In this document: piece by piece, positions 1 to 22,478 of the stretch
Numbering within the stretch: the first letter of the stretch is position 1
How the letters are laid out: each line of letters opens with the position of its first letter
Source of the DNA: an uncultured bacterium
Lineage (GTDB): Bacteria > SAR324 > NAC60-12
Direction: 5' to 3'
Length of the DNA: 22,478 nucleotides
NCBI GenBank assembly: GCA_964010765.1
Contig: CAXGMD010000058.1
Coordinates: 1-22,478, forward strand
Translations under genes and position numbers: made by a program
The notes under the pieces: generated by a model
The model's input: the letters and a program-made list of their open reading frames with translations, nothing else
The model's database searches: none
What the model was told of the DNA's origin: nothing

Positions 1-56
1 AAAAGTATACATTGAGAACGGGTTATTAATGCTTTCATAAGAGTAGTGCTTTTTGA

Positions 57-809
57 TTATGAAGCCCTTAGATGCAAAGTAGCTTGTCGCACTTTTTTAT
101 TTGTTCGCAAGCGATGCTTATCTCCTTCTGAGAGGTTACGGTTTTTATCTGTCAAAACGATATGATTGGCAGACATCCTTCTGTGAAAATCCTTAAATTT
201 TGGTATTAAATCGGGATCTGTAAATGTAGCTGCCGATTGACAGTCACGTGATTTTGAGAGTGGAAATGTTTCCCAAGTTAACTGATGACTATCAATGCAC
301 GCCTTTGCAATCACCTCAGACGTCATTGGAGCTTGATGGTCAGCATGGGTCTCCCAATATGAGATCCACTTGCCAGTAGCAGGACACTGAATTTTCTCTT
401 CCTCGTTCTTCAAATCATCAAACAATACTCTTCTTGCTTCTGTGATTTCTTCCCTTACACAATCACGCATTGCCCCCATAACCAGGATCTTCATTGAGGG
501 AGGTTCACCCTTAATGCAATTGCGATAACTGAAATCTGTTTGACTACCATCGGTGCGTTGAATCCAAAAGCAGCGCTGTGAAAGATCCCCATGATCATCT
601 GGAGGGGCATCTTTAAAGAAAAAATCAATGCCAACACCAATTTTCTGGTCTCGCCCAGGGTGTCTCTCAATCAATGCACGCAAAAATTTCGCATCCTCAT
701 CTTTGACACGCTGCCCCCTGCGATAACTATGGAGCATGGGCATAAAGAACGCTATCGCAGCTTTTTGTGTGTCAAAATATTTTATTCCGAGATCAACTGG
801 TTTAGCCAT
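57..809 (-). CDS. DUF3223/DCL-family protein with putative C-terminal HNH (His-Me finger) nuclease motif
   Basis: N-terminal LIERHP..QKIGVGIDFF...CFWIQRTDGSQTDFSYRNCI matches the DCL/DUF3223 signature. C-terminal CPATG...HADHQAP...NHIVLTDKNRNLSEGDK resembles an HNH core. ATG start with GGAG upstream on the minus strand. Confidence 0.8.
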   Translation of the reverse strand: MAKPVDLGIKYFDTQKAAIAFFMPMLHSYRRGQRVKDEDAKFLRALIERHPGRDQKIGVGIDFFFKDAPPDDHGDLSQRCFWIQRTDGSQTDFSYRNCIKGEPPSMKILVMGAMRDCVREEITEARRVLFDDLKNEEEKIQCPATGKWISYWETHADHQAPMTSEVIAKACIDSHQLTWETFPLSKSRDCQSAATFTDPDLIPKFKDFHRRMSANHIVLTDKNRNLSEGDKHRLRTNKKVRQATLHLRAS

Positions 810-868
810 TGGTATCTACTCTCCTATCTTAATTGAACATTCTTGAGAAAAGCCTTGGTTGCACTTCA

Positions 869-898
869 TCAGCAAGCCCTAATTTTGGGCTTTGCTGA
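869..898. other. Stem-loop in divergent intergenic region (possible terminator or regulatory hairpin)
   Basis: TCAGCAAGCCC (869-879) pairs with GGGCTTTGCTGA (887-898) with one bulged T and a 7-nt loop. Confidence 0.45.
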
Positions 899-970
899 GT
901 TTTGAAATTTATAAAGGAAGTAAGTAAAGAGTACACAGGTTATAGAAAGAAAAATCACACCTCCATTTGC

Positions 971-990
971 CTCCCCCAGTTCTCCCCCAG
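971..990. repeat. Tandem direct repeat CTCCCCCAG x2 (11-bp period)
   Basis: CTCCCCCAG-TT-CTCCCCCAG at 971-979 and 982-990, in AT-rich surroundings. Confidence 0.6.
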
Positions 991-1051
991 AAGCTATACG
1001 TCTTGTGCTAATTTACTATTACCTATTTTGATAAAATCAGGTTGTGTCAAT

Positions 1052-1075
1052 ACATCTAAATGTAGATGTTTTTTT
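1052..1075 (+). promoter_or_regulatory. Palindrome ACATCTA-N4-TAGATGT followed by a T-run (operator or weak terminator)
   Basis: Perfect 7-bp inverted repeat at 1052-1058/1063-1069 followed by Ts, just upstream of the ATG at 1088. Confidence 0.35.
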
Positions 1076-1166
1076 ACATAGGGTAGGATGATGGAAATAT
1101 TATAGTCTCTAAACCTAAATCTGATCTGTATTCATCTCATTTCACCAATCCATCCTTGAGCAAGGT

Positions 1167-1574
1167 ATGCAACTATCTCTAGAAGCCCGACAATGCATTC
1201 ATGAACGCTATGAGCGGCAGTCGGTCTCTCAGCAACAACTAGCGGAGGATTTTCAGGTCTCCCTCAGCACGGTGAAACGGATTCTCAAGCGCTCCAAAGA
1301 CGATCTCGGCCGTCGTGCTGGCAGTGGCAACCCTGGGAAGATTCATGAGCGCGAACGCCAGTGCATCGCCGAATATGCCCAACAATACCCCGATGCTTTT
1401 CTGCGCGAATATGCCGACGAAATCGAGAGGATCTGCGGGGTGCGCGTCACAGAGCAAGCGGTCAGTGTGCACCTCAGAAAACTCAAATGGACGCTCAAAA
1501 AAACAGACCCATCTCTCCGGAATCCCTCTCGGAGCGCTGGCAGCAACAGTGGCAGCACTTTATCGCGGAGTTGA
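1167..1574 (+). CDS. IS630 transposase OrfA (HTH DNA-binding part)
   Basis: HTH SQQQLAEDFQVSLSTVKRIL, second HTH YPDAFLREYA, and WTLKK at the A7 run (1497-1503). Confidence 0.88.
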   Translation: MQLSLEARQCIHERYERQSVSQQQLAEDFQVSLSTVKRILKRSKDDLGRRAGSGNPGKIHERERQCIAEYAQQYPDAFLREYADEIERICGVRVTEQAVSVHLRKLKWTLKKTDPSLRNPSRSAGSNSGSTLSRS

Positions 1575-2119
1575 CCCAATTGCTGCAGGAACCCAAGGTA
1601 GAGTTCCTCTGGGGTGACGAAACGGCTCTCTACGATGACTGGATTCGCCACAGGGCACGAGCTCCCGTGGGACAACCGGTGGAGAACTTCAACCATCAGC
1701 GAACTCAACCCAGGAAACAAACTCTCATCGCGGCGATGAGTGCTGAAAAGGTCTTTGCTCCCTGGTGTTTTGAAGGCTCGCTGGAGAGCGACAGGATGCT
1801 GCAGTGGTTGCAACAATTGCGGCCGCAGTTGCACGAAAATCACGTGCTGATCCTCGACAATGCTCGGCCACATCATGCCCGCAAAGTGCGAGAGTACTTG
1901 GCCGAGCATCCGATCCGGATTTTGTTTTTGCCACCGTATTCACCTCAGATGAATCCGATCGAAAAGCTGTGGGCGGCGATCAAGCAACAGTAGCGACAAC
2001 GACGGGTTCGTGGTTTTCCTCAACTGCGAGCCACGCTACAAGCCGACCTACAGCAGATCGTGGAGAAGAGCGGAAAAGCGATTGTGGCCAGTTGTGGCTA
2101 TAGCTTAGTTTTAAATTGA
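1497..2119 (+). pseudogene. IS630 transposase OrfB (DDE catalytic domain, -1 frame) with premature TAG at 1991-1993
   Basis: WGDETA, ILDNARPH, FLPPYSPQMNPIEKLW. After the TAG the frame stays open for 41 codons, ending ...VASCGYSLVLN-TGA (2117-2119) inside the right IR. Confidence 0.85.
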
Positions 2120-2971
2120 GAGACTATATTATCCGAAATAAAGGAAAACATAGCGATTCTACTTAGAGACAACTTTAGTGGAAGAGAGTTAGTGGATTTT
2201 TGCAGTGAAAAAAACTACTTAATCTTAAGATAAAAGAATATAAAGAAGATGTCGACTGGGCCTCAGATGGTGGTAGAGGTAAAAGATCATGTTTTTTCGG
2301 TAAATTAAGTAAATTAAATGAAGATGAAAAGGAGAAAGATCTGATTATATTTTGCGAAGAAATACTAAATAGATTTGGTGATCAAATTGATGCAGATGGA
2401 CCACCAAATCAAATTGAACACATAAGCAGATTAAAGCAATTTCTAAATCAAAAAAGGCAAGAGATTGATTTAAAATTCTTAATTTTCGCTGCGAAAGATC
2501 CTAAACCAGCTATTGTTTTTAAGAATTTTTTATCTCTTGAAGGTTTAGAGATTGTGGAAAGAGGCGGGGATCACCTACTCTTTAAAGAAAAAATTGGGGA
2601 AAATGGTTTAATGTGTAGAGATCTTCAGGAATGGTGGGTCACAACTCAATCTGCCTACACCCAACGGCCAATTCCAGATGAAATATGGCGAAAACAATGG
2701 GAAGCATTGAAAGAACGACTCATATCTAGCGTCGGTTCTAATTGTGAAAAGATCTTAATGGAAACTTATTTTTCGGTGTTACATGATTACAATTACGAAT
2801 TACCCGCACTTATTCCTCAAGCATACTATCAATGGCTCACTACTTCCCTAAAAGAGCTAAACAGTGAGTATTCTTTAGTAGCTCAGAAAATGGATTTTTT
2901 AATAATTATTAAAAATAGACTTGTAAACATTGAGGTTGATGGACCACACCATTATGCCGATGGTGATTATT

Positions 2972-3142
2972 ATACCCATGGAAAAGACTGAAGCTATCGT
3001 TTTAGAAATAGGAAAAGAACTTGGAATAAAAATCATTGGTTCTTATAAACCTGAAATATTTGGATGTAAAGAAGAAGAATTCTTTGACTTTCATCACCCC
3101 AAAGCTGTGTGTCTAGCTCGACTTGGGGAGAGAAATTTCTAA
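2972..3142 (+). pseudogene. 3' remnant of a probable SGNH/GDSL-like (DxxHP) protein
   Basis: Frame reads IPMEKTEAIVLEIGKELGIKIIGSYKPEIFGCKEEEFFDFHHPKAVCLARL. DFHHP resembles SGNH block V. No N-terminal portion is present; the left boundary is approximate. Confidence 0.4.
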
Positions 3143-3276
3143 AAGACATTTTAGAATGAGATGATTTAATTCAACAAGCTGCTGCTGCAGGAACTGATGC
3201 TTCTATTTCACTTTATTGATCTGGCATGTATTCACGTTAAAAAAACTTGCTCTCATCATTATCTCAATCACTGATA

Positions 3277-4326
3277 TTACTTTAAATTAGTCACTAATTT
3301 AAATGCGTGGAAATTATCGAACTGTACGAGAAAGTCCGCTTGCTGCTGGATTTGATTGACTTCCAGATATTCACCATAGAGTCTTCCTTCCCCCTTGAGA
3401 TAAGTCTTCACGAAATCTGGATTGAAATCGCTGCGCTCATCCAGTTCGAATAATCGCGCCGCTGCCGCCTTGGGAGTGAGATCCAGTACGATCTTTATGT
3501 CCAGTAGTTCCTGTATTCCAGGTACAAAGATCGTCGTTCCCCAGAGCAATACCACCATCTCTGGAGCCCAAAACAGTGGGTACGATGATGTTTCACAGCC
3601 TTGCAGAAAATCGGGTTCATCAATCACAGTCACAGTCTCCCCAGCGGCATAAGGACGCAGCAGTGTATCAAGAATCCATTCTCGTTCCCGGGGCGCTCGC
3701 CAATAATCGGCTGCCGTTGAATTCTTGTGCTCAGGGCTCAGCAACTCCAGCAAATCAAAACCGCCAACCAATATCCCCTGTTCTTCCAGAGCTTCCAGCA
3801 ATTCTCCCACAAAATATGCATGTCCACAGTCATCTGGGCCACCAATGCCAACCAGTAGTGGCTTGCTAGGGGCCTCCTGTTTGCTTTTCAGCAGTTGTTC
3901 CGCTATCTCTAGAGTCGTGTTGCGGCTGGGATGAAAAATTTGCAGCAGGTCTTCAATACGGGGACAACAGAACCCATTGGGAACAAGGACCGGTTGCCGA
4001 CTAGCGAAATGGGCAGACTGATCCTGTAACCAAGCGTGAAGATTGGCGCGATCCGTGACCCAGAAATGATCGGCTTGGCCCAATTGAGGATTGCGACGAC
4101 CACTGCTTTCGGGAGATCCAGAAACAATGGAAATTCCCAAGAATTGCTGCCAGTCGTTGGGAGAGATTTCTTCTCCCAGTAACACCAAGTGAAAATCACG
4201 TTCCTGCAGTACCCGTAGGAGTTCACGAAAATTTTCCCACTGTTCCTGACTGAATTCACCTGTCAGACTATCAAGATCAAAGACCAATGTCTGAACTCGT
4301 GCCGGATGGAAGTCGGCCGTTTTCAT
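3277..4326 (-). CDS. Hypothetical fusion: HAD-like N-terminal domain + uridine-kinase-like P-loop domain (degenerate)
   Basis: TLVFDLDSLT resembles HAD motif I. LLVGIGGPDDCGHAYF sits at the Walker A position but lacks GKS/T. LLDIKIVLD and QQADFLVQ are typical of uridine-kinase-like tails. Confidence 0.6.
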   Translation of the reverse strand: MKTADFHPARVQTLVFDLDSLTGEFSQEQWENFRELLRVLQERDFHLVLLGEEISPNDWQQFLGISIVSGSPESSGRRNPQLGQADHFWVTDRANLHAWLQDQSAHFASRQPVLVPNGFCCPRIEDLLQIFHPSRNTTLEIAEQLLKSKQEAPSKPLLVGIGGPDDCGHAYFVGELLEALEEQGILVGGFDLLELLSPEHKNSTAADYWRAPREREWILDTLLRPYAAGETVTVIDEPDFLQGCETSSYPLFWAPEMVVLLWGTTIFVPGIQELLDIKIVLDLTPKAAAARLFELDERSDFNPDFVKTYLKGEGRLYGEYLEVNQIQQQADFLVQFDNFHAFKLVTNLK

Positions 4327-4357
4327 TTACTCATTCCTGTTATTTCAAGTTACGTCT

Positions 4358-5755
4358 GTGCTGAAAACTCACAATCAGGTCCTACTTGGGGCCCTGCGAG
4401 GACTGGATGTCGTGCTGGCTTTTCTGGCCTGGGAGTTTGCCTACCGAGCTCGTTTTTTCTGGCTGAACTGGCCCATTGCTAACTACATTCCGGATCATGT
4501 CGAATACCTCAAGGCTGCTTTTGCTGCGGCCCTGTTGACGGCACTCACCTTTTCTCTTGCTAACGTCTATCGCACCCAGTCCTTCATTCGTCCCCGCCAG
4601 GATTTCCTCTACCTGCTTCGTGGAGGGTTATATTTGTTCCTCACTTTGATCGGAGTTGCCTTCTACTACCGGGAATTCTCTTACTCTCGCGTACATACGC
4701 TCTATTTTCTGGTATTCCTGCTCATCCTGCTGGTGCTCTCTCGTTACCTGGCTCGCAAGGGCATGAAGTGGCTGCATCGGCATGGCTACCACCTCCGCAA
4801 AATTGCTGTGATTGGCTCCGGTGAGACCGCCCTGAACTTTGCCCAACGACTGGCTGGTTATCAACGAACTGGAATCCTCCTGAAGGGAGTACTCAGTCTG
4901 CAATCTGGAACAAGCTTACCCACCAGCCTGCCGCAGTTCAATGACCTAGAAGAACTGGTGCACCGTATTCAGCGACAGGAGATTGATCAAGTCTTTCTCG
5001 CTCTCTCGCCCACGGAGCAAACGCACCTCCCTCAATTGAAAGAACAGTTTGCTGAACTCTGGGTGGATCTGCACATCGTCCCCAATCTTGGTAGCTTTCG
5101 CACATTGCACACCGAGACAGAAAATTTTGAGGGGATGCCGGTCGTAACCATTGTACGCAGTCCTCTATTCGGTTGGAACCGACTGCTCAAGCGTGGACTG
5201 GATATGGTAGGAGCTGCTGCTGCACTGCTGATTTTTGGGCCAATAATGTTGCTGATTGCTGGGCTAGTCCGTCTGAGTTCGCCCGGCCCCATCTTCTATC
5301 GTCAGGAACGAATGGGCCTGGATGGCCGAACCTTCAATGCCTTGAAATTCCGTTCGATGCGCTTGGATGCCGAGCAACGTACCGGAGCCGTCTGGGCCAG
5401 TAAGGATGACGATCGTTGCACTCCCATCGGAAGATTCATCCGCAAAGTTAGTCTTGATGAACTACCCCAGCTCTTCAATGTACTGCGAGGCGAGATGAGC
5501 CTGGTTGGTCCCCGTCCAGAGAGGCCGGTCTTTATTGAGCAGTTTAAAAAACAGATCCCAGACTACATGCTGCGGCACAAGGTCAAGGCTGGCATTACCG
5601 GTTGGGCGCAGATCAATGGCTGGCGTGGCAACACTTCACTGGAAAAACGCATCGAATTCGATCTCTATTACATCGAGCGATGGTCACTCTGGTTTGACAT
5701 CAAGATTCTCTTCCTCACCATCTTCAGGGGCTTTGTTGATCCGAACGCCTATTGA
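4358..5755 (+). CDS. wcaJ: Undecaprenyl-phosphate glucose phosphotransferase (WcaJ-type priming glycosyltransferase)
   Basis: N-terminal TM helices, a CoA-binding-like middle domain, and C-terminal KFRSM, SLDELPQLFNVLRGEMSLVGPRPE, KAGITGWAQING, DLYYIERWSLWFDIKIL. Confidence 0.9.
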   Translation: MLKTHNQVLLGALRGLDVVLAFLAWEFAYRARFFWLNWPIANYIPDHVEYLKAAFAAALLTALTFSLANVYRTQSFIRPRQDFLYLLRGGLYLFLTLIGVAFYYREFSYSRVHTLYFLVFLLILLVLSRYLARKGMKWLHRHGYHLRKIAVIGSGETALNFAQRLAGYQRTGILLKGVLSLQSGTSLPTSLPQFNDLEELVHRIQRQEIDQVFLALSPTEQTHLPQLKEQFAELWVDLHIVPNLGSFRTLHTETENFEGMPVVTIVRSPLFGWNRLLKRGLDMVGAAAALLIFGPIMLLIAGLVRLSSPGPIFYRQERMGLDGRTFNALKFRSMRLDAEQRTGAVWASKDDDRCTPIGRFIRKVSLDELPQLFNVLRGEMSLVGPRPERPVFIEQFKKQIPDYMLRHKVKAGITGWAQINGWRGNTSLEKRIEFDLYYIERWSLWFDIKILFLTIFRGFVDPNAY

Positions 5756-6167
5756 GCGAGCAGGATTCACCCTGATTGAACTGCTGCTGGCGTTAGCGTT
5801 GCTGGGCATCCTTCTTGGTCTTGGCATCGTTTCCCTTTCCCCGCTTGTTGCCCAATCCCACCTTGATACCGCTACCAGTTATCTGCAGAGCGCTCTTGAA
5901 GAAGCAAAAATTCGGGCTCTGCGGAACCTGCGTTCCTACCGAGTACAACTGGAGCAGCAGGAAGTCTGGTTGGAGAGCAAACAATCCTCTCGATGGCAAG
6001 CAGAGCAACTTTGGGAAGTACTACCAGAAGGCGTATCGGTTACGGCCACTCGCTGGCCGTCTTTCAGTGCTAGTGGCTTTGCGGTCGGAGGGACCTTGAC
6101 CCTACAGTTGGAGGATTGGACACGCCAAGTACGAGTCAGTCCGGTTGGTCGAATCTATCAGCCCTGA
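5736..6167 (+). CDS. Type IV pilin-like / pseudopilin, GspH/FimT family
   Basis: Prepilin cleavage/methylation motif RAG|FTLIELLLALALLGILLGLG and C-terminal VSPVGRI. Likely TTG start at 5733 or 5736, overlapping the wcaJ end. Confidence 0.8.
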   Translation: MIRTPIERAGFTLIELLLALALLGILLGLGIVSLSPLVAQSHLDTATSYLQSALEEAKIRALRNLRSYRVQLEQQEVWLESKQSSRWQAEQLWEVLPEGVSVTATRWPSFSASGFAVGGTLTLQLEDWTRQVRVSPVGRIYQP

Positions 6168-6200
6168 ACTACTTCCTGACAGAGAAAGAGGGCTTGTTGC

Positions 6201-7445
6201 CTACTGCTGAGTTGCAGCCCACCAGGATTGCAACACTTTGGTGAGCTTATCGACAGTTGGCAGCTCTCGGAAGGAAAAACCAAAGGTCTTGAAGTAACTG
6301 GAAGTCTCCAAGGCAACACCGAGCTCCGGATTCTTCGAGAGGCTATTGCTGACGCCTAACAACAAGGGAACGCCTTGAACCTCCTCCAATTGCTGCAGTC
6401 GCTGTCTAAGCGGGCCTGCGTGCCAACCATGAAAGAGTTCAAGAGCAACCGAAGCTCCTGTCTGATGCTGCAGGACAAAATCTGGAAAGCAGTAGCGATC
6501 CCCTGGCAACGGCACAAAGCTGCCGGCAAGCTCCAACTGCCACTCTGGTTGACGCTCCTTTAAGCGGTCACTAATCTGTTGAAATTCTGGAGGTACATAA
6601 TCGTGGAATTGTTGGTAGTGCGAACGGATTCCACAACTCGGATCCAGCTGCAACTGAAGCGGTGGTTTCTGTCGGAAGCAGACCGTAGCTCGCAACTGCC
6701 AATTCTTCTGTTGCAGGATTGCGGGGAAGAAATTGGCTAATTGCAGTCCGTACTTCTGAGTTTTGTAGAACAGGCTCAGTGGACCATCAATCCGAAGCTG
6801 AAAGATGCCCTGTTCATCCGTTGTGATCTGGGCCAGCAATTGGTGAAAGCGCAGGTACTTGCAGAGCTGGCGCAACGGTCCAGGGTCTGGGTGTTCCAAC
6901 CGCAGTTCCAGAGCCTCTGAATTCAGCAGGAGCCCTTGTACCTGTCCACAGTTGTAGCGATGGAGTAGAGTCTCTGCTCCAATGGGCGAGAATTGCAATA
7001 AGCGCTGCTGAACCGGTAGGTCTGCGTAAAGGGCTTCCTGAATCTGTGCAACTGGCTGACTTTGCAGAATCTCAACACGTTTCCAAAACTCTTTGAGATT
7101 GGGATTCAAGGCTTTGGCTTCTTCACGCAAAGCTTGACGCGCCTGAATGAAGATCGACTCTCGGAAACGTTGCTGTTCTGCTGGGTCTCCAGTGTCAAAT
7201 TCGGATCGATCCAGCAGCAGCTTTTCTAATCCGCGTCCAATTGGATTATCGAGTTGCTGGCTTTGTAATTGGAGTGAGGTTTCTTCGGTGAGTTCTTGAC
7301 GCGTCGAGCCGGCTGCGGAAGCCTGCCGAAAAACTTCTACGAGGGCTTCCGCGGCTCTCTGTAAAGAAGCATCATCTGGATCCAAAAATTGAGGATAGAT
7401 TTTTCCCTTACGACTACGGAATCGCAGCAAATCTCGCGTTAGCAA
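6201..7445 (-). CDS. DUF790 family protein (Bax1-like predicted nuclease)
   Basis: MLTRDLLR start, LYADLP, LLHRYNCGQVQGLL, IDGPLSLFYKTQKYG, and C-terminal FPDF...LELFHGW PD-(D/E)xK-like motif. Confidence 0.85.
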   Translation of the reverse strand: MLTRDLLRFRSRKGKIYPQFLDPDDASLQRAAEALVEVFRQASAAGSTRQELTEETSLQLQSQQLDNPIGRGLEKLLLDRSEFDTGDPAEQQRFRESIFIQARQALREEAKALNPNLKEFWKRVEILQSQPVAQIQEALYADLPVQQRLLQFSPIGAETLLHRYNCGQVQGLLLNSEALELRLEHPDPGPLRQLCKYLRFHQLLAQITTDEQGIFQLRIDGPLSLFYKTQKYGLQLANFFPAILQQKNWQLRATVCFRQKPPLQLQLDPSCGIRSHYQQFHDYVPPEFQQISDRLKERQPEWQLELAGSFVPLPGDRYCFPDFVLQHQTGASVALELFHGWHAGPLRQRLQQLEEVQGVPLLLGVSNSLSKNPELGVALETSSYFKTFGFSFRELPTVDKLTKVLQSWWAATQQ

Positions 7446-7490
7446 AAGAATCTCAGCAGCATCATTGACCCAGAGATTACAGACATCTCA

Positions 7491-7901
7491 TCAGAACGGC
7501 TTGGCAGAAGCCATGTAGATCATAAAGGCGGAGGTACAGAAGATGCCAATGTGGACAAACATTGCCATTGGCTTAGGTAGGTCACGTTTGAGAATCTGCA
7601 TTCCATTCAGAAATCCGAAAACAATCAGCAGTAACAAGCCAACCAGTTTGTAGTGCAACCAGAGCCCATTGCTGAAGGCTCCTGTGATCGTTGCTAGGTA
7701 TAGACCCGTTGCCACGGCAATCCCCAAGATTGGGTAGTAGATGAACTTGTAGATTCGATGCTGAATCCACTGGGCTCCGGCAATCTGGGCATCTTCAGTC
7801 ATCCGAAAACGAAAAACTACCGCAAGAGACTGTACGAACAGAGTTCCAACGACGAGACAAACAGCGGTCACGTGAACGGCGACCATCGTATGATAGAGCA
7901 T
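7491..7901 (-). CDS. Four-TM membrane protein, CopD/DUF2269/SirB2-like
   Basis: Four hydrophobic segments, a His in TM1 and a WLHYKL motif. Confidence 0.55.
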   Translation of the reverse strand: MLYHTMVAVHVTAVCLVVGTLFVQSLAVVFRFRMTEDAQIAGAQWIQHRIYKFIYYPILGIAVATGLYLATITGAFSNGLWLHYKLVGLLLLIVFGFLNGMQILKRDLPKPMAMFVHIGIFCTSAFMIYMASAKPF

Positions 7902-8166
7902 GGATGAACCACAGCATGAGGTGAATCAAAGATTTGTGAAGAACATTCAGCTTACGAAGTTACTCTGTAGTTGCAAGCACGCTCCAACAAATCCACTTAC
8001 GATTGCTGATTTGATTGGCGAAGGCTTACCGTACTGACCAACTAAAAAATCATTGGTCTTCTGCATCCCAAGAGTTGCCTATGCTCAACGCTTATCGCAA
8101 AATAGAGAGATATGTTAAGAAACCAATCTTCCAAACTGATTTACTTTTTTTCCGAAGGAATTATAA

Positions 8167-8646
8167 ATGTCCGAGTTCCACGCACTACAACTTACTGATC
8201 TAGAAGGTAAAGAACGCTCTCTCTCAGACTACGCCGGCAAGGTTTTGCTGCTGGTTAATGTGGCAAGTCACTGTGGTAAGACCCCACAATACAAGGGACT
8301 CGAAGAGTTGCACCAGCGCTATCAAGAACAGGGTTTCAGCGTGATGGGTTTTCCTTGCAATCAGTTTGGACGGCAAGAACCAGGAACTGCCCAAGAAATC
8401 CGACAGTTTTGTAAGCTTAATTATGGAGTGACGTTTCCCATCTTTGCCAAGCTAGAGGTCAATGGAACAAACCAACACCCACTCTATGCACTTTTGACCG
8501 GGCCAACCGCTGCATTTCCAGGAAAGATCACCTGGAACTTCGAGAAATTCCTAGTAAACCGAGAAGGGGAGGTACACCAACGCTTTGCCCCAGGAACAAC
8601 TCCGAGCGATTCGGAACTGATCCAGGCTCTGGAAGCGCTGCTCTGA
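8167..8646 (+). CDS. Glutathione peroxidase family protein (Cys type)
   Basis: VNVASHCGKTPQY, GFPCNQFGRQEPG, ITWNFEKFLV; RBS AAGGA upstream. Confidence 0.95.
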   Translation: MSEFHALQLTDLEGKERSLSDYAGKVLLLVNVASHCGKTPQYKGLEELHQRYQEQGFSVMGFPCNQFGRQEPGTAQEIRQFCKLNYGVTFPIFAKLEVNGTNQHPLYALLTGPTAAFPGKITWNFEKFLVNREGEVHQRFAPGTTPSDSELIQALEALL

Positions 8647-8649
8647 ATT

Positions 8650-9264
8650 ATGCTTCGTTTTAGTAATCAGATGAGTACGCTTCCTATCCAGCTGGTACTA
8701 CTCGGCATACTCGCTGTTATAAGCTGTTTGGGCTTCAGCTCTCCAGCCAGGGCACAATTGCTTCCTATGGCTGGAATTCTGGGCAACGCTGGCCAACAGA
8801 ATTACGAGGACTGCATCCTTAACAACATGAAGGGAGTACAGAGCGACATTGCAGCCCAGGCGATTCTGGATGCTTGTCGTAGCAAGTTTCCAAATGCCAA
8901 CGGAGGAGCCGGACTGCCTACTCAAAGCAAGCCAGGGATCCTACCCAACCAAGCGCTTAACCAACTGAACGGTGAACTGTTGCAGGATCTCGGTAGTGAG
9001 TTGGTCTTCCGTCTCTATAATGGCAGTTCGGACTGGGAGATCCATTCCTTGACGCTAGGATTGCAGTATTGGGATCCAACTCGGTCAACCAGTATTGTGG
9101 AACGACACACTCAGACGATGGCTACTGAACAATCATTTCTACCTTCACAGTGGCTGGAAATCCGGATGAACAACCCCTCAAACTCTCCTCACCTGTTACT
9201 GGAGCGCTGGTGGTTTGAGAGTGCCAACGGTCGTCAACTACCCAGCTTGCCAACCAACCGTTGA
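8650..9264 (+). CDS. Secreted hypothetical protein with a two-Cys helical motif (VF_A0006-like)
   Basis: Signal-peptide-like N-terminus ending ARA-Q; motif YEDCILNNMKGVQSDIAAQAILDACRSKFP. Confidence 0.6.
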   Translation: MLRFSNQMSTLPIQLVLLGILAVISCLGFSSPARAQLLPMAGILGNAGQQNYEDCILNNMKGVQSDIAAQAILDACRSKFPNANGGAGLPTQSKPGILPNQALNQLNGELLQDLGSELVFRLYNGSSDWEIHSLTLGLQYWDPTRSTSIVERHTQTMATEQSFLPSQWLEIRMNNPSNSPHLLLERWWFESANGRQLPSLPTNR

Positions 9265-9476
9265 GAGTGATCAACTTACTACTTGACAACACGCAGCTTT
9301 TCGTCAGATCAGTAATCGTAAAAAACATCCTGATGAACGCCTTGCGGCCCTAAAAAATTTCCGTTAAGGTGACATCCCAGATGATCTGATTGTCCCTCTG
9401 TCCAGACATATTCTGGTTTGAGCCAATCATCTTCCACGCCGCCAACATCTTCCATTTCGTTAGACAGGAGTCTACT

Positions 9477-9764
9477 ATGACAAAAGTATGTATCGTGCAG
9501 AAGCGGCAGATCGTACTGTTGAAAAAGGAAATCTACGTCGAGGGCAGTCAGGAAGAGATTGAAGAGTGGATTATTCAAAATCAGTTGGATGACACCAAGT
9601 ACCAGTGGCGAACCCACACCGAATACATCGATCCAGGGCACGAAGAGTACGAAATTCTTGAGGTCCCTGAGGATGATGGCTACGACTTCCTACGCTACGT
9701 CCGCAAGCCCCCGGTCTATAACCTGGAACGGGACAACGGCCGAAAGATCCAGACCAAGAAATAA
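9477..9764 (+). CDS. Small acidic hypothetical protein (95 aa)
   Basis: Strong RBS AGGAG at 9466-9470 before the ATG at 9477 (MTKVCIVQKR...). Ends 11 bp before the PKS start. Confidence 0.75.
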   Translation: MTKVCIVQKRQIVLLKKEIYVEGSQEEIEEWIIQNQLDDTKYQWRTHTEYIDPGHEEYEILEVPEDDGYDFLRYVRKPPVYNLERDNGRKIQTKK

Positions 9765-9775
9765 TCCTACTGCGA

Positions 9776-10837
9776 ATGCCTCGAATCTTGGCACTCGCCC
9801 ATGCCTTTCCTCCCCATTACTGCTCTCAAGATGAACTGAGTTTCGCCCTGCGCATTGCTTGGCAGGACCAGGGGCTTGATGTGGCGATTTTTGATCGCTT
9901 GCAGCGCAACGTCCAGGTTCAGGGGCGCTACCTGGCTCGACCGTTGGAAGAGTACCACCACTTCAATTCCTTCACCCAAACCAACCAGATCTGGCAGGAA
10001 GAAGCCCTGCATCTCAGTGAGCAAGTAGTCCAGCAAGTACTGGATCAAGCTCAGCTAGCAGCCGACCAAGTCCAGTTGCTGATGAGTACAACAGTGACAG
10101 GAATCGCGGTACCTTCACTAGAAGCCTGCCTGATGAACCGACTGCCGTTTGCACCGACGACTCGACGAGTCCCCCTGTTTGGACTGGGTTGTTTGGCTGG
10201 AACCGCTGGGATTGCCCGTTGTGCTGATTACCTCCGAGCTTACCCCACCCATGCCGCTTTGCTACTCTCGGTGGAACTCTGCTCCCTAACTTTACAGAAG
10301 CAGGACTTGTCCATAGCGAATCTGATTGCTAGTGGCCTCTTTGGTGATGGAGCTGCAGCTGCGCTGCTCGTTGGTGACGAGCATCCTCTGGCTTCAGCCG
10401 CACCTGTGGGTGTACTCGACTCCTGTTCGGTCTTCTTTCCAGATTCTGAAGAGGTGATGGGCTGGGAAGTCAGTGCATCTGGCCTTAAGATCGTCCTCTC
10501 TCCAGGTGTTCCTCATTATACCCGAGAGGCACTACCTGGACCCCTGAAGGATTTCCTCGCCCAGCACAACCTGAAACTTGGTGAGATCCGTCACTGGGTC
10601 AGTCATCCCGGAGGTCCCAAGGTGATTGACGCGCTGGAAGAAGGGCTGGTATTACCAGCAGGGACACTGAACCGAACGCGTCAGAGCCTCGCTGAGATTG
10701 GTAATCTCTCCTCAACCTCTGTGCTGATTATTCTGGAAGAATGGCTACGTGACAGGATAGCGGAGCCAGGTGACTGGGGGATGATGCTCTCGATGGGGCC
10801 AGGCTTTTGTGCAGAAGCTGCGTTGCTGCGCTGGTGA
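9776..10837 (+). CDS. Type III polyketide synthase (alkylresorcinol/alkylpyrone synthase-like; SrsA/BcsA type)
   Basis: Catalytic Cys-His-Asn triad in GLGCLAG, SHPGGPKV and IGNLSS; LFGDGAAA; C-terminal MGPGFCAE. Confidence 0.93.
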   Translation: MPRILALAHAFPPHYCSQDELSFALRIAWQDQGLDVAIFDRLQRNVQVQGRYLARPLEEYHHFNSFTQTNQIWQEEALHLSEQVVQQVLDQAQLAADQVQLLMSTTVTGIAVPSLEACLMNRLPFAPTTRRVPLFGLGCLAGTAGIARCADYLRAYPTHAALLLSVELCSLTLQKQDLSIANLIASGLFGDGAAAALLVGDEHPLASAAPVGVLDSCSVFFPDSEEVMGWEVSASGLKIVLSPGVPHYTREALPGPLKDFLAQHNLKLGEIRHWVSHPGGPKVIDALEEGLVLPAGTLNRTRQSLAEIGNLSSTSVLIILEEWLRDRIAEPGDWGMMLSMGPGFCAEAALLRW

Positions 10838-10849
10838 GCGTTGAGTGAA

Positions 10850-12022
10850 TCAGTTTTCCTGACGATAGGGTGAGAGTTCCGGATTGTCTTCGATATTGCT
10901 CTGAATTGAACGCTTCTCTTCCTCAATGAATTCTCCAATTGCCCGATGAAAGGCAGGATGGGCAATCCAGTGAGCGCTGTAGGTCAGATTGGGTAAGAAA
11001 CCTCGCTGGATCTTGTGTGCTCCCTGGGCACCGGCTTCAAAACGCTGCACACCTTGTTCAATTGCATACTCAATCAGACGGTAATAACAGAGTTCAAAGT
11101 GCAGGCTCCGAAAGTCCTGCCGACAGCCCCAGTAGCGTCCAAAGAGATGTGGTCCTTTGTGATAATTGATCGTACCAGCCACCCATCTCCCCTGCTTGCG
11201 GGCAAGTGCAAGCACCAGTTGATCTCGAAAATGTGTGAAGATGTACTGAAAAAACTCATAACTCAAGTAAGGCATCGCCCACTTGCGATCAATCGTAGTT
11301 AAGTAGAAGTCATACATCACTCGGCAGAGCTTCGGCTCAACCTCCTCTCCTCGCAGCAGGATTACCTCCAACCCTTGTTCCTGCACCTGCCGACGTTCTC
11401 GCAGAATCTCCTTGCGGCGTTTGCTTCTGAGTCGACTGAGGAAGTCTTCAAAGCTGTCATAACCCTGATTCTGCCAATGAAATTGGAAGCTATGTCGCAA
11501 TAGTAGACCAGCTGCTTCATAGATTTCACACTCCTCTGCAGGAATAAAAAGAAAGTGCAGAGACGAACAGCCTTCTTGCTGGACTAACTCCAGGGCACTG
11601 GCGAGCAACTGCTGCTGAAATTCTCTGGGATTGGATGCATCTGCCGAAACCAGTAGCTTGGGACCCGTCGCTGGAGTAAAGGGGACGGCTGAGGTGAGTT
11701 TGGGGAAATAGCGTTGACTATAACGTTGGTAGGCGTTCGCCCAATCCCAGTCAAAGATGTATTCCCCATTGCTGTTGGTTTTCCGGTAAAGGTAGCAGGC
11801 GGCCTGCAGCTGTTTCCCTTCCCAGAGTGTCAGGTAGCGAGGTTCCCAGCCAGGTTCAATTCCGACGCAGTGTCCTTCTTCCAGCGCAAGTAAATAGTCG
11901 TATTCAGCGAAGGGGAAAGCATCTCCAATCAGTCGATTCCAGGACTCTGGGGCGACCTCACGAAGGCTGTGAAAAACCTGTTGGTGCAAATTGCTATCGG
12001 TTTGAAGGGCAGTGCTGCTCAC
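10850..12022 (-). CDS. FemAB-like GNAT family protein (DUF482)
   Basis: NSNGEYIFDWDWANAY, PFTPATGP, LFGRYWG, LHFELCYY, FEAGAQGAHKIQRGF. Probable GTG start at 12022, 1 nt after the upstream stop. Confidence 0.88.
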   Translation of the reverse strand: MSSTALQTDSNLHQQVFHSLREVAPESWNRLIGDAFPFAEYDYLLALEEGHCVGIEPGWEPRYLTLWEGKQLQAACYLYRKTNSNGEYIFDWDWANAYQRYSQRYFPKLTSAVPFTPATGPKLLVSADASNPREFQQQLLASALELVQQEGCSSLHFLFIPAEECEIYEAAGLLLRHSFQFHWQNQGYDSFEDFLSRLRSKRRKEILRERRQVQEQGLEVILLRGEEVEPKLCRVMYDFYLTTIDRKWAMPYLSYEFFQYIFTHFRDQLVLALARKQGRWVAGTINYHKGPHLFGRYWGCRQDFRSLHFELCYYRLIEYAIEQGVQRFEAGAQGAHKIQRGFLPNLTYSAHWIAHPAFHRAIGEFIEEEKRSIQSNIEDNPELSPYRQEN

Positions 12023-12023
12023 G

Positions 12024-12692
12024 TCAGTCTTCGACCTGAACCACATGGATCTTGTCGGCAACGTGGAAGGGAAGAATGGCCTGTTGTTCTTCCTGCTGGA
12101 GTGCCATTGAACTCATCACGTCGGCACGGGAAATCACTTGATGCTTCTGACCTGGAATCACCTGCTGGGTGTGCAGGATCTTGAGCAATTCCTCGGAATC
12201 TTCCAATTCTTCGGCAATCATTATGATCTCCACCATCATGCCTTCTTCTGCCTGATCCAGGGTGAAGCAGTCCTCTGGTAGGGAATGGCCGGGCATCGGC
12301 GTCCCGTGAGGGCAGGTCTCTGGATAGTTAAGAAAGGCGGCCAGCTTATCGACAACCGTGGGAGTCATCGCATGTTCGAGTTGATGAGCGTGCTTGTGTA
12401 CTTCATACCAGGGGATTCCCAGAGTATTGCAGAGAAAATATTCGGCAAGATTGTGGCGGAAGGCAATGTCGCAGGCGAGACGCTCTCCTTCCCTGGTCAG
12501 GTTGATCTCTTTCTTGTCATCCATCTGGATCAACTCATCTCGCTGCATGCGCTGCAGGGTAGCGTGTACCGTTGGGGCACTGCTCTTGAGACGCTGTGCT
12601 AGGGTGACGGCCTTGAGGCGCTCTCCAGCACCTCGCAACTGGTATAGCAGCAAGAGGTACTCTTCAATGACAATCGAGTGTTTCTCAGACAT
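12024..12692 (-). CDS. DtxR/MntR/IdeR-family metal-dependent transcriptional regulator with FeoA-like C-terminal domain
   Basis: IEEYLLLLY, wHTH, RHNLAEYFL, HKHAHQLEHAM, CPHGTPMP. Confidence 0.92.
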   Translation of the reverse strand: MSEKHSIVIEEYLLLLYQLRGAGERLKAVTLAQRLKSSAPTVHATLQRMQRDELIQMDDKKEINLTREGERLACDIAFRHNLAEYFLCNTLGIPWYEVHKHAHQLEHAMTPTVVDKLAAFLNYPETCPHGTPMPGHSLPEDCFTLDQAEEGMMVEIIMIAEELEDSEELLKILHTQQVIPGQKHQVISRADVMSSMALQQEEQQAILPFHVADKIHVVQVED

Positions 12693-12722
12693 TGGGAGTT
12701 CCTGACAGAGATGAGCAAAGAT

Positions 12723-12739
12723 TTAGACTGTTAGCCTAG
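12723..12739. promoter_or_regulatory. Candidate DtxR/MntR-type operator overlapping a possible extended -10
   Basis: Imperfect palindrome TTAGACT-GTT-AGCCTAG about 30 bp upstream of the regulator start. The minus strand reads TGC-TAGGCT. Confidence 0.4.
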
Positions 12740-12833
12740 CAAGGCTCTGCCAGAAAAACAAACAGGATTCAGCTTTTATAGTGGTGGTTGGTCTGCTAAG
12801 TCCATTCTATTTCTGGCAGACACCTACGGCTAG
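12736..12833. other. Long imperfect hairpin (~98 nt) between ruvC and the DtxR-family gene
   Basis: Nested pairs CTAGC/GCTAG (12736-12740/12829-12833), TCTGCCAGAAA/TTTCTGGCAGA (12746-12756/12810-12820) and GGATTCAGC/GCTAAGTCC (12765-12773/12795-12803). Confidence 0.65.
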
Positions 12834-12845
12834 ACGGAGGAAATA

Positions 12846-13343
12846 TCACGGAAGACGCTGCAAACGTTGCTGCAACGGAAGGATATGGGCGTGAGTGAGG
12901 GAAACAGCCAACGCATCGGCTTCGTCTTCTTGGAGTGGACGAGATCGGAGATTCAGCAGCATACGGACCATGTGCTGAATCTGCTCTTTCTGGGCACCAC
13001 CTGTTCCTACCAGAGATTGCTTGACCTGTCTCGGCGCATACTCGTGTAGACGAACCTGCCGACGTCCCAGTTCTAGTAGCACGACCCCTCGCACATGTCC
13101 CAGCACCAAGGCAGAGCGTGGGTGCTTTGCAAAGAAGACTTCTTCGACAACTCCACAATCTGGTTGCCACTGCTGAATCAAGTCTCCAAGAGCATCACCT
13201 AGAAGAACCAAACGTTCTGCTAATGATTTCGATTCCGGCAGGCGGATACAACCACTGGAGAGATAGCGATTGTGCTGAGGAGTCGCTTCAATTAGACCAT
13301 AACCCGTACGACGACTACCTGGATCAATCCCTAGAATTCTCAT
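12846..13343 (-). CDS. ruvC: Holliday junction resolvase RuvC
   Basis: MRILGIDPGSRRTGYG, VEEVFF, DEADALAV. Confidence 0.96.
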   Translation of the reverse strand: MRILGIDPGSRRTGYGLIEATPQHNRYLSSGCIRLPESKSLAERLVLLGDALGDLIQQWQPDCGVVEEVFFAKHPRSALVLGHVRGVVLLELGRRQVRLHEYAPRQVKQSLVGTGGAQKEQIQHMVRMLLNLRSRPLQEDEADALAVSLTHAHILPLQQRLQRLP

Positions 13344-13346
13344 GCT

Positions 13347-14102
13347 TCAGGACGCTAACTGAGTGGCCACTTCCTCACTAATATCGAAATTGGAATAGAC
13401 CTGCTGGACATCATCATCATCTTCCAGCATCTCAATCAGACGAATGACCTGCTCTGCCTTCTGAGCATCTTCAATAGCAATCCGGTTTTGTGGATTCCAA
13501 ATAATACCAGAGTGTTGCATCGGTACAGAATTCTCTTCCAAGAAACTACGCACCTGCTCCAGATCCGCAATGCTTGTGTAGACCTCGTAGTTTTCTGGGT
13601 CTTCCGTATTCAGATCCTCTGCGCCTGCTTCCAGAATAAATTCTGTCAGTGCATCTTCGCTGATCTTGTCTTTCTCAATCGTGATTTGTCCAAGTCGATC
13701 AAACATGTATTGCACAGAGTTAGTGGAACCCAAACTACCACCCGATTTGTTGAAAGCGTAGCGAATGGACGCAATCGTACGGTTGCGATTATCGGTCATC
13801 GCCTCAACAATGATTGCCACATTGTGTGGGCCGTACCCTTCGTAAACAATCTCCTCGTAGTTATCACCTTCACCTTCTCCAATTGCCTTCTTGATTGCCC
13901 GCATGATATTGTCCATCGGCATTGACTGACCCCGCGCATTTGCTACCGCAGTGCGTAACCGAGGATTGGCATCAATGTCTCCACCCCCCACTCGGGCCGC
14001 CACTGTAACCTCCTTGATCAATTTGGTGAAGAGCTTGCCTCGCTTGGCATCCTGGGCAGCCTTCTTGTGCTTGATCGTGCTCCACTTACTGTGTCCTGAC
14101 AT
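13347..14102 (-). CDS. yebC: YebC/PmpR family protein
   Basis: MSGHSKWSTIKHKK, YEGYGP, TDNRNRT, LEDDDDVQQVYSN. Confidence 0.97.
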   Translation of the reverse strand: MSGHSKWSTIKHKKAAQDAKRGKLFTKLIKEVTVAARVGGGDIDANPRLRTAVANARGQSMPMDNIMRAIKKAIGEGEGDNYEEIVYEGYGPHNVAIIVEAMTDNRNRTIASIRYAFNKSGGSLGSTNSVQYMFDRLGQITIEKDKISEDALTEFILEAGAEDLNTEDPENYEVYTSIADLEQVRSFLEENSVPMQHSGIIWNPQNRIAIEDAQKAEQVIRLIEMLEDDDDVQQVYSNFDISEEVATQLAS

Positions 14103-14108
14103 GATTCC

Positions 14109-15485
14109 CTATTCGATGATTTTACCGACCAGATCATAGTCATGCGCTTCGGTGATCTCCACAGAGTGGAAAGTTCCCGGACGCGCGTTACCCTCATTGA
14201 TATAGACCAACCCATCTACTTCTGGTCCCTGAAACGCAGCTCTGCCCTGTAACAATAGCTCTGTCTCTTCTGCATAACCATCCACCAAGACGGGCAAGAC
14301 ATGTCCTACTCTAGCTTGATTACGTTGCTGGCTAACCTGGCGCTGTACCTCCATCAGGCGTTGCTTTCGTTCGTGCTTAACCGCATTAGGAACAGGATCA
14401 CCCAAGCGCGCTGAACGAATATTATCTTCTGGAGAGTAGGTGAACACACCCACATGAGTGAAATGTCCTGCTGCCACAAATTCCAAGAGTTCTTCAAAGG
14501 CCTCTTCTGTCTCTGTCGGGAAGCCAACAATGAAGGTTGTTCGCCAAGCCACCTCTGGGAGGACTCTTTTTACTTCCTGCATCTTCTGCTCAATCTGTGA
14601 CCGAGTGATCTTGCGGTTCATCTTGCGTAGGACACTGTCTTCGATGTGTTGAAAAGGCATGTCCAGATAAGCACAAAATCGCTTGTCCGCAGCAAAAGCT
14701 GCCAACGCCTCATCTGTAAAGGTGTTGGGATAGCAGTAGAAGAGACGAACCCAAAAATCACCTTCCAAGGCACTGATGGCACGCAGCAACTCCGCAAGCT
14801 CCAACTGGCCTCGATCTCTACCGAAGGAAGAAGTGTCCTGTGAGATCAGGTTGATTTCCTTAACCCCTCTGCTCACTAACTGTTGGATCTCGTTCACGAT
14901 GGATGGGACACTGCGGCTGCTCAGCAATCCCCGCAACATCGGAATGTTGCAGAAAGAGCACATATTCGAGCAACCTTCCGCAATCTTAACATAAGCAAAA
15001 TGACGAGGAGTGGACTGCTGCTTTTCCTGTTCCTCAAATTGCTGGTAGTGTGGCTTGGGCTGAACAAAAGAGTGTTGCTTGCCCGGTTCTCTGCGCACCT
15101 GATCTAACAAAGGAACAATCTCACTGAAATCCTGAGAGCCCAGCAAAGCATCTAGTTCTGGGAGTTCTTTCAGTAAGTCTTCACGATAGCGCTGGCTTAA
15201 GCAACCAGCTGCCACCAATGTGGAACAGCGTCCGGTCTCTTTGAATTCGCTGAGCTCAAGAATGCGCTGGACAGATTCTTCAGTAGCTGAAGTCAGGAAG
15301 GCACAGGTGTTGACAACGATAGCGTCAGCTTCCTGTGGTTCGAGCGTGAGTGTGTAGTGATTTTGGGAAAGGTGGTGGAGCATGATTTCTGAGTCCACCC
15401 GGTTTTTCGAACAACCGAGCGTCTCGACATACACCTTGGCCCTTCCCACAGTGTGAGGTGCAGGCATAGGAAATGCCCGAGGCAA
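14109..15485 (-). CDS. rimO: Ribosomal protein S12 methylthiotransferase RimO
   Basis: LGCSKNRVDSE, VNTCAF, radical SAM CSNMCSFC, YLDMPFQH, C-terminal TRAM GPEVDG. The start may instead be the ATG at 15467. Confidence 0.95.
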   Translation of the reverse strand: MPRAFPMPAPHTVGRAKVYVETLGCSKNRVDSEIMLHHLSQNHYTLTLEPQEADAIVVNTCAFLTSATEESVQRILELSEFKETGRCSTLVAAGCLSQRYREDLLKELPELDALLGSQDFSEIVPLLDQVRREPGKQHSFVQPKPHYQQFEEQEKQQSTPRHFAYVKIAEGCSNMCSFCNIPMLRGLLSSRSVPSIVNEIQQLVSRGVKEINLISQDTSSFGRDRGQLELAELLRAISALEGDFWVRLFYCYPNTFTDEALAAFAADKRFCAYLDMPFQHIEDSVLRKMNRKITRSQIEQKMQEVKRVLPEVAWRTTFIVGFPTETEEAFEELLEFVAAGHFTHVGVFTYSPEDNIRSARLGDPVPNAVKHERKQRLMEVQRQVSQQRNQARVGHVLPVLVDGYAEETELLLQGRAAFQGPEVDGLVYINEGNARPGTFHSVEITEAHDYDLVGKIIE

Positions 15486-15487
15486 GA

Positions 15488-15985
15488 TCAGGCGGTTTTT
15501 TCTGTTTCTACTTCAGCCTTTGGCTCGTTGACCTGAGTGCTGACTTCTTCAAGTAGTGATGGAGCCGGTTGTGGCTTGGCAGCTTTACGACTCTTGGTTT
15601 TTTTGAGGGCACTGAGTGCATCGTTTTCACTTCCCACCAACTGCACAATAGCCATTTCGGAAGCATCACCCAAACGGCGCTTGGCCAACTTGATCACACG
15701 GCAGTAGCCTCCGGGGCGTTCCTTATAGCGCTCCGCTATCTCTCCAAAGAGGTTTTCCATCGCCAGTTTGCTCTTCACAAAGCGCAAGACCTGGCGTCGA
15801 GCGTGTAGATCACCACGTTTGGCAAAGGTGATCATCTTCTCTAAGGGAACACGAACCTCTTTGGCTCGGGCTAGGGTACAAGTGACTTCCCCATTTTCTA
15901 GGATTGAAGTCACCATGTTACGCATCATTGCTCGGCGGTGTGATGAGGAAACTCCAAGCTTTCTTCCAGCTTTCAAGTGTCGCAT
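15488..15985 (-). CDS. rplQ: 50S ribosomal protein L17
   Basis: [11 protein letters not shown]...RPGGYCRV; low-complexity C-terminal extension. Confidence 0.98.
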
Positions 15986-15991
15986 GGTCGA

Positions 15992-17056
15992 TTACTCTTT
16001 CTTTGCTTTTTCAACAGGATTTGCGTCAGGGTCGAAGTTTTCTAGCTTCATTCCCAGCGACAGGTTCATAGCTGACAAAATCGTTTTGATTTCATTGAGC
16101 GATTTGCGCCCAAAATTTTTGGTCCGCAGCATCTCTGCTTCTGTTTTCTGCACCAAGTCTGCGATGGTTTCAATTTTCGCATTCTGTAGGCAGTTGATGG
16201 AGCGAACAGAGAGTTCTAACTCGCTGACGCTGCGATAGAGATTGTCGTTTGTCGGAGCTTCTTCAACATCCAAATCTTCATCTGGTTCAATCCGTTTTTC
16301 CGGATCAAAATTGATGAAGACTTCCATGTGCTCTTTCATGATCTTGGCAGCATAAGCCACACTATCAATCGGATTGACTGCCCCAGAGGTCCAAACTTCC
16401 ATGTCCAGTTGATCTTGCTCCTGCTCATCGATTGTTTGAGTGAAGATCTTATAGTTCACCCTCTTAATCGGCGAATGATTTGAATCCAGGTAGATCACAT
16501 TGACAGGTAGCTCTCGACTTTGGTTTTCTTCGGCTGTCACATACCCTTTATTCATTCGCACATACAGGGTCATGCTCAGTGTTGCGTTCTCTTCCAAGTG
16601 AGCGATCTCACAATCTGGGTTGAGAATCTCAGCCTTATTGAAGGTGGAGATATCTTCACCTCTCAATATACAGGGGCCTTCACCAATCAATTCCAATTCG
16701 ATGATATCATCCTCAAATTGCTGAATATCGAGATTCTTGATATTCAGAATGATCTGGACGACATCTTCAAGGATTCCTGGAAGTTGGGTGAACTCATGTG
16801 CCACCCCTTCAATTTGGACTGCGAAGACCGCGCTTCCACGGATAGAAGAAAGCAATGTTCTTCGCAACATATGACCAATGGTCAGTCCAAAGCCAGGCTC
16901 CAAGGCCTCTACTGCAAAGTGGCCATACTCATTGCTAAGAGTGTCGGCTTCCACCTTGAGGGCTTCTGGCCAAAGCATTTCGCCAACATGAGTGGACAGA
17001 CTTGCTGGGTTTACAGCACTGGCCGCTGGTTCAGTCTCTTGCAGTTCTTCGTTCAT
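15992..17056 (-). CDS. rpoA: DNA-directed RNA polymerase alpha subunit
   Basis: LEPGFGLTIGHMLRRTLLSSI, ELELSVRSINCL, KNFGRKSLNEI. Confidence 0.98.
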   Translation of the reverse strand: MNEELQETEPAASAVNPASLSTHVGEMLWPEALKVEADTLSNEYGHFAVEALEPGFGLTIGHMLRRTLLSSIRGSAVFAVQIEGVAHEFTQLPGILEDVVQIILNIKNLDIQQFEDDIIELELIGEGPCILRGEDISTFNKAEILNPDCEIAHLEENATLSMTLYVRMNKGYVTAEENQSRELPVNVIYLDSNHSPIKRVNYKIFTQTIDEQEQDQLDMEVWTSGAVNPIDSVAYAAKIMKEHMEVFINFDPEKRIEPDEDLDVEEAPTNDNLYRSVSELELSVRSINCLQNAKIETIADLVQKTEAEMLRTKNFGRKSLNEIKTILSAMNLSLGMKLENFDPDANPVEKAKKE

Positions 17057-17104
17057 TTTCTAGTCCGTTGGGAGTACTGGTCAGAGAGACAGGGACGAGC
17101 TCTG

Positions 17105-17491
17105 TCAGATTCGGCGCTGCTTTGGCGGTCGGCAACCGTTATGGGGCACTGGGGTTACATCCTGAATGCTAGTAACACGAACACCCTCAAACCCCGCTAA
17201 AGCACGTAGAGCGGATTCTCGACCCGAACCTGGGCCTTTGACGCGGATCTGAACCTCTTTCAAACCATTATCAATCGCTTTTCGCATCGCGTCTTCAGCA
17301 GCTACTTTGGCAGCAAAAGGGGTGCTCTTGCGTGATCCTTTGAAACCATGAAGTCCCGTGCTCGACCATGAAATGATGTTACCTCGGACGTCTGAGATGC
17401 TGACGATCGTGTTGTTGAACGATGCCTGAATATGAGCAATACCTTGCTCAATATTCTTTTTCTCTTTCTTTTTTCTTTTGACCTTACTCAT
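17105..17491 (-). CDS. rpsK: 30S ribosomal protein S11
   Basis: [35 protein letters not shown]. Confidence 0.98.
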
Positions 17492-17525
17492 GAACTGCTC
17501 TTCCTAGAGTTAGACGGAGAGTTAA

Positions 17526-17897
17526 TTATTTTTTCTTGCGGCTGACTGCCAGTTTGCGTGGTCCTTTGCGTGTTCGGGCATTGGTCTTGGTTCGTTGGCC
17601 ACGAACTGGCAGGCCCTTACGATGTCGGAGTCCTCTATAATTTCCCAAGTCCATCAAGCGCTTGATGTTCAGGTTGATTTCCCGACGCAGATCACCTTCC
17701 ACCTGGTATACGCCCTCAATCGCACCACGCAGACGAGCAACTTCTTCATCACTCAACTCCGTTGTCTTGGTATCTCGGTCAATACCTGTGGTAGCGAGGA
17801 TCTTATTCGCCGTTGGACGGCCAATTCCATAAATATACGTCAGCGCAACCTCAATGCGCTTAGCTCTGGGTAAGTCCACACCGGATATTCTTGCCAT
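17526..17897 (-). CDS. rpsM: 30S ribosomal protein S13
   Basis: [28 protein letters not shown]. Confidence 0.98.
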
Positions 17898-17903
17898 GAT
17901 CTC

Positions 17904-19244
17904 CTAGCGTAAGCGAAGTGTCTGTGCCTGCCCCGGACTACGGCGTTTACGGGTCTTCTTCATGAAGCCATCGTAGTTTTGGTTCAGCAGGAAGGATTCA
18001 ATTTGGTTCACCAAGTCCAGTCCAACACCCACTACAATCAGTAGGGCTGTTCCACCAAACTGGAAGGGAACATTGAAAACAAATAGTAGGATGCTGGGTA
18101 GGATACAGATTATTGACAGATAAACTGCTCCGCCAAACGTTAGCCGAGTCAGTACGGCATTGATATATTCTGCTGTCTTTTTACCTGGACGAATGCCAGG
18201 GATGTAGCCGTTATGACGCTTCATCTCGTCCGCTATCTTGACCGGATTGAATTGAATCGCCGTGTAGAAGAAGCAGAAGAAGAAGATCAGCATCACGAAG
18301 AGCAAAGAGTGTAACAAGCGACCGGGTAACAGTTGGTCACTGATTGCCTGAACCCAAGGCGTCGTTGTGAAACCAGCAATTGTAGCTGGGAACGCCAGTA
18401 TCGAGGAAGCAAAGATGGGCGGAATCACACCAGCAGAGTTAATTTTCAGTGGGAGGTGTGAAGCTTGACCACCATACATGCGATTGCCCTGCATTCGCTT
18501 GGCATACTGTACGGGAATCTTGCGGTACGAAGTCTCGATGAAAACTACAGCGAAGATGACCACAACCATCAGAATTATTGTGATCAGCAATACCAGTATA
18601 GGAATTTGTCCAGCTTGTACCAACTGAATCGCGTTGACGGTTGAGCCTGGTATTTCGGCTACGATTCCGGCAAAGATGATGAGTGAAATACCGTTTCCAA
18701 TCCCACGTTCGTTGATCTGCTCACCAATCCACATCAAGAAGGCCGTGCCTGCTGTCAGCGTAATGATTGTCAACAGTCGGAAGCCCCATGGGTTCATCGT
18801 TGAGATGACCACCGGTGATCCATCTGGAGCAGCCATACTCTCCAAACCAACAGCGATACCAAAGCCTTGAATCAAGCTGAGTAGTATGGTGCCGTAGCGA
18901 GTATAGAGAGTGATTTTCTTACGGCCCGCCTCACCCTCTTTGGAGAGACGTTCTAAGTAGGGGAAGACCACCGTCAGCAACTGCATAATGATCGAAGCAC
19001 TGATGTAGGGCATTACCCCAAGCGCAAAGATCGTCAGACGTGCCAGCGCTCCGCCCGTGAACATGTTGAAGAAGCGAAGGATGGAACCTTGCTGTGCTTC
19101 AAAGAACGCGGTCAGTGCTGTACCGTCGATGCCCGGGGTCGGGATGTGAGCCCCAATCCTGAACACCAGCAGCATGAGGACCGTGAAGATGATTCGGTCT
19201 CGTAGGTCTTCAATTCGGAAGATGTTTCGAACAATTTCAAGCAT
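17904..19244 (-). CDS. secY: Preprotein translocase subunit SecY
   Basis: FALGVMPYISASIIMQLL, GIGNGISLIIFAGI, IPGIRPG, FGGTALLIVVGV. Confidence 0.98.
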   Translation of the reverse strand: MLEIVRNIFRIEDLRDRIIFTVLMLLVFRIGAHIPTPGIDGTALTAFFEAQQGSILRFFNMFTGGALARLTIFALGVMPYISASIIMQLLTVVFPYLERLSKEGEAGRKKITLYTRYGTILLSLIQGFGIAVGLESMAAPDGSPVVISTMNPWGFRLLTIITLTAGTAFLMWIGEQINERGIGNGISLIIFAGIVAEIPGSTVNAIQLVQAGQIPILVLLITIILMVVVIFAVVFIETSYRKIPVQYAKRMQGNRMYGGQASHLPLKINSAGVIPPIFASSILAFPATIAGFTTTPWVQAISDQLLPGRLLHSLLFVMLIFFFCFFYTAIQFNPVKIADEMKRHNGYIPGIRPGKKTAEYINAVLTRLTFGGAVYLSIICILPSILLFVFNVPFQFGGTALLIVVGVGLDLVNQIESFLLNQNYDGFMKKTRKRRSPGQAQTLRLR

Positions 19245-19245
19245 A

Positions 19246-19689
19246 TTAGCCGATGGTCACCGTGCCACCTGCGGCCTGGACCTTCTCAATCGCTGATTCG
19301 CTAGCCAGTTCTACCTCAATCGTCAATTTCTTGGTTAATTCGCCTTCCGCTAATAGTTTAACTGGAATGCTATCTTTCTTGATGAAACCGAGTTCCTCTA
19401 ACTTTGCTCGGTTCACCGTATCCCCACTCACAATTCGCTCATTGGACTCTAGGAAAGCGAGGTTGAGAGGACGGCTGATTACTTTGTTGAGGGGCTTAAA
19501 ACCGAACTTGGGTAACCGACGGCTAATTGCCATCTGGCCACCTTCAAAGCCTCTTTTACTTGAGTAGCCAGCTCTTGATTTTTGACCTTTCTGGCCTTTA
19601 CCACAGGTTTGTCCCCAGTTACTGCCAGGACCGCGGCCAACTCGCTTTCTCTTGCTATTTTTGATGCTTGGCAATTCGTGAAGTTGCAT
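19246..19689 (-). CDS. rplO: 50S ribosomal protein L15
   Basis: RVGRGPGS, GFEGGQMAISRRLPKFGF. Confidence 0.97.
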   Translation of the reverse strand: MQLHELPSIKNSKRKRVGRGPGSNWGQTCGKGQKGQKSRAGYSSKRGFEGGQMAISRRLPKFGFKPLNKVISRPLNLAFLESNERIVSGDTVNRAKLEELGFIKKDSIPVKLLAEGELTKKLTIEVELASESAIEKVQAAGGTVTIG

Positions 19690-19691
19690 AG

Positions 19692-19880
19692 TTATCCTAC
19701 CTCTTCAACTTTAAGCAGATGGTGCACCTTGCGGATCATGCCCCGTACGTTCGGGCTGTTCTCTAACACACGAGAACTATTTGTCTTGCGTAAGCCCAAA
19801 CCGCGAACAGTTGCACGGACTTTTTCGTTGGATCCAATAACACTGCGAACCAGTGTTACTTTGATTTGATTGGCACTCAT
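19692..19880 (-). CDS. rpmD: 50S ribosomal protein L30
   Basis: [11 protein letters not shown]...GLGLRK...[12 protein letters not shown]; position in the spc operon. Confidence 0.96.
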
Positions 19881-19882
19881 TT

Positions 19883-20380
19883 TTAGAACCTGATGTGTTC
19901 GACTTCTTTACCTCGACTCCTTGCGACTTCTTCAAAACCACGTAGCTTCAGCAGCGCGTCTATGGTCGCACGAGTTAAATTATGTGGGTTTCGTGAACCC
20001 AAGCATTTCACAGTAATATCAGCAATCCCCACTGATTCCATCACTGCACGCACTGCTGCTGCTGCGATGATTCCATGACCTGGTTCTGCAGGCTTCATCA
20101 GTACAGAACCAGCACCGAAACGCCCAATGATTTCATGGGGAATAGAAGTTCCTTCCAAGCGCACACGCTTCATCTGCTTGGAGGCTTCTGCAACTCCTTT
20201 ACGGATTGCTTCTGTCACCTCATTAGCCTTACCTAGCCCTAGTCCGATTTTACCGGAACCATCACCGACAACTACCAATGCACTAAAGCTGAAACGGCGT
20301 CCTCCCTTAACAACCTTGGCAACGCGATTGACCTTGATCACGCGTTCGATCAGTTCACTTTCGTTTCTTCTCTCACTCAA
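19883..20380 (-). CDS. rpsE: 30S ribosomal protein S5
   Basis: [27 protein letters not shown] start. Confidence 0.97.
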
Positions 20381-20401
20381 AGCAGTTTCCTTTATAAAGA
20401 A

Positions 20402-20767
20402 TCAGAAGTTGAGGCCTTCGCTACGAGCAGCTTCGGCCAAGGCCTTAACACGTCCGTGATAAATGAATCCGCCTTTATCGAAGACAACTTGCTCAATGCC
20501 CTTTTCTTTCAGGCGTTGGGCAATATCAGTTCCAATCAGTGTTGCGCTCTCTACTCCATCTTTGTCTGAGAAACGCTCCCGAGCTTCCAATGTTGAGGCT
20601 GCAGCCAACGTATTTTGGCCCAAGTCGTCAATCGCCTGCACATAGATGTGACGTGCTGACTTGAAAACACAGAGTCTTGGTCGTTCTGCAGAACCGCTGA
20701 CTTTTTTCCGAACTCGACGATGGCGTGCTAATCGGGCTTCTCGTTTTTTCTGAGCAATGGACTTCAT
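20402..20767 (-). CDS. rplR: 50S ribosomal protein L18
   Basis: [27 protein letters not shown]. Confidence 0.97.
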
Positions 20768-20784
20768 GATTACCTGGATCTCAA

Positions 20785-21327
20785 TTATTTCTTACCACTC
20801 TTTCCAGCTTTTCGCAGGATTTGCTCTCCTTCAAACAGGACTCCTTTGCCCTTGTAAGGCTCAGGTGGTCGCATCTGCTTGATCAGTGCTGCAACTTGAC
20901 CTAGCGCCTGCTTGTCACACGATTCGAGAACAATCTGGGTGTTTGCGTTGACCTTCGCATCGACAATATCTGGCAACTCGTATTTGATCGGGTGCGAATA
21001 GCCCAGGTTGAGTTCGAGCGTTTTCCCACTGATCGCAGCTCTGTAACCGACACCAACTAGGCGAAGTTGCTTCTGAAAGCCCGTACTGACTCCGGTGATC
21101 ATATTGTTCAATAGCGAATAGAGTGTCCCCATCTGGGTTCGCGCTATCGTATCCTCCTTATAATCTGCCAGAATCTTGATTTCGTCGTCTTTCTGTTCCA
21201 GTTGCAGCTTTTCGTGCAAGCTGGCTTGCTGCTTCCCTTTTGGTCCAGTCACTAGAATTTGATTCTCGTCAACCTGGATTTTCACAGATTGAGGGACTTT
21301 GATTGGACGTCTACCGATACGTGACAT
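20785..21327 (-). CDS. rplF: 50S ribosomal protein L6
   Basis: [20 protein letters not shown]. Confidence 0.98.
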
Positions 21328-21345
21328 ATGTTCCTCTTTACTGGC

Positions 21346-21741
21346 TCACCATACTTGGCAGAGCACTTCTCCACCAATTTTACGTGAGCGACATTCCTTG
21401 TCTGACATGACTCCATGTGAAGTCGACAGAATCGAAATTCCCTGTCCACCAAGCACCTTCTTCAGATCTTGAGAGCGCTGGTAGGTTCTCAAACCTGGCT
21501 TGCTGACACGCTCAATGTTTCTGATGACTCGTTTACCTTCGTAGTATTTAAGCTGGACTACTAATTCTCTAAACGCACCGCTCGGCATCACTTCATAGCC
21601 AGTGATAAAACCTTCTTCTTTGAGTACATCAAGGACGTGCTGCTTGATCTTTGAATGTGGTACTCGAGTCTCAGCGTGCATTCGCTGATTAGCGTTACGA
21701 ATGCGGGTCAATAAATCAGCAATGGGGTCTGACATAGACAT
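21346..21741 (-). CDS. rpsH: 30S ribosomal protein S8
   Basis: [28 protein letters not shown]. Confidence 0.98.
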
Positions 21742-21747
21742 AGCGAA

Positions 21748-21933
21748 TCACCAGCTCGATTTAGTTACACCAGGAATCAAGCCCTGATTGGCCTTGAGAC
21801 GGAAGCAGATACGGCACATTCCAAAGCGGCGCAGATAACCTTTGGGTCGTCCGCAAAAGGTGCAGCGGCTGTAGTTACGTACTTCAAATCGCTGCTTGCG
21901 ATTGCATTTGTTGATTAATGCCTTTTTTGCCAT
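21748..21933 (-). CDS. rpsN: 30S ribosomal protein S14, short zinc-binding type Z
   Basis: 61 aa with CTFC...CRIC and [11 protein letters not shown]. Confidence 0.97.
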
Positions 21934-21936
21934 GAA

Positions 21937-22473
21937 TTACTTTCGGAAAGGGAAGCCCAGACCCTTCAACAAGCTCAGTGCCAGTTGGTCGTTCTGCGCA
22001 GTCGTTACGATGGAGACGTTCATACCCCGAATTCTATCAATCTGGTCGAAGTCAATCTCCGGAAAAATAAGCTGTTCCTTGATTCCCAAATTATAATTGC
22101 CTTTACCGTCAAAGCCTTTGGGAGAAATACCACGAAAATCTTTCACACGAGGAAGGGCAATCTGTACCAATCGATCCAAGAAGCTCCACATTCGCTCACG
22201 GCGCAGTGTCACCATACAACCGATCTGCATTCCCTCACGGAGTTTGAACCCTGCAATGGATTTGCGAGCTCTTGTGACCACAGGTTTTTGACCAACAATC
22301 TGAGCCAGCTGCTCGGCAGCTTGATCAATGGACTTTGGATTTTGGACAGCCTCACCCAGTCCAACATTGACTGTCACCTTAGAAACCTTGGGGATCAGGT
22401 GAACATTTTGGATCGAGAATTCCTCTTTCAGCTGAGGAGAAACTGTCTCTGAATAGAGTTGTTGCAGGTTCAC
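21937..22473 (-). CDS. rplE: 50S ribosomal protein L5
   Basis: [42 protein letters not shown] start. Confidence 0.98.
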
Positions 22474-22478
22474 GGCTT

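Follow-up and report, generated by a model that had tools for sequence, protein, structure and literature searches.

A DUF3223 protein with a putative SciA-like HNH module: a candidate stand-alone defence or conflict nuclease on an AT-rich islet

DUF3223 (DeCL) domains are encountered in plants as well as in bacteria. The plant proteins of this Pfam family, including the C-termini of the largest subunits of Pol IV and Pol V, AtDomino, and DCL, are eukaryotic and have their place in RNA biogenesis and silencing, and no HNH-like fusion occurs among the records examined. In the main-text passages of a report on AtDomino, its DUF3223 domain is described as binding RNA and a protein partner (bioRxiv 10.64898/2026.01.19.700320). 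In bacteria, DUF3223 proteins adjoining hamAB were named HamC by Payne et al. 2021 (PMC8565338), whose main-text passages state their function as unknown, and the same name is applied there to the short-form protein Rru_A0810 of Rhodospirillum rubrum (PDB 2K0M). Across the main-text passages of the literature searched, no function is given for HamC or DUF3223 as a defence accessory. A further relevant protein is SciA of phage T5 (PDB 9qgx and 9qgv; PF26848 according to the Atlas and precomputed annotations), which lacks a DUF3223 domain and which, by the main-text passages of PMC3517423, nicks the phage's own genome.

This paper describes a protein in which a DUF3223 domain is followed by a module resembling SciA, encoded at one end of a stretch of DNA of 22,478 nucleotides (the window). 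The family was already known as HamC in PADLOC. With somewhat better than even confidence, we favor a self-contained two-domain nuclease of the HamC family, with a divergent SciA-type HNH domain and a one-gene role in defence or conflict, carried by an acquired islet. The gene and the parts of its product to which the analysis refers are as follows.

57..809, minus strand: gene of the DUF3223 and putative SciA-like HNH protein (P0001), from the ORF listing and translation, with ATG, 250 codons and a stop
510..809, minus strand: residues 1-100, DUF3223/DeCL domain (Pfam and PDB 2k0m matches)
87..500, minus strand: residues 104-241, predicted long helix (106-133) and SciA-like beta-beta-alpha (HNH-like) module (AF2, VIA)
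384..386, minus strand: codon of C142, conserved in 112/115 sequences and aligned by HHalign with SciA C29, the first Cys of a CxxC
336..341, minus strand: codons of D157 (114/115) and H158 (115/115), at the end of strand 154-158
183..185, minus strand: codon of H209 (113/115), in an inserted helix (201-213) and invariant in a 28-sequence alignment
135..137, minus strand: codon of N225 (N in 104/115, H in 10/115), in helix 222-228 right after strand 217-221

The gene had been described as intact, and it is: the full 250-aa ORF is present, it is under purifying selection, and an AGGAG ribosome-binding motif read directly from the sequence lies at 821..825 on the minus strand, 11 nt 5' of the ATG. 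Comparison with a 92%-identical copy (locus L047) yielded a dN/dS of 0.23 overall, 0.25 for the N-terminal half and 0.21 for the C-terminal half, and both halves are under purifying selection. In positions 1-1200, a promoter scan detected 2 promoter-like sites versus 3.0 expected, which is uninformative, and a terminator scan detected 0 terminators. Metatranscriptome contigs from 4 runs in 3 studies with marine or seawater labels match parts of positions 1-1100 at >=99% identity and low depth; their presence is no proof of transcription and the gaps between them are without meaning. Homodimer prediction for the 250-aa protein scored 0.32 against a mark of 0.42, and no call was made.

The DCL signature that had been noticed in the first ~100 aa was confirmed by Pfam, in which PF11523 (DUF3223) matches residues 25-99 with an E-value of 3.8e-22 and 79 bits versus a cut-off of 21, and by phmmer, which retrieved PDB 2k0m (E 4e-15) as well as the plant Pol IV/V largest-subunit C-terminal domains (NRPE1 and NRPD1 chains, E 1e-9 to 2e-6). 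Structural comparison led to the same entry, both by VIA-align (Z 13.9, 102 aligned residues, rmsd 3.2) and by Foldseek (E 1.4e-7, TM 0.80 on the target). Rru_A0810 is 39% identical to the N-terminal 100 residues, but it comprises 104 aa without a C-terminal module, whereas the protein described here comprises 250 aa with one.

The preliminary description had regarded the family as uncharacterised, which agrees with the function stated as unknown in the main-text passages in print but not with its cataloguing, since PADLOC already lists it as HamC. Profile PDLC00202 ('HamC2|HamC') matches with an E-value of 6.1e-47, residues 1-224 covering profile positions 1-229 of 245, and PDLC00205 and PDLC00206 are further HamC2 matches. 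The protein fits the HamC2 profile across both halves but stands without hamA and hamB, and its nuclease-like C-terminal module has no description in the main-text passages of Payne et al. 2021 (PMC8565338). Strong matches of this kind would also be expected of a genuine Hachiman type II HamC that works only with HamA and HamB and whose partner genes are unassembled or unlinked; the assembly consists of 266 contigs at 92% completeness, the stop codon lies 56 nt from the end of the contig, and HamA, which was not found in this genome, was searched for without a positive control. We nevertheless consider this explanation very improbable. HamB2 was not found in the same assembly with a model that was positive in 11/14 control genomes, and population contigs extending 3.6-8 kb past the contig end contain small unrelated ORFs, 0/22 of which have a PADLOC match. 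Moreover, HamA or HamB was found at 0/15 other long-form loci, and all 9 Hachiman-linked DUF3223 genes in the sample are short, single-domain ORFs of 95-157 aa. The gene itself is not adjacent to hamA-hamB, having an IS element and a divergent gene upstream, and no HamA or HamB downstream on the population contigs.

The self-contained nuclease that we prefer depends on the identity of residues 104-241, which probably form a DNA-nicking domain resembling SciA, as judged from predicted structure. AF2 models reached a pLDDT of 89 for the full-length protein and 93 for residues 131-250, and the domain model contains strand 154-158, strand 217-221 and helix 222-228. All VIA Z-scores to HNH enzymes were <8, i.e., below the trustworthy range of the tool, and are to be read as such. 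Among 48,161 PDB representatives, the top structural match outside DUF3223 was T5 SciA(H42A) (9qgx_A; Z 5.9, rmsd 3.6), with 103/121 residues aligned onto positions 104..241 of the model, although in this full-model search SciA stood just 0.7 above the next, unrelated row. With the domain alone, SciA ranked first (Z 4.6, 78 aligned residues) and the second rank had Z 3.4. The 50 rows of the full-model search included 6 HNH-type nucleases (9qgx, 4h9d, 5h0o, 9n6b_F, 6ghc, and 8ee7_C); HNH enzymes other than SciA obtained Z 3.3-4.0 in the fold searches, and in the domain-only search Z was 2.8 for CAD as well as for Hpy99I, a beta-beta-alpha-Me enzyme. For residues 131-250, the feature neighbours in the ESM Atlas were the HNH (0.86), Phage_T5_Nicking_endo (0.85) and ICEA (0.85) clusters, scores <0.9 that on the tool's own scale are a lead only.

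Profile alignment pointed to the same register. Aligned by HHalign with 35 SciA homologs, the 115-sequence C-domain profile set C142 on C29 and D157-H158 on H41-H42, H42 being the residue mutated in PDB 9qgx, with a pairwise P of 0.013 and a non-significant probability; the profile-profile probabilities to the SciA family were 8.6% and 3.4%, also non-significant. The HHalign and structural alignments to SciA begin at identical positions (model 10 to chain 27). Further sequence searches did not recover an HNH family: the C-domain of the window protein and of two relatives matched no Pfam family at E<=10, the whole protein matched no HNH family in Pfam at E<=1, NCBIfam returned no match for it, and PDB searches with the protein and with the 115-sequence profile returned DUF3223 chains only. 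The C-domain HMM found nothing at E<=10 in the whole T5 genome, and among 229 T5 ORFs compared with the C-domain profile by HHalign, an HNH homing endonuclease matched best (13%, over 19 columns), with SciA second at 1.8%. SciA itself matches in Pfam just HNH_2 at E 1.2, and its own HNH placement therefore rests on motifs and its PDB name. As for Foldseek, which had been proposed as a check for an HNH fold in the C-terminal model, it found none: the full model matched 2k0m alone in the PDB and no nuclease, and the C-domain model matched nothing at E<=0.001, PII-like and ferredoxin-like rows being highest. The expected beta-beta-alpha-metal fold is reflected in the predicted elements and in SciA as best match, but at Z < 8. 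The claim of an HNH nuclease fits at the level of fold and motif, but is not reproduced by Pfam, Foldseek, or HMM searches.

T4 endonuclease VII and the HNH domain of Cas9 belong to the D-H...N type, in which the metal is bound by Asp and Asn while water is activated by the His that closes strand 1, and both lack a long helical insert; an alternation of N and H is typical of the last position in H-N-H/N motifs. The protein contains the strings C142-P-A-T-G146, H155-A-D157-H158-x2-P161, and N215...N225-L-S, and these C-terminal motifs, already pointed out in the preliminary description, proved to be conserved far more than chance would give in an alignment of 115 sequences, consisting of the window's fragment and 114 chosen relatives, from which most short or very long matches were left out. 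The possibility raised at that time, that the His and Asn would be unconserved among homologs, did not materialize, with H158 in 115/115 sequences and position 225 occupied by N in 104/115 and by H in 10/115. H155 is present in 96/115 and P161 in 114/115, and the near-invariant F164 (111/115) is S in the protein described here. The register put forward earlier, with DH, a long insert and N, is favoured by the model, in which strand 154-158 ends in DH and strand 217-221 leads into the helix with N225. From secondary structure and alignment ranges, D157 and N225 are proposed as metal ligands and H158 as the general base, which would give the module a catalytic logic like that of the two D-H...N enzymes named above, neither of which surfaced as a sequence or top-ranked fold match in the searches run.

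The predicted module and SciA have in common the order of their elements: first an N-terminal helix and Cys-x2-(Cys/Thr)-Gly, next a strand with the catalytic His (putative in the module) at its end, then a helical insert, and finally a second strand and a helix, which bears the metal-binding residue (proposed in the module). They differ in the residues that fill this order: the SciA family conserves C29, C32, H41, H42, C90, H93, H94, and H98, of which just C29 and H42 have counterparts here (C142 and H158), the other positions being T/S, D and N, so that D-H...N stands where SciA has H-H...H-H. Of the four SciA Cys positions 3 are gone, the insert is ~15 residues longer, and sequence similarity between the two is not significant. 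A rival explanation is a non-catalytic treble-clef or zinc-finger-like binder, which would make the protein a nucleic-acid-binding regulator or adaptor. FYVE, RING, and LIM zinc fingers fill many rows of the domain-only fold search (Z about 3), there is no HNH match at the sequence level, DUF3223 proteins elsewhere work via binding of RNA and protein as far as described in main-text passages, and F164S marks this particular copy. We regard such a binder as quite unlikely, because the zinc ligands are largely missing, C142 alone being conserved and its CxxC partner position being T/S in 110/115, because the best match is an endonuclease, and because the Asp-His pair and the N/H position are almost invariant; an almost invariant pair and N/H position with the zinc ligands mostly gone is what one would look for in an active site, not in a scaffold. 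The apparent nuclease active site of the long form (D157, H158, and N225) offers clear targets for mutants, and should the nuclease call fail, the gene would be another orphan of an uncharacterised family.

In the two-domain nuclease that we favor, the C-terminal module would count among the His-Me (HNH) fingers as a divergent member of the T5 SciA nickase type. The general base would be H158, where strand 1 ends, a divalent metal would be bound by D157 and N225, and a helical insert of ~55 residues would separate the two strands as it does in SciA, the zinc-binding cysteines of which would have been lost except for C142. DUF3223 may provide recognition of a target or partner, and nicking or cleavage of nucleic acid would fall to the HNH module. 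The protein would serve as a one-gene nuclease in defence or in conflict between elements, on a small, horizontally acquired islet where a neighbouring Abi-like gene has presumably since been destroyed by an IS element. Two features next to the gene are relevant in this respect.

1097..2132, plus strand: IS630-type insertion with two overlapping transposase ORFs, 1167..1574 (HTH) and 1361..1993 (DDE_3), by Pfam
2127..2991, plus strand: remnant of a divergently transcribed 292-aa neighbour, cut by the IS and down to 145 aa in the window

An AT-rich island had been claimed here, and base composition bears this out, with a GC of 0.40-0.42 over positions 1-1000 and 0.36-0.38 over 2001-3500 versus about 0.47-0.55 in most of the remaining window, which is core chromosome with ribosomal protein genes, secY, rpoA, and ruvC. 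A prophage context was considered and rejected, as the 22 kb contain no phage structural genes. The IS630-type element is bounded by 34-nt inverted repeats (1097-1130 and 2099-2132), and positions 1104-2126 of the window are missing from a population contig (L046). On that contig the neighbour ORF encodes 292 aa, compared to 266 aa on two others (L042 and L044) and 145 aa on a further one (L045) and in the window, where ORF 2554..2991 is the 3' remnant. In the ESM Atlas the 292-aa neighbour scores 0.93, sharing 193 features with AbiJ_NTD3 clusters, some of which carry DUF559; neither it nor its remnant has a Pfam or PADLOC match. The other nuclease gene that had been said to lie beside ours is accordingly an IS-cut remnant, for which the nuclease designation comes from one homolog labelled a very-short-patch-repair endonuclease by its source.

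The gene is rare, patchy, and accessory. It occurs in 1/40 relatives, this same-genus copy being a frameshifted pseudogene, in 2/88 genomes of its phylum, and in 8/401 genomes sampled from the phylum to which a Calothrix locus (L003, genome G088) belongs, and it is present in a single copy in each of six genomes checked (G000 and G088-G092). Patchy spread, a pseudogene in a close relative, and a low-GC islet next to an IS would also suit a selfish or phage-derived enzyme, i.e., a site-specific nickase or homing-type HNH endonuclease with DUF3223 as its nucleic-acid-binding module, persisting by mobility or as the remnant of a mobile element without protecting the host. Its nearest structure, T5 SciA, is a phage nickase, a small terminase gene adjoins the long form at one locus (L002), and two IMG/VR contigs carry relatives in replication or late-gene modules, one with a PolA-like gene on one side and tail genes on the other (L053) and one between DnaB and Prim-Pol (L054). 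These are, however, the only 2 relatives confirmed in a pattern-limited scan of 2.9 million viral contigs. The single copy per genome, the lack of phage structural genes in the window, and the tight association of DUF3223 alone with defence operons likewise speak against an origin of this kind, as do the Microcoleus long-form loci, which are syntenic across species, near XisH/XisI, an ABC transporter, and TerC, a synteny that suggests vertical inheritance over homing. A selfish enzyme is thus regarded as unlikely, and a self-contained defence or conflict nuclease would most likely account for the locus as analysed.

The neighbourhoods of long- and short-form DUF3223 genes were compared at loci that derive from pattern-based scans and form a biased sample, and the neighbour counts are raw ones. 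A defence neighbour of a short-form gene was defined as a PADLOC match at E<=1e-15 in one or two genes directly upstream. By this definition 19/21 short-form loci in the biased sample have an upstream defence gene (raw count), namely HamB at 9 (HamA confirmed in 6), BstA at 4, LmuB at 2, PDC-S13 at 2, PDC-S05 at 1, and MzaA at 1. The long form mostly stands alone. It begins 20 nt past GajB at one locus (L040) and 31 nt past an AbiEii-like gene at another (L034), and lies among metabolic genes at a third (L068). Two further PADLOC matches were set aside as generic, 'mad3' at locus L005 being an ABC-transporter ATPase and 'LeoBC' at L009 an Era-type GTPase. The examination of homolog neighbourhoods that had been recommended therefore points to defence for the short form and is mixed for the long form; likewise, the anti-phage effector once suggested agrees with the defensive company of DUF3223, but this role is read from neighbourhoods alone.

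More tentatively, and with considerable doubt, DUF3223/DeCL could belong to prokaryotic immunity at large rather than to Hachiman, as a plug-in sensor or adaptor of general use. Its long form would be hard-wired to a SciA-like nickase, and a single protein would then make up an immune system in which DNA nicking is coupled to the recognition of RNA or of an intermediate made of nucleic acid. If this were true, a bacterial conflict module would have a common ancestor with the DeCL domains found in plant Pol IV/V and in DCL proteins. Through the long form, the DeCL domain of Pol IV/V in plants, which is poorly understood, may become approachable in bacteria, and as a single protein of 250 residues the long form is possibly amenable to assays of sensing plus cutting. 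As a small terminal gene, DUF3223 is found in at least six unrelated systems, i.e., Hachiman, BstA, Lamassu, Gabija, PDC-S05/S13, and Mza. The position of the short form behind BstA, Lamassu, PDC-S05, PDC-S13, and Mza, and that of the long form behind Gabija and in mostly solitary genes, suggests that the label 'HamC' is too narrow.

The gene under study is an intact open reading frame (ORF) of 250 codons with an ATG start, and the DCL-HNH-like make-up that a preliminary description had read from the sequence at this position was borne out. The source genome comprises 3.86 Mb in 266 contigs and is 92% complete; the window represents bases 1-22,478 of contig CAXGMD010000058.1 (C58), and since it starts at the end of C58, the contig terminates only 56 nt past the stop codon of the gene. 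The GC fraction is 0.40-0.42 across the gene, 0.36-0.38 across 2001-3500, and approximately 0.47-0.55 in most of the remaining window, which is core chromosome. The gene is therefore located in a 3.5-kb low-GC islet bordering conserved DNA. The following features were recognized in the window:

57..809 (-): gene under study, 250 aa, DUF3223 plus HNH-like module
11 nt upstream of its ATG (-): AGGAG motif, read from the sequence
1097-2132: IS630-type element, upstream in the orientation of the gene, bounded by imperfect inverted repeats of 34 nt (1097-1130, 2099-2132)
1167..1574 and 1361..1993: two overlapping IS630 transposase ORFs (Pfam HTH and DDE_3, respectively)
2127-2991 (+): divergent neighbour, its 5' end removed by the IS
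3277-4326 (-): 349-aa ORF inside the islet; Pfam, NCBIfam and PADLOC gave no match
6201-7445 (-): DUF790 protein (E 1e-73), directly outside the islet
Core part, first set: sugar transferase, DUF790, glutathione peroxidase, type III PKS-like, FemAB-like and DtxR-type repressor genes
Core part, second set: ruvC, yebC, MiaB-like radical SAM enzyme
Core part, last set: rplQ, rpoA, rpsK, rpsM, secY and more ribosomal protein genes

The DCL assignment of the N-terminal part proved correct. Pfam places DUF3223 at residues 25-99 (E 3.8e-22), a sequence search of the PDB matched the NMR structure 2K0M (E 4e-15), and sequence matches were also obtained to the C-terminal DeCL domains of the largest subunits of plant Pol IV and Pol V. 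Moreover, an AlphaFold2 model of the full-length protein (28-sequence alignment; mean pLDDT 89, pTM 0.80) agrees with 2K0M (Foldseek E 1.4e-7, VIA-align Z 13.9). For the DUF3223 of AtDomino, a preprint describes RNA binding with nanomolar affinity, plus a protein partner (bioRxiv 10.64898/2026.01.19.700320).

The C-terminal module was searched separately, using residues 101-250 alone against 1.84 billion representatives at a cut-off of E<=0.001. This matched 148 proteins, nearly all of them at approximately residues 95-235 of a 215-270-aa protein, i.e., within the same two-domain architecture. Column counts were determined in a 115-row alignment of window residues 131-250 and 114 chosen relatives, from which most short fragments and a few long outliers were omitted. 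They amounted to 112 of 115 for C142, 110 for T/S145, 96 for H155, 114 for D157, 115 for H158, 114 for P161, 111 for F164 (S in the window protein), and 113 for H209, while position 225 is N in 104 and H in 10 rows. H-N-H/N active sites typically combine an Asp-His pair with a site that switches between Asn and His. The two domains and these conserved residues are directly established, including the conservation among homologs of the His and Asn on which the nuclease motif had been proposed.

For residues 131-250, a model derived from the 115-row alignment (pLDDT 93) displays a beta-beta-alpha arrangement in which a helical insert of approximately 55 residues separates the strands: a strand at 154-158 ends in D157-H158, a helix at 164-174 is followed by a loop and a helix at 201-213 with H209, and a strand at 217-221 leads directly into a helix at 222-228 with N225. 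Foldseek found no nuclease with either the full-length or the domain model. The VIA-align fold search covered 48,161 PDB representatives, and Z values below 8 in it can mirror a common arrangement. With the full model, rank 2 behind 2K0M was 9qgx_A, 'SciA(H42A) endonuclease from Escherichia phage T5 in complex with 10 bp DNA' (Z 5.9, rmsd 3.6; alignment of 103 of 121 residues across model 104..241), and the best 50 rows held five more HNH-type nucleases at Z 3.3-4.0 (Gme HNH 4h9d, GVE2 HNH 5h0o, retron HNH 9n6b_F, McrA 6ghc, and PtuB 8ee7_C). With the domain alone, 9qgx_A ranked first (Z 4.6 against 3.4 for the second rank; 78 residues aligned, covering model 10..105 and chain 27..108), and CAD and the beta-beta-alpha-Me enzyme Hpy99I appeared at Z 2.8. 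As all HNH-type matches lie below Z 8, the fold evidence is suggestive, short of proof. When residues 131-250 were queried by features in the ESM Atlas, with clusters of DUF3223 set aside, the search retrieved viral clusters annotated as PF01844 HNH (0.86), PF26848 Phage_T5_Nicking_endo (0.85), and ICEA (0.85); with scores below 0.9, all of these count as leads only.

The T5 ORF encoding SciA (105346-105798, -) was recognized by its identity to the PDB chains, and 74 homologs were gathered, of which 35 were aligned. Conserved in this family are C29, C32, H41, H42 (substituted in the crystallized SciA), C90, H93, H94, and H98. Profile-profile comparison of the window C-domain with the SciA family was non-significant (8.6% with an 11-sequence profile; the 115-sequence profile gave 3.4%, at a pairwise P of 0.013). 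The register of the non-significant local alignment puts C142 on C29, T145-G146 on C32-G33, and D157-H158 on H41-H42, and the helix that follows on the SciA helix; the profile alignment and the structural alignment share their first residue pair. An HMM of the C-domain found nothing in T5, and Pfam reported no HNH family for the C-domain even at E<=10; SciA itself obtained HNH_2 at E 1.2 only.

The HNH reading is thus favoured by the conserved D-H...N/H residues and by SciA as the top non-DUF3223 fold match, whereas Foldseek, Pfam, and the profile comparison did not sustain it. We consider it probable that the C-terminal module folds as a His-Me finger resembling SciA, of the D-H...N type and with its zinc cysteines lost, and somewhat less probable that it is active as a nuclease. 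The analysis thereby adds a predicted, testable active site, in which H158 would activate water and D157 and N225 would hold one divalent metal. By analogy, the module may nick or cut DNA in the manner of SciA, for which DUF3223 would supply the recognition.

In PADLOC, five 'HamC2|HamC' profiles match the protein; the best, PDLC00202 (E 6.1e-47), aligns residues 1-224 with profile positions 1-229 of 245, and thus already takes in the C-terminal half. Payne et al. (2021, PMC8565338) report the DUF3223 gene HamC up- or downstream of hamAB in 379 Hachiman systems (3.8%), named type II, note 2K0M as a HamC, and state that the defence function of HamC is unknown. In the retrieved text of two later Hachiman papers (PMC11914072, PMC13064477), HamC is mentioned in the introductions only. 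Among the matches listed by a full-text search for 'DUF3223', judged by titles and abstracts, a bacterial DUF3223 protein in defence was a topic only of the PADLOC paper and of a single Hachiman paper. Across the whole genome of the organism (92% complete), Pfam HamA, PADLOC HamA2, and PADLOC HamB2 had no match; the HamB2 model was positive in 11 of 14 control genomes and the HamA models in none, which leaves the two HamA negatives unvalidated. Contigs of the same population reach 3.6-8 kb beyond the end of C58; the ORFs found there are small (GYD-domain, SnoaL-like, Omp85-like, and others), and none of the 22 compared with PADLOC matched any model (E<=0.001).

A one-genome-per-species scan yielded 40 loci. 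For the short form, a single-domain DUF3223 ORF of approximately 95-157 aa, the nearest one or two upstream genes were compared with PADLOC (E<=1e-15) at 21 loci, leaving out L024 and L031. At least one upstream gene matched at 19 of the 21, a raw count from pattern-based scans of a non-random sample: HamB at nine loci (with HamA confirmed as well in six), BstA at four (L016, L026, L030, L041), LmuB at two (L038, L039), PDC-S13 at two (L018, L019), and PDC-S05 at one (L015), with MzaA nearby at one (L028); the upstream genes of two loci had no match. These data indicate that 'HamC' is not confined to Hachiman.

The long form, carrying both domains, was defined in the scan as the 17 loci matching at least residues 7-210. 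Ten were examined (L002, L003, L004, L005, L007, L009, L017, L020, L034, L040), and seven Microcoleus loci with the ORF pattern of L005 were left out. No HamA or HamB was found among the 69 neighbouring ORFs of the ten, nor at five additional long-form loci, three from 401 genomes sampled in the phylum to which genome G088, source of the Calothrix locus L003, belongs (domain in 8 of the 401) and two on viral contigs. Screening these neighbourhoods for defence genes with PADLOC gave a divided outcome. The long-form gene begins 20 nt past GajB in L040 (4595-8681), where the Gabija pair is complete (GajA, GajB) and a SIR2-like gene follows further downstream, and 31 nt past an AbiEii-like gene in L034; PD-T7-5 (L004), PDC-S34 (L007), and PDC-S19 (L020) matches lie near it, and in L002 Hma genes are 1.5 kb away and a small terminase gene adjoins. 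In L017 it stands amid housekeeping genes. It faces a 1083-aa DEAD-box helicase gene in L003, has XisH/XisI on one side and TerC on the other in Microcoleus, and adjoins a DUF5615 PIN-like gene in three cyanobacterial loci (L009:7243-7551, L066:7448-7846, L067:7521-7859), with a HicA/HicB pair close by in L066. The two IMG/VR relatives lie within replication or late-gene regions of phages, flanked by a PolA-like gene and tail genes (L053:5986-6672) and by DnaB and Prim-Pol (L054:2692-3407, seemingly split in two ORFs). A fixed partner is thus absent. A consistent picture emerges: DUF3223 looks like a promiscuous terminal accessory that several defence systems share, and the long-form gene is usually solitary. 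Within the already known, uncharacterised HamC/DUF3223 family, the protein ranks as a new and orphan variant rather than a new kind; the original observation is confirmed, and its interpretation is supported in part.

The distribution of the gene is that of an accessory gene. Among 40 relatives it occurred in one only, the same-genus genome G005, where the copy (L055, G005:C152:1240-1949) is a pseudogene split in two frames by a frameshift and containing in-frame TGA stops; the C-domain was detected in 2 of 88 genomes of the phylum, the source genome included. Metatranscriptome contigs from four libraries (three studies, marine/seawater labels) carry parts of the gene at at least 99% identity, which is no proof of transcription. 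The gene is present on six metagenome contigs from its own population (92-100% protein identity). Comparison with the 92%-identical copy in L047 gave a dN/dS of 0.23 (0.25 for residues 1-100, 0.21 for residues 101-250), on the basis of a single pair with 22.5 synonymous and 21.5 non-synonymous differences.

Window positions 1104-2126 are missing in the population contig L046, and the IS insertion is therefore recent and polymorphic. The divergent neighbour is intact in L046 (6847-7722, -; 292 aa). Elsewhere its ORF is shorter: L042 and L044 retain 266 aa, L045 and the window only 145 aa. The claim that the gene lies beside another nuclease gene holds in so far as ESM features of this neighbour fall with AbiJ_NTD3 and DUF559-type endonuclease clusters (0.93, 193 shared features) and one homolog is labelled very-short-patch-repair (vsr) endonuclease; it is weakened by the lack of a Pfam or PADLOC match and by the loss of its 5' end to the IS and its further shortening to 145 aa. 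Given these resemblances, the islet may have formed a defence spot of two genes before the IS arrived. Downstream of the gene, two GYD-domain ORFs with identical scores (L044:3248-3571 and 6314-6637) lie in an extra segment of approximately 4.7 kb that is present in some population contigs and missing in L046. This GYD repeat and the downstream heterogeneity may account for the assembly break 56 nt past the gene.
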